Origin: a virus | Taxonomy: Duplodnaviria > Caudoviricetes | IMG/VR virus record: IMGVR_UViG_3300021400_001239 | Coordinates: 3,188-67,187 of that record | DNA: 64,000 nt | Reading direction: 5' to 3' (one strand) | Shown: positions 1 to 64,000 of the stretch, piece by piece | How the letters are laid out: each line of letters starts with the position of its first letter | How positions within the stretch are numbered: the first letter of the stretch is position 1 | Notes under the pieces: generated by a model | Databases searched by the model: none | Seen by the model: only the letters and a program-made list of their open reading frames with translations | Told to the model about the DNA's origin: nothing | Program-made: the position numbers and the translations under genes

Positions 1-277
1 TTCTCGGGTCCGCTTTCCAACAGAACCAGTTATCGGCCGTATAATATGATGGCCCATCCATCACGGAAAGGTTCGAACAGCGATTGTCTTTATCATGATA
101 CACACAATCTTTACAATAGCACTTGGCTGTTGGCGGCTTATCAAATCTGTGTTTATAGGTATATTTCCATTTCAACTCGTGAACAATGCTTTTTAATGCT
201 ACTACCAATAGCGAGAAAACTACTATACCTATAATAACGACCGTAGTTAGTCCAATAGCACAAAGTCCCTCTATCAT

Positions 278-1507
278 TCATCTACCTCCATAAAACCTCG
301 TCTCGTTGAACTTTTTCTTCTCTTTCAGGGCCTCGCTAATTGCCAGATCGATGCCACTGCGACTTTTCAGGTGATAAAAATATAAATCAGTGAACGGCGT
401 ATTCATTCTATCAATACGACCACTAGCCTGGACCATGGTCTTGTAGGAGTAATTTTGCGAGTAAAATATAATGGTATCTGTCTTAATACAATTCCATCCT
501 TCAGCTCCAGCGTTATACTGCACAAGATAGATCCACCGATCTCCATCGGGTATTGGCTGATGTTTATGACCGTTCCACTCTGCAACTTCTAACTTAGGAT
601 AGAAATTAGCACCAACTTCCCGAAGCAACTCAAGCTCGTAGTCGTAATTGTAGAATATAATAGCTTTTGGATGCTTCTCCAGAATTTCCTCAAGCGCTAT
701 CGCCCTACTGTCATCAAGATTAACGAGTTTCCTTAAACACTGACAGAATCCGCTAGCGTTCTCGATTGGCGCATTCTCCCATGGATTCCAGCGAGTTCTA
801 CACAACTGTCTGTATTTTGCTTTATCAAAGGTTACCCATATATCTTCATGATGCGAGACCGCAGGCGTCACAGACTTCATGGTTATTAAGATGCTATCTC
901 GAAGTCTTACGAGTCTACGAACATTAATGTAGCGATCGACTTTGAAGTATTTAACGTAACCATTGCGTATTACATGTTGCTGCATGAAGTCGGTTCTGTT
1001 TCTATAAAACCCGTTGGCTACAAAAACCGGTATATAATCTATCCAGTTATCTCCTGGTGTTGCCGACAGTAGGACCCAGTGATTACCCCACCATGCTATT
1101 TTTAGAAATGCTTTAACCCATGCGCCATTTCCGACGACTCGTTGTTCGTCAAATATGAAAAATGCTCCTTTGACGTTTTTGTATTTTTGAATATTGTTCC
1201 ACGAGTCTATTGTGATTTTTAGGTTCTTATATGGCATAGCGTTTGGATCTGTTGACAACAAGAATGGCGGTAATTCAAGTTCCCATTCGGCGGTGTCTCT
1301 CTTACGCGCTGTTGTAATAATGTAAAGATCTCTTGGGTTTTTCATCATTACGTAATCGAAAGAATCAAGTTTTCCACCATAGCAGACGTAATAATATGCC
1401 AAAGCAGTTCGTGATTTACCAGTACCCATGCCGCCACACAAGATACAGCCACGTTTCATCCGTTTAACAGCATCGATCTGATCTTGACTTAATGGAATTC
1501 TTGCCAT
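278..1507 (-). CDS. SF2 (SNF2/DEAD-like) DNA helicase
   Basis: Walker A GGMGTGKS, Walker B-like IFDEQ, motif III LLSAT, C-terminal QASGRIDR. Confidence 0.85.
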   Translation of the reverse strand: MARIPLSQDQIDAVKRMKRGCILCGGMGTGKSRTALAYYYVCYGGKLDSFDYVMMKNPRDLYIITTARKRDTAEWELELPPFLLSTDPNAMPYKNLKITIDSWNNIQKYKNVKGAFFIFDEQRVVGNGAWVKAFLKIAWWGNHWVLLSATPGDNWIDYIPVFVANGFYRNRTDFMQQHVIRNGYVKYFKVDRYINVRRLVRLRDSILITMKSVTPAVSHHEDIWVTFDKAKYRQLCRTRWNPWENAPIENASGFCQCLRKLVNLDDSRAIALEEILEKHPKAIIFYNYDYELELLREVGANFYPKLEVAEWNGHKHQPIPDGDRWIYLVQYNAGAEGWNCIKTDTIIFYSQNYSYKTMVQASGRIDRMNTPFTDLYFYHLKSRSGIDLAISEALKEKKKFNETRFYGGR

Positions 1508-2043
1508 GACGGCACCATAACATTATTAAAGAACCACATGAATCCCCGTTCGAGGTCTTCGAGCGATCCGTCGTTGTGATAGATGTAGTCGTAATGATAT
1601 TCGTTAACGTCATCGTCTGCACGGTTTCCGTATTCCTTGTTTTCTGTTCGTTTAGACATAACGAGCATCGTAATACATCGAACACGACCGTCTTTGTTGA
1701 TAGCTCTCTTAAGTTTGTCGATCTCCTCAGGTTCTCGTACATGAATAACAAGAATTTCGTTGTGACAAGTTATTGGTTCTTCGACAAAGTCCTTGTACAT
1801 ATTGTATGCATAGTGAAATGGTCCATCGTTGTATTCTGTCCACAGGTCTTTGAGATCCGACAGGAACTTGCGATCCTTATCCTCTTTACCACCATTCCAA
1901 CCTATCAATCGTGCAGCCAGCTTAACTCTAGTGATGGTTGAAGTGATAATGGTCAGATAATGGCGATTGAGAATTTGACAAATAGTATCCTTGCCCGATC
2001 CGCCTTTACCATTAATGATAATTACTACTTTCTGTCCTTCCAA
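1489..2043 (-). CDS. P-loop nucleotide (dNMP/dephospho-CoA-like) kinase
   Basis: N-terminal INGKGGSGKDT P-loop, HVREPEE motif, located in the replication module. Confidence 0.65.
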   Translation of the reverse strand: MEGQKVVIIINGKGGSGKDTICQILNRHYLTIITSTITRVKLAARLIGWNGGKEDKDRKFLSDLKDLWTEYNDGPFHYAYNMYKDFVEEPITCHNEILVIHVREPEEIDKLKRAINKDGRVRCITMLVMSKRTENKEYGNRADDDVNEYHYDYIYHNDGSLEDLERGFMWFFNNVMVPSWQEFH

Positions 2044-2391
2044 AAGTTTGAATTCTCCTTTCTAGCGGTGATCATTATTCTTGTTGCCTCTTCTACGGTT
2101 TGGGCTTTGTCTAAAGCCTTCTTTACCCAATCGGAATATAACAAGTCATCCGCCACCTTCTTTAATTGGTTACGCTCACTTTTTTTCATTTTCATAATGT
2201 TCAGGCACGCTCGTCCCTTCTCTCATCGGTACTTCGAGGCATTCGTTGCACGGTGACTTGAATCCTTCAAGATCCTTATGCGTACAGCTCTTACAATACA
2301 GTGCAAAGTTCACTTCTTTATTAGAACTATACATTGCTGCTCCTTTCAAAATAAAAACAGAAGTCCTTGTTCAGGACCTCTGTCCGGGAGA

Positions 2392-2580
2392 TTACTTCAT
2401 AACTTTTAATGTATCATCAACTAACCAAAACATGTTATCAAGTTCTGTAACAACATCGGTCTCGGCTGTCTCTTTGCCGCAAACTGTTTCATCTGCTGTA
2501 CTACCAGCCATAAAACCAAACAGTCCTACAAAGAAGACAACAACCATAATTGTAATCACGTTCATAACATTTTTTCTCAT
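2392..2580 (-). CDS. small membrane-anchored hypothetical protein
   Basis: RBS AAGGAGG before MRKNVMNV, hydrophobic N-terminus, downstream of a promoter-like motif. Confidence 0.5.
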   Translation of the reverse strand: MRKNVMNVITIMVVVFFVGLFGFMAGSTADETVCGKETAETDVVTELDNMFWLVDDTLKVMK

Positions 2581-2609
2581 TTTTACATCCTCCTTATTGG
2601 AATCTCTCC

Positions 2610-2636
2610 CATATAAGAGGTTGTAAATTATGTGCA
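2610..2636 (-). promoter_or_regulatory. conserved phage promoter-like motif, one of at least 16 copies (minus-strand consensus approx. CGCANAWTTTACAAYCYCYWWTATG)
   Basis: Copies at about 2610, 2790, 3673, 11912, 13241, 15674, 15962, 16885, 17884, 18125, 44821, 52564, 53954, 56842, 62301 and 62593; all in the same orientation and just upstream of minus-strand genes or RBSs. Confidence 0.75.
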
Positions 2637-2668
2637 AAAGCAAGAGACCCTGCTCGGATCCCTTGCCG
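2636..2668 (-). terminator. intrinsic terminator, part of a 33-bp exact repeat with 17910-17942
   Basis: Minus strand GCAAGGGATCC-GAGCA-GGGTCTCTTGC-TTTT: hairpin plus U-tract. Confidence 0.7.
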
Positions 2669-2821
2669 TTTGCTGTTATCTAGCAATGAAATAAATCGCT
2701 GCAATAATACCCATGACGAATATCGCCTTAACGACAATCATCATGATTTTCATAAACAAACTTTCTTTCATGATAGATACCTCCTTTCCCATAAAGGAGG
2801 TTGTAAATTCTGTGCAAAAAC

Positions 2822-3367
2822 TCAGTCTTCACCATGGTAATCGGCGTACTTATCAGCCCAGCGGCTAGCCTCAAGAGTGATCCTGGCTTCCTTCAGATAT
2901 GCCTTGATCCTCCAATCACCGGTCTTGTCGTCCTGCCACCAACGAGGTCTGATTGTCATGTCGATATTTTCGAAGAACTGACCATCAAGATCACCGGCAG
3001 TATCCTCAAAGATCCTGGTTTCAACACCATTGGCATACGTGTAGATCAGTACAGGAGGAATGTTTGGCGGTGTGTTGAAGTTAACAGACACCTGCATCCT
3101 GTACTCGATCTCATTGCGGAGATTCAGGTTTACTTTGACAGAATCCCAGCCAGCGTTGATCAGCTGAGGTACCAGAGTCTCATCATTGACATACACCTTG
3201 ATGTTCCAACCGTCATCGCGCATAGCGGCTGCCAGATCCGGATCATCGATCATCCATACAAAGTTACGATCCCCTTCTTTGTTATACCTGCTGCCTCGTC
3301 CTGCAAAGTTTCTGAATGTGATGGTGGCGTGTTCAACGTCGATCGGGAATACATTGTGTTTTTCCAT
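2822..3367 (-). CDS. single-stranded DNA-binding protein (putative)
   Basis: FRNFAG...GDRNF N-terminus, aromatic/beta-rich body, acidic tail, next to the polymerase. Confidence 0.6.
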   Translation of the reverse strand: MEKHNVFPIDVEHATITFRNFAGRGSRYNKEGDRNFVWMIDDPDLAAAMRDDGWNIKVYVNDETLVPQLINAGWDSVKVNLNLRNEIEYRMQVSVNFNTPPNIPPVLIYTYANGVETRIFEDTAGDLDGQFFENIDMTIRPRWWQDDKTGDWRIKAYLKEARITLEASRWADKYADYHGED

Positions 3368-3690
3368 TTTTGTTCTCCTTTTTATTTAAAATATTTTAGT
3401 GCAAACAAAAGAGGGCCTGCGTTTGCAGAACCCTCCGGTTAACTATTCCTTATTTAGTTTTGAAAAAGCCTTCTTCATTATACTTCATTAATTCTCTGTG
3501 AAGCAGATCAATACCTTCTCCTACGCCAATCCGATGTCCCTCTTCATAGCCCTTAGCCAACCCATATTCATAAGCCGCATAGATCCATGAAAGGTACGCA
3601 CCGGCAAGCATAACGTAGCCGAATATTTTACCCGCTTTAGTATTAATGTTTTCCATAATAAATACCTCCTTTCATAAAGGAGATTGTTTA

Positions 3691-6600
3691 TTATGCGGTA
3701 AACGGTACCTCTTCGTCGCTATCTTCTGGAATGTTCATGTAACGCGAAAGCGGATCATCCGATACAAAGTTATCGAAGTCACCATATTTCGAGATCGCTG
3801 CTTTAGCCTCGTCTACAAGATTCTCATAGTAAGACGTGTCAACAAATTCCTGCATACCGCATCGTTCGATCAGTTCGGTTTCCAACCATCTGTAAGGCGT
3901 ACCGTCTCGTCTTTTCGACCCAGCTACAGCATAGTATTTGTCGTTCTGTTTTCTCACAAGAAGCCCACCACCATGGCCGCTAAGTATCGGGCAGAACAGT
4001 CCAACTCGTCCTATGAACTGGTAACTATGACCTTCAGAAATTATTTCAGCCAATCGTTCATTGCTTACACCAGACATACCAGGATTAAGTTTTCTCTTTC
4101 CACGATCTTCTCTATTTTTTGCGTTCCACAAACGATTTTGCAGTTCTTTCTCTTCCATGGTAACGTCAGGTAAACTCTCGTTCATGTCGAGGTAAATAGC
4201 TCCTTTTGTTACGGTCTTCGTCTCGCAAAGATCTCCAAAACGAATATCCTCATGACTAAAGAGCGTCTTAAACACATACGGAATCTGGAACTGAGTACCA
4301 GTCGCAGTCCATGGATACGTGTGTTTCTTGAAGTGTTTCTTGATACCCGACAATACATAACCATATCGACGCATACTCTCTTCAGGAGTTATGTATTTAG
4401 CTATGTATACAGCATGGTTAACAAGACACATCCGTTCATAAGTAGCCTCATGATCAAAGGTATAACCATACTTCTGGCCGAACTCTTTGACAAACTCGAT
4501 AATTTCATTAGTAGCGTCAGGGATCTTAATGGAATCGGTCTTGATGTGAACAACTTTGAAACCTCTAGCCATAACCTCGTCCTGGAGAGTCCTCATGAAT
4601 AAAGCACCACGCAGAGCGATGATGTTGTTCTTATCTCTCGGATCAGCAAGAGGATTTTCAAATGTAGCAGCAGCAATACCATAGGTACTATTGAGAACCA
4701 GCTTAAGCGCTGCCTGCAGGTTATCTGCATCTTCTTCGTTCGTAAGATACTTGGCTAGTTTACCATCGAGCATCTTAGACGCCCTTTCAAAGTCGTGTTC
4801 CTTAATGGCAATACGAGCATCACGAATTTCCTCGTACGTCTTAGTGTTATCACCAAATTTATGAAGTCTAATAATAGACTCAGGATGCATACTATTAACG
4901 TCCAACAAAGCTACATTAAACCATTGACCTTCTTCGGCGTAAACATATCCACCATAACCGACATCAGTTCCGCGATACATGTTGTGACGTTTCTTATCCT
5001 CGCCCCATACGTTCTCGTATCCAGGGAACTCGTTAATAACATCTGAATGGAAGTCGCTTTCCGTACCATCAGAATTATACATTTTACCCGTGGCCAGATC
5101 GGTATAGACATGATTTGGATTCTTGTCGTCACCAACCAGAATCTTTGTGATGTGCTGTCTGTTAGTATGGTTGACTGTAAGACCAGACAGTTCGGCAAGG
5201 AGTTCTCGTACTTTGAAGTCGGCCTGGTTGTGATCGAATACCGCTTCTGTCGCAATAACATCATTTGCACAATACTCAGCAAGCTCTGCCCAGCGTTCTT
5301 CAGGTACAGGTTCATCCCATGGCAAACCGAACTCCTGATGGTGAATCCCGAGTTCAATCTCCCACTTTTTAAGACCTTGTTTCTTTGCACAGAAATCATA
5401 CACGTCGGCGTAGCTCATATTCCAAGCCTCACCAAATTGCACAAGAGGAGTGCCGTTAATAATATCCTGCGAAAGATTATACAGTCCTTCAGCGCTGTAA
5501 CCCATGCTAGCAGCCCAGGTAATGTGATTATCGTAGCTTCTGTTGTTGAATCCCACCAACCTGTTTTCCATGATCTCAAAGATCTGATTCGGCGTCGGGT
5601 TAATCCATTTATAAACCTGTTTGTCTTTGCCTTGAAACTTCCAACACAGCACATTTACATTTGGAAGAACCTCCCAGTCGAAGAAAACGATCGGTTTTTT
5701 CATATAGTCACCATACTCGTCGTCTTCGTATGTCTGTGGCGTGTCGTTTTCACAATCCTTTGATGCGAAGTGCATTTCCTGAACGAGCTGCTGACAGTAT
5801 CTTGAGTTGTTTGTACTGCCAGAAGCAAACGCAAACACGTCTTTACGCATATCACGCACGTCATAATGAAGATCTGATTCGTATGCGTCATCGAGAATCT
5901 TCTTGATAAAGTCAATCGATGATTTAGTAGAGGGGTGAATCTCCTTTGCTATATTTCGCGCTATCTGTTCGCGTAAACTCTTTTCACTTTTTATCTGCTT
6001 CTCGCTTACCATGGTTTTGACCTCCTTTTTTGGTAAGCTGGGACCCGGATTAAGCGTTGCTATCGGTAAGTTGTTACACTTTGTAAGTTTCCGTCTCAAT
6101 GGTAGTTTGCCAGTGAATACCTTGATCTCTACGTGCTCAGCATACAGGTTGGCCAATTCTGTTGGATCACCGGTATAATAATAATGAAGATGAATACCTT
6201 CACCGCTCTTACTCAGTTCACCATACGTCTCTGGCCAGGTACTAGCCGCTTCGATGTTCTTAGCAAGGCACTTTTTACCATCGCTATCCGGAATATCAAA
6301 GTCGATTACAATGTATTTGACATCTAAGTCTTGCGTAAGTACCATGTGGACTCGTGTCGGATCGATATCGCACAACTTCGACTTAACACTGTCCCAACCA
6401 ATAAGCGGCGTCCCTTTGTCTGTTGTGTACTGCGCTCGACAATTAGCGAATAACTCATCGAACACATTTTTTTCACCATGATGATCCTCAAAGTTCAACC
6501 ACCCTAGGTCAGTTTCTTCCGGTTCCTCTTTTTTAGTTTCAAACTTATCCTCTTTGAACCCTTTGTAATAAGTAGAAGGTCTTGTACCATCATCCAGTAA

Positions 6601-7842
6601 CGGACGTGTCAAGACCTCCTCAAAATAGTTTCTTAGTTCTTCCTGGAATCGCATTTTATTATATGGATACGGAACACGAGCTTCCTCGCAGTATTCTTTA
6701 TATCTTGCCCATGCGACTTTGAGCGATATCCCGTCTTCTTTTTTCAGCAAAGAATAAGAATCCATAATAAAGTTATAAAATTCATTAGTGGCACCAAGCA
6801 TTCTGACAGGAATGTAGTCCTCGTAATAATCCGGATCTTCAAGGTATACATCCATGCAGTGTTTCGCTATAGCGCCCAGTTCGAAGTCTACCTTCTTCTT
6901 AAGTCGACGATACTCTTTCAACGGAACCAGGTTTCCGGTAGGAGTAACGTCAATTAACCTTCGAAGAATACCCGATTTTGCATCGGTGATCTTCACTGGT
7001 TTATTCGTTCCCATGAACAAAAAGCAATTGAACCGGTTCACGTATGCTTTTGTATACTTTTCATTCACAGTCATCGATTCATGAGACACAAGACTGTTAA
7101 GCCGTGTGTTATCCTCAATTCTCGATAAATCACCATCCTGTTGAATACCAACTAGAGGATTAGTTCGAAAAGGTTCAAGCGCGAATGAGGCATTAGCTGA
7201 TCCCAGGCTCTTTGCATCGAACGCAGTCCAGTATCCTGCAAATAATTTTTCCATTATTTTTAGAATAGTCGACTTACCTGTTCCGCGATCACCATGCAGT
7301 ACAAGGAATTTCTGTATTTCCTTCGAGTCACCGGTAACAACAGCACCAATTGCCCACTCTATTTTGTGCCTCTCTTCCTTTGAATACAAAGTCGAGATCA
7401 GCTTATCGTATGCCTCATAGCTTCCTTCTTCTAACGGGTAGTTTAATCTTTTGCTAGCATAGTCGTCTTTCTTTGTTGGCATGTTTGAGAAGATAAGTTT
7501 CTCGTCTAAAGCATGGTAGCTGTCTCTGAGCTGTTTTTGACAGTATTTATGCCATGAGTCGATCATTCCGGTCTGTGCATCCCACATGTGTAATACTTTG
7601 ACCTGATCGTACTTTTCTTTATTTTCCTTGACGAATAGATCGAGCTCATGGTCAATCGCTTCTAGGGCGTCCCCTTCTTTTGTTGACCACAAGCCCTTAT
7701 CTTCTAGCCATACAGCGTAGAAGTCACCACCTCGTATCATAAGGTCTGAACTTTCTCGCGTCGTAGGAATAATAAACCTAGGATAGACTTCCGTGACTCC
7801 ACGTTTACCGATGCGAGTCGACACCATAAAGAAGTCCATCAT
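3691..7842 (-). CDS. fused SF3/D5-type helicase, primase-like domain and family B DNA polymerase
   Basis: Walker A HGDRGTGKS; IVIDFD and SKSGEGIHLHY primase-like motifs; exonuclease FFDWE, GFNNRSYD, YCANDV; PolB motifs DVNSMHP, KLVLNSTYG, KTDS. Start likely at MMDFF (7842). Confidence 0.85.
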   Translation of the reverse strand: MMDFFMVSTRIGKRGVTEVYPRFIIPTTRESSDLMIRGGDFYAVWLEDKGLWSTKEGDALEAIDHELDLFVKENKEKYDQVKVLHMWDAQTGMIDSWHKYCQKQLRDSYHALDEKLIFSNMPTKKDDYASKRLNYPLEEGSYEAYDKLISTLYSKEERHKIEWAIGAVVTGDSKEIQKFLVLHGDRGTGKSTILKIMEKLFAGYWTAFDAKSLGSANASFALEPFRTNPLVGIQQDGDLSRIEDNTRLNSLVSHESMTVNEKYTKAYVNRFNCFLFMGTNKPVKITDAKSGILRRLIDVTPTGNLVPLKEYRRLKKKVDFELGAIAKHCMDVYLEDPDYYEDYIPVRMLGATNEFYNFIMDSYSLLKKEDGISLKVAWARYKEYCEEARVPYPYNKMRFQEELRNYFEEVLTRPLLDDGTRPSTYYKGFKEDKFETKKEEPEETDLGWLNFEDHHGEKNVFDELFANCRAQYTTDKGTPLIGWDSVKSKLCDIDPTRVHMVLTQDLDVKYIVIDFDIPDSDGKKCLAKNIEAASTWPETYGELSKSGEGIHLHYYYTGDPTELANLYAEHVEIKVFTGKLPLRRKLTKCNNLPIATLNPGPSLPKKEVKTMVSEKQIKSEKSLREQIARNIAKEIHPSTKSSIDFIKKILDDAYESDLHYDVRDMRKDVFAFASGSTNNSRYCQQLVQEMHFASKDCENDTPQTYEDDEYGDYMKKPIVFFDWEVLPNVNVLCWKFQGKDKQVYKWINPTPNQIFEIMENRLVGFNNRSYDNHITWAASMGYSAEGLYNLSQDIINGTPLVQFGEAWNMSYADVYDFCAKKQGLKKWEIELGIHHQEFGLPWDEPVPEERWAELAEYCANDVIATEAVFDHNQADFKVRELLAELSGLTVNHTNRQHITKILVGDDKNPNHVYTDLATGKMYNSDGTESDFHSDVINEFPGYENVWGEDKKRHNMYRGTDVGYGGYVYAEEGQWFNVALLDVNSMHPESIIRLHKFGDNTKTYEEIRDARIAIKEHDFERASKMLDGKLAKYLTNEEDADNLQAALKLVLNSTYGIAAATFENPLADPRDKNNIIALRGALFMRTLQDEVMARGFKVVHIKTDSIKIPDATNEIIEFVKEFGQKYGYTFDHEATYERMCLVNHAVYIAKYITPEESMRRYGYVLSGIKKHFKKHTYPWTATGTQFQIPYVFKTLFSHEDIRFGDLCETKTVTKGAIYLDMNESLPDVTMEEKELQNRLWNAKNREDRGKRKLNPGMSGVSNERLAEIISEGHSYQFIGRVGLFCPILSGHGGGLLVRKQNDKYYAVAGSKRRDGTPYRWLETELIERCGMQEFVDTSYYENLVDEAKAAISKYGDFDNFVSDDPLSRYMNIPEDSDEEVPFTA

Positions 7843-7847
7843 AAGTC

Positions 7848-8141
7848 TTATTTCCCATAGCCGGTATAGTGAACGCGATCCTCTTTGTCTCTTAGCTCTT
7901 TCTCGCACTTGTCGAGGCGAGAACAAATGTCATCCTGAGCAACCCAACCGGTAAGCATCCCGACACCAGCAGCAATGAAGCCGAGTGCTGTTATCCGTTT
8001 AAGTTTTACGAACCGCTTCTCGACGGTATCGACTCTTGACAAAATGGCGTTGAGTCTATCAGCCATGATTACATCGTTCTTTCCAAGCACTTTAACAGCA
8101 TCTTCCCAGGTGTCTACACGTCTAGATCTTGTTCCTATCAT
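7848..8141 (-). CDS. hypothetical protein with one TM segment
   Basis: ORF fills the gap between neighbouring genes, hydrophobic stretch ITALGFIAAGVGML. Confidence 0.55.
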   Translation of the reverse strand: MIGTRSRRVDTWEDAVKVLGKNDVIMADRLNAILSRVDTVEKRFVKLKRITALGFIAAGVGMLTGWVAQDDICSRLDKCEKELRDKEDRVHYTGYGK

Positions 8142-8710
8142 TATTCTCCTCCTTCTATTACGTTATTAAAATACCACGTGGCCTGATACCATATTTCGTA
8201 GTTGCGCAAATCAACAAAATAATTGATTCCGTTATTAACATCTACAGTAAACAGACCACCCGCACCATTGGGCGCATATTCTCTGTCAAGAAATCTGTTT
8301 ATTACGTATTGACAATAATGATCATCGAAGTTGTTATTATTCATTTCTCCGAGACCCAAATTGTTTACCATGCCCCAAAACCACTGCCCGGTCCTATCAC
8401 CGTAGTCGTCATTTGACATAAGCTCAGATTCACATCTGTGAGAAAGCGCCACCATCATCTCGAGAATACTACACGGCTTTCCGTCTAGTTCACGCGCAAT
8501 ATCTCTTTGCGATACATTATTGTTCACACCGTACAGATACCGCATGTTGATACCGTCTTCATAACGATTACCATCACGAGGTATACTGTAACGGAAACTA
8601 TGATCGTGAAGAAAAACTAATAGTTTTCTATACGTTTTCTTCATACTTGGACGATCATATGTTACTAGATCACACAGCCAGTCAAAGTAGCCGTTGCAAA
8701 TCTCATCCAT
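8141..8710 (-). CDS. conserved phage hypothetical protein
   Basis: 189-aa ORF, coupled to both neighbours by overlapping start/stop codons. Confidence 0.65.
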   Translation of the reverse strand: MDEICNGYFDWLCDLVTYDRPSMKKTYRKLLVFLHDHSFRYSIPRDGNRYEDGINMRYLYGVNNNVSQRDIARELDGKPCSILEMMVALSHRCESELMSNDDYGDRTGQWFWGMVNNLGLGEMNNNNFDDHYCQYVINRFLDREYAPNGAGGLFTVDVNNGINYFVDLRNYEIWYQATWYFNNVIEGGE

Positions 8711-9269
8711 TCTCCCTCCACTTCATGTGGGGTAAATCTGCGTCGATCTCCTCGAACGTCCTGAGATCTTTTACGATTTCAAAGTCAGCGCAAAGATCAT
8801 CGTTCCTGATATATACAGTGTTTGGATCATCCGGATACACCCCAAAGTAATTCATAAATCCTGTACCAACATTGTCTTCTGGATCCTCAACTTTACCGTT
8901 ACTATCGTCCAGCAAAACATTATCTGACGTAAGAGTCATGTTAATGGCGTCATAATCCTCATATTCGCCGAATTCCTCAGGAGCAATAACATACGGTCCA
9001 TCGTTATCGTCCTGGTTTGTGCGATCACCGACTGAGTATCCGTTCTTTTTACAGATGTCGGACATTACTTCAGTTACCTCAACATGATCTTGAGGAACGG
9101 TAACGACTTCATGGTTCTCTTCTTCGTCAATATCCTCGTCATCATCAAGGAAAACTGCATCGGTCTCTTCTTCGACGGTGTCCTGTTTTCTTTCTTTGAG
9201 TATCGTCATAACGGCTGCAGCAAACACAGCGCCGCAACCAAACGCTACTATATACGCGGCTTTATTCAT
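8703..9269 (-). CDS. acidic protein with N-terminal membrane anchor
   Basis: Hydrophobic N-terminus followed by a D/E-rich body; RBS GGAGG. Confidence 0.65.
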   Translation of the reverse strand: MNKAAYIVAFGCGAVFAAAVMTILKERKQDTVEEETDAVFLDDDEDIDEEENHEVVTVPQDHVEVTEVMSDICKKNGYSVGDRTNQDDNDGPYVIAPEEFGEYEDYDAINMTLTSDNVLLDDSNGKVEDPEDNVGTGFMNYFGVYPDDPNTVYIRNDDLCADFEIVKDLRTFEEIDADLPHMKWRENG

Positions 9270-9328
9270 TTTTATCCTCCATGTTTAATAGTGATACATC
9301 AACTGCGGGTAGTCGAACATGTCCTGCA

Positions 9329-10315
9329 TTACATTGCCCGATCCCGGAGCGCTAAGTCCCGCCGGTGAAGTTCCTTGTAGATATTGCCGTCAACATTAAA
9401 ATCGATCGAGTAAGCCTGTTCCAGTTTTCCGTTCTCGCCAGGAACAAAGCAGGGCTTAACGTCGAACTCAATGTAGTTGTCACCATACGGCTGATCTGCG
9501 TCGTACATCCATCCGACAACTAGACCGCTACCATCAGACGGAATATCAAAACCAAGACGCTCGAGGACTTCATTCCATGTTACGATGCCAACGTGGAATG
9601 GATTCGTATGTGCTCGTGCTTTAAGGAGATTGTTCATAGCGCCCATTTCGGAATTAAAGAAGAATCTCATTGTGTCCGGAGAACGATCCCAGTGAGGGTT
9701 GTGGCGAGTGAAATATCTCTGATAAGGGCTTTCCCCACCATCAGCAACCTCGTATGTGTTCTTAACGGTCTTCTCCTCGCCGTTCTCGTCTACGACAGTC
9801 TCCTCGACTTCTTTGGTGGTAATACCATGGCGAATCTGCTTCTCGACCTCTTCTCCGAAACGGTCAGCGACTCTACCTCGATACTGCTTAAATCCTGCAT
9901 CGAGAGTATTGTACGCGGCAGCCAGAGCCAGAACCCTCTTCTTCAGAATACGATGCGCTCCGAAGAAACAGAAAAGAGACGCTGCACCGAGCGTCAAAGG
10001 AAGGGCATACAGTCTTGCGATCTTAAATGTAGTGTTTGTATAAACCATGACGGTCTCTTTGCCGTAGTTGCTGGGCTCACCGACCTCCGCACTCTTTTCA
10101 CGGAGCGCTTTAATGCGATCAAGATTCTCCTCGTGCTCGGTCAGAACATCATCCAGCTTTCTCGTCTGAACGCAAGCTACAACCGTTGTAGTAACGACTC
10201 CAACAGTACCTACAGCCATGAGGATCTCCGGACTGTGATGCTTTGCACCGGATTTAATCGCGTGCGCAAAACCTTTAATTTTTCCACCAATTGCTCCAAG
10301 TTTAAACTTACTCAA
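9329..10315 (-). CDS. membrane-associated phage protein (DUF6353-like, paralog of 11939-12781)
   Basis: HSPEILMAVG.. TM segment, YALP..L second TM, ALAAAY motif shared with the 11939 ORF; family name is from memory. Confidence 0.6.
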   Translation of the reverse strand: MSKFKLGAIGGKIKGFAHAIKSGAKHHSPEILMAVGTVGVVTTTVVACVQTRKLDDVLTEHEENLDRIKALREKSAEVGEPSNYGKETVMVYTNTTFKIARLYALPLTLGAASLFCFFGAHRILKKRVLALAAAYNTLDAGFKQYRGRVADRFGEEVEKQIRHGITTKEVEETVVDENGEEKTVKNTYEVADGGESPYQRYFTRHNPHWDRSPDTMRFFFNSEMGAMNNLLKARAHTNPFHVGIVTWNEVLERLGFDIPSDGSGLVVGWMYDADQPYGDNYIEFDVKPCFVPGENGKLEQAYSIDFNVDGNIYKELHRRDLALRDRAM

Positions 10316-10328
10316 AATTAATCTCCTT

Positions 10329-10964
10329 TCACTCCAGCACTATCGCTTTTGGCAGATCGATTCGCCATCCGCCGCCTGCTACATGAACCACTTCTGCCGT
10401 TGACAGATCAGTCCAACCATACTTGTTGTCGGTATACTTCATATACTTCGGTTCAACACCAGCGAAATCCTTCAAATCAGCGACAGACACCATGAGATAC
10501 ACGCTAAGCTGCTCTCTCATACGATCTCGCACATCAATAGCATCCTGACGGTCGTTGAATACAATGTCGTCAAACTCATACGCTTTCGCTCGAGATTGTC
10601 CCGTGGTCTGAACCGATCTAGCCTGGACCGTCTGTTGCTTTGAATAATTCGTATACTGGATTCTCGATGCGTTTGTCTGGCTTCTAGGCCGCCCGCTCTT
10701 GCCCCAGAACATCATGTCCAGCGTATTTTTCACGATATCGGATACTGTCGTCTTGACTGCGGGCACAACGACCTCGTCGACGATATATCCTTTGACGGTC
10801 TTAGCATCCTCTTGTACAAATGTTTCTACGAATTTACTCACCGGGGATTTTTTCTTAATCGCAACAGTGCCCTTGGCCACTTTCTCATTCTTTTTTTCAG
10901 GTGGTTGGGTCTGCGCGCTTGCTTCTGTTTTAGCTTTATGTGAGTTAGCTCTGTAGTCTTCCAA
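10329..10964 (-). CDS. conserved phage hypothetical protein
   Basis: 211-aa ORF with RBS; C-terminal VSVADL..KYGW motif resembles neighbouring paralogs. Confidence 0.6.
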   Translation of the reverse strand: MEDYRANSHKAKTEASAQTQPPEKKNEKVAKGTVAIKKKSPVSKFVETFVQEDAKTVKGYIVDEVVVPAVKTTVSDIVKNTLDMMFWGKSGRPRSQTNASRIQYTNYSKQQTVQARSVQTTGQSRAKAYEFDDIVFNDRQDAIDVRDRMREQLSVYLMVSVADLKDFAGVEPKYMKYTDNKYGWTDLSTAEVVHVAGGGWRIDLPKAIVLE

Positions 10965-11054
10965 CAGCGCCTCCTTCCTATTGCAAATGGAAAAGGGCCT
11001 GCTTATGCAAACCCCTCTCCAGAATTACCATGAACTGTTGATTTTATTTATTAT

Positions 11055-11525
11055 TTAGAACACGCTGTCTACGAATTTCTTCTTAACCTGGGATTTCATC
11101 TCGTCCACCACGCTGTCCTTGATGTCGTCTACCAATGTAGTAGACAAATCATCCGCAGTAAGGTTTCGCACAATCTCTTTCGCCTTTCGTCTCACCATGT
11201 CAGAGATGTTCAGATCAGAACGAGCTTTGTCGAACGCGGACTGGACCATGCGCTCGACCTTGGACTCAATTTCAGACCGGATATCGTCAGAAACAGACTT
11301 CGTGATCTGAGAAACCTTCTTATTGGCTGCACGCTGGATCGCCTCATTGATAAGACCATCGCTGACACGGCCTCTCAAGGCGTTTGATGTCATACCGGAA
11401 AGGTCCTCGATAGCGTTGTCAACCTTCTTTTCGACTCTAGTAGCTTTGTCGTCCGCGCCCTTTGCGATGAGGTACGCTGCTGCAGATACGGCCAAAGCCA
11501 CGATTGCGATAACCTGTTTGCGCAT
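11055..11525 (-). CDS. membrane-anchored coiled-coil protein
   Basis: Signal/TM N-terminus and helical heptad body, flanked by terminators. Confidence 0.6.
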   Translation of the reverse strand: MRKQVIAIVALAVSAAAYLIAKGADDKATRVEKKVDNAIEDLSGMTSNALRGRVSDGLINEAIQRAANKKVSQITKSVSDDIRSEIESKVERMVQSAFDKARSDLNISDMVRRKAKEIVRNLTADDLSTTLVDDIKDSVVDEMKSQVKKKFVDSVF

Positions 11526-11612
11526 AAGATTCTCCTTTCAAAAACAAAACAGAGAGTCCACATTTCTGTGAACCCTCTGTTCGAGTTACTTAAAAACCTC
11601 CTTTTTTCGGAA

Positions 11613-11870
11613 TCACTTCTTGCCCGGTCTCCTCCCAATGAGGACTCCGCCGATAGGCTTAGCCGGCCTCTCGATCATCTTCGGCTTCCGGAAGTGCTTG
11701 TAGATAGCCAGCCCGGTAGCAGTCAGCGCTGTAGCGAGTCCTCCTAACAGGACCCCCTTCATAACGTTGCTGCCGGGTGCTGTCTCCTCGATCACTCCAG
11801 GATCAGCCGTGTAATCGGCCGGTGTTGCCACCATCATCTCGTTATCCACAACATTGTTCTCTTCAGGCAT
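11613..11870 (-). CDS. small TM protein
   Basis: RBS AAGGAGG, downstream of the promoter motif at 11912, central hydrophobic helix. Confidence 0.55.
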   Translation of the reverse strand: MPEENNVVDNEMMVATPADYTADPGVIEETAPGSNVMKGVLLGGLATALTATGLAIYKHFRKPKMIERPAKPIGGVLIGRRPGKK

Positions 11871-11938
11871 TTCTTTTCCTCCTTATTTATTGAAGAGTGT
11901 TTATTGTTCCTCATATAGTAGGTTGTAAATTCTGCGGA

Positions 11939-12760
11939 TTAACCCCATCGCCCTACATCATTTTTATCAGGATGCGGTACAGTATTAAAGCTAACGACAA
12001 GTATCGGAATATTTTCAAACTCTCCAGTCCCAAGTGTGGAGGTGAATACCGGTTCAACTTGACCATCAGATTTATTCCAACCGAACGTATCGCTGGCATC
12101 CTTTAAAAGTTCCATATCCATCGCTTCTCGCAGGTTAATTTGATAATACCAATCAGACAAAGGTACAAACTCTACGTTATCCGCGAATGCTTGTGTGATA
12201 ACCCGATTGGCGTCTTGACGAATGTGTTCCGCATTTGAATAGAAATAGTGGTTACTCAATGCATCAAGACACAGCTGGTTGCCTTTACCGGTTATAATAA
12301 TGTTGTTTGCTACAGGCGGATTCTTCTGCACCTGCTGGATGGCCGCTTGATCCTGGATGTCTTTGGCTTTCTTCTCGCCAACAACCTCCTTTGCGGCATC
12401 TTTGTATTCTTGTAGCATTTGCTCCGATAACTGATATGCCGTTGCAAACGCCGCAGCCTTTCTTGCTGTAGCCCTTTGCGCACCGATAATGAGGATCGCA
12501 GACGCGAGGAACATTACTACGGGCATTGCGTAATATTTCCATGTAGTCTGAACAGTTTCAACGACAGTAAGTTCCTCAGTATTCTCTTCTTTTTTCTTTT
12601 CCTCCTTCTTTTCTTCGATAGCTTTTACCGCTTTCGGTGTTTCTTTTACTGCTTTAACTCCAGCTGCAAAAGCAAGAGCGATGCCGATTCCGGTCGCAAT
12701 CTGCGGACCGTGGCCAATCACCCAAGTCTTTGCAACTTTGAGAAGTGCCTTTGGTTTCAT
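11939..12760 (-). CDS. membrane-associated phage protein (DUF6353-like paralog)
   Basis: GPQIATGIGIA TM, WKYYAMP, AAFATAYQLSE; similar layout to 9329-10315. Confidence 0.6.
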   Translation of the reverse strand: MKPKALLKVAKTWVIGHGPQIATGIGIALAFAAGVKAVKETPKAVKAIEEKKEEKKKEENTEELTVVETVQTTWKYYAMPVVMFLASAILIIGAQRATARKAAAFATAYQLSEQMLQEYKDAAKEVVGEKKAKDIQDQAAIQQVQKNPPVANNIIITGKGNQLCLDALSNHYFYSNAEHIRQDANRVITQAFADNVEFVPLSDWYYQINLREAMDMELLKDASDTFGWNKSDGQVEPVFTSTLGTGEFENIPILVVSFNTVPHPDKNDVGRWG

Positions 12761-13161
12761 CGTCGATCTCCTTAATCCCATAAATTAATAAAGGGGTGTT
12801 CGTTTGCAACTCGCTTGATCTGCCCAAGCCCGAGAAGTATGAAGCCGGTACCAGCACCAAGCTCACACATCATGATTGAAACTTCACATGCTATTTTTGC
12901 TGCGTTAACCAGTTTCTTTGCAATTTTTTTCCTCATATTTATTCTCCTCCTCTATTTCCAAACACGTGCGCATCGAAGTCAGTGCACTTCGGTGTATCCT
13001 TCTTGGACTTGTTCTTGGTTTCCCATTCGTTCAGAACGAATCCGAACATGCCTCCACCTAAGAAAATCACTACCGAAACGACCATTCCGATAACACCGCA
13101 CACTACACCAATAATAGTTTTCATTTTTTTTCTCCTTTCTAAAAATGGTGTAAAAGTAAAA

Positions 13162-13241
13162 GAGAAAGAAGACGTAGGAATCGAACCTGCAATCTCTATT
13201 GTTTCCAATAGCGCTCTTCCATTGAGCTAGTCTTCTTTCTC
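13162..13241 (-). ncRNA. tRNA-like RNA (cloverleaf with abnormal anticodon loop, no CCA)
   Basis: Acceptor AGAAGAC/GTCTTCT (extends to 12 bp), D arm GCTC-AATGGAA-GAGC, stem CTATT/AATAG with 6-nt loop GGAAAC, T arm GCAGG-TTCGATT-CCTAC. Confidence 0.65.
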
Positions 13242-13261
13242 ATAATACTGGTTGTAAATGC

Positions 13262-13580
13262 TGCGCATACATCGCTTCGCAATGCCGCTGCATCACCATG
13301 TCATAGCACAACAGTACTGCACAATGCCTTAGCACCACAGGACCCTGCCTAACCATGCCTTTGCTACACACCTCGCCTCTATGCGTTGCCTTAGCCTAGC
13401 CACACAGCACATTACCTTGCCTTAGCCATACCGGACTTTGCTATACCTTAGCAGCTCAAGACTGAACATAGCCATCGCTATACTTTACTTTTCCTTACCT
13501 TCGCTAGACTTGACCATGCCTTCGCTTTACAAAACAGTATGCTGCCTTTCCATAGCTATACCTCACAATGCCTTCGCAAA
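13262..13580 (-). repeat. non-coding tandem array of about 12 units, each 1 nt plus 3-6 NGY-NN pentamers
   Basis: Unit lengths 26,26,21,26,26,26,31,31,31,26,16 (all 5n+1); junction consensus NGCDA^AGGYA; no ORF of 60 aa or more covers it. Confidence 0.85.
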
Positions 13581-14192
13581 TCAGTCTTTCTCACCAAGCA
13601 CCTCGTAGTGGAATCTGCCCCATCCGGCGTTGCGCCACTGACCAAGACCTTTGTAGATGCCATAATCAAGCCATTCTCTCACAACAGGCTCGTACTGGTC
13701 AGGAAATGTCAGTGTGCACTCGAAGGAAGATCCCTTGGAAATAGTCTCCGAATTGGCAAGGCAGATTCTCTCACCCTGAGCGGTCTGTGCTCTAAGAGGT
13801 CTCTGCATGTTGCCGATCTTGCCATCGAAATCGATAGGAATACGACGAGGAAAGACAAAAATGCATCCGTCAATGATCTTCTTGAACGCCTTGATTTTGC
13901 AGGACTCCTTGCTGATATCTTCACCCTTCATCCTCTGAAGAGCCGAGCAGGAATCCTTGAAGAAACCTTTGATCTGGTAATCCAGGATACAAGGTGTACC
14001 ATCAGCAGTACGAGGAAACACGGTCATAGTTTTCTCCTCGTACTCAGTAGCGCCCATAGCCTCGATCTCTTCCTTCATCGTCTTCGCGTCCGGCGCATTG
14101 CTGGCGATGAACTTTGAGTAGAGCTCCGGATCAGCAGGCTGAGAGCCAAGAACCTTTTCATCAAACGTAATCCTAATTTCGAGATGCTTCAT
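13581..14192 (-). CDS. stand-alone Cas7/Csm3-like RAMP-superfamily protein
   Basis: N-terminal strand LEIRITFDEKVLGS, TPCILDYQIKGFFKD (cf. Csm3 PxIPGSSxKG), C-terminal Gly-rich loop GLGQWRNAGWGRF; RBS AAAGGAG. Confidence 0.75.
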   Translation of the reverse strand: MKHLEIRITFDEKVLGSQPADPELYSKFIASNAPDAKTMKEEIEAMGATEYEEKTMTVFPRTADGTPCILDYQIKGFFKDSCSALQRMKGEDISKESCKIKAFKKIIDGCIFVFPRRIPIDFDGKIGNMQRPLRAQTAQGERICLANSETISKGSSFECTLTFPDQYEPVVREWLDYGIYKGLGQWRNAGWGRFHYEVLGEKD

Positions 14193-14204
14193 AATTATCT
14201 CCTT

Positions 14205-14483
14205 TCATAGAAAAATATGATCGTACAAATCCACAGAAATTTCATAGGCGACCCGGAACACCATCCCAGATCGCCTATCCATTTCTTTAATAAACTCTGA
14301 AACCACCATGGACGGCGGATCATCAGATTTTTCGACACGACTGATCAGCTCTTGCACAGTTGCTTGCGCATAAGATCTTGCCACAACACCATCCAAAGAT
14401 TGGCTATACACAGGATCTCCCATTTCAGCAAGATATTCGCGCATTCGCTTTAGAATACTGCACTTAGCTGTTCTCGTGCTCAT
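14205..14483 (-). CDS. hypothetical protein immediately upstream of the RAMP gene
   Basis: 92-aa ORF with RBS GGAGG, ends 12 nt before the RAMP start. Confidence 0.6.
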   Translation of the reverse strand: MSTRTAKCSILKRMREYLAEMGDPVYSQSLDGVVARSYAQATVQELISRVEKSDDPPSMVVSEFIKEMDRRSGMVFRVAYEISVDLYDHIFL

Positions 14484-14956
14484 TATACTTTGTCTTATCC
14501 TCCAGCATTATCCGATGGACGCGCTCGTCCAGATCTTCATCTCGTTTAACGGACGCAATAATACCAATTACACAGCAGATTGCGCCGACAATCTCACTGC
14601 CAAGTTCAACAACATCCCACTTCTTCATTTTATTCTCCTTCAGTGAATCTGCAGAAGTCCTGCAATCAATAATCCAGCCATAAGAAACACATGTGCGGGT
14701 CCCATATTAATCCTCCTTTTTCAAAAACAAAAAAGAGAACCGCCAAACGATTTTGTTCAGCGGTTCCCACCTTCACTTGGTTTCTGCTTTTTCTTTGTGT
14801 CTGGCCTGGTAATCACGATCCGCCTGCACGATCTTGATTACCTGCACCGTCGCGCTCAAGATCACTGCAGCAATTGCCGCAATCGCCAGACCGCTCAATC
14901 CTAATATCATGAGCAGATCCTCCTTTCCATTCAAGGAGCTGTTTAATCTGCGTGGT

Positions 14957-15250
14957 CTAACCGACAATGTCTCTTGCCGTGAACTTGAGATAGCAAACAA
15001 ACGGATTTGCAGGGTTATTAATTACTTTAACGTTTATCTTGTCGTCCATCCTTAGATCCCATCCCCAACGGTATGAAAAACTTTTAACGTTAGTACAGTG
15101 AAAGACTCGCACCACTTCGTTCAAAGAGATCTGACCATATACTTTGAGCATGTCCGTTGCGTGGTTTAGAGCACACATAAACTCTAAGAGCGCTAAGTCC
15201 TTGTTTGAATTTTTATAATAAGGAAGTACAATTGTGAACTTTTTATCCAT
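14957..15250 (-). CDS. hypothetical protein resembling the C-terminal domain of the DUF6353-like paralogs
   Basis: ISLNEV...WGWD motif; RBS GGAGG. Confidence 0.5.
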   Translation of the reverse strand: MDKKFTIVLPYYKNSNKDLALLEFMCALNHATDMLKVYGQISLNEVVRVFHCTNVKSFSYRWGWDLRMDDKINVKVINNPANPFVCYLKFTARDIVG

Positions 15251-15315
15251 GGCGTATCCTCCAAAAAGAAAACGGGAAGCCCCCGCAACATTTGCTGCGA
15301 GAGCCTCCCACTGGA

Positions 15316-15630
15316 TTATTTCTTCTCGTCCTCCTTCTCTTCCGGTTCCTTGTCCTTGTCTTCCTGAATCCGGTTGATGTTGTTCTTGGCCAGATCGACC
15401 AAAGCATTCACGTAGTCGTTCATGTCGCCTTCAAAGTAGATCTTCACGATGGCCTGGTCTGCTCCGTCCACGGCAGCGACGTCATCCACAATACGGATGT
15501 CGTGCTTGTCGTATTTCGAACGCAGGCACTTGACCACATCGATCCAATCCGCCTCAAACACTCGGATGAAAAACTCCTTCTTGTCGTCAATCTGTTCGCT
15601 CTTCTCAACCTTCTTACCAAAAAGCTTCAT
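15316..15630 (-). CDS. hypothetical protein
   Basis: RBS AAAGGAG before MKLFGKK, downstream of the promoter motif at 15674, terminator downstream. Confidence 0.6.
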   Translation of the reverse strand: MKLFGKKVEKSEQIDDKKEFFIRVFEADWIDVVKCLRSKYDKHDIRIVDDVAAVDGADQAIVKIYFEGDMNDYVNALVDLAKNNINRIQEDKDKEPEEKEDEKK

Positions 15631-16196
15631 TTCGATTCTCCTTTCAATTTTGAGTCCGAGACACAATTGTCTCCATAAAGGGGGTTGTAAAATGTGCGTG
15701 GCATAAGCAAAAGAAGGAGCCTACGATTTTCTCGTAAACTCCCCCGATCCGGTTTACTTATTCCGACCGTTAATATCAGTAACGATACTAACAATCAGTA
15801 AGATCGCCAAGATCAGTGTTAAGCTTGAAATCATCAAATCCTCCTTCCTTTTACGCAACCATCAGTTTCGCTAATTTAGGTAACACAATGCCAAATGCCA
15901 TAAAAGCCACGAGTAACATAATACTACCTCCTTTATCAACATGTAATGTTGCGTGTATCTCCATAAAGGGGATTGTAAAATGTGCGCGATCAAATCTTAA
16001 TCTGATCGGTCGGAGCTGTGGCTGTACCGGCAAATGTGATTTTTACTGTACGATTGTCATTACGAATGGAGAGCGTTGATAGATCGATTTTAACCGTGTA
16101 ACCGAGTTTTCTGCTCAATAAATTGCTTATTACCATTGAAGCAATACCTTTTCCAAAATCCGTATTAAGTTTCAAGATGTCCATTTTTCTCCTTTT

Positions 16197-16553
16197 TTAA
16201 AATGGTGCATGGTCAAACGTTGATTCCCACAGTTGTTTTCGCATCGGTTTCATCCGAAGTGCCCACATAATTTGTCTGATAGTAACTGTCGGATATAAAC
16301 CACCAACGCAAGGTCCGGCCATACGATTGAAATACTCCATAAATTTAGGATGTGTATAAATCGGATTTCTAAAGTAGTCGTCGATCTGAGTCCACCATGT
16401 ACGTTTTGTTGTTACGCTATATCTTTGCTGAACGACGGCGAGACCTCTATCTCCGATTTTATATAGTGTACACTTGTTGTATACCGGATGATTACACCTG
16501 TATGTTTCTCCACACACAGGCACATATATCTCCGGTTTTTCATAGTGATAACG
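16197..16553 (-). CDS. conserved phage hypothetical protein
   Basis: RBS GGAGG before MRYHYEKP. Confidence 0.6.
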   Translation of the reverse strand, partial: RYHYEKPEIYVPVCGETYRCNHPVYNKCTLYKIGDRGLAVVQQRYSVTTKRTWWTQIDDYFRNPIYTHPKFMEYFNRMAGPCVGGLYPTVTIRQIMWALRMKPMRKQLWESTFDHAPF

Positions 16554-16967
16554 CATTAATCCTCCTAAAACAAAAGGCAGGAGCCCTTGCAACTTTCGTT
16601 GTAGGTACTCCCTCCTGAGATTATTTACGCAGCCAGTCCATCAGCAGGTCGCCGATGAACATAGTGATTACATTCATTTTTACGAAATACCAATCCACAC
16701 AGATTCCTCCAATGTCAATCCATTCCGGACTTGCGTTCCAATAAACTCGTTCGAACACAATTCCGATCAGGAATGCCACCGCAGTAACGATTAAGATTTT
16801 TACTATTCCTTTGAAATTTATTTTTGTAATCGTATTCATCATTTTATTACCTCCTATATACGATATTAATAACTGCGTATATCTCATATAGGAGTTTGTA
16901 AAATATGCGCAAAATAAAAAGGCTATGCAAACGCCATTTGACGCCCACATAGCCCGCGAATCACTAG

Positions 16968-17384
16968 TTACTTTTTCTTACCCCCAAGAAAGGGCAGTTT
17001 CTGCGAAATCGGCCCCCAACGGAAGCTGTGCACGTCGCTGGACTGGAAATCCATCTCCCGATTGAAGATGTGAATACCGGTCAAGTCTTCAGCCACCCTG
17101 AGACCTGACTCGACGATCAATCTGATCATAAACTCTGCATGGGCCGTGTCAGCTCCGTCTTCCTTCAGTTTTTGTTCTGCCTGCCATTGCTTAATAGCTT
17201 GGACACGCTCTTTTTCCTTCCGGGTACGCTCTGCTTCGGCCTGCTTTGCTTCGACCAGACTCTTCGTGAGAGTCTCCAGGTTCTTCATGGCCTGATCGTA
17301 TTCGGTACTATCTTTCGAAAGACTTGAAATATGATCAGTCAAAGCTAAATGCTCGGCTTCCATTTTTTCGATCACTTCACTCAT
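16968..17384 (-). CDS. coiled-coil hypothetical protein
   Basis: 138-aa ORF with RBS AAAGGAG. Confidence 0.6.
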   Translation of the reverse strand: MSEVIEKMEAEHLALTDHISSLSKDSTEYDQAMKNLETLTKSLVEAKQAEAERTRKEKERVQAIKQWQAEQKLKEDGADTAHAEFMIRLIVESGLRVAEDLTGIHIFNREMDFQSSDVHSFRWGPISQKLPFLGGKKK

Positions 17385-18143
17385 AGTTTCTCCTTTCGTT
17401 AAAGTTGATAAGTGAACTTGTTCCTCATTATAGAACTTGCTTTATTGGCGTATTCTTTCAACATTAAACGCTATTATGTCTCCGGTTTTTAACTTGTCTA
17501 TTGTCCCGGGTGTTAACCCTAAGGCAACATAAGAACTATTATCCGCGTCATCGTCAATAATATACGCATCGCCAACGGGACGTATAATATCTTTGCATAA
17601 AACACGCCCGATAACGACACCGCCAATGAAAACCAATAGTAAAACTAAAACTAAAACGCAGTATTCGAGCATATCAACCTCCACACAAAAAGAGAGACCA
17701 TGTACGCTTGGTACACAGTCTCCCCGTCTTACTCAGCTAATAAATACAACAACAGTATTAACGCTACACCCCGAATTGGTCCACCGAAACCAATACATGC
17801 CACTATAGTAAGCAGCCAATGGTTTCGCAATAACCATCCGAGTTTTTCCCTTAGCTCTTTAAATGTCATATTTAACCTCCTTTCACTATAGGAGATGTAA
17901 AAGATGCGGAAAAGCAAGAGACCCTGCTCGGATCCCTTGCCGGAAATATCGTTTCGTTGTTATGTCATGCAGCTATTGCTGCACCGGCAATAAACAAACC
18001 GATGCCGCAGAACGCTGCTGTCGCTCCTCCGAACGACACCGCGATCAAACAGCCTCCAACTGCTACTGCCAGTCCAATAATAGTATTCATTTTTAAACCT
18101 CCATTTTGAAACGGGACTATTTCCCATAAAGGAGGTTGTAAAT

Positions 18144-18560
18144 TTAGCGCATCTTATCAAGTAACCAATAGAACTTCCTCCTGCGATCGTAGAACATATC
18201 TCGTTCACATGGCATATCATATACACCCTTCAGACAAACGAACGTCAGATTCTCTGTAACTGACTTGAGAATATAATTGTACAGTTCAGCATCAGCATCT
18301 ATAGCGGTCTGTTCAACCAGCTTCATCTTGTCGCTTAGCGTAGCTCTCCGAATAGCCACGTCCGCAGTAGGGTCGACTATACCGGACCCGTTCACTCTGA
18401 GAATATCAGTCGCTATAGATCTGACACCGCTGCCGAGTTCTTCGTATCGCCTCTTCCACTCAGGATATTGCAATGCGAAATACCTCAGCTCAAGATACCT
18501 GTATCTAGGCAGCCACCATCGATTAGTCTTTGATAGTTCTTTACATAAAAAATCACCCAT
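18144..18560 (-). CDS. ArpU-like / sigma-region-4-like transcriptional regulator
   Basis: YLELRYFALQYPEW N-terminus, C-terminal HTH-like MPCERDMFYDRRRKFYWLL. Confidence 0.55.
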   Translation of the reverse strand: MGDFLCKELSKTNRWWLPRYRYLELRYFALQYPEWKRRYEELGSGVRSIATDILRVNGSGIVDPTADVAIRRATLSDKMKLVEQTAIDADAELYNYILKSVTENLTFVCLKGVYDMPCERDMFYDRRRKFYWLLDKMR

Positions 18561-18842
18561 AGTCGTATACTCCTTTCGCCAGAAGAGTAATACAATCCAT
18601 GGGTGCATGAGTACGGTTGTTGCCTGCCGTCCGTATCTCCTTTCTTATTTTGTGATTGCCTTTCAATCAAAAGTAATCAAATATAATTGGCGGAAAACCA
18701 ATGTTTATGCGGCTCTCATAGTTTTTCTTACGAGTTCGATTCTCGTTGCCAGCTCTCCCCAAAGACCTTGGCTCTCCCGAAAATACTGGAGTTCTGAGGT
18801 CTTTTGCTTTATGCAGAATATAGAAGGTAATCAACGAGGTAA

Positions 18843-20045
18843 TCAAGCTCTGTGAAACTCAGCAATCGAGTCGATTATCTCCTGTTTTCTGTCATGTGAC
18901 TTGCGGTTGCGATGGTAGTTAACCTCGGACGTACGAATATCAGCGTGTCCCATCTGGTCTTTCACCATACGCCTGTCCACTGACGCATCCAGCAGAATCG
19001 TATCGTATGTGGCTCTGATCTTGTGAGGACTCTTCTTTCTGACACCGAGCTTCTTGCAGACCGAGTATTCACGCTTTCTCATCTGCAGAGTTGTAAGTCT
19101 TTTACCATTCTCAGAAAATATAAATTCTCCTGCTGGTGTAGCGATGTAGAGATTTCGGATAAGCCACCTGTAACTTGAAGGAACCACTATGTCTCTTACA
19201 CCGGCTGCTGTCTTAGGGTAGTCGAGCACCTCATATCTAGTTTCACCATTCTCCTTGAATCTGGTCTCGGTCTTTCTTACTCTAACGACATTGAGCTCGG
19301 GATCCAAGTCTTCTCTGGTCAGGGCCACAAGTTCACCTATCCTCAAGCCACTCACAAATATAAGTAAGATACCTGCGTTGCGAATGTCACAATTCTGAGT
19401 CAGATAATTCACCATGGTCTCAGTTTCAGACTCATTGAATACTTGATCGGCGTCCTCTTTTACCGTCTTGTGGAATTCTCTGTCAGACACATCCAGATCG
19501 GCAAAGAGAAGCTCCGGACTGAAGGAAATATACTTCTTCCGCTTAGCCCTCTTGAGAATCCCTCTCATAACTGTTTTGAGACTGGTAAACCCTTTAGCAG
19601 ACAAGTTGTGTTCTGGTATCTGCTCCTCAAGGAAGTCAATTATCTCATCCTCCGAAATATCTTTTATACGAAGCTTACCAAATTCACTAAAATGTCTTTT
19701 GTAGATTTCTTTGAATCTCGTATGCGACGACTTACTTATCTTCTTGAGTTCGAGCCTGTAGTCGTTCCACTCTGTGAAAACGTCATCGATCGTCGGATTA
19801 TCAAGCAGTGTTTTCTGATAAGAGACTATAACATCCTCGATAGCCTTCTGCGTTGTCCTTTTCTTAAGTATCCTCCCTTTCTTTTCATCTGGAATATAAA
19901 CGTACCATTTGCCGTCTTTGCCTTCCCATGGCTTGAACGGATGTGCCTCGATTAAGTCTTTTCTTTTCTCCATTTCGATTCTTAACCGAACGGCAGGCAC
20001 GTCTATTATCCCATGTTCAACGGCATAATTCAAATCGAAGTCCAT
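18843..20045 (-). CDS. int: tyrosine recombinase / integrase
   Basis: SGLRIGEL (Arg), K in YPKTAAG, HKIR (HxxR), MGHADIRTSEVNY (His/Tyr). Confidence 0.9.
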   Translation of the reverse strand: MDFDLNYAVEHGIIDVPAVRLRIEMEKRKDLIEAHPFKPWEGKDGKWYVYIPDEKKGRILKKRTTQKAIEDVIVSYQKTLLDNPTIDDVFTEWNDYRLELKKISKSSHTRFKEIYKRHFSEFGKLRIKDISEDEIIDFLEEQIPEHNLSAKGFTSLKTVMRGILKRAKRKKYISFSPELLFADLDVSDREFHKTVKEDADQVFNESETETMVNYLTQNCDIRNAGILLIFVSGLRIGELVALTREDLDPELNVVRVRKTETRFKENGETRYEVLDYPKTAAGVRDIVVPSSYRWLIRNLYIATPAGEFIFSENGKRLTTLQMRKREYSVCKKLGVRKKSPHKIRATYDTILLDASVDRRMVKDQMGHADIRTSEVNYHRNRKSHDRKQEIIDSIAEFHRA

Positions 20046-20157
20046 AGAATCTCCCGAAAACCGAAAAAATAAAAGGGACAGTAAGCCTTGCGACAAGCCG
20101 TCCCTTCTATATGATTCTACCATTTTATCGGTTGTCCTAGGACCCGGAGTATGGTAG

Positions 20158-20373
20158 TTACTCCTCTTTGACTGATTTGTGCTGTACCGTACTGATACCG
20201 AGGATCACGCCAAGGAAGGTGTCTACGACAGTGATTGTCCCTACGATCTGCTCACCGTAAGGGAACCCCCAGATACCGGCTAAGCCGAAGTACAGCGATC
20301 CAAGAGCAGGAAGCAGAACAAGTGCCACCCACTTCAGAATATCATACTGTTTATTACTGAGAATTGTCTGCAT
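20158..20373 (-). CDS. holin (Dp-1-like)
   Basis: LSNKQYDILKWVALVLLPALGSLYFGLAGIWG with 2 TM helices, at the end of the tail module. Confidence 0.8.
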   Translation of the reverse strand: MQTILSNKQYDILKWVALVLLPALGSLYFGLAGIWGFPYGEQIVGTITVVDTFLGVILGISTVQHKSVKEE

Positions 20374-20702
20374 TACTTTGTTCCTCCCATGCCTTCAAAA
20401 CCCGTACTTCTGATAGGAAGTTTCTCAACCTCGCACATTACTCTGTGGGCCGATCCATTTCCTCCAAGCTTTGAATATGGCTCGTACAAATATGTTCTTA
20501 AATTCTCGTACTCGTCCTGAGTAATCCAGCCTCGATCGATGTATCTCATTCCGAGAAACATTATGCGATCGTGTCCAAGACCTATGAGCATCGCTCGCTC
20601 GGCAGTATTGATTGCCGCTCTGTTTCCGAGAAATGCCCATAGGCCAGAGGAAGCCAGAACCGAGGTCAAGATAGTGACGATTATTTGTAACCATGATGTC
20701 AT
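20373..20702 (-). CDS. holin-associated membrane protein
   Basis: N-terminal TM, LGHDRI...YLYEPY..LGGNG motif typical of Firmicute phage pre-holin genes. Confidence 0.6.
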   Translation of the reverse strand: MTSWLQIIVTILTSVLASSGLWAFLGNRAAINTAERAMLIGLGHDRIMFLGMRYIDRGWITQDEYENLRTYLYEPYSKLGGNGSAHRVMCEVEKLPIRSTGFEGMGGTK

Positions 20703-21085
20703 TTAAGCGGCCTCCGTGACCAATTCATCCGATATGACCATTTTCTTACAGACGATCTTCACGGACTTACAAAACAACGTCTCGAATAGTTTAACCATGC
20801 TTCGACGCATTTCGAGCTCTGTTAAATTTGTTGGAAATATAGCATTTGCCGAGTATACGTTATCCATAAGAGAAGAAGCTCTGTCATTGATCTTGCGTTT
20901 ACAATCAAACAGAACCGATACATAAACGTCGAAATCGTTACACCATGTATTGGATTCGAACGATCTCCTTATATCTTTTATTCCAAAAGTCCGCTGAGTA
21001 AGATCAAACAATACATTTTTAACAGTTTCGGAGTATATAATCGGTTCCCATTTTGATTCTTTTCTTCTGGACACATATACACTAC

Positions 21086-21232
21086 TCATGCTTCAAAAGG
21101 TTCTCCAACAATCTCTTCGTATTCTTCAGGAGTGATACCGTTTGTACGATTCACAACGCTGTGAACACGACTTTTGTTCCACATCCCAAGATGATACCAG
21201 TCTCTGATTCTTTCGAAGTTTTTGCTATGCAT
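21086..21232 (-). CDS. XkdX-family small protein (not in the ORF track)
   Basis: Manual translation MHSKNFERIRDWYHLGMWNKSRVHSVVNRTNGITPEEYEEIVGEPFEA; ITPEEY.EI motif. Confidence 0.75.
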   Translation of the reverse strand: MHSKNFERIRDWYHLGMWNKSRVHSVVNRTNGITPEEYEEIVGEPFEA

Positions 21233-21242
21233 CACGACCTCC

Positions 21243-21539
21243 TCACAGTTCAACATCAGTCATCATGGCGATAAACGCAATATCAGACTCCATCTTGATC
21301 CGAGCGAGTTCCTCAGCAGAACGCTCACGGAATCCAAACCAGTATTTATCACCGTTCTTCTGAATGTAGACAAGCGCCATATTCTTGTATTCGGTAACAT
21401 TTTCACCATCGTTTACGGTCATAACGTATGTATTACCGGTAAACATCTCTTCCGTAACAAGATCATCAGAAATAAAATTATTCCCGTTAACAGATAAATT
21501 TTCCAGGACGGTCCCGTCAGCTAAGGTAAGACTATACAT
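21243..21539 (-). CDS. tail-fibre-associated protein
   Basis: MYSLTLADGTVLENL..NGNNFIS; usual position between fibre and XkdX. Confidence 0.55.
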   Translation of the reverse strand: MYSLTLADGTVLENLSVNGNNFISDDLVTEEMFTGNTYVMTVNDGENVTEYKNMALVYIQKNGDKYWFGFRERSAEELARIKMESDIAFIAMMTDVEL

Positions 21540-21593
21540 ATAACTTTTCCTTTCTTTAAATTTTATTAGGCGGAGGCACAAGGCCTCCTGATT

Positions 21594-22445
21594 TTAGTTT
21601 CCAAGGAGGAAGACGGGACGAACGTCGTAGCTGAAGGCAGCGCTGCCGGAGTAGAAGGCGGAGCCGCCGGAGTGGGCAACGGCAAAGTACGTAGCGTTAA
21701 CAACATCTCTCAGCCAAATAGAAGTTCGACCGAAATAATTCGGATTAAGTTTAAGCAAAGCGAATTGCTCTCGATCAATAGTCATATGATCATTGTTGAT
21801 AACACCTGCTGGTGACGGACTATGATGATAGCAGCCGTAAAAGTTAACTTCGTTCATGAGATTGACTTTGCAGTCGTACCATGCGCGGTTTGTAGGTACA
21901 CCGTCTCTTGTGGCATTTGAAAAGCTCTGACGATGCGTCATTACAAGACTGCCAAAGTCCTCTTCGATCTGCTCCTGGATAGCTGGAAGAGTTTCTGTAT
22001 ACATCAGTGAGTTGACGTATGCCCCTTCAGTGGTGCTTGTTTCATTCATTTTAGCAGTAGCGGGCGTCATACCGCTGACCATGATCATAACAAGATGATG
22101 CAAATCCTTAGCAGTTGATCCTTCTGCAGTAAGGCTGTCAAAACGGCCTTTATAATAATCGAGATCAGCAACAACATATCGGCGCCCATTTACGACAAAT
22201 GCATCACCTGGATATAGATCATCAAATGTTCCATTATGAATTGCGGCAAGCTGATCGCTGGTCGGAAGTCCATTAAACACACGTCCACCGTAAATGTTCC
22301 TATGTGTATATACTCCAAGCATATTTCCAAAATCTCTTGCCGCATTGACAGCGGTGATAGTCTTCGTCCCGTTTGTTCCATCTTTAATAAGCACGTCTCC
22401 AGTATCGAACCGGTTGACGGCTGTGTATTCTGTAATTCTGCTCAT
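21594..22445 (-). CDS. receptor-binding tail protein with DGR-type C-type-lectin variable region
   Basis: C-terminus WLRDVVNATYFAVAHSGGSAFYSGSAAFSYDVRPVF; run of NNC codons; downstream GGAGGC/GCCTCC hairpin at 21572-21588. Confidence 0.8.
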   Translation of the reverse strand: MSRITEYTAVNRFDTGDVLIKDGTNGTKTITAVNAARDFGNMLGVYTHRNIYGGRVFNGLPTSDQLAAIHNGTFDDLYPGDAFVVNGRRYVVADLDYYKGRFDSLTAEGSTAKDLHHLVMIMVSGMTPATAKMNETSTTEGAYVNSLMYTETLPAIQEQIEEDFGSLVMTHRQSFSNATRDGVPTNRAWYDCKVNLMNEVNFYGCYHHSPSPAGVINNDHMTIDREQFALLKLNPNYFGRTSIWLRDVVNATYFAVAHSGGSAFYSGSAAFSYDVRPVFLLGN

Positions 22446-22455
22446 TTATTTGCTC

Positions 22456-23484
22456 CTATTTTCTTATAAGTCCCCAAACTGACTGAAGTGTTATCTGTTC
22501 GTAATCAGTACCTTCACCACGACTGCAACGAACTCCAACACGATTGTTATTCCATTCAGTAACAAAAGCGCCCTGAATGTTTCTCGTACCGTTGTAATAC
22601 GAAATGAAACGAGTCTGCATTCCACCGTTGATGAACACTAACGACTCGAAATTAAGTCCTACAATAACGTACATTACAACAACAACCCATTGCTCCAGGT
22701 TAGGTGCGGCTATATAGTCGTAATTATCGCTTAAATGTGTTGGTGTAAACGACTGTGACGTTAGTTGAACAGGTGTACCAAATAGTCTAACATTACCGGA
22801 TACGTCAGAACTAATAAGCCATCGTCTTGTAATCTCGTCATACAGGCCAAACAAACCGACTCCAGCGCCAGCATACATCGAACCGGTGACTGTTCTACCC
22901 GAATTAGAATCTGTCGCAGAAGCAGTAAATCTGGTTGTCGTATCAGTAATACCATATGCCTCGACTCTGTTACCAGATATATTGACCATCGTTTTGCCAC
23001 TAGAATCAAGCACTCGATAACCGTTTGCCGTGGTTTGTGTATGAACGGCATTATCTAATCCGATCTGCGAAGTAGCTCCGAAGCGAGCCATCGCTTTTTT
23101 GTTACGGTTATAAACGGAAGTTTGTGTAGGAGACACCAAAAGATAAGCACCTGTAGGTTCTCCGCTATCGTCAAGCTGTCCAACAACAAGACCTTCGTCA
23201 GTCGGTTGAATATAGACATCACCCATTCTGGTTATTGCCGGGGTTGTGATGTTATTAGTGATAATAGCAGTATGGTTATCAAACGTAATCATTACACGGT
23301 CGCCATTACCAACTTCAACCGTGGATACAAACGGCGTAAGTAAATCCGAACCGTCAATCTTAACGAACATCTCCCCGTTGCTGTCAACAATCGTTCCATA
23401 AGCCTGAGTTCTCTTTGGTTTAACCTGAGACGATGCCGCGACAATTGTTTTAAAGTCATTTAATAACTTATCAGGTATGTTCAT
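22456..23484 (-). CDS. minor tail / baseplate protein
   Basis: Position in the tail module, beta-rich, VKIDGSD.LTP N-terminal motif. Confidence 0.6.
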   Translation of the reverse strand: MNIPDKLLNDFKTIVAASSQVKPKRTQAYGTIVDSNGEMFVKIDGSDLLTPFVSTVEVGNGDRVMITFDNHTAIITNNITTPAITRMGDVYIQPTDEGLVVGQLDDSGEPTGAYLLVSPTQTSVYNRNKKAMARFGATSQIGLDNAVHTQTTANGYRVLDSSGKTMVNISGNRVEAYGITDTTTRFTASATDSNSGRTVTGSMYAGAGVGLFGLYDEITRRWLISSDVSGNVRLFGTPVQLTSQSFTPTHLSDNYDYIAAPNLEQWVVVVMYVIVGLNFESLVFINGGMQTRFISYYNGTRNIQGAFVTEWNNNRVGVRCSRGEGTDYEQITLQSVWGLIRK

Positions 23485-23490
23485 CGGTCA

Positions 23491-24549
23491 TCACCTCCAT
23501 AAATTTGCAGTAAATACCGCAGTCTCTTCAACTGTACAGCCAGTTTCGCATTTTATCGATTGTGACACAACCTTGGCCTTTACGTTATTCAGACCGGCTC
23601 GACGGTAATTAAGAGTCACACAATCACCAATGTTTACAGGACAATAACCATGAGTGTAACTGATTGTGCATTCTAGCGTAGACAGGTCACGCAAAGAATA
23701 TAGCGCGTAATCATCAAGATTCTGTTGATTATAATCTGCTATGCCATCCGGATTGTTAATTCTTTGAACTATCTGCCGTCCACGACTAACTGTCGAAATC
23801 GGACTGTTTGGGTCATTGTTTTCTACTCTGGAATATAAAACCTTATCGTCTTTCGAAAATACAACTTCAAGAACGTTTGGTATTCCAAAAATATCCTGAT
23901 CGATGTCCACTGCTTCCTTCAGAATTGAACTGTTACCGTCGTTATACTCGTAAGTCGAGGTCATAGAATTAAAATCCTGATTTGGCATGAACAGTATTCT
24001 TGACAATTCATCCAATGCAAAATGGTAATTAGCTCGGGCAATCAAATCATTTGTAAAAGTAAACCAATTGTCTTCCAATTCTGATACAAACGGTGATTCC
24101 AACACGTGTAAACCTTTGGCAGTGATAACTGGTGCTCGTACATTCTCTCGAACTATGCGGTATGCCGATTCCATAGTATTTACGTTAGCAGCAATCGAAT
24201 AACCTATTGGAGGGTATTTCTCTTTTAGTTCAATCAACGGTGTATAGGCATCAATCGACAATGAACGATTTTTGCCGTCATAAGATGATCGTGGAGACTG
24301 ACAGAGAAATGTACCTAATGGAAATCGTTCTTTAATATGATTTTGAATGGTAATAAGATAAGGACGAACATAACACTCGCCAATGGCAGAAGTTGATTCT
24401 ATAGATGCACTACCCAATGTATCCGTTTTTTCGTCACGCTTGATGTTGCATGATGTTATAGAATCTATTCGTCTTTTATCACCCCAGGTGTATGGATCAA
24501 CTTCCTGATATTCAAATATTTGTTGCATCGACTTTGTCCAATCAGGCAA
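23491..24549 (-). CDS. minor tail protein (tail hub-like)
   Basis: MPDWTKSMQQ.FEY..VDP.TW conserved start; position after the large tail protein. Confidence 0.65.
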   Translation of the reverse strand: MPDWTKSMQQIFEYQEVDPYTWGDKRRIDSITSCNIKRDEKTDTLGSASIESTSAIGECYVRPYLITIQNHIKERFPLGTFLCQSPRSSYDGKNRSLSIDAYTPLIELKEKYPPIGYSIAANVNTMESAYRIVRENVRAPVITAKGLHVLESPFVSELEDNWFTFTNDLIARANYHFALDELSRILFMPNQDFNSMTSTYEYNDGNSSILKEAVDIDQDIFGIPNVLEVVFSKDDKVLYSRVENNDPNSPISTVSRGRQIVQRINNPDGIADYNQQNLDDYALYSLRDLSTLECTISYTHGYCPVNIGDCVTLNYRRAGLNNVKAKVVSQSIKCETGCTVEETAVFTANLWR

Positions 24550-24552
24550 ATA

Positions 24553-27500
24553 TCATACACCTCCTTCCACTCTTGTAATATTTAAGGTAATTGGAATTAA
24601 CATGCTATTGTAGCTGCGGTTAAATGACACATTAACCTGAGCCCAATATCCGCTTCCCGAAGGTTCCCTGACATAGGCGTTTCCTGTATAGATTGCCAAT
24701 CGTCTTAACTGATATAGGGTTTCTATATCGTTTCTTGGAATCTCGGTAGTCCAGTTAGAAGTAATTCCTAACTGTGTACCATAATAACTCACAGGATGCG
24801 AACGCCCAGCGTATGATATAAACGCTACATCTGGAGAATAATCGTCTGCTATTGCAATATTGTATGGCAGTTTGAGCATCGAACCGGACCACACCGGACT
24901 AGCAAACCAGTTTCCTTGTGCTTCTTCTTGATCGAGGTTGAAGTTTTCCCAGGTGTCGTCCCATTGAATAATTATTCCAGTTTCACCTACCGGAACACCA
25001 GGAAGATCATAGAAACCGACAGCACCGGTATTTTGATTTTGAGCAACCACCCTATACCTTGCGTGGTTTAGTGCAGGATGAGGATCGGTTATAGTAACGG
25101 ATCCATCATTAACAAGGCCGCTTTCTATAACCGTCAAACGACCATCGTATTCTCGTCTATATACACTCAGTAAAACGTCATCAACATAGTCAACGTCGTT
25201 TATCAAACAATACGGTCGAATGTAGGCGCATAATGTATCTGCGTCTATCGTTACATCGGCATCAGGAACTAAATCCTCATCATCCCAAGCTACTGTAAAT
25301 GACCATGACGCATCAGCAGTAAGACCAGAATCCATTGCCGCTGTAATCATAAGAATATAAGACACATTCTTATCAAGATTTACGTCACCTGCAGTCAATT
25401 CAAGGTTGAGAACGTTTTCGGTTGACGGAACATATCTTGAATATACAGATTCTCGTTCCCTGATGTATCTAGATTGCCCATTTTCATCAACGGTTTCGTA
25501 AGATTCATTAGCTATGATATCAACACTGAAGCCGATTGCTATTTGTGTGCTTGGTCTTGCAATGGCATTTATAATTATAGGATATGATCTAAGACCATAC
25601 ATCGGAGAGTCGTCTTCAGATTTTCCGGAAACATTAATTTCGAGCGTAGGTACTGCATAAAATATAATAGTTCTGTATCCAGACCATTCGCTGAAATCAT
25701 CCAAAACGCCTTTGGTTCTAACTCTCCATTTTAACGTAGCACCCTCTGGATAATCGCTATAGACAGCGCCAATAATTGCATCACCCTCCGAATCGGTAAT
25801 CACATTTCCGTTTTCGTCGGTAGTTTCATATTCGCCGACAGTGACCGGAGAAAATGTATAATAACTTGCCGTATCGTCTATAGACAAATGAGTAGCTTTA
25901 ACTATCGAAATAGCACCATTAAGTGTTAATTCTATTTCTGCATCTTGTTGTACAGAGCTATCCTCAGAATTATGAACCCAGTATAGATTTACAGTTTCGC
26001 CGATAACAGCGGTTGTTGTTTCAGACCATGTCGTTGGAGGCGACGGAACCTTTCCAAGAACAACCTTATAAATATCGGGACACCACCCAGAAGGCCCTAC
26101 TTCATTTACAGCTCGAACACGGAAAAAATATTCATGACCACTATCTAAACCGGTTATTAGAATTGCTTCAACGCCGTCAACGGATTTAGTAGTAGTCTGA
26201 TCAGATTCGTCAAAATAAGACAAATCTGTTGCATATTCAACATCATAGCTATCGGCGGTTTTAACTTTAGCCCAGGTAAGTCGTACCGATGTCTCGGTTA
26301 TGACTTGATGCGAGGTAAAACCAACAGGTGTTGCAGGTATAGTGTCAACATTGTCAGTATATTCAGACCATGTGCCAGCATTCCACTGTACATTAGACAT
26401 ATTTGTCGATGCACTATTAAGCTTCGTGGAATCAATTGGATTCATACCACGAGCTCTAACTTTGTAAAAACTGCCAGCCTGCACCGTGCAAGTAAATGTG
26501 GCTTCGTTATACGTAACCTCAGAGATACCAGTTTTGTATCTCTTTGAATTATTTGCTATAACATCGAACTGTATATGAGTAGTAGATGCATCGTAAGTTA
26601 CAACTTTTGCGGTCAGCGTAAGCCCATCGATGGAAATGGTCGGTGTCGGAGCTATTGCTGGATCACTGGTCACTTCCGTGTAAGAAAACGTAGTTGGTTC
26701 TGACTGAAGTGCTATCCATTCGTATGTGTCATCCTTAAGCCTGACAGTTTTCTTCTTGGCTATAGGCGTTACAAAGAATCGTATTTTTGTAGCTCCAGAT
26801 GGCGGCGTATAAAGCGAATAGCTTCTTTTCTCGTTTTCGTTTACCTGACCGTCGAACCATATCCCGCTACCAGGAGTCGTATACTGCCATACAGTTCGAT
26901 AATGGTCTGTGGTACTCGTGTAGTCCCAGTCCCAGGTAGCATACAATGTGCGTTCACCTGGAACTTGGACTCGTATTTCGGAAACTGCGGCTTTTTTCTT
27001 TTTTGTTTCCGGTTCCGAAACTTTTAAAGAATAAACAACCCATCCAGAAAATGGGAAAGTAACTGTACTAGAACTGCTAACACCCCTTACGTGATAACGA
27101 ACTTCAACAGCTTCCGCCCGTACATTATAGGTGGAAATGGGAGCCGTAACAGGTACTGTCGCCGACGAATCCGGCGACCATGTAGTTGCACCGCCCAGTC
27201 GATATTCCCATTCGATTTCAAAGTTGGATATTGCACCTGCTTTCCATTGCCATTGAGCTACAAGGGTCCGCTCAGTTCCAGCAACCAGACGACAGGTCTT
27301 TTTTACTGGTATTCGATTCTGACGTTCTGGGGTTTCTTCTACGACATTAAACGTTTTTGACCGTAACGATTTTGCAGTCCAGAAATATTTGTTACTAGCA
27401 CGAATCTTAGAAATCGGACGTACTGTTACTCGTACATTTTTTGCGTTCTGTGGTGCATCGTAAAGTGAGATTTTACTTGTTACAGAACTACGACTTCCAT

Positions 27501-28350
27501 CAAACCACGTCGTATCGCCAGGAACAGCATATTGCCAAACCACCTCGTAATGATCGGTATACGATTTGTTCCACGTCCAAGTAGCATAGACCGTTCTATC
27601 AGTTCCGTTCTGTCGGTCAAGACGTAAATTTGTAACCGTATCAGAAGAAACTTCAGTATCTTGTTCAATAACCAGTAACTTAGCTTCAGAATATCCCTTA
27701 CAAGTCCAATATGGAGTTTCAATAGCAGAATCAGGATAAGTTTCTGCAATCGGCTTTATACGAACCTTAATTCGAAGAGCATTATTAGGAGCTGTATAGG
27801 ATGAAAATTTATCAGTAACAATTCCACTATTACCAATAAACCACTCCTTGTTAGCAGTATAATATTCCCAAAGAACTGCATAACCAGCAGTATGGCTTCT
27901 CGACCAGGTCCATTCGGACCAATAGGTTCTGTCCGTTCCAGACTCTTTTCGGAGTCCAACCGCCGACTTATCCATCGCTGGAATTGATTTGGTTATGGAG
28001 CTTGCGTGTTCGGTAAAAGAATATGTGTAAAACTTAGTCCAGTTCGTTGTCCACTGTGGAGCAGAGTCACTCCCAGACTTAGCCTTCGCGACGGGCTTTA
28101 CCTGAACTCGTACACTAAGGGCGTTAGCCGGAGGAGTGAAAATGCTTTGTGTATGTGTTACGTTTTCTTCAGTGTTGATAAACCACTGAGGTTTTTTGTT
28201 TGTCGCAAGATTTCCAGTGGTATAATCCCATCGAACTTCATAGTGATCCGTCGTACTCGCCTTGTCCCACGACCAAGTCGCATAGACGGTTCTATCGGTA
28301 TTTTTCTGTAAATCGATTACTATATTAGCAATCGGATTAACTGATGCCAT
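24553..28350 (-). CDS. large minor tail protein with tandem Ig/FN3-like repeats
   Basis: Five repeats of RT.YATW.W...DHY.V.W.Y...WF plus FN3-like LTWAKV..ADSYDVEY and YFFRVRAVNEVGPSGW. Confidence 0.75.
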   Translation of the reverse strand: MASVNPIANIVIDLQKNTDRTVYATWSWDKASTTDHYEVRWDYTTGNLATNKKPQWFINTEENVTHTQSIFTPPANALSVRVQVKPVAKAKSGSDSAPQWTTNWTKFYTYSFTEHASSITKSIPAMDKSAVGLRKESGTDRTYWSEWTWSRSHTAGYAVLWEYYTANKEWFIGNSGIVTDKFSSYTAPNNALRIKVRIKPIAETYPDSAIETPYWTCKGYSEAKLLVIEQDTEVSSDTVTNLRLDRQNGTDRTVYATWTWNKSYTDHYEVVWQYAVPGDTTWFDGSRSSVTSKISLYDAPQNAKNVRVTVRPISKIRASNKYFWTAKSLRSKTFNVVEETPERQNRIPVKKTCRLVAGTERTLVAQWQWKAGAISNFEIEWEYRLGGATTWSPDSSATVPVTAPISTYNVRAEAVEVRYHVRGVSSSSTVTFPFSGWVVYSLKVSEPETKKKKAAVSEIRVQVPGERTLYATWDWDYTSTTDHYRTVWQYTTPGSGIWFDGQVNENEKRSYSLYTPPSGATKIRFFVTPIAKKKTVRLKDDTYEWIALQSEPTTFSYTEVTSDPAIAPTPTISIDGLTLTAKVVTYDASTTHIQFDVIANNSKRYKTGISEVTYNEATFTCTVQAGSFYKVRARGMNPIDSTKLNSASTNMSNVQWNAGTWSEYTDNVDTIPATPVGFTSHQVITETSVRLTWAKVKTADSYDVEYATDLSYFDESDQTTTKSVDGVEAILITGLDSGHEYFFRVRAVNEVGPSGWCPDIYKVVLGKVPSPPTTWSETTTAVIGETVNLYWVHNSEDSSVQQDAEIELTLNGAISIVKATHLSIDDTASYYTFSPVTVGEYETTDENGNVITDSEGDAIIGAVYSDYPEGATLKWRVRTKGVLDDFSEWSGYRTIIFYAVPTLEINVSGKSEDDSPMYGLRSYPIIINAIARPSTQIAIGFSVDIIANESYETVDENGQSRYIRERESVYSRYVPSTENVLNLELTAGDVNLDKNVSYILMITAAMDSGLTADASWSFTVAWDDEDLVPDADVTIDADTLCAYIRPYCLINDVDYVDDVLLSVYRREYDGRLTVIESGLVNDGSVTITDPHPALNHARYRVVAQNQNTGAVGFYDLPGVPVGETGIIIQWDDTWENFNLDQEEAQGNWFASPVWSGSMLKLPYNIAIADDYSPDVAFISYAGRSHPVSYYGTQLGITSNWTTEIPRNDIETLYQLRRLAIYTGNAYVREPSGSGYWAQVNVSFNRSYNSMLIPITLNITRVEGGV

Positions 28351-31300
28351 TAAGCCCTACCTCCCACCTTTGCGGCTCTGACTAGCATGTCAATGGCCGT
28401 AGAAACATTACTACCATCGTCGTATGTAATTCCGTCAATAATATACGTATTTCCTCTAGGAGCTTCATTCTGTTCCTTAAGAGCTTTAAGACCATCGATC
28501 AATGTCGACAGAATATCGTTGTCTCGGTCTCTGCGAGTCTTACGTTCGGATTCGACACTGCTAGCAGTTGATGTAGCCAGATCGATATTACCGTGAAGCG
28601 AGTATCTGTCCATATCGGACATCATAGAATAGAGTCTATTAGACCCATTTTGAATGTCCGACAAATCAAGAACCGGCTTGATGACCGGATCATCCACCAT
28701 ATCAGAGCTCATTAGATCGGACAAAGATAAAAGCGAATCACTAACGGTGCTTATAGCGCCCTCGGCAAGAACCCTTGCTGATTTGACAACCCCGAACGTG
28801 TTTCGTTTGATGCCTATCGCCAGACCCTGATCAAACCATTTACCAAGTTCGATCGTCTTCTTTGAAGGGGAATTCGACTTAAGTTCTCGTTTGGCCGCAT
28901 TATAAGCATCTCTGGCGGCTTGCTTGGCAGCGCTTTCAATCTTGCCAGCGTGATTCTTTACGCCCTTCGCAAGACCGTCCGACAATGCCTCACCAACGTC
29001 AACCCATTTATCTTTAGTGTCTTTAGCTGCTTCGGCACCGGCTTTAGCAACATCTTTGGCTGCCGTTTTGACTTTTGATTTATTTGCTTTTATTCCTTTG
29101 CCTAAAGAATCGTCAAAGGTCTTACCGGCAGATTTTGTTTTTTCGTTTCCGGCAGTCGTTGTAGCTGTTGACTGCAGTAATGACATCACGTCATCAACAC
29201 CAGAAGTAGCGTCAGACGCGTTATCGCTAATGCCTGACCCGATAATAGAAGGAATTTCGTTAGTAGAAGAGCCGATGCTATCCAGTATCTTTTGTGTATC
29301 AAACTCTTCACCCATTTGCTCTTTTAGTTTATCTAATGCGTCGGTAGCGTCAGAACTATTAGCCTCTATTGCAGAGCCGACCTCACTAGGAAGTTGTGCG
29401 GTCATCTGTGCCCATGCATCATCGCCGAACATCGACGTATCGAATTGTCCTTTTAAATATTCGCTAAAGTTATTAATATAATCTCCAGCTTCGCCAGACG
29501 ACCCTTCAACGCCGACACCTGCTTCTTTTGGCACTTTTTTTGTTATTTCTTGTATGCCGCCTTTCCCGAACAAAGTGTTTGAATACTCAGAAAGCATTCC
29601 GGTAGACATGGTTTTCATCGCTTTTTCAGCGACAGAAGAGTTGTTAGTAATTCCGTTAGCAGCACCTTCTGGAATGAACGCCGAGAACGCTTCCATTAAC
29701 TTTGATGGTGAATTAATCCCGAAAAAGTCGACGAACGCTTTGAACCCGGAAACGGCCATATCAGCAATTCCGCCTACGAATGCTCCACCGGTTTGAAGTA
29801 CACCGCCAACGGCACCGTTTACAATATCAGCACCTGCTTGCTGGAATGCTTGACCGAGAGATTTAATCTGTTCAACAATGGCCGGAATTGTACCGGCTAA
29901 AACAGACAATGCAGCAGCGAACAATAAAGAACCGGCGCCAACAAGTACAAAAGCAGCGCCAAGTGCTAATGACGGTACACCGGCGAAAGCGGCGGCAGCA
30001 CCAATAGCCACGATAACAATTGCAATACCGCCCAACCCTGCTCTCAATGTCTCTGGATCGCACTTATTCATTTCCTGAAGAGCAAACGCTAGTATGGACG
30101 CTCCAACACTTGCAATAACAAAAGCAGCGCCAACAACAACCATTGCTGCGGACAATTTCAACACGGTGCCAGCAAGAATATCAAGTTGAGGAGCAACCGC
30201 TGACATTGCCAAAAATGCTACCGCTATGCCGAATAAAGCATCCGCAATACCCTGAGAACCTTGAGCAAATTCTGCTTGATCCATTGATCCGAGCTTACGA
30301 ATAGCCTCGACGATGGCATATATTGTTGCAATCAGCACTAGCGGGGCCGCTAACATGCCAACATTTAGTTGTAACTGACTAAGTATTAATGCAGTACCAA
30401 CAAGTGCACCAGCTGCTGTCAGCATCATTTCTCGTGCACGTACTACATCTTCATTTGTGGCCAGTTTACCAGCAAGAATCATTTCAGCCAATAACAAGCC
30501 AAAAACAATCACGAATTCAAGAGGCGCTATCACCAAAGCAGGCGATAATTTAATTTCGCTCATAAACGCCGAAACGCCAACTAACGCAATAGCTGCCGCT
30601 GCCATGGCCTCAACGCCTGTATTTATTTCATCTCTAGTAGCTATTTTTCCAACTGCAACAATCTCAGCACAAAGTAAACCAACACCAATTGCAACGGATA
30701 TAGCCGTAATAAAAGCTCCAGGATTTATGCCATTTTGAAGTGCGGCGTTAAATGCAGCAGTAGCAAAAACTAGTACAGATGCTGTAAACAGCATAATCTG
30801 AAAACCTGCTTCGAGATTGGCCTTGTCATAAGCCAGACCCAATTTAACAATAGCCCCAGCCAATAAGCCAACGCCTAAAGCAAGTCCGATTGGAGCAGCC
30901 AAAGCACCCAAAGCAGCCGAAGATGTACCAGCGATATGTAACAAAATGCCTGAAGCTATTGAAATCACACCAAGAGCTGTAATTGCAACTGCTCCGCCCT
31001 TAACTAATAAATATATCGGTATCAAGGAAAGCACAATAATATCAGCAGCAAGAATAAGTAACGAGCCGACGATCGCCAAAGGCATAAGTACGTTTGCTGC
31101 ACCAGCGCTAAACATACCCATAATAGCTACAGCCGCTACAAGCAACGTACCCATAACCGTAATTCGATCGTATGCGGTGGTATACCACGTCTCAGGAATC
31201 AGAGCAAACGCCACTATATCGAGTGCTAGAATACCCAGAGCTAAAACGAAAGATATAGGCGCAAACAGATCTGCAGGATTAGAACCTAGATGTCTAAAAC

Positions 31301-34300
31301 CTTGCATACAAAGAGCTAGAACAACCATTATCTCAAATACGGCGTCCATACCTTTGCGTGCAACTTCTTCGTTAGACGAAACAAATTTACCGAATGCGAC
31401 AATCTCCGTTATCAGCACTCCAAGTGCTATCACAAACGAAAGAGGAACGAACAAATCCGTTACTTTGGCGTCAAGACTAGAAACAAGGCGAGTGCAAATT
31501 CCAAGCACGACCATTAATGCGCCGACAACAACACCGGTATAGATAATTTCGTCTGGCTTGAAATCCTTTAACTTCTCCATAGCTTTAGCGATCAGCACCA
31601 TTGCCGCAGCAAAAGCCAGAATCGATAAAGCACCACCTTGCGGATCACCGATTCTGTTAAATATCGAAATAGCAGCGTATGTGGCTCCTAAAGCAATCGC
31701 GATCTCTAACACTAATACAGCGATTTGTGCATATTTTTCTTCTGGAATTTTAGATAAAAGGAACATCGAAGCTGCTACGATTCCTATAGCAACTGCGATC
31801 TTAAGAATCATGTTGACTTTAATGCCGGTCTTAAATGTTGAAACAACAGAGCTCAACGAATCGAACAGTTTTGTGATTCCACCAGATAAACTTTTACCAA
31901 CACTAGCAAAGCTATCCGCAATTGACTGAAAAGCTTTACCAACACCGCCCCATGCATCCGCTAAACTCTTAAACTGTTTTCCCAATTCTTTAACCGTGTT
32001 CCTAACGGTAAGAATCGTCAAGATCATAGTTATCCTTGAAACCCAAAGATAAACGGTGTCAGGATCAAGCTTCGAAAGTGCTTTCGTGATTTCTTCAATA
32101 CCCCAACGAACTTTTTCCATCGCTGGCATATTCCACTTTTCAGCGAAAACACGTTTAATTTCTTCTATTTTTTCAGTGAGCGGACCGATCGCCTTCTCCT
32201 TAATCTTAGAAATAACATCGAAAATACCTTGTAAACCAAGGAACTGATATGACTGATTTGCGGCGTCCTTTATTCCTGATAGAGAAGCGCTAAAGTTGTC
32301 TAGAGACGAAATATTATCGTGCAATTTATGCACAAGTTCAACTAATGAGTCGAACCCTGGCATTTTGAAATTTTCAGAAACGACTTTAAACAGATCCTGA
32401 AAGAACTTAACAAAAGACTCAAGTGAAGGGCCGTTTTGCACTAGATTATCGACGAACTGTTTGACTGCATCAGCTGCCGGTATCGCGATGTTTTGTGTTA
32501 AGACTCCGAACAATCCGGATATAAAGTTTGTTACTTCTGAAAAAGATGGAATATACGCCGATATGTTTCTAGCAAACTCAACAATTTTATCGAATGCCGG
32601 AACTGCATATTTCTGTTTAATATTGTCAAAGAATGTTCTAATCGACGTAAAAGCTTTTTCGAAGTCGATTGCGTTGATCTTGTCGCGAACTTTTGTGATA
32701 GCGACGCCAACCGCGCCTCCGACGGTATCTAAAAACTTTGTAAAATCAATAGAACTTAATTTGTTTGCTGCAATGTCAATAACGTTGGCCAAAGACGTTG
32801 TAAAAAACTCGAATGCCTTTTTACCAGTCTCAAGTACACCGGATGTCTTTGGTAATTTAATATTTAGTTTATCGAGAAATGAAATGAACCTGTCAAAGGC
32901 TGGCGTTATCAGTTTCTCTTTAATCACGCCACCGAGGTTAGACATCGACGCGGCTAGTTTTGGTAATCCAGTAGACTTTGTGTTATTGCCTGCACTTTTC
33001 ACCAAATCCCCAAGGCCGACTCTTAAATTAGAGGCAGCATCGGCAAGTTTAGCAACAACATCTACAAAGCCTGAAACCAAATTGTGTTTATCGATAAATT
33101 CTAGTACCTTAGACGCAACGTCTCCAATGGCGGAAACGAGCATACCAAGAATATCGACAAGGCCGCTAAGATCGTTACCAATCGGTTTAACGATCTTGTC
33201 AAAAAGTTTTGTTTTTGTAATGGAATTTGATAATGCAAAAATGAAATCACCGATAGTAGCCGTTATGGATAATATTACAGAAATTGCACCATTACCAACT
33301 TTTGCAATAAGCGGTAAAGCCACACGTCCTATACTTAATAAGGCCGTTCCAAGAATTTTGGCAACAGAAAAGAGACCTCTAAATGTGCGTTGTAATTTGG
33401 AAATAGATTTGTCGTTAAGGACTAAGCTCTTTGAAAGAGTGTTGATATTTAGAATGAACCCTGCAATCTGAGCAAACAAAACAGGAGGGAATACTTCTGA
33501 GAAAGCCTTTTTCGCCGCTCCAGCGATCTTGGGTATGTTAGATAGGACATTAATTGCCGAATCAAATATCAACTTAATGCCGTAAAACGGGTCTTTTGTT
33601 TTCTCGAGAAGATCGTTCAGTGGTGTCCCAGACTCTTTTGCAACTTTGGCGAGTTCTCGAAGCGCATCTATTTGTTCTTTGGTATATCCTTTGGCCTTAA
33701 GTTGCTCATCAGACATGGCGGAAAGCACGTCAACGTTATTACTCTCGGCATCGATCGCATCGAGCATTGCGTCGGTGAAGTTCCACGTTCCGTCTGCAGC
33801 CTCGCGAATTTTGTTAACATACGCTTGTACAACTTCTGGATCGAAACCGGCTTCGGTTAACTTAGCGATTCTCTCTGCGCCGTTACCGTAATCGCCTCTG
33901 ATAGTAGCTATAGCGGCTTCACGAATCTCGTTAATATTCTTAACAGTTTCTTCGGTTCCTTCTTTCCCGAATACTTTGTTAAGAGCCTCCTTGAAAATAT
34001 CGAGTGTAAGCCAACCGTGTTTAAGGGTATCGAGAAAACTACCATCAGCTTCGATCATTTTATCGATCGCTATACCATGCTCTTCAGCGACATGCTTTAT
34101 AGCCGTTGTAAATGCATCAAGCTGAGTTTCGTTTAAACCGAGTCCCTCCATCATGCCTTTGGTTATAACCGATCCAGGAGACAACCCGCTCTTAAGAGTT
34201 GTAATTCCTTGGTTAAGCGTCTCAAAAAACTCTTTTACAGGAATAGCAGAAATTTTTTCCTGTAACCCCGATAGACCTTTAATTATGGCCCCGTCGACAA

Positions 34301-35351
34301 GATCCGCTAATGGCTGAACATTATCTCTAACCTCAGCTAACTTGTCTTTAACGATATTAAAGAAATTTACTAGAGGGCCTTCCTGCTCGATAAGGGGTGT
34401 ATAGAATTTTTCACCAATCTGTGAAAATCTGGCATTAACGTTACTAAGAACGCCAGTAAGTGTCTTATTAGCGTCCTTTGCGTGTTTGCCAAAAGTCTCA
34501 GCCATGGCGCTCGCAAAGACATCGAAGTTGATCTCGCCCTTACTTGTCCATTCTCGTATCTCACCTTCTGTAACCTGTAAGCCATTAGTGAGTTCTTTGA
34601 TCGAGGCACGAACAGATTCAGTAGCTTCTACAGATCCATTTTGAACATTGTTAAAATAGTTAGCAATAATAGCGGCAGCGTTCAAGCCTCTTGTCGATAG
34701 CTGAAGAAGCTCGTCGCCCATAAGACGACCTTTACCGGCAACCTGCGTAAAAATAGTCGAAATGCTCGAATACTCGGAGTTTGTTGTAGCTGCAACACCA
34801 GCAACACCAGCCAAAGTGCGTTTCATCTGCTCTCCGGCTTTAACGCCAGAAGTAGCAAATTGAGCAGCCGCCATAGCTGCCTGATCATATCCATAAGCAG
34901 TATCAGTAACCGAGTCTTTCGCGTTGGTCATGATCTCTTCGATTTCTTTAGAGTCGTCTCTAAGACCCTGTAACAGAAATCGAGCCTGCTCAACGTTCAT
35001 TGCTCGGCGTTTACCGCCTTGAACTATCTTGCTGGTTACACTATTAATTGCGGTAAGGAGATTGCTTCGAACATGCCTTGTAAGATCCATGATGTTGGTC
35101 ATACCAACTATTCCCAGTGTAGAAAACCGTTTAGTCAGTCTGTCTACGCCGGTCTCAATCTTACTAAGATTAGTAGACTCAGAAGCTTTAGTAATTTTTT
35201 CGAATGCTTGATCAGATCCTTTAAACTTAAGCGCTTCTTTAAGTCTCCCAAGCGTGTTTATGGAGGTCTGCGCTGCTTGTTCAAACTGTTGATTATTGAA
35301 CGACAGTTCTGCACCGAATTCGGCAACGCGCTTCTCAACAGTCGTACTCAC
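28350..35351 (-). CDS. tape measure protein
   Basis: About 2330 aa, Ala/Gly-rich helical repeats and many TM-like segments, follows the tail chaperones; GTG start likely. Confidence 0.92.
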   Translation of the reverse strand: MSTTVEKRVAEFGAELSFNNQQFEQAAQTSINTLGRLKEALKFKGSDQAFEKITKASESTNLSKIETGVDRLTKRFSTLGIVGMTNIMDLTRHVRSNLLTAINSVTSKIVQGGKRRAMNVEQARFLLQGLRDDSKEIEEIMTNAKDSVTDTAYGYDQAAMAAAQFATSGVKAGEQMKRTLAGVAGVAATTNSEYSSISTIFTQVAGKGRLMGDELLQLSTRGLNAAAIIANYFNNVQNGSVEATESVRASIKELTNGLQVTEGEIREWTSKGEINFDVFASAMAETFGKHAKDANKTLTGVLSNVNARFSQIGEKFYTPLIEQEGPLVNFFNIVKDKLAEVRDNVQPLADLVDGAIIKGLSGLQEKISAIPVKEFFETLNQGITTLKSGLSPGSVITKGMMEGLGLNETQLDAFTTAIKHVAEEHGIAIDKMIEADGSFLDTLKHGWLTLDIFKEALNKVFGKEGTEETVKNINEIREAAIATIRGDYGNGAERIAKLTEAGFDPEVVQAYVNKIREAADGTWNFTDAMLDAIDAESNNVDVLSAMSDEQLKAKGYTKEQIDALRELAKVAKESGTPLNDLLEKTKDPFYGIKLIFDSAINVLSNIPKIAGAAKKAFSEVFPPVLFAQIAGFILNINTLSKSLVLNDKSISKLQRTFRGLFSVAKILGTALLSIGRVALPLIAKVGNGAISVILSITATIGDFIFALSNSITKTKLFDKIVKPIGNDLSGLVDILGMLVSAIGDVASKVLEFIDKHNLVSGFVDVVAKLADAASNLRVGLGDLVKSAGNNTKSTGLPKLAASMSNLGGVIKEKLITPAFDRFISFLDKLNIKLPKTSGVLETGKKAFEFFTTSLANVIDIAANKLSSIDFTKFLDTVGGAVGVAITKVRDKINAIDFEKAFTSIRTFFDNIKQKYAVPAFDKIVEFARNISAYIPSFSEVTNFISGLFGVLTQNIAIPAADAVKQFVDNLVQNGPSLESFVKFFQDLFKVVSENFKMPGFDSLVELVHKLHDNISSLDNFSASLSGIKDAANQSYQFLGLQGIFDVISKIKEKAIGPLTEKIEEIKRVFAEKWNMPAMEKVRWGIEEITKALSKLDPDTVYLWVSRITMILTILTVRNTVKELGKQFKSLADAWGGVGKAFQSIADSFASVGKSLSGGITKLFDSLSSVVSTFKTGIKVNMILKIAVAIGIVAASMFLLSKIPEEKYAQIAVLVLEIAIALGATYAAISIFNRIGDPQGGALSILAFAAAMVLIAKAMEKLKDFKPDEIIYTGVVVGALMVVLGICTRLVSSLDAKVTDLFVPLSFVIALGVLITEIVAFGKFVSSNEEVARKGMDAVFEIMVVLALCMQGFRHLGSNPADLFAPISFVLALGILALDIVAFALIPETWYTTAYDRITVMGTLLVAAVAIMGMFSAGAANVLMPLAIVGSLLILAADIIVLSLIPIYLLVKGGAVAITALGVISIASGILLHIAGTSSAALGALAAPIGLALGVGLLAGAIVKLGLAYDKANLEAGFQIMLFTASVLVFATAAFNAALQNGINPGAFITAISVAIGVGLLCAEIVAVGKIATRDEINTGVEAMAAAAIALVGVSAFMSEIKLSPALVIAPLEFVIVFGLLLAEMILAGKLATNEDVVRAREMMLTAAGALVGTALILSQLQLNVGMLAAPLVLIATIYAIVEAIRKLGSMDQAEFAQGSQGIADALFGIAVAFLAMSAVAPQLDILAGTVLKLSAAMVVVGAAFVIASVGASILAFALQEMNKCDPETLRAGLGGIAIVIVAIGAAAAFAGVPSLALGAAFVLVGAGSLLFAAALSVLAGTIPAIVEQIKSLGQAFQQAGADIVNGAVGGVLQTGGAFVGGIADMAVSGFKAFVDFFGINSPSKLMEAFSAFIPEGAANGITNNSSVAEKAMKTMSTGMLSEYSNTLFGKGGIQEITKKVPKEAGVGVEGSSGEAGDYINNFSEYLKGQFDTSMFGDDAWAQMTAQLPSEVGSAIEANSSDATDALDKLKEQMGEEFDTQKILDSIGSSTNEIPSIIGSGISDNASDATSGVDDVMSLLQSTATTTAGNEKTKSAGKTFDDSLGKGIKANKSKVKTAAKDVAKAGAEAAKDTKDKWVDVGEALSDGLAKGVKNHAGKIESAAKQAARDAYNAAKRELKSNSPSKKTIELGKWFDQGLAIGIKRNTFGVVKSARVLAEGAISTVSDSLLSLSDLMSSDMVDDPVIKPVLDLSDIQNGSNRLYSMMSDMDRYSLHGNIDLATSTASSVESERKTRRDRDNDILSTLIDGLKALKEQNEAPRGNTYIIDGITYDDGSNVSTAIDMLVRAAKVGGRA

Positions 35352-35725
35352 TTTGACACCTCCTTCCACGCTTCTGCCAGCAATCTATCAAACACGGGCT
35401 GAAGGGCTGGATTTATATAATCGCGCCCCTCAACCCATCCACCGTTTCTGGTTCCGTGGCCGTACTGTAATATAACAGCTATCGGAACACCCTTATTAAC
35501 GTTATCGTTACAAAAACTTATTACTACACTGTTCGCTTTCTGAGTAATTTTGTAATACCATGAAGATGCCGTATTTCCGGTGTCAACCGGCGTAGCAGCT
35601 TTTAGTGCTTCAACACCCTCTTTGCCAAACTTCTCAAAAGATTGCATCAGTAGACCGCGCTTAATGTTATTTAAAAAAGAATCAAGCTTTAAGAAGTCGC
35701 CAGTTGATTTCCACTGCATCAACAT
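35348..35725 (-). CDS. HK97-gp10-like tail completion protein
   Basis: ATPVDTGNTASSW and QYGHGT..GGWV.G.DYINPA motifs. Confidence 0.7.
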   Translation of the reverse strand: MLMQWKSTGDFLKLDSFLNNIKRGLLMQSFEKFGKEGVEALKAATPVDTGNTASSWYYKITQKANSVVISFCNDNVNKGVPIAVILQYGHGTRNGGWVEGRDYINPALQPVFDRLLAEAWKEVSK

Positions 35726-35729
35726 TTTT

Positions 35730-36281
35730 TTACCCTCTTGTATGATATCTTTTCTTTCGAGCAGCATTAAGAGCTCTACGCTGTGCTGCCATATTGCTAG
35801 ACATTTTCTTATTTTTATCTGGATTGCTCTTTTCCGCACAAACGCGTATAAAAGTTATTAACTTATTTAAATGCCAGTATTGGTAACTTTCTGGTATATT
35901 GTATAAAGTCATCCAATAGTAGATGATCTCCGCGGTTACAATCTCACGTTTACCACCTTTCTTACGTCCGGTATCGCTAAACCACGTAGCGGTTGCGTCA
36001 TCGCTGATATATTCACTTACTTGTCTGGCATTCTCTTCTGTTACATACTCAAACACTTTTGGATCAACATCTGGCGTAGTGCACATGCACCGTATAATAT
36101 CTATACTCTGCTCAGGTGTTTTTTGTTTTCGGTCATCATGAAAAGGAATGTGCCATTTAGATTCCCATTTTGAAATCGCGGCAAGGCTATACTCGAGATC
36201 GACTTCAGCTCCCTTAACCGAAATAAATTTTGCGCGGACCGCATCCCATAGTTCCTGATCAGGGATTACTAGGTGTAGCAA
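35730..36281 (-). CDS. tail assembly chaperone-like protein
   Basis: LEYSL.AISKWESKW, TAEIIYYWM; position before the tape measure gene. Confidence 0.6.
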   Translation of the reverse strand: MLHLVIPDQELWDAVRAKFISVKGAEVDLEYSLAAISKWESKWHIPFHDDRKQKTPEQSIDIIRCMCTTPDVDPKVFEYVTEENARQVSEYISDDATATWFSDTGRKKGGKREIVTAEIIYYWMTLYNIPESYQYWHLNKLITFIRVCAEKSNPDKNKKMSSNMAAQRRALNAARKKRYHTRG

Positions 36282-36714
36282 ATGTCACAACCTTGCCGTT
36301 ATTCTTTGCTGCTTCTTCGATACGTTTATCAACATCGATCGCATCGACACTCTTCTGTACAGAAGCCACGATACCGTTGATAAAATCTGCAAACTCTTCA
36401 GGATTCTCGACAAAGCCCCAGATAAGCTCAGAGTATGCCTCGGTATCGCGAAACGCCTTAAGATACTTAGGATCCTTATCAAAACCTCCGTCAGGCGTTT
36501 TAACGCCGTAAGAATCTTTGATAAACTGCTCGATCATGACATAGGCTTCACGAACCCGCTGTTCGTTTACGAGCTGCTTGAGTCTGTCATACCAACCAGT
36601 TTCATCATGCATCTCAAGTTCAACAAGATCCGCTCTGGACATGTTAAACCAATAAGTACCTCGCTTTTCTACGCCGTTATAATCAACGTACGTGATTGTT
36701 TTACTAATCATGTG
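36259..36714 (-). CDS. tail assembly chaperone
   Basis: MISKTITYVDYNGVE.....WFN; follows the major tail genes. Confidence 0.65.
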   Translation of the reverse strand, partial: HMISKTITYVDYNGVEKRGTYWFNMSRADLVELEMHDETGWYDRLKQLVNEQRVREAYVMIEQFIKDSYGVKTPDGGFDKDPKYLKAFRDTEAYSELIWGFVENPEEFADFINGIVASVQKSVDAIDVDKRIEEAAKNNGKVVTFATPSNP

Positions 36715-36771
36715 ATTCTCCTTTCTAATAAAACAAAAGGCCACTCAGACTTTGCTAAGCGGCCTTTACAG

Positions 36772-37500
36772 TTAACCAGCCTTATAAACGGCAGATGTTA
36801 TATTTTCTCCGGTGCTGTCCAGTATCGACCGCCCGTTACTATCTAACAGATTTAAAGAGCTCGTAATAGTTGAAAGAATCTCTCCTGGGAGCAACATTTT
36901 CGGACGGGTTTTATCGGTTCCATAAAGTTTATCTTCTATGGAGCGAAGAGCGTTCCATAGCCCTCTTTTATTGAACTGCCGCGAATCTATTACAATAGCA
37001 CAGGTGGTCCGTTCGTCATCAATATTTACAGATAAGGCCGTAGCACTCCAGGTATATGTTTTTTGCTCTGGACTATCGTTTTCGGTCGCATTAGACTCCT
37101 CGGACGGAGACGTATATAGTAATGGCATCAAATGAAGCTTATAATCATCGACAGTATCAGTATCGTTTTTAACAAGACTTCTCCAGCAAAGTCCAAATGG
37201 AACTCGCGTTTGTTGTCCAATATACGCCCCACGCCCAAGCTCCACATGCCCTATACATTTGTTAAAAATGTCAGGATATGTAAACGCCTCGATCGTGAGA
37301 GCGTCCTCTTCAGGGCTCATTACAACACCGTAGACGATGTTATCAGCATAGATCTTAGTCGGTTCTGCACCTGATGGAGCTTCATTGATCGCTGTAATAC
37401 CAGACCAAGCTTCAGCTGAATTAGAAACGTATACAACGACCCTGTCGACACCGGTTTCGAAGTATCGCGATCCGTTTTCGTCCCACTTCAACTTGCTCAT
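36772..37500 (-). CDS. major tail protein paralog 2
   Basis: KLKWDE...FETGVDR, WSGITAINEAPSGAEPTKIYADN, EAFTYPD. Confidence 0.8.
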   Translation of the reverse strand: MSKLKWDENGSRYFETGVDRVVVYVSNSAEAWSGITAINEAPSGAEPTKIYADNIVYGVVMSPEEDALTIEAFTYPDIFNKCIGHVELGRGAYIGQQTRVPFGLCWRSLVKNDTDTVDDYKLHLMPLLYTSPSEESNATENDSPEQKTYTWSATALSVNIDDERTTCAIVIDSRQFNKRGLWNALRSIEDKLYGTDKTRPKMLLPGEILSTITSSLNLLDSNGRSILDSTGENITSAVYKAG

Positions 37501-37515
37501 TTTGATTTTCCTTTA

Positions 37516-38172
37516 TTAAACTTTGTCAAGAATACCTTTGATAGCCGCGGGAGAAGGAAGAGAAGATTCTTTGGTATCAGATCCGTACAGAAGATCCTCG
37601 ATCTCGGTGAGCTTAGCCTTAGCGATTTTGGTCGAATCGATAACAACGCAAGCCGTAGGATTGAAATCTTTAACAGATACCGGCAGAGTGGTAACACTCC
37701 AAGACCAGGTCTTCTGTTCGGGGCTATCATTGATCGTAGCGTTGTTGTCTTCAGAAGAACCGGATACACAATCATAGAAAATATGAATTTTATAGCCGTG
37801 AGACGATCCTTCGGTATCGTTGCCGATCAGGGACCGGTATGCAAGACCGTAATGCTTATGCGACTGCTGCTTGATAGTAACACCTTCACCGAGAGAGGAT
37901 TCGCCGATGCACTCGGCATATTCATCAGGATATGTAAATGCCTCGATCGTGAGAGCGTCCTCTTCGGGGCTCATTACAACACCGTAGACAATGTTATCGG
38001 CATAGATCTTAGTCGGTTCTGCACCGGAGGGAGCTTCATTGATCGCTGTAACACCAGACCAAGCCACTCCAGCAGTATATGCACCGGTAGAATCCATAGG
38101 AAAGAGGACAGTACGATCAACACCAGTCTCCCACAGTTTTTCGCCAACCTGATCCCATACAAGTTTAGCCAT
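37516..38172 (-). CDS. major tail protein
   Basis: KLVWDQVGEK.WETGVDR, WSGVTAINEAPSG, EAFTYPDEY. Confidence 0.85.
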   Translation of the reverse strand: MAKLVWDQVGEKLWETGVDRTVLFPMDSTGAYTAGVAWSGVTAINEAPSGAEPTKIYADNIVYGVVMSPEEDALTIEAFTYPDEYAECIGESSLGEGVTIKQQSHKHYGLAYRSLIGNDTEGSSHGYKIHIFYDCVSGSSEDNNATINDSPEQKTWSWSVTTLPVSVKDFNPTACVVIDSTKIAKAKLTEIEDLLYGSDTKESSLPSPAAIKGILDKV

Positions 38173-38184
38173 GTTATTTTCTCC

Positions 38185-38496
38185 TTATATAAATAGTATA
38201 AAAACGTCGTGATTTAAATTATCCGCAACATAAGAACGGTCGTAGAGGATATGCGGTATGCGAGAAACTTTCTCGACGATTTCACTGTCGGGATCTCGAT
38301 CGATTACCATTATCGAATACGATACGTCCTGTTTGTAAATAACATTATCCGCAGACACGTTTTCTATCCGATTTCGACTGTACACGATCGCCGGATATTT
38401 CATCTTTACAGACTCTGGCGGTTGAAAATATACCTCACGAGATCCAAGTATCTGGCAGAGAAGCTCGTGTAGTTCAAGACGATCATTCATCATCTT
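38185..38496 (-). CDS. tail terminator protein
   Basis: VYFQPPESVKMKYPAIVY motif; position. Confidence 0.7.
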   Translation of the reverse strand, partial: KMMNDRLELHELLCQILGSREVYFQPPESVKMKYPAIVYSRNRIENVSADNVIYKQDVSYSIMVIDRDPDSEIVEKVSRIPHILYDRSYVADNLNHDVFILFI

Positions 38497-38806
38497 CGCC
38501 ATTGTATACACCTCCTAAAGTCAGAGTCAGTCTCGGGTATGCAACCTCCACGGACAGGACTTTCCATTTGCTCCCCATGTAAGTTGCATATCTGATTTGA
38601 TGAAAATTCTGATATGCAAAGGGATCGGCTACGATGCTGAGGGTCATGTTAATATTCAGATCGTCGTTGACTTTCCCACTATTCTCATAGCGGCGAATGT
38701 TCCTCACGATATCGCCGTAGTATTCTCGCTCAGAAATCGTCGGAAGACTAACTCCTGGACGAATTTCCTCAGTTACACCGTAGCCTATCTTTCCAAAATA
38801 CTTCAT
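38483..38806 (-). CDS. head-closure (head-tail adaptor) protein
   Basis: MKYFGKIGY, SIVADPFAYQNF..IRY...MG.KWKV. Confidence 0.7.
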   Translation of the reverse strand: MKYFGKIGYGVTEEIRPGVSLPTISEREYYGDIVRNIRRYENSGKVNDDLNINMTLSIVADPFAYQNFHQIRYATYMGSKWKVLSVEVAYPRLTLTLGGVYNGEDDE

Positions 38807-39111
38807 TTTGAAATTCCCTTTGTTTTACTAAGATCAGGTTTTTTCCATTTCATCGTGAATAAAATGGCTCATATCTTTAATGGCCCATTTACCGTTAATT
38901 ACACCAAGAACCTTACCGTTGTCTGCGCTAGTGACTTCAGGAAGTTCAATAACGTTGACAACAATACTTCCGTCCTCGGTTGCGGATTGAAATGCGTCTG
39001 AAATCTGAAACAGTAGACCTTTTTCGGTCTTTTCAGTAGTGGTCTGACCAAACGCAGAAAGAATAGCTTTCAGCGCGTCTTTCTTCGTTTTATTCATGTC
39101 GCTACCTCCGA

Positions 39112-40992
39112 TTAGGGCTCTGTAGTAGTAACAGGCTCCTCAATTGCAATCGCAGAATATACTCTGGTCAGAGCGCCGGAGCAGCGAGTCTCCAGAAGGC
39201 TCTTCTGCATGTTGAAGTCGATGTCGAAATCGGTGAAGTGAGTGATCTCGCCGCCCTTAGTGGAACCAAGGCTATAGTCTGCCAGGTTAACAATCAGGCC
39301 GAGAAGCTTGTGATTATCGGCATCGTCGTCCTTACGAACACGATCAGCGAACTGCTCGGCAGTGTAAATGTTGCCGACATTGAGAGCAGAAGCCAGTTCA
39401 GCCTTGGAACTGAAGATACGACGACCGTTACGATCACGAGACAGCAGCATGACATTCAGCATATGAGGTGTCATGAAGAAATCGGGAGTGCCGGTTCCCT
39501 TGAACTTCTCACGGCTGTACAGGCACTGCTCGATCAGAGCCTCAGCGTAGACATAGTTATCGCCGAAGAAAGATCCGGTCTCACTACCCTGAAGTCTCGT
39601 ACGAGCATCGGCAATATCGAGATCATAGTGCATGGTATACAGATCGTCATCGGTCCAGATAGGACGAATATGCTCAGGGAAGATCTTATCGGCATCACTA
39701 TCCTGGCGGAAATCACCGAGCATGATCGCCATGGCCAGCTCTTCATTCAGATTCATACGATCGATGTTGTACAGGTACTGAACGTAATCGAAATCTGTGA
39801 TGTCAATGATGTCATCTCTATGGAGCTGAGACTTCACATAGACGGTCTGAGGATCTGTGGTCCTTCGTACCAGCTTGAAGTTGCCGGTCAGCTTCTTCTC
39901 TTTACCCTTCTGATATCCACGACCACGCAGGCTGTCCATTGCGCCTTCAATATTACGAATATCAACGTAGCTGGTACGGATCCTGGAAATGGGGCTCTTA
40001 TGAACCTTGTTAAGAACTACGCTGATCCAACCCTGATCATTGGTCAGAAGCTCGGGAGCGCCGGGACGAACATCCTTGTACTCAGGGAACAGCCAGGTAA
40101 CATTACCGTTCTGACTTGTGTCCTGAACAAAGCCAGAGCTGACTGCATCATGCTGGAGTTCCAGTTTATTGTCAGCGGCAAAAGTTGTAAGAGCAGACTG
40201 GAAAGTCATACCAGGCTCTTTCGCCATAGCCAGGATCGTAGTCTGATCTGCATGAGACAGAGTGTTGTGTGTATTGGATCCAGCAGATTCAAACACGTTG
40301 TGTTTCATTTCTTTTTCCTCCTCGGAGTCTTTTTCTTTTTTACTGTCACTCTCATCCTTGTTCTGGAACTCTGCGATAATACCGCCAACAAGAAGGTCGA
40401 CAGCATGTCTCTGCTTACCATCCAGAGTGTCAAGAACGTCTTTTACATTTTCTTTCTCGTCATCTTCGTCTTTTTTCTTTTCTTCTTCCGGCTCGTCATC
40501 ATCGTCGGAAGCGTGAGATATTTCATCGTCCATGTCGATAAGTGACATACCGGTAAAGATCTGAGCTTCTGTTACGGAATCTTCGCCGTTAATGTCGTGA
40601 GAAATAGTTGTAGGCATAATTAAAGCGCCGGGGTTTGCACCGGACAGAACCACACTTACTTCGCGGATCACACCATGTACAACCTCAGCGCCTCTATGCA
40701 CCAGATCACCAGCATTGATAGAGAGAGCAACAACATCGCCGTTCTTGACAAGCTCCCGTGTCGCAATGCCTTTTTCTGAATTATTTAAATAACAGTCTGC
40801 AACGACTCCCTCGGGTGCGTTATGCAGTACAGCATGACCGATTACAAATTCCGGGTCGTCATGCCTATGCTGCCACACCATCGATACGGTCTGACCATCT
40901 TGCTCTTTGAACGCATCTTTGCCGATTGTTCGTCCATCAGAGCATTTCAGACCGTTACGAGTCGCCCAACCTTTAAAGTCAGGTTTCCTCAT
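39112..40992 (-). CDS. capsid maturation protease and major capsid protein fusion
   Basis: N-terminal HK97-type protease (GWAT, WQHRHDDP, EVSVVLSGANPGA), acidic scaffold-like linker, capsid C-terminal domain. Confidence 0.85.
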   Translation of the reverse strand: MRKPDFKGWATRNGLKCSDGRTIGKDAFKEQDGQTVSMVWQHRHDDPEFVIGHAVLHNAPEGVVADCYLNNSEKGIATRELVKNGDVVALSINAGDLVHRGAEVVHGVIREVSVVLSGANPGALIMPTTISHDINGEDSVTEAQIFTGMSLIDMDDEISHASDDDDEPEEEKKKDEDDEKENVKDVLDTLDGKQRHAVDLLVGGIIAEFQNKDESDSKKEKDSEEEKEMKHNVFESAGSNTHNTLSHADQTTILAMAKEPGMTFQSALTTFAADNKLELQHDAVSSGFVQDTSQNGNVTWLFPEYKDVRPGAPELLTNDQGWISVVLNKVHKSPISRIRTSYVDIRNIEGAMDSLRGRGYQKGKEKKLTGNFKLVRRTTDPQTVYVKSQLHRDDIIDITDFDYVQYLYNIDRMNLNEELAMAIMLGDFRQDSDADKIFPEHIRPIWTDDDLYTMHYDLDIADARTRLQGSETGSFFGDNYVYAEALIEQCLYSREKFKGTGTPDFFMTPHMLNVMLLSRDRNGRRIFSSKAELASALNVGNIYTAEQFADRVRKDDDADNHKLLGLIVNLADYSLGSTKGGEITHFTDFDIDFNMQKSLLETRCSGALTRVYSAIAIEEPVTTTEP

Positions 40993-42247
40993 TTTGAATA
41001 TTTACCTCCTTGTTAACTGCCTCAGGTTTCTCTGTGTTAGCGCTCTGTTGATCAGCATCAGTCATTTTATCGATGTTAGGATTCAACAGAGTATCGGCTC
41101 CAGTGTCGCTAGACGGTTTAAGACCGAGAAGCTGTCTGCCCTCATTGGGCGTTATGATACGGTTCGGTATAAGTACACCAGACACCTCAGCAATCTGAGA
41201 AACAGTAACCAGATTAAACGGATTAGGAAAATGCTTAATAGTTTCCCCTCTTGTCCTAGCGTTCTTTGTTAAAAATTTCCTTCGCATCTCGTTTGTAACT
41301 GCAGAAAGCAACGGCTCTATAATTCTGTTCCGGTAGTTAAGCATTTCGGAATCACTAGCGGAACCGTCCAACACCGCCTTTGTTATTCCAAGTTGAGCAA
41401 ATAACATGTCTGTCAGATATTCGATCTGTGACATTAAATTGTTCTCAACTGGTCTGTTAAGCTGCGTTATGTGTTCTGTACCGTCTGTATAGGCGATACC
41501 GTATTTGGAATTAACGAGCTGTTCTTCAATAGATGCCCTACGAGTTTCGGCCTGCGCCTTTCTGCGTTCAGTATTGATGATGTGAGGAAATGAAATAATA
41601 AGATCCAGTTTTCCAGAACTATTCTTTTCGTCGAGAATATCAAGAAGTGCGAGTTTACGTATGAGTCGCTGCATCGTTGAGTTTGGTTCATTCATTACAG
41701 AATAGAATGGATTCTCAACAAGACATGTCATACGCTTTTCTAGCGTAAGCTCTTCTTTGCGACCAGACAACTCGTTATAAACTTCGACCTTAACATGCTG
41801 CGGATACCACTGTATAACACGACCCGTACGCATTGTCATGACATCGTATGAATCACTAATCGTAGGATCACTTGTCGTATCCACAGGAACAATTGCTACA
41901 ACGCCTTCGTCCAGCATCGAATGGATGACATCTTGAATAAAGTTTCGTCCTGGCTGATCAATATTTGCTTCGATCGTGAGGCAGTTGTTTATTCCAGAGT
42001 CTTTGATGTCTGTTAGTCGTTCTTCTTTATCGAGAACAACGTGTTTGATATCGACCGAAGCACAGTCAACCGAAAATCTAGTTAACACCGCAGTAACAAC
42101 CGACTTGTCTCGCCTATAAGAGTATCGCCAATGATCTTGACGATAAAAATAAGATGGGCCGTAGTCAGTGTAAGGAGTCGGATCTTTATTAAAAAAGGCG
42201 TTCCAAGCAGATCTCGCTCTGGCGCCAAACGTCGAAAATATTGGCAT
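40979..42247 (-). CDS. portal protein
   Basis: Position between terminase and capsid; LDEGVVAIVP, ENPFYSVMNEPNST, TPNEGRQLLG. Confidence 0.88.
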   Translation of the reverse strand: MPIFSTFGARARSAWNAFFNKDPTPYTDYGPSYFYRQDHWRYSYRRDKSVVTAVLTRFSVDCASVDIKHVVLDKEERLTDIKDSGINNCLTIEANIDQPGRNFIQDVIHSMLDEGVVAIVPVDTTSDPTISDSYDVMTMRTGRVIQWYPQHVKVEVYNELSGRKEELTLEKRMTCLVENPFYSVMNEPNSTMQRLIRKLALLDILDEKNSSGKLDLIISFPHIINTERRKAQAETRRASIEEQLVNSKYGIAYTDGTEHITQLNRPVENNLMSQIEYLTDMLFAQLGITKAVLDGSASDSEMLNYRNRIIEPLLSAVTNEMRRKFLTKNARTRGETIKHFPNPFNLVTVSQIAEVSGVLIPNRIITPNEGRQLLGLKPSSDTGADTLLNPNIDKMTDADQQSANTEKPEAVNKEVNIQNEET

Positions 42248-42259
42248 TTTGAATTCTCC

Positions 42260-42973
42260 TTACGAACGTAATGTATGAACTGTTGCTGCGATAGTAGCCA
42301 CTGTTGCTGCCATAGATAAAGCTGCTCCGCCGTACTTAAGAAAATCGTCTACCGCTTTATGACCACGCACAGACTCATCGGATACGGCTTCACGATAACG
42401 ACGTTCGAGACTTTTACGATTAATATAATCGTTCATTTCTTTGTCAGTCATGTTTGAAAGATCAAGCTTTTCTGCACTTCTCTCTGCCTTATCGCGTCGA
42501 GTATCGCGTAACAACGACGTTGTTTGACGTGTTAATTCTGCCGTTTTATTGTAGATGTTACTTTTATTGCCGTAATCTCTAGCAATATTCTGCTCAATCT
42601 GACTTAAAGCTGACCCAGCATCGTCTGGATGAACACGACCTCTCTTATCAATCCGGATAGACTTTGAATTATCATCGCCTTTTTTCTTGTTGGAATTGTC
42701 GTTGTTGTTTTCCTTTTGTTTTTCTTTAGTAGTTTTTGTCGATGTCCGGCTTTTAAGACTACTGTCATACTCGGTGGTTTTTATACGTCCTTTAGCCTTT
42801 TCAGTGAACGAACCATCTTTATTAAGATATTCGTCATAGACGCTTCCACGATTAGCCCTCGCAAAACTTCTTAACCCACTAGGCCCTGACGCGAATCGCC
42901 CCAGCTCATCGTGCCACTTGTTAAAATGATACAGTTCATTAACATATCGTCTAAACGGAGGCTTTGTACTCAT
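42260..42973 (-). CDS. putative internal virion protein with ELYHFN motif
   Basis: N-terminal NELYHFNKWHDELGRFAS; located in the head module. Confidence 0.55.
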   Translation of the reverse strand: MSTKPPFRRYVNELYHFNKWHDELGRFASGPSGLRSFARANRGSVYDEYLNKDGSFTEKAKGRIKTTEYDSSLKSRTSTKTTKEKQKENNNDNSNKKKGDDNSKSIRIDKRGRVHPDDAGSALSQIEQNIARDYGNKSNIYNKTAELTRQTTSLLRDTRRDKAERSAEKLDLSNMTDKEMNDYINRKSLERRYREAVSDESVRGHKAVDDFLKYGGAALSMAATVATIAATVHTLRS

Positions 42974-44721
42974 TCGAATTCCTCCACGTTTAATTTGTAA
43001 GCTACATAAGCGTCCATCATAGCAGCGACAGCGTCGATCTTTTGCTCATGACGACGTTTGTATAGTTTTCTGTTACCATTAGTGTCTTCGAGTGCTACAC
43101 AGTTTCCCATTGCGAACTCCATCAACTCTTCGTCAAATAACAGGAGTCTCTCCTCCGCAAGCTTCTTTAACTCGCCGAGAGGAACAGATTCTGTCCGAGC
43201 ACCCTGAATGACTTTTTCAACTCCGACCGGACCGTTCTCGCCGATCCATCGTGCAACAAAATCTTTTGCATTATATGGATCGTAACCAAAACATCTGACA
43301 TCATACTGACAGTTGTCGATGTGCTTGATTAGATCTTCATACACAACGATCATGTCTAGAACAACACCAGGCATAACAATAAGACTGCCCTCCGCTATAA
43401 AGTTCTCATACTTAGCGTGCATAGCAGCCGGAAGTTTTGCCATTGTTGTTTCTGTAATGTAGTCTCTTGTCTTGACTCCGAACGCTCCATTTTGAAGTGG
43501 AAACAAAAACGTAAAAGCACAGAAGTCATCACCTAAAGACAAGTCAGCTCCAAGCGAGCAAGGCATCTGCCAGAACTCTCTTTGACGATGTCGGAGTGTC
43601 TCTTCATACGTAAAGAAATACGTATGACCTTCCATTGGAATGCCAAATCTCTTTGCAAGAATGTCATTTCGTTTGGAGGGAACGTTTTCAGCTGTCTCCT
43701 TATCGATCTGATAAGTCTCGTATGAAACCGTCACACCCAGATTAGGATTAGCTTTAATCCACATGTTAGGGTCGTCCACTTCTTCGATAGAATCAAGACG
43801 GTACCACCAGATAGACACGTGAGGATTCTTGTAGTCTCCTCGAAGAATGTCCATTAGCTCCATTTTCATCGTATCGCCGATACCATTTCGAGTTGTTCCC
43901 TCTGAACTGGCAGCGATGATGATATAGTCAGGAGCAAGACCCTTTGCGCCGCCCTGTTCAATTGCGGTCACGGGATCTTCCGGTAAGTCGCCAGAAAGCC
44001 ACTCGTCAAGCGTCGCGTACTTTACTCGGAGACCCTGAAGTTTGTTTATTTTCAGTGGACGAATTTCGAGATATGAATTTGTGATAAAACTCTCAATGCC
44101 CTTCTTAGTGCTGGCTAACTGCTGTCTAGCAGAACGAGCTCCAGTAGTGTTCTGAAGAGAGCCCATTGTCAGGAATTTAAAGAGCGGACCTTTTGCTCTA
44201 GTGATTGCCGTTGCGAAAGGCTGAGTGACTTCTTCCGACTGCTTCATTGTCGGGGATGTGGTTATCTGATGTGTAGTAGAAGTGTCTATAAGAAGACCGT
44301 AGGCATGTATGCAAGTGAGGTATAAAGACTTAGCTGCAGATCGTCCAACGATAAGGTACTGTTTATTAACCAGTCTTTTCTTTACTCGTTTTAAGACATA
44401 ATGACCGCCACGATTATTCCTCTCAGGAACGTAAACACTTTTCTCAATGAAGTAATACCAGCAGAAAATGTCTTCTGCCCAAAGTTTAAAAGCATCCGTT
44501 AGAACAAGATCACCACCGTCGGTTAGCGTGAGCTCTCCTTCGCAGAATGCTATAAAACCCTCTAGTACTTCGTCGTCATAGTACATATTCGGATCAGCGA
44601 TTAGATCGTCAATCCTATTCATCTGGAGGGAGATCGTTTCGCAAACAGGAATCTCTCCTCGAATTACGGCATCTCGAAACATGCCGTAGTATTTTGGTAC
44701 AGCAGTGTTTGAGAGTGCCAT
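42970..44721 (-). CDS. terL: terminase large subunit
   Basis: Walker A IVGRSAAKS, Walker B LDEW, nuclease GADLSLGDD and KIDAVAAMMD. Confidence 0.92.
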   Translation of the reverse strand: MALSNTAVPKYYGMFRDAVIRGEIPVCETISLQMNRIDDLIADPNMYYDDEVLEGFIAFCEGELTLTDGGDLVLTDAFKLWAEDIFCWYYFIEKSVYVPERNNRGGHYVLKRVKKRLVNKQYLIVGRSAAKSLYLTCIHAYGLLIDTSTTHQITTSPTMKQSEEVTQPFATAITRAKGPLFKFLTMGSLQNTTGARSARQQLASTKKGIESFITNSYLEIRPLKINKLQGLRVKYATLDEWLSGDLPEDPVTAIEQGGAKGLAPDYIIIAASSEGTTRNGIGDTMKMELMDILRGDYKNPHVSIWWYRLDSIEEVDDPNMWIKANPNLGVTVSYETYQIDKETAENVPSKRNDILAKRFGIPMEGHTYFFTYEETLRHRQREFWQMPCSLGADLSLGDDFCAFTFLFPLQNGAFGVKTRDYITETTMAKLPAAMHAKYENFIAEGSLIVMPGVVLDMIVVYEDLIKHIDNCQYDVRCFGYDPYNAKDFVARWIGENGPVGVEKVIQGARTESVPLGELKKLAEERLLLFDEELMEFAMGNCVALEDTNGNRKLYKRRHEQKIDAVAAMMDAYVAYKLNVEEFE

Positions 44722-44838
44722 TTTAAATTAATCCTCGAAATATACGTCTATAATAATTCGATTGGTGAACGGACGACAAACGAGAAGAGCTTGAATTACA
44801 CGCGTATATTCTTCTCCTCTCATAAAAGGGGCTGTTTT

Positions 44839-45579
44839 TTATGCGTGCTCCTTGTACATTACTTCGAAGAACTGCTTGTGTACTTTCTCAGGATCTATCT
44901 CCGAATATTCTTTATTTACTCGCTCTTCAAGTTCCCGGTTATAGTATGGCCTATCCGCTATATAGTCTGTATATTTTACCAAAGCCTCCCCCTTCCGTTT
45001 AACGTATTCCGCAAAATCGTAATCCCTAAAATACCGATCTTTTTCTTCATCGGTAGAGTTGGCTGGATCAGCAATCATCCTTTTTGCGTCGTTAGCCGCG
45101 GTTATGGATAGACGCTTGGCAGATAACAATAAATGCTTGCCCTGCATTCGCGGATCAAGATGGTTTTCTTCTGGGCCTCGATCATTAAGATTGTTTATTT
45201 GATTTGCTTCTATTAACGCACGAGCAACTTGTTTTTCTTTATCCGGATTATACTTTCCGGTATGAATATTATAGTAGTCCGGTGCGGAAACAAGTTTATT
45301 AGCAGTGTCGTGCAACTCTTTGACTCGGGAACGAGCAGCGTCGTTTGTGCCGTCTCCATATTTTTCTTTCAACCTTTTACGTTCAGCGGCTTCGTCGGCT
45401 CTTGCAGTTCTAATCTTGTCTAAATAATCCTGGCCGTCGAACTTACGGAGAGCAGATTTTACACTACTGATTATTCCCTTAGGACAAGAAGTGAACTTAC
45501 CATCCTTAGGATCATGATTCGGGTTAAAATGATACAGCTCGTCCTTACGGTACTGCATATATCTCTGATGTGCACTCAT
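44839..45579 (-). CDS. putative internal virion protein with ELYHFN motif
   Basis: N-terminal DELYHFNPNHDPKDGKFTS. Confidence 0.55.
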   Translation of the reverse strand: MSAHQRYMQYRKDELYHFNPNHDPKDGKFTSCPKGIISSVKSALRKFDGQDYLDKIRTARADEAAERKRLKEKYGDGTNDAARSRVKELHDTANKLVSAPDYYNIHTGKYNPDKEKQVARALIEANQINNLNDRGPEENHLDPRMQGKHLLLSAKRLSITAANDAKRMIADPANSTDEEKDRYFRDYDFAEYVKRKGEALVKYTDYIADRPYYNRELEERVNKEYSEIDPEKVHKQFFEVMYKEHA

Positions 45580-45923
45580 GTTTTTTCTCCAGGATCGACC
45601 TCGACGTTAAGTCTAAACGCCAACTCCGAAATAAGATTCTCGGTTGACTGTGTGACGGTTGCACTAGTCGGAGGATCGAACAGCATTTTTACACGCAAAT
45701 AAATGTAAGACTTAACCGCTTCAAGCTGCTTAGGGGAAGTGAGAAAATCGCCCCAGACGGCACTATCATCTGAAATACTAAAGCCTGTTTCCGGTCCAAC
45801 GCCAAGTTGCATAAGTACCATAAACACAGTGTTGATGTGCATGATTATATCAGCGTCAAAGTGCGTATAATCCTCAGTAATGCCGAGCATCTTCTTGATA
45901 GAAGTAAGAATACTTTCTTGCAT
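45576..45923 (-). CDS. head-tail connector protein
   Basis: MQESILTSIKKMLG...FD.DIIMHIN, VKMLFDPPTS. Confidence 0.75.
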   Translation of the reverse strand: MQESILTSIKKMLGITEDYTHFDADIIMHINTVFMVLMQLGVGPETGFSISDDSAVWGDFLTSPKQLEAVKSYIYLRVKMLFDPPTSATVTQSTENLISELAFRLNVEVDPGEKT

Positions 45924-45996
45924 TTTGATTTCCTCAAATAAACCAGCTTATGCACTCAAGCACGGTCATAAAATGTTTACGGTAGTCAACAGGCTT

Positions 45997-46221
45997 TCAA
46001 ACCTCATTCAACGCCTTCTCAGCCGCTTCCTTGGTTTTGGTATGATCGGTGAGCTGTCCGTGCTTCTGCATGTACCATTCGAGATGTCTGGCATGTGTCA
46101 TCTCTTCTTTGGCCATATCGCGGAACATTCCTTCATTGGTCTGCTTGTACAGATCAACATACTCCTGAACGCCCTGATACTCTTCATCCAAATGCTCATT
46201 CAGTTTCTTATAGTCAAGCAT
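45997..46221 (-). CDS. small ferritin-like four-helix protein
   Basis: LDEEYQGV.EY ... MAKEEMTHARHL (ExxH). Confidence 0.5.
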   Translation of the reverse strand: MLDYKKLNEHLDEEYQGVQEYVDLYKQTNEGMFRDMAKEEMTHARHLEWYMQKHGQLTDHTKTKEAAEKALNEV

Positions 46222-46594
46222 CTTTGTCCTCCTCGGTTTCTTTTTTCACATACTCCGCAAGCGTCTCGACATCACCTCTACGGAAAGTCAGTGTGTTCTC
46301 TGTTGATGTAATAAATTTGATCGGTGGAATAGTGACAGGAATGCCGTCGTATTCTTTGATAAGATTGTTAAGAACGCTAAAGATCACTTCAGTGTCATAC
46401 TTACCGTCTTCACCCTGAAGAATAGCAGCAACGATAGGATTGCTAAGAAACGGATCCAGAATCTCTGGCTTAGCGTTTACAGCATAAAGAGCCGCGGATA
46501 AAACCATCTGCGTTGGCTTATCTGAAATATGAGGAATGACTTCTACTTTGATATACCTAATTACTGCATTTAGCAGTTCTTTCTTCGTAACCAT
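46214..46594 (-). CDS. hypothetical protein
   Basis: MVTKKELLNAVIRYI; coupled to the next gene. Confidence 0.55.
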   Translation of the reverse strand: MVTKKELLNAVIRYIKVEVIPHISDKPTQMVLSAALYAVNAKPEILDPFLSNPIVAAILQGEDGKYDTEVIFSVLNNLIKEYDGIPVTIPPIKFITSTENTLTFRRGDVETLAEYVKKETEEDKDA

Positions 46595-46688
46595 TTTATG
46601 TCCTTCCAAAAAGACAGAGCTGCTAAACCGAATCGCCGGAGTGACAGCTCTGCCCAAAAGTTTAGAGTATTAAGTTGGTTGTTGAATC

Positions 46689-47213
46689 TTAGCCGTTAGT
46701 ACCAGTAGCGGCTGTCTTAACAGTTCCACCAGCTGCAGTGATCTCAACAGGACCCCAGCCGGGCATAACAGATCCGTTCGGAATGACGAGCTGGGTCATC
46801 TGCTGGAGCTGGGCAACCTGTCCCTGGATGCACCCGATGAGTCCCTGCTGTGTTGCGTTCCAAACCGACTGAGCGCTGAGCTGCTGCTGAACTCCAGCAA
46901 ACTGCATACCCATCTGGTTCTTCACATCATCGATCTTGCCATTCATCTTCTCTGTCAGATCCGCAATCTTCTGATCGGTGTACTTGTTGGACTCAAGTGC
47001 TGCGATCTTAAAGTCGCGATCAGAAATTTCTCTGTACAGGCCCATATCGTGTCTTGTCACAGGAATGTCTCCTTCGCTCCTGGGACCTCTCGGACCACGA
47101 GGGCCAATGTTAAGAAGATCCAGACCGCCAGCCCCGTTCAGAGCTCCGAGTGCGGTGCCAATGATACCGGTTGCAAGACCGGCGTTTCCTACTGCTCTAC
47201 TTGCGTATTCCAT
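46689..47213 (-). CDS. hypothetical protein (Gly-rich N-terminus, coiled coil)
   Basis: RAVGNAGLATGIIGTALG; RBS GGAG. Confidence 0.6.
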   Translation of the reverse strand: MEYASRAVGNAGLATGIIGTALGALNGAGGLDLLNIGPRGPRGPRSEGDIPVTRHDMGLYREISDRDFKIAALESNKYTDQKIADLTEKMNGKIDDVKNQMGMQFAGVQQQLSAQSVWNATQQGLIGCIQGQVAQLQQMTQLVIPNGSVMPGWGPVEITAAGGTVKTAATGTNG

Positions 47214-47304
47214 TTCTGTCCTTTCTCCAACTAAAGTATGGAATAAGAAGTGTTGATAAGTTTCTATCTCATCTCAACCGTTGCGCACCAGTTGAAGGGT
47301 GAGT

Positions 47305-47730
47305 CTAAATCTTCCACGGCGACGTATCACCAGGTCTTCGAGGGCTATAGTCTTGAAGTAGCTGGTTTGCGTCGCCATAGTGTATTGCGTTATGTGTTGC
47401 ATGACTAACACAGATTAGATACTCGGGATTCATCATATACTCAGGATCGTCTTCGAGAAAATCGTCAACTGTAATCGGATTCATATGATGAATAATTACT
47501 TTGCCCATGATCGGGGTCTCCGGAATGCCTAAATCACAGCCATTGTCTCTGACAATAACCAGATCTCTGACGTGTTTCCACTCAGCGGATCTATAGAAAT
47601 TTTGATTTAGGTATCGATCCCATCCGAATGTATCTTTACCAACTTGACCCGTTAATTTCAGATAGGCGAATCGTTCATTGAAGGTCGGTAGCTTAATCAG
47701 CTCTGAGTATGTTCTAATCTTCGTAGTCAT
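47305..47730 (-). CDS. HNH endonuclease (packaging-associated)
   Basis: RDNGCDLG, IIHHMNP, LICVSHATHNAIH. Confidence 0.85.
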   Translation of the reverse strand: MTTKIRTYSELIKLPTFNERFAYLKLTGQVGKDTFGWDRYLNQNFYRSAEWKHVRDLVIVRDNGCDLGIPETPIMGKVIIHHMNPITVDDFLEDDPEYMMNPEYLICVSHATHNAIHYGDANQLLQDYSPRRPGDTSPWKI

Positions 47731-48079
47731 CAAAGTATTCCTCGTCAGGTTCCTCCTCGTCGTGGCCGCGATATTTGGAGAATACTCTGATAGCCTCGGC
47801 AAACATCTCTTCGGTTCGTTGCGCAGATTCGAGATGATCTTTCTTAGCGGCCATCAGTTCGTTTTCGGCCTTGAGTTTCTCGCACTCGAGTCGGGACTTC
47901 TCTGTTCCGAGTTTGAGATAGTGTGAAATAACCTGTGATGAAGCTGTTCCTTCTCGTAATTGTTTCTCGGCTAACTCAGTTGCCAAGAATATTAGTTGAT
48001 TCTCCCTCGCTTCGGGAGTCAACGCTGGTCTTACAGCTCGGATCGTCTCTGAACTAGAGGCTTTCTTTGCTCTTCCCAT
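47714..48079 (-). CDS. terminase small subunit (putative)
   Basis: ARENQLI.LA..LAEKQLREGTASSQVI.HYLKLG; first gene of the packaging module. Confidence 0.55.
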   Translation of the reverse strand: MGRAKKASSSETIRAVRPALTPEARENQLIFLATELAEKQLREGTASSQVISHYLKLGTEKSRLECEKLKAENELMAAKKDHLESAQRTEEMFAEAIRVFSKYRGHDEEEPDEEYFDDYED

Positions 48080-48122
48080 TAACTTTCAACTCCTTTCCTA
48101 GGAGATTTATTAATATTTCGAA

Positions 48123-48258
48123 ATGTTTTACCTAGTTTTAAACGCTGCTGAGGAGGTGTCAGAAAGGAGATCGAAAAACCACACACCAAACACTCACCGT
48201 AGGAGGATCAAGGAACGTGAGCAAATTTTTCAGCAGCGTTTAAAACTAGGTAAAACAT
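48123..48258. repeat. 29-bp perfect inverted repeat with a 78-nt spacer
   Basis: ATGTTTTACCTAGTTTTAAACGCTGCTGA (48123-48151) and its exact reverse complement (48230-48258). Confidence 0.9.
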
Positions 48259-48378
48259 CATTTTGAATTTTTCCTCCGGAGAAAATTTGAAGACCGGCCG
48301 CGATGAAGGAGGGGGTGCCAATTTTACGACCCCTCCCCCCGGGTACCGTCAGCCTTCTCCGGCCTCTAAACATATAAA

Positions 48379-48606
48379 TTATTCTGTAATTGCTCTGTAA
48401 AGAGTTGGATTGAGCTTGAGTAATTCATCAATTGCATGACTGATTTCAAGTTTGTTTTCGTATTCAGAGAATAATTCTGAAGTATTAGCGAATTTAGCCA
48501 AAAGTCTACAAGTATCATATTCATGTAAAACATCAAACTTAAACCAATTAACAAAATCGTTTAGAGGATCAAAAGGATTATCATAAGTTGTGATTGCAAT
48601 ATTCAT
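48379..48606 (-). CDS. conserved phage hypothetical protein
   Basis: TTYDNPFDP...W..FD motif; RBS AAGG. Confidence 0.6.
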   Translation of the reverse strand: MNIAITTYDNPFDPLNDFVNWFKFDVLHEYDTCRLLAKFANTSELFSEYENKLEISHAIDELLKLNPTLYRAITE

Positions 48607-48691
48607 TTTCTTTTTCCTTTAAACTATTTATTTAATGTATTAAATAATATTTATTTATATACTAATGTATTATGTAATACATTTAACTTGA

Positions 48692-51664
48692 TTAAGTCTT
48701 TATAATTCTACTAATTGTAGATGAAGAAACACCAAATTGTTCTGCTATTTGTGCAGTAGTCATTGTACCTATAGATGCTAGAGCTTTGATCTGTCTCTTC
48801 TTTGCGTCGCTAAGACCACGTTGATCATGAGGTGTAGCTAATTCTCTAACTCTATCTGCATCGGCGTATTTAAGTATCTTAGTTAACTTATCATCCGATA
48901 TAGCCCCGCTTTGTATTGCTTCCCACTCTCGTTCGCTAATACTTATAGGGTGACGCTTAGCGCCTACCTGAAGCCTGGCATCTTTAAGATACTGATCCGA
49001 TTTCTTCTTTATTTCTTTTGGCTCGAGGTCCGGGTACTGGGCTTTAAGCACTCGCATCCGGCATCCTGCAATATACTGCGCTTGTTTTTCAAGAGGTCTG
49101 TTATGCTCTGCTATACTGAGCTGATCCTCAAGACTCTTGACTTCTTTAGCATAAGTCTTAGCAGCACTGGGGCTCCGTTTAAGTGTTCCTGTATAGACTT
49201 GCTCTTTTCGCGCTTCGTTTGCCATAGCTTTAAGCGTGTTCGCGTAGTTCGCGTAGATTCTCTCTTTTTCAGAGTTAAGTGGAGATATAAGTTCTCGAGC
49301 ATCGTCCACCTCTCTCATCTGGCGGCTCTTCTCAGTTCTGACTTTGGTCTTCCCCGTCTTCTCCCAAACTGGCTTACCCGTTTCAGGATCGATAAGAGTT
49401 TTCTTTGTTTCAGGATCTTTAACTTTACGGATCTCTTCGTACTCTAACTTATCAGCTGTCTTATAGATAAGCGCTCCTTCAGGTCTGTTAGGATCGTACC
49501 ACTGTTTGCCTTTCTGATTGATTCGAGGTGAACCCTGCCGCTTAAGAACAGTCTGCTTCGAGTTGGCCCTGGTAATAAGGGTTGCTGCTGCGGTAGACCA
49601 CTTCCCGTTATCCTTAACTCGACCCTGCCACTCATCTTTGAGCTGCTTGATACCCTGCTCCTTATAGCATCTCATATAGTCGAGGTTATGTTTATCAGCA
49701 TCGATAACCGTCATACTATATTTAACAGCGCGTGCGAGCTGATCTGGACCTGCACCACCGACAGTCATATCGGCAATCAAGTTACTGATCTGCCCCATCT
49801 CGTTTTGGGTACGACCCTTACTAAGATGTTTATATGCCTTGTCGGTTGACCCAGGCCCGTACTGAACTTTTGGATCAAACCCAACAAGATCTTTGAGCAT
49901 CGGGTCGTCTTTAATCTTAACCTTACCGTTATATGGAATACACAGAACGGTATCCCCGTCAAAGTCGGCCCCCGACATCTTCTCAGCAACGTTTGCACTT
50001 ATCCCGATAGCGTCCTTCGCATTTGCTGTAATAACCTTCTTACCCTCCGGTAAGTTGTTGTTAACAGTGAGCCTTGCTATCTGGAAGGTCCCCTCGTGTG
50101 GAAAGCGAACGGTCCATATGGTACTCCCGTTCTTAAAGTTCGGAGCGTAGACCTGGTCATCACTGATCGTACGAAGGGGGAGTATTACCTGATACCTCTG
50201 CCCCGGGAAAGGAGACGCCTTAAGCTTGGTGGCTGTGGTATCGCAGTCTGATGCAAATGACGCCAGCAGCTGCCTTCGTACTGTGGGGTTGGTGAGCTGT
50301 TTAATTTCATCAAACTCCGCCTGTTTATCAGCGATACTTACCGCTAACTGATCTTTGATAAGTTTAATGGGCTGCTTAGAAAGAAACTGTGCCGGGAGCT
50401 TCTTAGCCCATTCATCCCAGTCCCCCTCATCACTCTTCTTGTTGATAACCCGGAGATGCTTGTTACCATCAGCGTCAGTCCAATACGACTGTCCCCCGCG
50501 TTCGTGCTCTTTGATCAGTGTGCCGAACGGGTTCTCTGGATCATCTTTTTTGATGGGTTTAAGAACTGAGTTATCCTTGGTCCCCATCATAGGAGTCCCT
50601 GTTGGCTTGTTGGTGTTAAACACCATGTCGATACCATCGGGCCATCCTTTGGCGTCCGAGTATACTGCCATGCCTTTGATATAATGCGTACCATCGACCA
50701 GCACTCGGACCTGGGCGTAATTAGAATCGGTACCGGCATCATTTTTCAAAGAACAATCATCGACACCCCTCCGGATCTCGACAACACCATCCATTTCTTT
50801 ACCGCCCTGATCGCCATAACGGATCATCAAGCGTTTTGAATCAAAGCTGGCAGGATACTCGAATGCCTTCTTAAGCTTGCCATCGGCGCTAACCATGACG
50901 TTCTCGTTCTTAAAGAAATTAATTTCCTTATTATAAATATCTTTATAAGGCGTTCCAGGCGGACAAATAACTTTCGTGTTAGTTTGTTTCCCTGGGTTGG
51001 TGACCTGAGAGTAACCTCGTCCGTAGATCTCGTACCCCTGAATATAAAGTCTATATAATGCCTGGTCCAGCTTTGTTTTACTAACATTAAGAGACATGGC
51101 AGCATCTGCACCAACGTCATACATACCGTTCTTATCAACAAGCTCTTTGATCTGATCGGAGAGCATCTTTGACTGGGATTTACGATTATGAACAGCATCG
51201 TTAAGAAGTGCTCTAATCGAACTATCGTTATTGTACTCAAATCCGGCTTCACGCATCTTTTTAACGACCTGATCCAAGGACATTCTAACCCCTTCGCTGT
51301 CGTCTTTACCATTATTAAAACGGAATTCAAGAGCGGCATCTCTCGCAACGGCTCTCGTTTCCTCAGTAGCGATCTCTTTGGCCGTGCGGAACTCCGTGGT
51401 GTTCATACCCTGTCGCTTAGCAACAGCAGTAGCTCCGGTGTACCGTTTGCCGTTCTCGTCAACATAGTCAACGTTTTCTTGCAACTCTCTATTAACTCGT
51501 GTCAGCCAATCTTTGTAGTGCTGATAAGCTTTCTTACCAGTACCCCAGCCCCATCGTCCAGATCCACGTCCAGGTGGGTTCTCATCATGAGCCACTCCCG
51601 TGTGTTCAAGCTCATTCCAATATTCTTGAAACTCTTCGTAGTCGTCAAAATATTCAACGCTCAT
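48692..51664 (-). CDS. putative single-chain two-barrel (DPBB) RNA polymerase with C-terminal HTH
   Basis: Catalytic-type SGADFDGD, upstream VRFPH and GQRYQVILP, second-barrel candidates EMDG and YIKG; C-terminal TTAQIAEQFGVSSSTISRI HTH. Confidence 0.7.
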   Translation of the reverse strand: MSVEYFDDYEEFQEYWNELEHTGVAHDENPPGRGSGRWGWGTGKKAYQHYKDWLTRVNRELQENVDYVDENGKRYTGATAVAKRQGMNTTEFRTAKEIATEETRAVARDAALEFRFNNGKDDSEGVRMSLDQVVKKMREAGFEYNNDSSIRALLNDAVHNRKSQSKMLSDQIKELVDKNGMYDVGADAAMSLNVSKTKLDQALYRLYIQGYEIYGRGYSQVTNPGKQTNTKVICPPGTPYKDIYNKEINFFKNENVMVSADGKLKKAFEYPASFDSKRLMIRYGDQGGKEMDGVVEIRRGVDDCSLKNDAGTDSNYAQVRVLVDGTHYIKGMAVYSDAKGWPDGIDMVFNTNKPTGTPMMGTKDNSVLKPIKKDDPENPFGTLIKEHERGGQSYWTDADGNKHLRVINKKSDEGDWDEWAKKLPAQFLSKQPIKLIKDQLAVSIADKQAEFDEIKQLTNPTVRRQLLASFASDCDTTATKLKASPFPGQRYQVILPLRTISDDQVYAPNFKNGSTIWTVRFPHEGTFQIARLTVNNNLPEGKKVITANAKDAIGISANVAEKMSGADFDGDTVLCIPYNGKVKIKDDPMLKDLVGFDPKVQYGPGSTDKAYKHLSKGRTQNEMGQISNLIADMTVGGAGPDQLARAVKYSMTVIDADKHNLDYMRCYKEQGIKQLKDEWQGRVKDNGKWSTAAATLITRANSKQTVLKRQGSPRINQKGKQWYDPNRPEGALIYKTADKLEYEEIRKVKDPETKKTLIDPETGKPVWEKTGKTKVRTEKSRQMREVDDARELISPLNSEKERIYANYANTLKAMANEARKEQVYTGTLKRSPSAAKTYAKEVKSLEDQLSIAEHNRPLEKQAQYIAGCRMRVLKAQYPDLEPKEIKKKSDQYLKDARLQVGAKRHPISISEREWEAIQSGAISDDKLTKILKYADADRVRELATPHDQRGLSDAKKRQIKALASIGTMTTAQIAEQFGVSSSTISRIIKT

Positions 51665-52221
51665 GACTGTTCCTCTCTGCGAATGTTTTCAATAATCTTG
51701 TCGAAAGTAACAATTTTATCCATGATAGGAGCGATATCTTCTACAGTCGGATTAGACACGACTATCTCATTCGACTGATACAATCTAAGTTCGAATTCGA
51801 TCTCGCCAGGCTTCACACCGTATTCAAGACAAAATAAAGAGGCGTACACCATGAGCTGCTCAATGTGAGCTGGTGTAACGCCTGTCTTAAGATCGTGTAT
51901 TCGAAGTAATCCTTTGCTGAACGCGATGGCATCTGCGGTCCCGAAACAATTTTGCGAATAATACAAAATCTGCTCGGGTGTCATCCTCAGGCCAATAGCA
52001 TCGTTTACATATGTGTTCAGTGTCTTGTTAGACTTTGGAAGTCTCTGCCGAAGTTTAATGCACTGAGCCGCAAACTCATGAAGCTCTGTACCTCGCTGTG
52101 CTGCCAACGCTCTTGTATAAGCTTCAGCTACTTTGTCTTCATCATAATTAATCCAATGGTACTTACTCGCTCCCAAGAAAGCGTGTTGTCCCACCAGATT
52201 CGAATGCTTGTTGAAGATCAT
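51661..52221 (-). CDS. PD-(D/E)xK exonuclease (Cas4/DUF2800-like)
   Basis: RGTELHE, PEQ.L, FGTADAI, IHDLKTG, QL.VYA. Confidence 0.75.
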   Translation of the reverse strand: MIFNKHSNLVGQHAFLGASKYHWINYDEDKVAEAYTRALAAQRGTELHEFAAQCIKLRQRLPKSNKTLNTYVNDAIGLRMTPEQILYYSQNCFGTADAIAFSKGLLRIHDLKTGVTPAHIEQLMVYASLFCLEYGVKPGEIEFELRLYQSNEIVVSNPTVEDIAPIMDKIVTFDKIIENIRREEQS

Positions 52222-52492
52222 TCAGAACCTCCTCCTTGTTTTCTGGGTAAATGAATCTCGAAAAACTCATGTCGTCCATGGTCTTGACATAGTATTCTTG
52301 ATTCGGTCGTCGTGTTGCTTTGGAACTCTTTTTGCATTCCAATGTTGCCCATCGATCCCTATATAAAACTAAAAGATCGGGTATACCTTGAATGTGTGAT
52401 GAGTCAAGTTTAGTCACCATGCATCCAGGGAACCGATCTTTTAATTCTTTGATAAGGTTCGATTGGAAATCCCTTTCAAGTTTTCCGGACAT
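52163..52492 (-). CDS. VRR-NUC domain nuclease
   Basis: ERDFQ, GIPDLLVL, LECK, RPNQEYY. Confidence 0.85.
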   Translation of the reverse strand: MSGKLERDFQSNLIKELKDRFPGCMVTKLDSSHIQGIPDLLVLYRDRWATLECKKSSKATRRPNQEYYVKTMDDMSFSRFIYPENKEEVLNDLQQAFESGGTTRFLGSE

Positions 52493-52656
52493 AGTTTCTC
52501 CTTTCTAAACCAGAAAACACAAAAAGAGAGAACGTGCATAACGCGCGTATATCTCTCTCCTCTCATAAAAGGGCCTGTTTTTTGTGCGTGAAATAAAAAA
52601 GGCACCATCGCGCTAAACGACAGTACCCACCATGGACTTATTTAAAAACAAACATT

Positions 52657-52899
52657 TTACCAGTCATCCTCCTCAGCAAGTTCATCCATGAGCTCTGCCA
52701 TGATCGGATCGTACTTGCGTAAGTTCTCCATATTCTCTCGTTCGATATCGGCTTGCATGTCAGCGTACTCCTCTTCGGTGTATCCGTACATATCTACATC
52801 CATGCTGTATCCACATTTCGGACAGCACAAAGTATCCTCACCATAGCCCTCAAACTCCATGACAGCTCCACACTCAGGACAGATATACTCTTCGCTCAT
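52657..52899 (-). CDS. zinc-ribbon protein
   Basis: CPECG and CPKCG pairs. Confidence 0.6.
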   Translation of the reverse strand: MSEEYICPECGAVMEFEGYGEDTLCCPKCGYSMDVDMYGYTEEEYADMQADIERENMENLRKYDPIMAELMDELAEEDDW

Positions 52900-52986
52900 G
52901 TCTTGCCTCCTTCCGTTTTTGTAGTTAGTATACCATAAACAGGAGCTGAGACAAGACGTCAGCAGTATAACTTTGAACCAGGCCAT

Positions 52987-53367
52987 TTAATGTGTACCAA
53001 AAAATCGTGGCAAAATGGCAACTTTGAAAGGAAAAACTTTTATATTTTTTTTTAATTTTTTAAAAAGTTTTAAAAAAGTTTTTGCCATTTTGCCATAATT
53101 ATTGGTACACATTAATTCAAAGCCCAAAAATAGCCCAAAAATGCCCAAAAATGGCCTTTTTTACCCCAAAATCAGCCATTTTTGAGAATTAATGTGTACC
53201 AAAAAATCAAAAAAGTTGCTAATTTTATGGCAAAACTTGCAAAAAGTTTTTGCCATAAACTTGACAAATTGCCAAAAAATGCACAAATTACCGAATTTTT
53301 GGTACACATTAAATCGAAAACAGAATTTTTGTGTACCAAAAAATACCGAATTATTGGTACACATTAA
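52987..53367. repeat. AT-rich non-coding region with TTAATGTGTACCAA iterons in both orientations
   Basis: Direct copies at 52987 and 53189; inverted copies at 53102, 53299 and 53354; partial copy at 53330. Confidence 0.85.
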
Positions 53368-53377
53368 ATACCAAACG

Positions 53378-53578
53378 TTAATAAAATTTGTCAAGATTAT
53401 TCAAATATTCGTCCAAAAGCAAGTCTCGAAGAACCTGTGATGCTGACTTGTTTTTCCATTTGGCAAGAGCTTTCAAAGCCTTCTCTTCGGCTTCTGTTAC
53501 TCTTATGTGTAATTGTTTATCTTTTTTATTGTAATACGGGTTTGCCGGTCTTCCCTTCCCACGTTTCTTTTCTTCCAT
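53378..53578 (-). CDS. ribbon-helix-helix (CopG-like) DNA-binding protein
   Basis: GRP AT-hook-like start, QLHIRVTEAEEKAL..LA, SASQVLRDLL. Confidence 0.6.
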   Translation of the reverse strand: MEEKKRGKGRPANPYYNKKDKQLHIRVTEAEEKALKALAKWKNKSASQVLRDLLLDEYLNNLDKFY

Positions 53579-53971
53579 TTACACACCTCTCAAAGAATAA
53601 GCAAAAACAAAAGAACTACTACGAGTTGCGCTCAACCCGCAGTAGTTCCTTCATCATTAAAACACGTCCCAGGTAATCCTCAAAGCGGCATACCAGAGTA
53701 AATCAAGTTTTTCTTTCTCCTCATCGGTCAGCTTGCACCAGTCATTGGTCAGAAATCCATGCGAAGCCATCAAAGCCCACATTCCCAAACAAACCCAGAA
53801 TCTGTTCCATCTGGATGTAATGGGTTCGGCTCGATCAATCCATTTAAAATAGAATACTGCCTCCTTGGCTGTCAAACCTCCTAGAAACATCAGAATACTA
53901 TTGATTATTTCTCTCAACATAATAAACCTCCTTTTAACCAGGACACCATTGTCCATAAAGGAAGCTGTTTA

Positions 53972-55168
53972 TTATGCGAAACGAGACTTAAAGGAAAACT
54001 TCTTATTACTCTTGGACGTGCTCGCATTCCACTCACCATCGTAATAGGCAAAGGTCAGATCGCCATCTTCGAAGTTTCTCAGGATATGCTTAACGCCAGC
54101 CTTCTCAAGTTTCTTACGAGTGTTACCGCGACCACCGCGACTCTCTTTGTGATGGTAATTCCAGAACCACGCAATAGCACCGACAAACCTGGCCCAGTCG
54201 GTAGTCATAGCATTTCCGTCACCATGCCAACCGCACTTAGCGACATCTGCAGCTACAGCCTGCTTGTCCACACGCTTCATCAGAACCTTATTACCAGGGT
54301 TACTCAGATCGCCAGTCAGAAGAACACGTCCAACCCCATCCAGAACAAACAGAGTAGCAATAGACTGGTTGTTGACAAAGTGGTGAGCATCCTTCTCAGA
54401 GAGTTCATATGCAGGAACCTGATAACGGCAGTAGCAGTCAATATGGCCGACCTTGAACTTGCTGCCAGTGGTCAGATAAGTAACAGGAATACCGCGCTTC
54501 TTGGCCTTCTTCTCCTGATTCTGAATAGCCTTGGCATAGCTGGACTGGTATTTCTTAAGACCTTCGATCCCAGGCAGATACAGATGCAGAACCTTGAATT
54601 CCTTCAAGACATCACTCAAATATCCGTAATGATCACCGTGAGCATGAGAGATCACGACAGCATCCAGGACCTTTACACCAAGCTTCTTAAGTTTCTTAAT
54701 GGTGTCTGTATCACTCTGACCAGTATCGACCAGGATAGCGTGCTTAACAGTCTTACCATCAGATGCATACTCGACAAAACACTCGGCATCACCAAACTTA
54801 CTCTCACAGGACTCGGTAAACCAGATACCGATGAACTTGATCAGAGGATGAAACTTCGTATTACTATCAGTATCCTCGTCAGGGGCATTCTCAGAATCAG
54901 CAGGCTTCTGAATAGGCACAAACTTCTTACCATCATCCCACTCAAGGATCTTGGCTTTTTCATACGCCTTGTGCTCCTTCACCCTGGCCAGCAACTTTTC
55001 AGCCTTCTCGCGATCCTGGAATGAGCCAACACGGACCTTGTAAAGCAGTCCTTCCTTAGAAATCGAGGTCTTAAAACCCTTTTCGATCAGATCGGCAGAC
55101 ACTTTTTCAGCAGATTTCTTCAGAGCATAGGCTCCAATTTGTACTCTATACCACTTCATAAATATCAA
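53972..55168 (-). CDS. SPOR domain plus metallo-beta-lactamase (ComEC/Pce-like) hydrolase
   Basis: N-terminal YRVQIGAY..YKVRVGSF (SPOR); LVDTG, SHAHGDH, NNQS, LLTGD, GWHG (MBL fold). Confidence 0.8.
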   Translation of the reverse strand: MIFMKWYRVQIGAYALKKSAEKVSADLIEKGFKTSISKEGLLYKVRVGSFQDREKAEKLLARVKEHKAYEKAKILEWDDGKKFVPIQKPADSENAPDEDTDSNTKFHPLIKFIGIWFTESCESKFGDAECFVEYASDGKTVKHAILVDTGQSDTDTIKKLKKLGVKVLDAVVISHAHGDHYGYLSDVLKEFKVLHLYLPGIEGLKKYQSSYAKAIQNQEKKAKKRGIPVTYLTTGSKFKVGHIDCYCRYQVPAYELSEKDAHHFVNNQSIATLFVLDGVGRVLLTGDLSNPGNKVLMKRVDKQAVAADVAKCGWHGDGNAMTTDWARFVGAIAWFWNYHHKESRGGRGNTRKKLEKAGVKHILRNFEDGDLTFAYYDGEWNASTSKSNKKFSFKSRFA

Positions 55169-56514
55169 ACCTTCCTTTCCTTGATCAGAACGTTGAATCC
55201 AGCCCCCCTGGCCTTTGCAGCAACCATGTTTGCATCAGAAACACTGTCATAATATCCATCAAAGACCCTGTAATAGCCGTCAAATTTCTCGACCAAACTG
55301 TCAAGACCCTTACTCTGGACCTCGTACAGTCTCTTTTTGGCATTATTTTTGGTACGAAATGCCCCAAACTGCACAAAATATCCACGAGAAACCTTCTTAT
55401 GCTCATCGGAATCGGCAGAAAACTTGTTGTAGAAGCCCTTACCGAAGTCTGTACGCCTATTTTTGACGACATTTGACTGATCTGCGGGCTTCTCATACCC
55501 CGTAAGAACAGCATTTGACGCCTGTCTGACGCTCTGAGCGGTCTTCAGAACCTTCAAAACGTCCGGATAAGCCTGCAATTCCTCCCAAAGGAAGTCCAAC
55601 TGCATCTGCAGATCGTCGATATGACGCATTTTCTTCTCTGCAAAGTACAAAAGGGCCTGCTTCCGGGACCACCACGTCCACTGAGCAAGCCCATAACCAG
55701 CCTTATCGTGGATGAAATTCTTGTAAGATCCGTCATCAACGGCCTTTGTGTAGCCTTTATCGGTCATTCCCAGTTTCCTCTCAAAGGAATTCTGGAGATT
55801 ATTTGGTCTAAGAGCGCTTTCTGCCCACAAATTACCCATCACACCAGCCACAGCATAGTCATTCAGACCCTTAGACTTCAGGAAATTCCAGATATAAAGA
55901 GCTCTTGCTTCTTCATTCGGAATTGCAACGTTGGTATTAGGCTTCTCTTTGACCTTCTTCTCGATCGCATCAGATACAGAGCTGAGCATGGCGGTAACAT
56001 CATCAGCAAGCTTACCCAACCTGTTGTACAGCCAGTCGCCAGGACAAGCCTTAGCCGCATACCATCTGTGAACTGTGATCAGCATCTCATCATCCTTGGG
56101 CTTGTAGTTCAGAGTGGTATTTTTGTCGTTAAGCCAGAGCAGCTTCTTTTTGCCGTACCTCTGACAAATATCAAAGCAGAGATCCACCAGAGAGTTCCAT
56201 ACCTTCTGATTCATGGCGTAGGGGTGTCTGGTATCTGATGCACACTCAATGGTGATAGCCCTGTTGTCGTTCCAGGCAGAGCTGCTACACCATGATCGGT
56301 CTTCCTCATCGACATATCCGCCGATATCCCCATCAGTGCCAATACCATAGTTGGAGCTTGCCTGATATGAGGACTTCTCGAAGAGTTCACCGCATCTCTT
56401 AGCAGTCATCTGACCCACCATGCAGTGAGGGGTGATGAAGTATACGAGATTAGTTCTGTTTTTGTGTCTGTTGGGTGACGGTACAAATACTGTTGCAAGT
56501 TTACTGAAGCTCAT
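55165..56514 (-). CDS. endolysin: N-acetylmuramoyl-L-alanine amidase, tail-lysozyme-like domain and SPOR domain
   Basis: ITPHCMVG, SSNYGIG, AITIECAS, HRWYAAKACPG; AGVMGNLWAES, GYGLAQWT, YEKPA; YFVQFGAF. Confidence 0.85.
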   Translation of the reverse strand: MSFSKLATVFVPSPNRHKNRTNLVYFITPHCMVGQMTAKRCGELFEKSSYQASSNYGIGTDGDIGGYVDEEDRSWCSSSAWNDNRAITIECASDTRHPYAMNQKVWNSLVDLCFDICQRYGKKKLLWLNDKNTTLNYKPKDDEMLITVHRWYAAKACPGDWLYNRLGKLADDVTAMLSSVSDAIEKKVKEKPNTNVAIPNEEARALYIWNFLKSKGLNDYAVAGVMGNLWAESALRPNNLQNSFERKLGMTDKGYTKAVDDGSYKNFIHDKAGYGLAQWTWWSRKQALLYFAEKKMRHIDDLQMQLDFLWEELQAYPDVLKVLKTAQSVRQASNAVLTGYEKPADQSNVVKNRRTDFGKGFYNKFSADSDEHKKVSRGYFVQFGAFRTKNNAKKRLYEVQSKGLDSLVEKFDGYYRVFDGYYDSVSDANMVAAKARGAGFNVLIKERKV

Positions 56515-58529
56515 TTGATTCCTCCTGTGAAATATCCATACCAATAATACGTGATTCTTTAAAAGCGGCTATGTTCTCACGGATGCCATTAAGAGATATC
56601 GCAATACTCTTAAGAGCCACGTTCTGCTCTTTTAATACGAGTTCGATTCTTTTCAAATGGCCGTTAATTTCTTTAAGACGAGCCGATTCCTTACTTTCCA
56701 TAAAACCTCCAAAACAAAAAGAAAAAGGGCCTGTAAAAAGACCCTTTTAAGATTTGGCTGCTAGATACGTTTTTAGATATGCAACGGCGGGTCGCTACTC
56801 CGCCAGATATGTAATGCCGTTTATCCGGTCAACCTCCTTTCCATTATAGCGACTGTATAAATTGCGTACTATTTCAGGTCATCCTCGAACGGATCTGTTG
56901 TACTGCGCTTGCCGTATGTTAGACCCTTGATTGTCTTCAGTATTACATCGGCACACTCGGGACAAATATCCGCCCTGAGGTAATCCTCGAGATTGTCGTT
57001 AGCCGTATGATGCGATAGTGCAATATAATTAGGACGAGTGTTCTCGGTTATACTAATGAGATTAGGTATCGGTATAAAAAAGTTACCACAAATATCACAT
57101 TTACGAGCTTTCATGTATGTTGGTTGCCTCCTTCCGATCTTCCAGAGCCATAGATATCGCAGCCATACACGCGGGGCAAAGGTTTTTGTTTGCAAAATAG
57201 ACAACGCGTCCGTCCATGTTTTCGTGACTGTATGTAATCCTGTTTATATCGTCTTTATTGCCAAACCCAAAATATCTACCGCAGTTATCACATTTAAGCG
57301 CCAACATCAAACCACCCCCGTATCATTATCCGGTTTTATACCGCATTCCTTAGCCGTCACCTCTGAAATGAGGTTAATACCAGTCTCATCAAGACAAGTC
57401 CTCAGAATATCAAAGCCGTTAAGTCTGTCCTGCTGCCAGTATTTCTGGGTGTCAGACAAGACCGTCACGATCCGATCAAAGCCAAAACCGTACCTTCGAT
57501 GTAGACTCAGGGCAAACCCAGCATAGATCTTAGGAACCATCTCTCGAATATGAACGCCCCAACGCTTTTCCTGATGAATGAATGTCGTTCTATTGTCCTT
57601 TGCGAACTTTTGTGCTCTCCTTTCAGCTCTGTTCATAATTAGCTCCTTTATCGTATGTTACAGCATTTCAGTTTGTGATTATACTCGCTACAAATGTTGC
57701 AAGGCTTATCTACTTCGTTTTTCGGTTCTTTTTTCGCGTAGTAATCTAATATACGATCGTTCATGGACCGACACTTATCCTTATGTTTGCATCGAATTAC
57801 TGTATCAATGAGTGTCTTATCTGATGTATAGGTTCCAAGTTCCGTAACAATGCAATCTGGTTCGAAATCCGGGCAAGTATGACAGTAATCTTCTACGCTT
57901 AAGCTGATCATTTCTTCTTCCTCCAAAAAAGAGAAATATTTTTCTTCACAAATTGCAGAACCTCCCAAACATTGAAATCACCGTAATCAAGGTTTTTCTT
58001 TAACATTTCATTGATCATGGCGCAACTAGCAAGGATGAACAAATTCGCGAAAATAACAATAATCCACAGGATGATTCTAAGTATAGTTACAATCATATGT
58101 CATAATTACCTCTTTACAAATATACATAGCTGTTAAACAATTGCTCTGGTGTTTCTTCAACGACGTAGTATTTAGTCGAATCATCCGGATTAACCACAGT
58201 AACCACTGTTTTTCCACTAGATGACGGGTATATGATCTCAATAATATATCTAAGAGGAATATAAATGGTTTGCACAAGCCCGTCTTTAACAGTCATACGA
58301 ATCATACCGGAAATATTTTTGTTTGTTCGATCAATCATCCCATCCTTCTCCAAAATCTTCATCGTATCCAGTCTGAGTGTTGTAAAGCCTCATGAAATCG
58401 ATCATAAATTTTTTATGACAAGACCTGCAGAGATTTAATGTCGTCATACCATTTGTGTAATTTATATTCATACTGCAATAAGCCCCCTTGTTGCTTCTGC
58501 TGTCCGCATACATAAGTTTCTTACACCGG

Positions 58530-59498
58530 TCACACATTATCATGGTCGCCATCAGGTCGCTCCTCTATGATTTTAATAGCATCTTCGATCGATACTCCAT
58601 TGCTGTAAAGCTCTTTTGCGAGCCGTTCTTTCAGATAATCAATACGGTCTTTGTAATGCTTAATCCTTGCGGCAAGCTGCTCCACAGTATCACCAGTTTT
58701 CTCCTCACCAATAATCAACTCCTTTGCATACGGCAGAGTTTCGATCCACTTGCAGAACTCCCGCCACTCGTCAAGTTTATGGTTCTTCCTGGCATGGTAC
58801 ATATTTGCCAGAACCTCGTAGTTAAGCATCAGAGTAGCCCGCTGGTTATAAGACGAAGGCAGAAGCTGGATCATATGCCACCAGATTCTTTTGTCTTTTG
58901 TCCTTAAATACACATTTCGAAGATGGTTTAAAAAATCTATCAGATGATTGTAGAACTCAAACGGAGCGGCATAAACACCCTTGTCTTCATCAAACATGTG
59001 TACAGGAACACCGTAAATTTTTTCAATTCCTGGCACGTTACTGTCTTCGTCTTTAAGCAAATGCTCCGTAGAGAAATCCTCTAGGGTAAACTCCTTGTCG
59101 TGTATCTTGTGCATGGTTGAGCAGGAATTCCTGACAGTGCCGACCTTGTATGTGTCTGCTTCCTTCCACCAGTAAAGAGGAGCTGTAACATCAACATACA
59201 CAACGATCATTCTCCGGAACTTAGCCTCATCAGATCCAGCATTACCAAGACCACTCAGGAGCTTCAGGTCGTTGGGACCGATGTAAACATCATTAAATTT
59301 GCCCCAGTTTTCATCAGGTTCCTTCTTTTTTTCAAATAAAATGTCATGACAATATCTAAACATCGCTCCATCGGCATAAACGTTAATTCCATCAAAGAAT
59401 AGTGAGTCACTCTTCTCCCAGCTATTCATGGGATTCCTGGCACCTCTGATAGCCGGTTCCCATCCGACAGTGCTGACATTTTCAATCTTGATCATCAT
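58530..59498 (-). CDS. ThyX-like (flavin-dependent thymidylate synthase-like) protein
   Basis: IRGARNPMNSW, KFRRMI.V.VDVTAPLYWWKE, NSCSTMH, LLPSSY.Q, RKNHKLDEW. Confidence 0.6.
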   Translation of the reverse strand: MMIKIENVSTVGWEPAIRGARNPMNSWEKSDSLFFDGINVYADGAMFRYCHDILFEKKKEPDENWGKFNDVYIGPNDLKLLSGLGNAGSDEAKFRRMIVVYVDVTAPLYWWKEADTYKVGTVRNSCSTMHKIHDKEFTLEDFSTEHLLKDEDSNVPGIEKIYGVPVHMFDEDKGVYAAPFEFYNHLIDFLNHLRNVYLRTKDKRIWWHMIQLLPSSYNQRATLMLNYEVLANMYHARKNHKLDEWREFCKWIETLPYAKELIIGEEKTGDTVEQLAARIKHYKDRIDYLKERLAKELYSNGVSIEDAIKIIEERPDGDHDNV

Positions 59499-59922
59499 TA
59501 TCCTCCTCGCATACACATCTCACAACAGATTCTGATATTGACAGCTTCTGCGAAATATCATGAATAGACATACCTTTGGACACTAGCTCCCTGGCCAGTT
59601 CCAGTTCCAAATATCTAATGCGACTTTTGTAGGCATCGCGTTCGATGTTAAACGCCTTAGCCGCATCTCTGAAAATAGGATGGTTCTTATAGCTCGGTAC
59701 CGGATCTTTGAGGAATACCTCGTATGTGTTATGTTTCTCAACCACCGAATATCCGGCTTTCCTCAGTTCGTTCCAAAGAGTGGTTTTGCCTGTAGGACCA
59801 CTAGGACCGCCAATAATAATAGTCTTACCATTCCGTATCGCGCCGGCAAGTTCATACACCCTGTTTTTACCAAGTAACGATATTATATAATTGTCATCAA
59901 TTCCTGGAATAATCACGATCAC
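59482..59922 (-). CDS. P-loop-containing protein with C-terminal HTH
   Basis: GGPSGPTGKT; GMSIHDISQKLSISESVVR. Confidence 0.45.
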   Translation of the reverse strand: MIVIIPGIDDNYIISLLGKNRVYELAGAIRNGKTIIIGGPSGPTGKTTLWNELRKAGYSVVEKHNTYEVFLKDPVPSYKNHPIFRDAAKAFNIERDAYKSRIRYLELELARELVSKGMSIHDISQKLSISESVVRCVCEEDNDDQD

Positions 59923-60144
59923 ACCTCCTTCTCGTGGATAAACAGAATCCATGATCCGCTCTTATCGCTGGTATAAGTGTCGTAGTCGCCGACGCTTTTT
60001 CTCATATGAGGGAACATCGAACGTAAAGCATTCTCAGCGGCCTTGTGTGTAGGGTGAACATCGATAAACTGTTCGTCCTGAAATGGCCTGGCCTTGGTCG
60101 TCACATATACTTTCATCTTTCTCTCCTTTCAATCAGGTTTGGTT

Positions 60145-60669
60145 TCATTTGATCTTAAGCTTGAAGACGGGACGAACGGTGTAGCTTGTGCTAGGGTTGT
60201 TAAAGTAGGCATGGCCGCCTAAGGTAGCATAGGCAAATGATGTAGGATCATATTCATGTTCGTTTGCTAGCCAGTACCATGTAGATTCACCAACAAGGTT
60301 GACTGCGATCCTGTTTTTTGCTGTTTTCATAAGTTCCCACTGCTTTTTACCTGAAGGTTTTACGAAATCCGTGTCACCGAAGATTTCCTCAGCATAAGGA
60401 AGTCTGAGAATGTCACCGTTTCTGAACGGAACGATCGCGGCTCGTATAGAACTGTTAAATAAACCCTGCTGATAGAAGTTTGCATACGTTATGGCTTCGT
60501 CGTGTTTAACGTACTTTGGAAATACCTGATCAAACAGAAAGATGGCCTCGCCCTTCTTGTTGATCTTTTGGCAGGTAGCCGTGTAATTATCACTAATTCC
60601 AATCCGGTCGCCTACATAAAATCTGTCAGGATAACCGTAATATGTTCTTGCTATTAAAATATCACCCAT
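60145..60669 (-). CDS. C-type-lectin-fold (DUF6273-like) protein, possible second DGR target
   Basis: LRLPYAEEIFG, WYWL, FAYA..GG.A......SY.VRPVF. Confidence 0.65.
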   Translation of the reverse strand: MGDILIARTYYGYPDRFYVGDRIGISDNYTATCQKINKKGEAIFLFDQVFPKYVKHDEAITYANFYQQGLFNSSIRAAIVPFRNGDILRLPYAEEIFGDTDFVKPSGKKQWELMKTAKNRIAVNLVGESTWYWLANEHEYDPTSFAYATLGGHAYFNNPSTSYTVRPVFKLKIK

Positions 60670-62619
60670 ATTAATCTCCTTTCTCTTCAAGCGCCTCAAT
60701 AGCCATCACGAAAGCTTCAGAAGCACAACAAATATAAACATTCTCTGCGATTTCCCTACTTGCATAATACGGACAAGTCGTTTCGCAGGTATTCTGATAC
60801 ATCTCGTGCTCTCTAGGCAGATACGACCTCATACAGGCGGCTGCTTCTGCTTTAGTCATTTCCCCCTCCTAAAAATAGTGCGATTATCGGTCCTATCCCT
60901 ATAAGCGTAAATAACTTCGTCGACAAACATAGAAAAATATTGTTCAAAGTATTCTTTAAAGACGTGGCTTGGTCCTTTAAATTCAAGATTAAATAAAGCG
61001 GAGTCGAATTGGACACAAATTTCATTATTTCTATCAATAGTGCTAATAAGCATATTAGTGTTATTAAGTTTAGTCATTCCATATCCTCCTTATTTATCGA
61101 GATCTACGACGTTTTCCAGATAAACCTCTCAGGATAGTCCACAAGTGTCATATCAGCATACATCTCGGCGAAGCATTCTGCCTGACCCTCAGCATCGTAG
61201 ACGATCCCACGAGCAATATCCTGAAGTATCTTACTACGGTACTTGTTTGCATACATACCGTTCAGTTCGTTGAGTTTTTGATTTTTACTAGCCAGATCCA
61301 TATTCGCTTCAAGAAGAGTTGCGTTGGATCTCTCCAAAACATCATTACGTTCCTGAAGGTCTTTAATGTGCGCAAATGTGACCGACTCAGAAAGTTTCTC
61401 GTCGCATTCTCTAAAAGCTGTATGGATTGGCGATGCTGCAAACGGCGAAATAGTAATGGTATTTGCTACAACGGTGTCATAAAGTTCCTGCAGTGCATCA
61501 TTCTTCAGTTTCATTTGTTACTCCTCCTTATTTATCGAAAATATCAAACCTGACATGCTCAACCATCCTCCAGAACTTGGCGTTCCATCTTCTTTCGGTG
61601 CAATACTGAATGAGATCCAGAATTGATGTACAAGCTGATTGCGGAAACCATCTATACAGAAACTTCTCCCAAAGAATATCCATCATCACTCTTCCTCCGA
61701 TTCGGTTGCGTTAAGAACTTGGTTAATATCAATACTCTGGATCGAATATGTGTGCGTTATGGTTTCCATATATTGCTCTGTTTCGAACTCGAATATGATT
61801 TCCCCATCGTCGCAAATAATTTTTTCAATCGACTTTGACAAAGTAAAGCCCCTGTACTTGTAGTCATTGGCTTTGTTCGCCTCTTTGGTATATTGATCCA
61901 TAATCACGGCTTCAGCAGATTCAGTAGAGTCAAAAACCCCAACGACTTCGTCTCTATCCCATGAGTCTTCGTAACTCAAATCGTTACACATATGAAGCGT
62001 CACCAAATATAACATCACTTATCCTCCTTCCCACAATCTGCACACTGATTCTCGCAGGTCACAACCCTTTCAACATGCGGTTTACTGTTTGCATCAAATG
62101 AACCATAGAGCATACAAATAGGGCGATACTTATCACAGTTTTTGCAAGATTTTTTGGGCATTAGGTCTCCTTTCTTATCCGTACTGGAAAAACAAAACGG
62201 GAAGGCCATGTATAGTCGTCTCGAACCGCTACACAAGCCTTCCCTTAATTATCAGACCCATTTACTTTAGCCTCCCTTTCATTATTAGTAGATCGGTCTC
62301 CATAATACGGGCTGTAAATTCTGCGTAAAAACAAAAGACTCCCTGCAAATATCGTTTTGATACTCACAGAGAGTCTTATTTCAACTTCTGACCCACTCCC
62401 ATCCGAGGTGGATGTTATCCTCTGACGCAATCTCATAGAGTGTCCAGAGACCTTCCTCCTTCGGAGCCGTAAATGTCAGTCCGGAATAACCAGATTCGAC
62501 AACAGTTCCGGGCTGTAAATTCTCCCACTCGTCTACTGTAATTCGTCTTTCCATATTTAACCTCCTATAAAAATGAGTCGGACACTATTATCCATAAAGG
62601 AGATTGTTATTTCTGCGTA

Positions 62620-62946
62620 CTAGAATATAAACGAGTCAGCTTTCACTCCAAGACGCTCCGCCATCCTTTTTCGCTTGAAGTCGATGGTATCACCAATCTT
62701 CTCATTATCGACAAGACCAGGAATCTTCCTGACCTCTCTCAGAATCACATATGCATCTGCCATTTCTTCATGCAGGTTATCGACCATCTCTTCCTTTGTC
62801 TTACCATGGACAAGATTCTCGCCTCTAAAATACCTTGCAAGCTTTAGACAGGCGTGAGCCAGCTCGTTACACTCCTCAGCCATTTGCTCCAATGTAGCAG
62901 GCACTCCAATCGCATCTACAAGTGCCTTAATTTCTTTATCAGTCAT
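62620..62946 (-). CDS. MazG-like nucleotide pyrophosphohydrolase
   Basis: LEQMAEECNEL..A..K and LHEEMAD acidic motifs. Confidence 0.6.
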   Translation of the reverse strand: MTDKEIKALVDAIGVPATLEQMAEECNELAHACLKLARYFRGENLVHGKTKEEMVDNLHEEMADAYVILREVRKIPGLVDNEKIGDTIDFKRKRMAERLGVKADSFIF

Positions 62947-63230
62947 CTGTTGATCACCCCACGAGTTCCATCTTCATTCAGAACAACATTCTCGAACTTC
63001 TTGTAGGCATCGAAATACCATTTCTTCTTGTCGCCATCGAAGGTAAGTTCATAGTACATGCCATCCGGCAGAGTGCTGCTGATCAGGTATTTCCAGTTCT
63101 GCAGGATCTTGGCTTTCCAGACGATAAATGTGTCGAACGGTACCGTCGGATCTGTTGCGTCCAAGTGCTTCAGAATATAAGCGTTAACAATATTGAGTGC
63201 CTTTGTGTCCATTGTCGATGATGTTGTCAT
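62943..63230 (-). CDS. conserved phage hypothetical protein
   Basis: VWKAKILQNWK.L.S..LPDGMYYELTFDGDK...Y.DAYKK.EN. Confidence 0.65.
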   Translation of the reverse strand: MTTSSTMDTKALNIVNAYILKHLDATDPTVPFDTFIVWKAKILQNWKYLISSTLPDGMYYELTFDGDKKKWYFDAYKKFENVVLNEDGTRGVINR

Positions 63231-64000
63231 CTGTCTCTCCTTTCTCGCTGTAATCCCGACATGAATAGTCAGGACCTTTAACTAATACTTTAAGACTGTC
63301 ACTGCTCCATCCTCTGAGCTCGCACATACCCCACTTCATATCAAGATTGACTGCCGTATCATAAAACTCACAGGTTTCGCAGGTTGATTTGTCTTTACTC
63401 ATGGTTAGTCACCTTTTAAAATTATGTTCCAGTTCTTCCACTGTAACGGGTTTTCCATCTGGCCACACAGCGTCGGTTATTCCGAATTGATGAAGGCCGT
63501 CGAAAATCATGTAAACAGTATTTGTGTTTTTATCGACGATATAAAAATAACCTTCATCAACATTTTTCCTGTATTCAACTATATTAGGCTGTGGATAAAC
63601 AGAATCGATACTCGGCTCTTTCTTTCCTTTATTAATATTGCGAGAAGTTTCGCATCCGACGATAAGATTGAGAAGAAACACGAAGCAGATTAAACACGCT
63701 AAAAATTTTTTCATCTTAATCACCTCTTTTTACGTTTCTGTTCCCTAATATAGTCGACTATAAATATAATCGCGTCTTTGATACCGGAAGCCACATCCAG
63801 AGTAAAGTCGACGATTACATATATAGCAATAATAAAGAAAAGAACGTCCATACTTAGTCACCTCTCAAATCATGATGCTTGGAAATATAAAGACCCTGCC
63901 AGCCGCGTCTGCGGTAATAGGCTTTAGCGTTCGCAACCTGATCAAGACGCTTGCAATACTCGATTCCACGAATATAAAACCCTTGTTTCTTACACCAGTC

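What the first reader, a model, noticed from the sequence alone, without database searches (positions are those of the whole stretch)
13262..14192. Minimal phage RNA-guided system candidate: lone Cas7-like RAMP gene plus a pentamer-coded repeat array
Seen: a 203-aa gene with RAMP hallmarks (N-terminal strand ..FDEKVLGS, PCILDYQIKGFFKD, Gly-rich loop GLGQWRNAGWGRF) ends at 13581. A ~320-nt non-coding periodic array begins within 3 nt of its stop codon on the same strand. No cas1/2/3/5/6/10 genes or canonical repeat-spacer array are seen in the window. Established: Cas7/Csm3 RAMPs polymerise along guide RNA with fixed periodicity. Inference: the protein oligomerises on array-derived RNAs, one subunit per 5-nt unit, gripping the constant NGY and presenting the variable NN for target recognition. 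Likely uses are interference with competing phages or gene silencing. From memory this resembles recently reported viral RAMP-plus-repeat (VIPR-type) systems; I cannot verify that here.
Basis: partly seen in the sequence, partly recalled or inferred. Interest (0 to 1): 0.95.

Follow-up and report, generated by a model that had tools for sequence, protein, structure and literature searches.

The report
Gut-phage VIPR system, punctuated guide array
A temperate gut phage carries a small CRISPR-like (Cas7-fold) protein gene followed directly by a 320-base array of five-letter repeats: a real copy of the VIPR RNA-guided DNA-silencing systems first described in 2026, in a little-studied variant form whose targets remain unknown.

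Summary
A 203-aa gene (13581-14192, minus strand) is followed, 3 nt after its stop codon and on the same strand, by a ~320-nt non-coding tract (13577-13258). That tract has strong 5-nt periodicity of G-pyrimidine (z 8.2 against shuffles) and nothing else in the 67-kb phage genome resembles it.

The protein has no Pfam or PHROG match. It folds confidently as a single-domain Cas7/Csm3-like RAMP, and its family profile aligns end to end with the characterised Vipr of phage SUSP1.

In 142 of 151 relatives' loci a pentamer array sits next to the gene, while no neighbouring gene is conserved. The interpretation as a VIPR-type system is therefore supported, and the class is already published in three 2026 preprints. 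This scan has also noted VIPR-like loci on other DNA many times.

The variant form differs from the studied type II in five ways:
- The unit is G-Y-N-N-N, with three variable positions.
- Guides are short blocks of 5n+1 nt, mostly 26 or 31 nt, with conserved junctions.
- There are no 3' tails.
- There is no accessory (vap) gene.
- The two residues that read the first G in SUSP1 are replaced.

Related strains in other gut metagenomes keep the flanks but swap or delete array blocks. Natural targets and the reading rule could not be settled.

The parts
13581..14192 (-). vipr gene: 203-aa single-domain Cas7-like RAMP. N-terminal strand at residues 2-10, helix-1 at 71-86, thumb beta-hairpin at 126-151, G-loop at 182-193 (G-L-G-Q-W-R-N-A-G-W-G-R).
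   Evidence: ORF. AF2 model with a 93-sequence alignment: pLDDT 88.6. Foldseek: type VII Cas7 E 1.5e-9, also Csm3. VIA-align: Z 13.3 to Csm3. hhalign to SUSP1 Vipr: E 1.4e-5 over 172 columns.
13258..13577 (-). vrRNA array: about 61 pentamer units n-G-Y-n-n in about 12 blocks, non-coding, starting 3 nt after the vipr stop codon.
   Evidence: Periodicity z 8.2, unique in the window. Parse into blocks. RNA is no more structured than shuffles, z +0.64. C-poor composition: G109 A86 U77 C48.
13552..13572 (-). block 1: 4 units + 1 nt (21 nt). Identical block in relative L001.
13521..13551 (-). block 2: 6 units + 1 nt (31 nt)
13500..13520 (-). block 3: 4 units + 1 nt (21 nt)
13474..13499 (-). block 4: 5 units + 1 nt (26 nt)
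13448..13473 (-). block 5: 5 units + 1 nt (26 nt). Identical block in L001.
13422..13447 (-). block 6: 5 units + 1 nt (26 nt). Identical block in L001.
13391..13421 (-). block 7: 6 units + 1 nt (31 nt)
13360..13390 (-). block 8: 6 units + 1 nt (31 nt)
13329..13359 (-). block 9: 6 units + 1 nt (31 nt)
13298..13328 (-). block 10: 6 units + 1 nt (31 nt)
13258..13297 (-). terminal, less regular part: an 11-nt block (2 units + 1 nt), then 6 units with one 4-nt step.

Best explanation
This is a VIPR (Viral Interference Programmable Repeat) system of a complete, temperate 67-kb gut phage. It has two parts: a vipr gene and a directly abutting array of guide RNAs (vrRNAs).

Likely working, by analogy with the solved SUSP1 system: the array is transcribed with vipr and divided into short guides at the conserved block junctions. 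Vipr protomers then polymerise along each guide, one per 5-nt unit. They hold the constant G and the following pyrimidine in pockets that include the conserved G-loop Trp-Arg, and they expose the variable letters. Those letters pair with double-stranded DNA of a competing mobile element or phage and silence it.

Shown here: the RAMP fold, homology to a characterised Vipr, the array and its grammar, the conserved gene-array pairing, and block turnover between strains.

Inferred: transcription, processing at junctions, filament assembly, DNA (rather than RNA) targeting, the reading rule, and the biological targets.
For: Literature. VIPR is defined in bioRxiv 10.64898/2026.04.26.720920 as a Vipr RAMP plus pentamer vrRNAs. 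The paper lists alternative units NNNGG, YNNNG and NNNNG, 'staggered' arrays, and stand-alone vipr genes. The structure paper 10.64898/2026.04.26.720927 gives one protomer per repeat, with W178/R179 of the G-loop and H17/D177 as the base contacts.

Protein.
- AF2 model pLDDT 88.6, pTM 0.81.
- Foldseek PDB: 210 hits at E<=0.001; every row shown is a CRISPR effector-complex entry. The best is type VII Cas7 at E 1.5e-9.
- VIA-align: Z 13.3 (Csm3, rmsd 2.5 over 140 residues). The top 26 hits are all CRISPR RAMPs.
- Family profile against PDB sequences: Cas7 E 9.8e-6, Csm4 E 4.8e-4, aligned over the G-loop.
- I located the SUSP1 VIPR locus in KT454805 with my own periodicity scan. I confirmed its Vipr by the paper's residue numbers and by PDB 36pp.
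- This family's profile aligns to SUSP1 Vipr from residue 1 to about 200: hhalign E 1.4e-5, prob 80%. Profile against profile gives E 3.5e-5, prob 72%.
- W186-R187 here align with SUSP1 W178-R179.

Array.

Association.
- In 81 viral loci the periodicity is confined to 0-350 nt after the stop codon on the same strand.
- With a threshold at the 99.9th percentile of 24,966 background windows, 65 of 70 independent MAG loci and 77 of 81 viral loci have an adjacent array.
- No neighbouring gene is shared, so gene plus array is the mobile unit.

Scaffold against code. In 335 near-identical block pairs the substitution rate is 0.027 at the G and 0.07 at the next base. It is 0.10-0.16 at the other three positions.

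Turnover. In other gut metagenomes the flanks are 90-99% identical. One contig replaces 215 nt of array with 152 other letters. Another carries an in-register 140-nt deletion.
Against: - Sequence homology to the characterised Vipr is only moderate (hhalign probability 72-80%).
- The type II features '9-16 units plus an invariant 3' tail per vrRNA' and a vap gene are absent.
- The first G of GGY is not conserved in inner units.
- No expression data: no RNA run holds the stretch.
- No natural target was found under any reading rule.
- Guides of 4-6 units would specify only 8-12 (or 12-18) bases, fewer than the studied vrRNAs.
- The low substitution rate at the G is partly built in, because blocks were called by their G's.
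Confidence: 0.87

Rival explanations
1. It is a VIPR-family system but works by a different code than the published one. Each unit would present three bases (positions 4, 5 and the first letter of the next unit), read as contiguous triplets or with another skip. Each block of about 31 nt (about six protomers, one filament turn in SUSP1) would be one short guide.
For: - Position 1 of inner units has near-even composition (A .33, G .29, T .24, C .14) and evolves as fast as position 4.
- The two SUSP1 residues that read G1 (H17, D177) are S17 and Q185 here, and Q185 is nearly invariant in this family.
- The triplets formed this way are depleted in TAA (z -4.0), TAG (-2.7) and CTA (-4.1).
- The modal block is 6 units, and the SUSP1 filament has six subunits per turn.
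- Earlier scan notes on other DNA propose three-base or contiguous codes. These are leads only.
Against: - Exact contiguous 18-mers from two window guides gave only 2 and 1 hits in IMG/VR, which is chance level and shows no convergence.
- There was no enrichment over shuffled guides in the 1.1-Mb local set.
- Skip letters in the hits to an L001 guide agree with position 1 only about as often as chance (my count on the output).
- The stop-codon depletion is small: 80% of guides are open against 77% expected.
Confidence: 0.2
2. The protein is a RAMP-fold RNA-processing or RNA-binding factor (Cas6-like endoribonuclease, or an anti-CRISPR decoy that soaks up host Cas proteins or crRNA). The repeat tract would be its substrate or decoy, not a set of programmable guides.
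For: - Cas6 and RNase P protein subunits appear lower in the structural list at Z 6.5-8.7.
- A tRNA gene abuts the array in this phage.
- No target was found.
Against: - The best structural matches are backbone Cas7/Csm3 subunits, not Cas6.
- The protein aligns end to end with a Vipr of demonstrated guide function.
- Variable letters interleaved with an invariant scaffold, and cassette turnover between strains, are the signature of stored specificity.
- The tract does not resemble CRISPR repeats.
- The tRNA is not conserved beside relatives' arrays.
Confidence: 0.05
3. The periodic tract is a by-product: a degenerate microsatellite, a recombination hotspot or a decayed coding region, with no functional link to the neighbouring gene.
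For: Tandem Repeats Finder does not call it. Its length varies between strains.
Against: - An adjacent array is present in 142 of 151 homolog loci across genomic contexts that share no other gene.
- The block grammar and junction motif are the same at 41-87% protein identity.
- The array always lies on the gene's strand in the pooled profile.
Confidence: 0.02

Closest known systems
VIPR systems with alternative YNNNG units and 'staggered' vrRNA arrays (bioRxiv 10.64898/2026.04.26.720920, methods on type classification and legend of fig. S18)
   Same: - Lone small RAMP gene in a phage.
- Pentamer array whose unit, read in the paper's register, is Y-N-N-N-G.
- Guides abut one another without spacers or tails and are offset by one nucleotide.
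- No CRISPR array or cas genes.
   Different: I could read only the text, not the figures or tables. Which of the seven types this clade belongs to, and whether its junction motif (n-G-C-n-A-n | G-G-M-A-W) and block lengths are those drawn there, is therefore not established. None of these variant types has a tested targeting rule in the text I read; small-RNA data are mentioned only for types III and V.
Type II VIPR of Escherichia phage SUSP1 (KT454805: Vipr 28474-29061, vap1 28031-28471; PDB 36pp)
   Same: - Protein of about 200 aa with the same order of elements, alignable over the full length.
- G-loop Trp-Arg conserved.
- 5-nt repeat RNA on the gene's strand.
- Phage-borne.
   Different: SUSP1 has four vrRNAs of about 100 nt. 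Each has 9-16 strict GGY-NN units and a structured invariant 3' tail, one lies upstream of the operon, and there is a vap1 gene. This locus differs as follows:
- about 12 abutting blocks of 2-6 units
- no tails
- no vap
- a relaxed first G
- S17/Q185 in place of H17/D177
CRISPR-Cas backbone RAMPs: Csm3 (type III-A Cas7) and type VII Cas7
   Same: RRM core, thumb hairpin and glycine-rich loop. These are the best structural matches (Z 11.5-13.3; Foldseek E 1e-9 to 1e-7).
   Different: - Sequence identity is only 10-20%.
- CRISPR Cas7 binds 6 nt per subunit of a contiguous spacer; here the repeat is 5 nt.
- No cas1, no CRISPR array and no partner Cas subunits were found in the complete phage genome.

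Membership tests
VIPR system | Vipr protein: small single-RRM RAMP with G-loop and thumb | tested here: met
   AF2 pLDDT 88.6 with strand-helix-hairpin-G-loop-strand order. Foldseek Cas7/Csm3 E 1.5e-9. VIA-align Z 13.3. PDB-sequence profile hits lie on the G-loop.
VIPR system | Sequence homology to an experimentally characterised Vipr | tested here: met
   hhalign of the family profile against SUSP1 Vipr: E 1.4e-5, prob 80%, 172 columns. Against the SUSP1-family profile: E 3.5e-5, prob 72%, 178 columns. The Vipr ORF is the top hmmsearch hit among ORFs of SUSP1's first 50 kb, but weakly (E 0.011). Overall moderate, not strong.
VIPR system | Adjacent non-coding tandem pentamer repeats with conserved scaffold letters alternating with variable letters | tested here: met
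   Lag-5 periodicity z 8.2. G at position 2 in 94-100% of units and never G at position 3. Substitutions are concentrated at positions 1, 4 and 5. The unit is GYNNN (the paper's YNNNG), not strict GGYNN.
VIPR system | Gene-array pairing conserved among homologs | tested here: met
   65 of 70 MAG loci and 77 of 81 viral loci have an adjacent array above the 99.9th background percentile. The pooled profile peaks only 0-350 nt after the stop codon.
VIPR system | Not associated with CRISPR arrays or cas genes | tested here: met
   No Cas1 in the complete 67-kb record. No CRISPR-like repeats by TRF. Neighbouring genes are phage genes of unknown function.
VIPR system | Accessory vap gene next to vipr (typical, not universal) | tested here: not met
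   None of 12 flanking ORFs of the window recurs in 80 homolog loci. No neighbour family is shared by more than 4 of 13 Vipr clusters or sits at a fixed place. The paper notes that stand-alone vipr genes exist.
VIPR system | vrRNAs expressed and bound by Vipr as a filament, one protomer per unit | not testable with these tools
   Needs small-RNA sequencing, pull-down or cryo-EM.
VIPR system | Targets dsDNA by the NN + 1-nt-skip rule | tested here: inconclusive
   Local 1.1-Mb set: 271 of 952 guides hit, against 267 +/- 7 for shuffled guides. IMG/VR exact scans of relatives' 9-unit guides gave 0, 12 and 0 hits, against 6 for a shuffled control. The window's own guides have at most 12 specified bases, below the scan's minimum of 14.
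VIPR type II (SUSP1-like) | vrRNAs of 9-16 strict GGY-NN units, each capped by an invariant structured 3' tail | tested here: not met
   Blocks have 2-6 units here and a mode of 6 in relatives. They abut directly with no tail, and G1 is not conserved in inner units. SUSP1's own arrays show the tails clearly.
VIPR type II (SUSP1-like) | GGY-reading residues H17, D177, W178, R179 | tested here: not met
   W186 and R187 align with W178 and R179 and are conserved. H17 and D177 align with S17 and Q185 (residue roles).
CRISPR-Cas class 1 effector (Cas7/Csm3) | Encoded with other cas genes and a repeat-spacer array; 6-nt periodicity on a contiguous spacer | tested here: not met

The most novel reading that the evidence does not exclude
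This large gut-Clostridia phage clade of Vipr proteins has lost the G1 pocket. It uses one-turn (about 31-nt, six-protomer) guides in which three of every five bases carry information. Its DNA-reading rule would then differ from the published two-base, skip-one code. The conserved junction motif would serve both as the processing site and as the filament start.
Probability: 0.2. Interest if true: 0.65.

Novelty: new member of a known kind. Interest (0 to 1): 0.4.

Why it matters
VIPR is a months-old class, and only type II has been worked out. This locus is a clean, complete-genome example of an abundant gut-phage clade. That clade comprises 1666 protein clusters at 50% identity, mostly in Oscillospiraceae- and Lachnospiraceae-type MAGs and ruminant or human gut viromes.

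The clade has a minimal two-part architecture and a punctuated array grammar. It also offers a testable link between two replaced base-reading residues and a relaxed scaffold letter. If the reading rule differs here, that would widen the design space of these very small programmable DNA binders. If it does not, the locus is simply another VIPR.

Tried and rejected
- **Single-sequence fold.** pLDDT was 37, so the model was unusable. I replaced it with the alignment-based model.
- **Pfam and PHROGs on the protein.** No hits.
- **The search for related loci with the alignment.** I used the single protein instead.
- **RNA evidence.** No RNA holder was listed. One metatranscriptome run of the source sample was laid and gave no contigs.
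- **Target search in the local set.** The local 1.1-Mb set of own genome plus 153 loci showed no enrichment for NN+0/1/2 or NNN+0/1. The NN+3 and NNN+2 excesses have the array's own spacing and most likely reflect unmasked array copies. The first run timed out.
- **IMG/VR exact scans.** Contiguous 18-mers from two window guides gave 2 and 1 hits, inside giant ORFs of unknown function. NNx patterns of 9-unit guides from relatives gave 0, 12 (seven unrelated contexts) and 0 hits, against 6 for a shuffled control.
- **tRNA as a conserved array terminator.** Rejected, because none lies beside the arrays in 16 relatives' loci scanned.
- **The 92-aa upstream ORF as a vap.** Rejected as a conserved partner.
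- **Direct structural superposition on SUSP1 Vipr (PDB 36pp).** Not possible: that entry was not among the fold-search results shown.

Full report
**1. What is there**

The window is almost all of a complete 67,187-bp virus record with direct terminal repeats. Every gene lies on the minus strand. The genes include terminase, portal, protease, endolysin, DNA polymerase/primase and an integrase, so the phage is temperate.

Its TGA stop lies at 13583-13581. After three T's the tract 13577-13258 begins on the same strand.

On that strand, G followed by a pyrimidine recurs at lag 5 in 39 pairs. Dinucleotide-preserving shuffles give 13.2 +/- 3.2, so z = 8.2. In a sliding scan of both strands this region is the one outlier, scoring 47.8 against a mean of -0.7 and sd of 3.8. 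There is no second array in the genome. The RNA is C-poor and no more structured than shuffles (z +0.64), as expected of a protein-coated guide rather than a folded ncRNA.

**2. Array grammar**

A dynamic-programming parse gives about 61 units of the form n-G-Y-n-n. They are grouped into about 12 blocks of 2-6 units (4-6 for the first ten), and each block closes with a 6-nt step, so block length is 5n+1. In the window the blocks are 21, 26 or 31 nt long. There are no intervening tails.

The same grammar holds in relatives at 54-87% protein identity. Over 153 blocks from 12 loci:
- The first unit is G(.95) G(.98) C/A(.93) A(.79) A/T(.85).
- Inner units are n-G(.94)-H-n-n, with position 1 nearly even in composition.
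- The last unit is n-G(1.0)-C(.88)-n-A(.79)-n.
- The modal length is 6 units (31 nt), followed by 5.

Among 335 near-identical block pairs, the substitution rates are:

| Position in unit | Rate |
|---|---|
| 2 (the G) | 0.027 |
| 3 | 0.07 |
| 4 | 0.10 |
| 1 | 0.11 |
| 5 | 0.16 |
| Junction G, C and A | about 0 |

One caveat applies: blocks were called by their G's, so the low rate at position 2 is partly built in. Read in the preprint's register, the unit is Y-N-N-N-G.

**3. The protein**

There is no Pfam or PHROG match, yet the family is very large. It has 1666 clusters at 50% identity with E<=0.001 and 7929 hits among 8000 candidates scored in the word-indexed search, none of them named.

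A single-sequence fold failed. With a 93-sequence alignment (A1) AlphaFold2 gives pLDDT 88.6 and pTM 0.81. The order of elements is:
- strand, residues 2-10
- a low-confidence helical insert, residues 20-55
- helix-1, residues 71-86
- a long beta-hairpin, residues 126-151, which I read as the thumb; it carries the conserved R131, R134 and R142
- helix
- glycine-rich loop, residues 182-193
- final strand

Fold comparisons point to CRISPR backbone RAMPs:
- Foldseek against the PDB gives 210 hits at E<=0.001, led by type VII Cas7 (E 1.5e-9) and Csm3.
- VIA-align against 48,161 representative chains gives Z 13.3 and 13.2 to Csm3. Cmr, gRAMP, type VII, type IV and type I Cas7 follow. The first 26 rows are all CRISPR RAMPs.
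- The family profile also reaches PDB sequences of Cas7 (E 9.8e-6) and Csm4 (E 4.8e-4) over the G-loop module.

**4. Is it a Vipr?**

The recalled 'VIPR' exists in three 2026 preprints. They define the following:
- a Vipr RAMP plus vrRNAs of pentamer repeats
- a solved filament with one protomer per repeat
- a two-base, skip-one reading of dsDNA
- seven types, including alternative units (NNNGG, YNNNG, NNNNG), 'staggered' abutting arrays and stand-alone vipr genes

I fetched phage SUSP1 (KT454805). My periodicity scan picks out exactly the two intergenic regions that flank genes 28031-28471 and 28474-29061. The latter gene carries H17, E71, M72, R138, C173, D177, W178 and R179 as numbered in the structure paper. 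It is PDB 36pp, 'SUSP1 Vipr protein'.

The A1 profile aligns with SUSP1 Vipr from residue 1 to the C-terminus: hhalign E 1.4e-5, prob 80%. Against a 38-sequence profile of the SUSP1 family it gives E 3.5e-5, prob 72%.

In that alignment W178-R179 correspond to the nearly invariant W186-R187 here. The two residues that hydrogen-bond the first G of GGY (H17, D177) correspond to S17 and the nearly invariant Q185. This parallels the loss of conservation of that first G in inner units. The link is a correlation that I infer, not a demonstrated cause.

**5. Association and mobility**

- In 80 IMG/VR loci plus the window, the pooled periodicity is at background everywhere except 0-350 nt after the stop codon on the gene's strand.
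- In 73 further loci from MAGs, mostly gut Clostridia such as Oscillospiraceae and Lachnospiraceae from ruminants, rabbits and humans, 65 of the 70 with enough flank have an adjacent array above the 99.9th percentile of 24,966 background windows. Of these, 53 are downstream and 20 upstream. The figure for the viral loci is 77 of 81.
- None of the window's 12 flanking ORFs recurs in any other locus, even at 87% Vipr identity.
- No neighbour family is shared by more than 4 of 13 Vipr clusters.

So the conserved, mobile unit is gene plus array, and this clade has no conserved vap.

**6. Turnover**

The closest relative (L001, 87% identity) shares three blocks letter for letter and differs in the rest.

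Contigs from goat, sheep and other gut metagenomes cover the gene, the tRNA and the downstream genes at 90-99% identity. Inside the array, one contig replaces 215 nt with 152 other letters. Another contig, 99% identical on both sides, lacks exactly 13291-13430. The junction of that deletion falls after the G of one unit and before position 3 of another, so it is in register. That is what unequal exchange between units would give. These are contigs, so they show presence only.

**7. Targets and code**

This question is not settled.
- Local set.
- The window's guides have at most 12 specified bases under NNx, below the collection scan's minimum of 14.
- Contiguous 18-mers of two window guides gave 2 and 1 exact hits in IMG/VR, within giant ORFs of unknown function, with no convergence.
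- NNx patterns of three 9-unit guides of relatives gave 0, 12 and 0 hits. The 12 fall in seven unrelated contexts, and a unit-shuffled control gave 6.
- A weak depletion of TAA, TAG and CTA among position-4, position-5 and next-position-1 triplets hints at coding-derived triplets, but it is small.

**8. Verdict**

This is a genuine VIPR locus. The class is already in print, and this scan has noted VIPR-like loci in at least 282 other genomes, so the finding is a new member of a known kind.

What sets it apart from the one well-studied type:
- the 5n+1 block punctuation with a conserved junction motif
- three variable letters per unit
- replaced G1-reading residues
- no tail and no vap

Whether these features change the reading rule is the open question worth an experiment.

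Noticed in passing
window 13164-13237 (-): A tRNA gene sits directly after the array. It matches Rfam tRNA at 46.3 bits (gathering score 29), but its anticodon arm is abnormal: a 5-bp stem with a 6-nt loop, or a 4-bp stem with an 8-nt loop. ARAGORN calls it 'tRNA-???' with a 2-nt anticodon. It is conserved in related strains' contigs but is not found beside the arrays of 16 relatives' loci scanned. It could supply an RNase P/Z cut at the array's 3' end in this phage, or it could be an odd or decayed tRNA.
   Followed up: partly
window 48692-51664 (-): A 990-aa protein matches phrog_4291 over its full length (E 1.5e-280). That PHROG is annotated 'RNA-dependent RNA polymerase', an unusual label for a dsDNA temperate phage. 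The protein may be a phage-encoded single-subunit RNA polymerase.
   Followed up: no
window 24553-28350 (-) and 28350-35369 (-): Two very large adjacent ORFs of 1265 and 2339 aa. The first has no PHROG match at E<=1e-5. The second was not searched.
   Followed up: no
L083 and L084 (JAGCAN010000001.1, 70347-76964 and 22454-29071): One 86-kb Oscillospiraceae MAG contig holds two vipr copies with identical match statistics, about 47.9 kb apart. This may be an assembled concatemer of a ~48-kb phage, or two related prophages.
   Followed up: no
L073 5381-5580; pooled background (max 38.5): Some relatives carry strong pentamer-periodic tracts more than 700-1000 nt away from vipr. These may be second or solo arrays, like the orphan vrRNAs described in the October 2026 preprint.
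   Followed up: no
window 14205-14483 (-) and 14464-14628 (-): Two small ORFs of 92 and 54 aa lie just upstream of vipr, after a terminator-like hairpin at 14768-14735, so they may share its transcript. They are not conserved beside vipr elsewhere. The 92-aa protein has only a weak PHROG hit (phrog_10740, E 0.002).
   Followed up: partly

Follow-up and report, generated by a model that had tools for sequence, protein, structure and literature searches.

The phage locus analysed here is very probably a VIPR-type RNA-guided system in which a lone vipr gene is followed directly by a staggered vrRNA array. It lies in a stretch of 64,000 nt (hereafter the window) taken from a virus record of 67,187 bp, and the host of this phage of ~67 kb probably belongs to the gut Clostridia. 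The array is strand-specific, unstructured and non-coding, and each of its pentamers has a single fixed G. VIPR is a newly described class of RNA-guided DNA recognition, with which phages bind the DNA of rivals, and a proposed forerunner of CRISPR RAMP effectors, first described in preprints of 2026 (bioRxiv 10.64898/2026.04.26.720920 and 10.64898/2026.04.26.720927). In the accessible text of the former, Vipr is a phage-encoded RAMP of ~20 kDa with a single RRM, vrRNAs consist of 9-16 YNNGG repeats and a 3' tail, and their NN dinucleotides pair with double-stranded DNA such that every third target base is skipped. The accessible parts of both preprints agree that GGY is held by the protein and NN pairs with DNA. 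Seven VIPR types with the repeat variants NNNGG, YNNNG and NNNNG are distinguished there, stand-alone vipr genes are listed, and staggered arrays of abutting vrRNAs with a 1-nt offset are drawn as separately processed (accessible text of 10.64898/2026.04.26.720920, fig. S18 for the staggered arrays). The sRNA-seq confirmation given in the same text covers hammerhead-interspersed arrays and single-vrRNA systems, not staggered arrays. Non-canonical clusters (WGT/NN, TGH/NN) appear in the accessible part of 10.64898/2026.10.21.760802.

The array and the adjoining gene

The features of the locus, in ascending coordinates, are as follows.

13164-13237, minus strand: tRNA-like gene
13262-13303, minus strand: degenerate 3' end of the array, with period-5 G down to ~13269 and decay beyond (HMM and sequence)
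13304-13573, minus strand: regular part of the vrRNA-like array, ten units of 5n+1 nt with 52 pentamers (exact parse)
13304-13329, minus strand: unit 10, 26 nt
13330-13360, minus strand: unit 9, 31 nt
13361-13391, minus strand: unit 8, 31 nt
13392-13422, minus strand: unit 7, 31 nt
13423-13448, minus strand: unit 6, 26 nt
13449-13474, minus strand: unit 5, 26 nt
13475-13500, minus strand: unit 4, 26 nt
13501-13521, minus strand: unit 3, 21 nt
13522-13547, minus strand: unit 2, 26 nt
13548-13573, minus strand: unit 1, 26 nt
13574-13580, minus strand: leader of 7 nt between the vipr stop codon (13581-13583) and unit 1 (sequence)
13581-14192, minus strand: vipr-like gene, 203 aa, single-RRM Cas7-like RAMP (fold and profile alignment)

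The unit structure had been proposed in a first-pass annotation, and its parse proved exact: the ten units form one contiguous minus-strand substring, and each consists of one extra nucleotide followed by four to six NGY-NN pentamers. A recount likewise reproduced its hand counts of a middle G in 51 and of NGY in 46 of the 52 triplets, of which just 20 are canonical GGY. Its statement that the NN positions vary freely needs a correction; they are not fully free, as AA, AT and TA together account for 28 of the 52 dinucleotides and the final NN of each unit (TA or GA) is part of a conserved junction. The suggested autocorrelation test for a period of 5 gave a lag-5 value for G of +0.50 (z = 8.7; maximum of 0.20 among 5000 dinucleotide-preserving shuffles), and the later peaks drift to 11, 16, 21, 26 and 31, the pattern that +1 slips would produce. 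When segments of 319 nt were scored along both strands of the 64 kb, the best ones all overlapped the array and nothing else came near, and a pentamer HMM recovered a single long array within the window (13269-13585, minus strand). Tandem Repeats Finder gave no repeat at all in the window, being blind to the array since only one base in five is fixed. No CRISPR-like repeat array was found in the window either.

The array RNA folds no better than its shuffles (fold energy z = +0.47), and thus the tract is unstructured. The possibility that it encodes a translated peptide had been raised in the same annotation as one of several observations that would speak against a guide array; no credible ORF exists on the minus strand between the 203-aa ORF and the tRNA-like gene. 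No sigma-70-like site was detected on this strand between the vipr-like gene and the array, leaving the leader without a separate promoter. Rfam assigned no family to the array under gathering or E-value thresholds, and its sole match was the neighbouring tRNA-like gene just past the array (46 bits). ARAGORN labels the latter 'tRNA-???' with a 2-base anticodon, meaning that either the loop has 6 nt or the stem is extended and capped by GAAA. A link between tRNA and array was rejected, as a scan of 60 loci yielded three tRNAs, all upstream of the gene and none beside the array. The tRNA-like gene is preceded by the motif TTTACAACCAGTATTATG at 13241-13258, which recurs only at 62301-62318 (two mismatches). 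Elsewhere in the window, an intergenic segment (53282-53376, plus strand) carries a pair of direct repeats of 40 nt, with 85% identity and at a distance of 55 nt, that read CA.AAATTACCGAAT..TTGGTACACATTAAAT... and are possibly an operator or promoter pair.

The 203-aa protein could not be placed in any family of Pfam, PHROG, NCBIfam or PADLOC, and a blastn search of the locus against the INPHARED phages gave no match. Its AlphaFold model (pLDDT 87.8 from a 60-sequence alignment) had type VII Cas7 and type III Csm3 as best Foldseek matches (E = 5e-9), and VIA-align placed it on Csm3 with Z = 13.7 over 155-165 residues, the closest solved folds reaching Z = 12-13.7. The family profile matched type VII Cas7 among the PDB sequences (E = 9e-6), through the C-terminal glycine-rich loop. 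A thumb beta-hairpin spans approximately residues 126-151, and the C-terminal G-loop GLGQWRNAGWGRF occupies residues 180-192. Judged by the modelled fold, the protein is a lone, single-domain Cas7-like RAMP.

A connection to the experimentally tested type II Vipr of Escherichia phage SUSP1 emerged from profile comparison. Of the 9 contact residues that 10.64898/2026.04.26.720927 names by number, 8 are present at those positions in the product of AVU07_agp039 of SUSP1 (NC_028808), which identifies this product as the published Vipr. While tblastn alone did not reach SUSP1 from the window protein, hhalign aligned the 60-sequence family profile to SUSP1 Vipr over 173 columns (probability 77.5%, E = 1.9e-5), with GxG(D/Q)WR..GRF common to both and the G-loops in correspondence (GVGDWRP-RFGRF in SUSP1 Vipr and GLGQWRNAGWGRF in the window protein). 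The kinship suggested by these alignments is remote and moderately supported. In the published structure, H17 and D177 read G1 of the repeat, R138 and W178 read G2, and R179 together with further residues reads Y3 (10.64898/2026.04.26.720927). By alignment, W178 and R179 correspond to W186, which is invariant in the family, and R187 of the window protein, and the G1 contacts H17 and D177 are replaced by S17 and Q185. The replaced G1 contacts and the retained tryptophan and arginine would fit an array in which the second G alone is fixed. The exchanges of Asp to Gln and His to Ser at the putative G1 pocket also amount to a concrete structure-function prediction.

Conservation and grammar across related loci

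The pairing of gene and array is conserved far beyond the window. Of 153 related loci from phages or MAGs, 148 have a same-strand array of period-5 G adjoining the homologous gene, namely 79 of 80 IMG/VR loci whose homologs share 54-87% identity (array length 164-811 nt) and 69 of 73 loci from genomes and MAGs. The MAG loci derive mostly from Oscillospiraceae, Lachnospiraceae and other Clostridia of human and animal guts and extend as far as Planctomycetota, at 41% identity. In most relatives the array starts within ~10-30 nt of the stop codon, and in the viral loci usually within a few bases of it, though it occasionally lies upstream. Where related loci have an array, the one beside the gene almost always carries its fixed G on the gene's coding strand. 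In the 80 related viral loci, vipr alone is common to all and none of the window's 11 neighbouring ORFs turns up again, and even the locus whose protein is 87% identical to that of the window (L001) lacks any shared neighbouring ORF. Since no neighbour recurs, gene and array travel together as a self-contained module: a mobile two-part unit without accessory gene, present in hundreds of phages. The family of the 203-aa protein comprises at least 7,929 clusters at 90% and at least 1,666 at 50% identity, found in gut and rumen phage contigs and in metagenome-assembled bins mostly labelled Clostridia.

Several members of the family depart from the common arrangement. Some loci (L144 and L149) carry a second array upstream of the gene on the opposite strand, suggestive of divergent transcription, and some proteins (P0148 with 458 aa and P0170 with 432 aa) are twice as long as their relatives and contain two matched stretches, as in a tandem-fused Vipr. 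Hydrogenobaculum phage 1 (KP282676.1) possesses a 687-nt NNNG[T/A] array on the reverse strand (14763-15449; 3090-3776 in our locus L156) with frequent +1 slips, directly downstream of a 256-aa homolog annotated as hypothetical (ALG96927.1). The staggered architecture thus extends to a phage whose host is a thermophilic member of the Aquificae. This homolog has Gly at the Asp position of the G1 contact, which would agree with the single fixed G of its NNNG[T/A] array.

The unit structure is shared across the clade. Internal pentamers of 138 distinct arrays read N N N G(.94) C(.48)/A(.34), with an information content of 0.05-0.20 at the three N positions and of 0.05 at position 2, the G1 of GGY. 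Phase slips in 67 arrays comprise 700 insertions versus 29 deletions and are nearly all +1; the mean period of these arrays is 5.13 nt. Between successive +1 slips there are five, six or seven pentamers in 159, 252 and 121 cases, with six as the peak. The 1533 unit boundaries of the 138 arrays share the junction logo G(.99) C(.84) / A(.60) / A(.78) N G(.91) G(.98) C/A, so that in the clade logo only the opening pentamer of a unit retains the two Gs of canonical GGY. The clade comprises ~1,400 distinct units. Arrays turn over unit by unit between close relatives: two successive units are identical between the window and L001, a few more match in part, and the remainder differ. Among near-identical units, substitutions are similarly frequent at positions 0, 1, 2 and 4 and two to three times rarer at the fixed G. 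In one array (L015, 1100-1745) a 15-nt block, ATGGA-AAGGC-CAAGC, occurs in almost four perfect copies, as if a guide segment had been duplicated recently.

The first-pass annotation had interpreted the interleaving of constant and variable bases as a discontinuous guide code. Both the adjoining Cas7-like RAMP, homologous to SUSP1 Vipr, and the retention of protein and array side by side across the related loci support this idea, which also agrees with the noncontiguous guide mechanism of VIPR as set out in the accessible text of the two preprints (10.64898/2026.04.26.720920 and 10.64898/2026.04.26.720927).

Proposed guide production, target specificity and rival readings

By analogy with the type II system and from the sequence itself, the array would be transcribed together with vipr as its 3' extension, considering the gap of 7 nt from stop codon to unit 1 and the lack of a sigma-70-like site on that strand. 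One Vipr protomer might then occupy each pentamer, with the G and, more weakly, the following C, T or A held in the pocket of G-loop and thumb. The variable bases would pair with a gapped double-stranded DNA sequence of a competing phage or another mobile element, which would then be silenced. The junction (..GC / N / A-W-G-G-Y) may serve as a cut site in the transcript or as a start of assembly. Cutting at the junctions would release about ten guides of 21-31 nt, each bound by four to six protomers. Published Vipr forms a right-handed filament with one protomer per repeat and six subunits per turn (10.64898/2026.04.26.720927), and such guides would span roughly one turn of this SUSP1 filament; the six-pentamer peak coincides with the six-per-turn geometry, which may or may not be meaningful. 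Processing at the extra nucleotide, as suggested in the first-pass annotation, would fit both the conservation of the junction and the staggered arrays in the accessible text of 10.64898/2026.04.26.720920.

The search for targets bears directly on how such guides are read. Under ten reading rules, the guides matched ~1 Mb of related loci and the phage's own genome no more often than reversed or shuffled guides did, the units being too short for power, and two complete candidate target phages showed no excess over these controls either. Under the published NN rule a single unit specifies just 8-12 nt, and under any skip rule each unit has a site with at most one mismatch within the 67 kb of the phage itself, which is the chance level. 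Applied per unit, the published rule therefore looks too unspecific, and guides this short imply either that more bases are read (position 2 being free), that units cooperate, or that they are not separated. Exact contiguous-triplet scans of IMG/VR with two patterns returned 1 and 0 matches, again at chance level. A 14-base pattern with 1-nt skips, derived from a 7-pentamer unit widely shared by relatives, had at least 119 matches in IMG/VR, as did its reversed control (at least 119). One cluster of matches falls in frame, with the skipped base at the wobble position, in a gene for a 1,528-aa MuF_C/LPD38 polyvalent protein of gut phages. The site at 2153-2172 of L165 (IMGVR_UViG_3300045988_144974), with its homologs in L170, L174, L188 and others, is probably a chance match, given the equally abundant reversed control and the failure of other guides to converge there. 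We thus treat the polyvalent-protein gene as a chance candidate and not as a target, since other guides of the same arrays do not converge on those phages.

Short guides could be reconciled with specificity if the RNP is of the VIPR type and its rule differs from the published one, with the array left uncut to act as one or a few long guides with bulged extra nucleotides, or with three bases read per pentamer. We regard this as possible, yet improbable. The shortness of single units under the NN rule speaks for it, as do the replaced G1-contacting residues and a position 2 that is as variable as NN in both the information content and the substitutions of near-identical units. On the other hand, conservation of the junctions far exceeds what a passive bulge would require, the unit-wise turnover between relatives suggests separate modules, and the accessible text of 10.64898/2026.04.26.720920 draws staggered arrays as separately processed vrRNAs, all of which speak against it, as do the exact contiguous-triplet scans of IMG/VR with their chance-level counts. 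A further proposal, which we hold to be rather doubtful, is a second VIPR code with one clamped G, three free bases and short guides cut from the vipr 3' UTR, where the single clamped G would follow from the replacement of the His and Asp that read G1. If true, it would entail one-turn particles of about six protomers, cut at GC/N/AWGG in the fashion of a CRISPR array.

Other readings dispense with targets altogether. The array RNA might be a scaffold or decoy coated by the Cas7-like protein, its variable bases holding no target information, and such a particle could, e.g., soak up components of host type III or VII CRISPR systems or protect the neighbouring transcript. Target searches without excess and variable positions that are A-rich and not uniform are in line with this proposal. 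However, the window protein is homologous to one for which programmable guiding by such RNAs was demonstrated (accessible text of 10.64898/2026.04.26.720920), and the arrays diversify unit by unit around a fixed G, the pattern expected of a guide repertoire; both points make the proposal quite improbable. We give even less credence to an array acting as double-stranded DNA, be it as origin iterons, a packaging site or a protein-binding array with a period of ~5.1-5.2 bp, half a helical turn. The mean period over the 67 arrays indeed approximates half a turn of B-DNA, but the fold of the partner protein is that of an RNA-binding RAMP, and the signal was dropped given that the array is strand-specific, with G on the coding strand in nearly all array loci, usually fused to the stop codon, and that its slips are confined to discrete conserved junctions instead of being scattered through it. 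A staggered vrRNA array serving a lone Vipr remains our preferred reading.

Relation to known systems

The locus is a further example of the known VIPR class and adds no new principle. It belongs to a very large, unannotated clade of lone-vipr systems whose architecture (lone vipr, a single fixed G, units of about six pentamers and a conserved junction) is mentioned in the accessible text of the preprints. What this clade raises is the directly testable question of how short guides with a single G reach specificity.

A period of ~5 nt is also known from the trp leader RNA of Bacillus, in which 11 G/UAG triplets spaced 2-3 nt apart are bound by TRAP, which forms a closed 11-mer ring, acts in the regulation of attenuation and has no guide function. 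The likeness, an oligomer reading one fixed triplet per ~5 nt across unconstrained spacers, is an analogy only. A ring-binding RNA of this kind was an early idea for the array and was discarded; the fold of TRAP is unrelated to the Cas7-like RAMP of the window. Class 1 Cas7 proteins (Csm3 of type III-A and Cas7 of type VII), the closest solved folds, resemble the proposed RNP in that one protomer binds per RNA repeat and a thumb flips bases out periodically. However, CRISPR Cas7 proteins act with a 6-nt period on a contiguous spacer and need Cas5/Cas6/Cas10 or Cas14 partners as well as a CRISPR array, none of which is present at the window locus. With no repeat-spacer array, a lone RAMP among unconserved neighbours and a period of 5 instead of 6, the locus does not belong to class 1 CRISPR-Cas.

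The closest counterpart is the VIPR system of SUSP1. Both comprise a small single-RRM RAMP, encoded by the phage and equipped with thumb and G-loop, and, on the same strand, an adjoining intergenic pentamer array with fixed G-containing and variable positions, and both lack a CRISPR array or other cas genes. Run on SUSP1, our pentamer HMM recovered the four published vrRNAs, one upstream and three downstream, with 13-16 NNGGT pentamers and no slips. These are separate vrRNAs with flanking sequence, whereas the window carries one continuous array of ten units with four to six pentamers. Each SUSP1 vrRNA has a 3' tail, invariant and structured in the type II architecture, and the system includes vap1, vap being the accessory gene of a two-gene operon, while the window lacks tails and a conserved accessory gene; conversely, the extra nucleotide at each unit boundary and the fusion of the array to the vipr stop codon are found in the window and not in SUSP1. 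The repeats differ likewise, with canonical GGY in the type II system of SUSP1 and one fixed G in the window (NNNG[C/A] in the clade). This shortfall of GGY argues against type II and not against VIPR, given the NNNGG, YNNNG and NNNNG forms accepted in the accessible text of 10.64898/2026.04.26.720920. Compared with their description in that text, the window array resembles the staggered vrRNA arrays in being contiguous, in its 1-nt offset between units and in its relaxed consensus.
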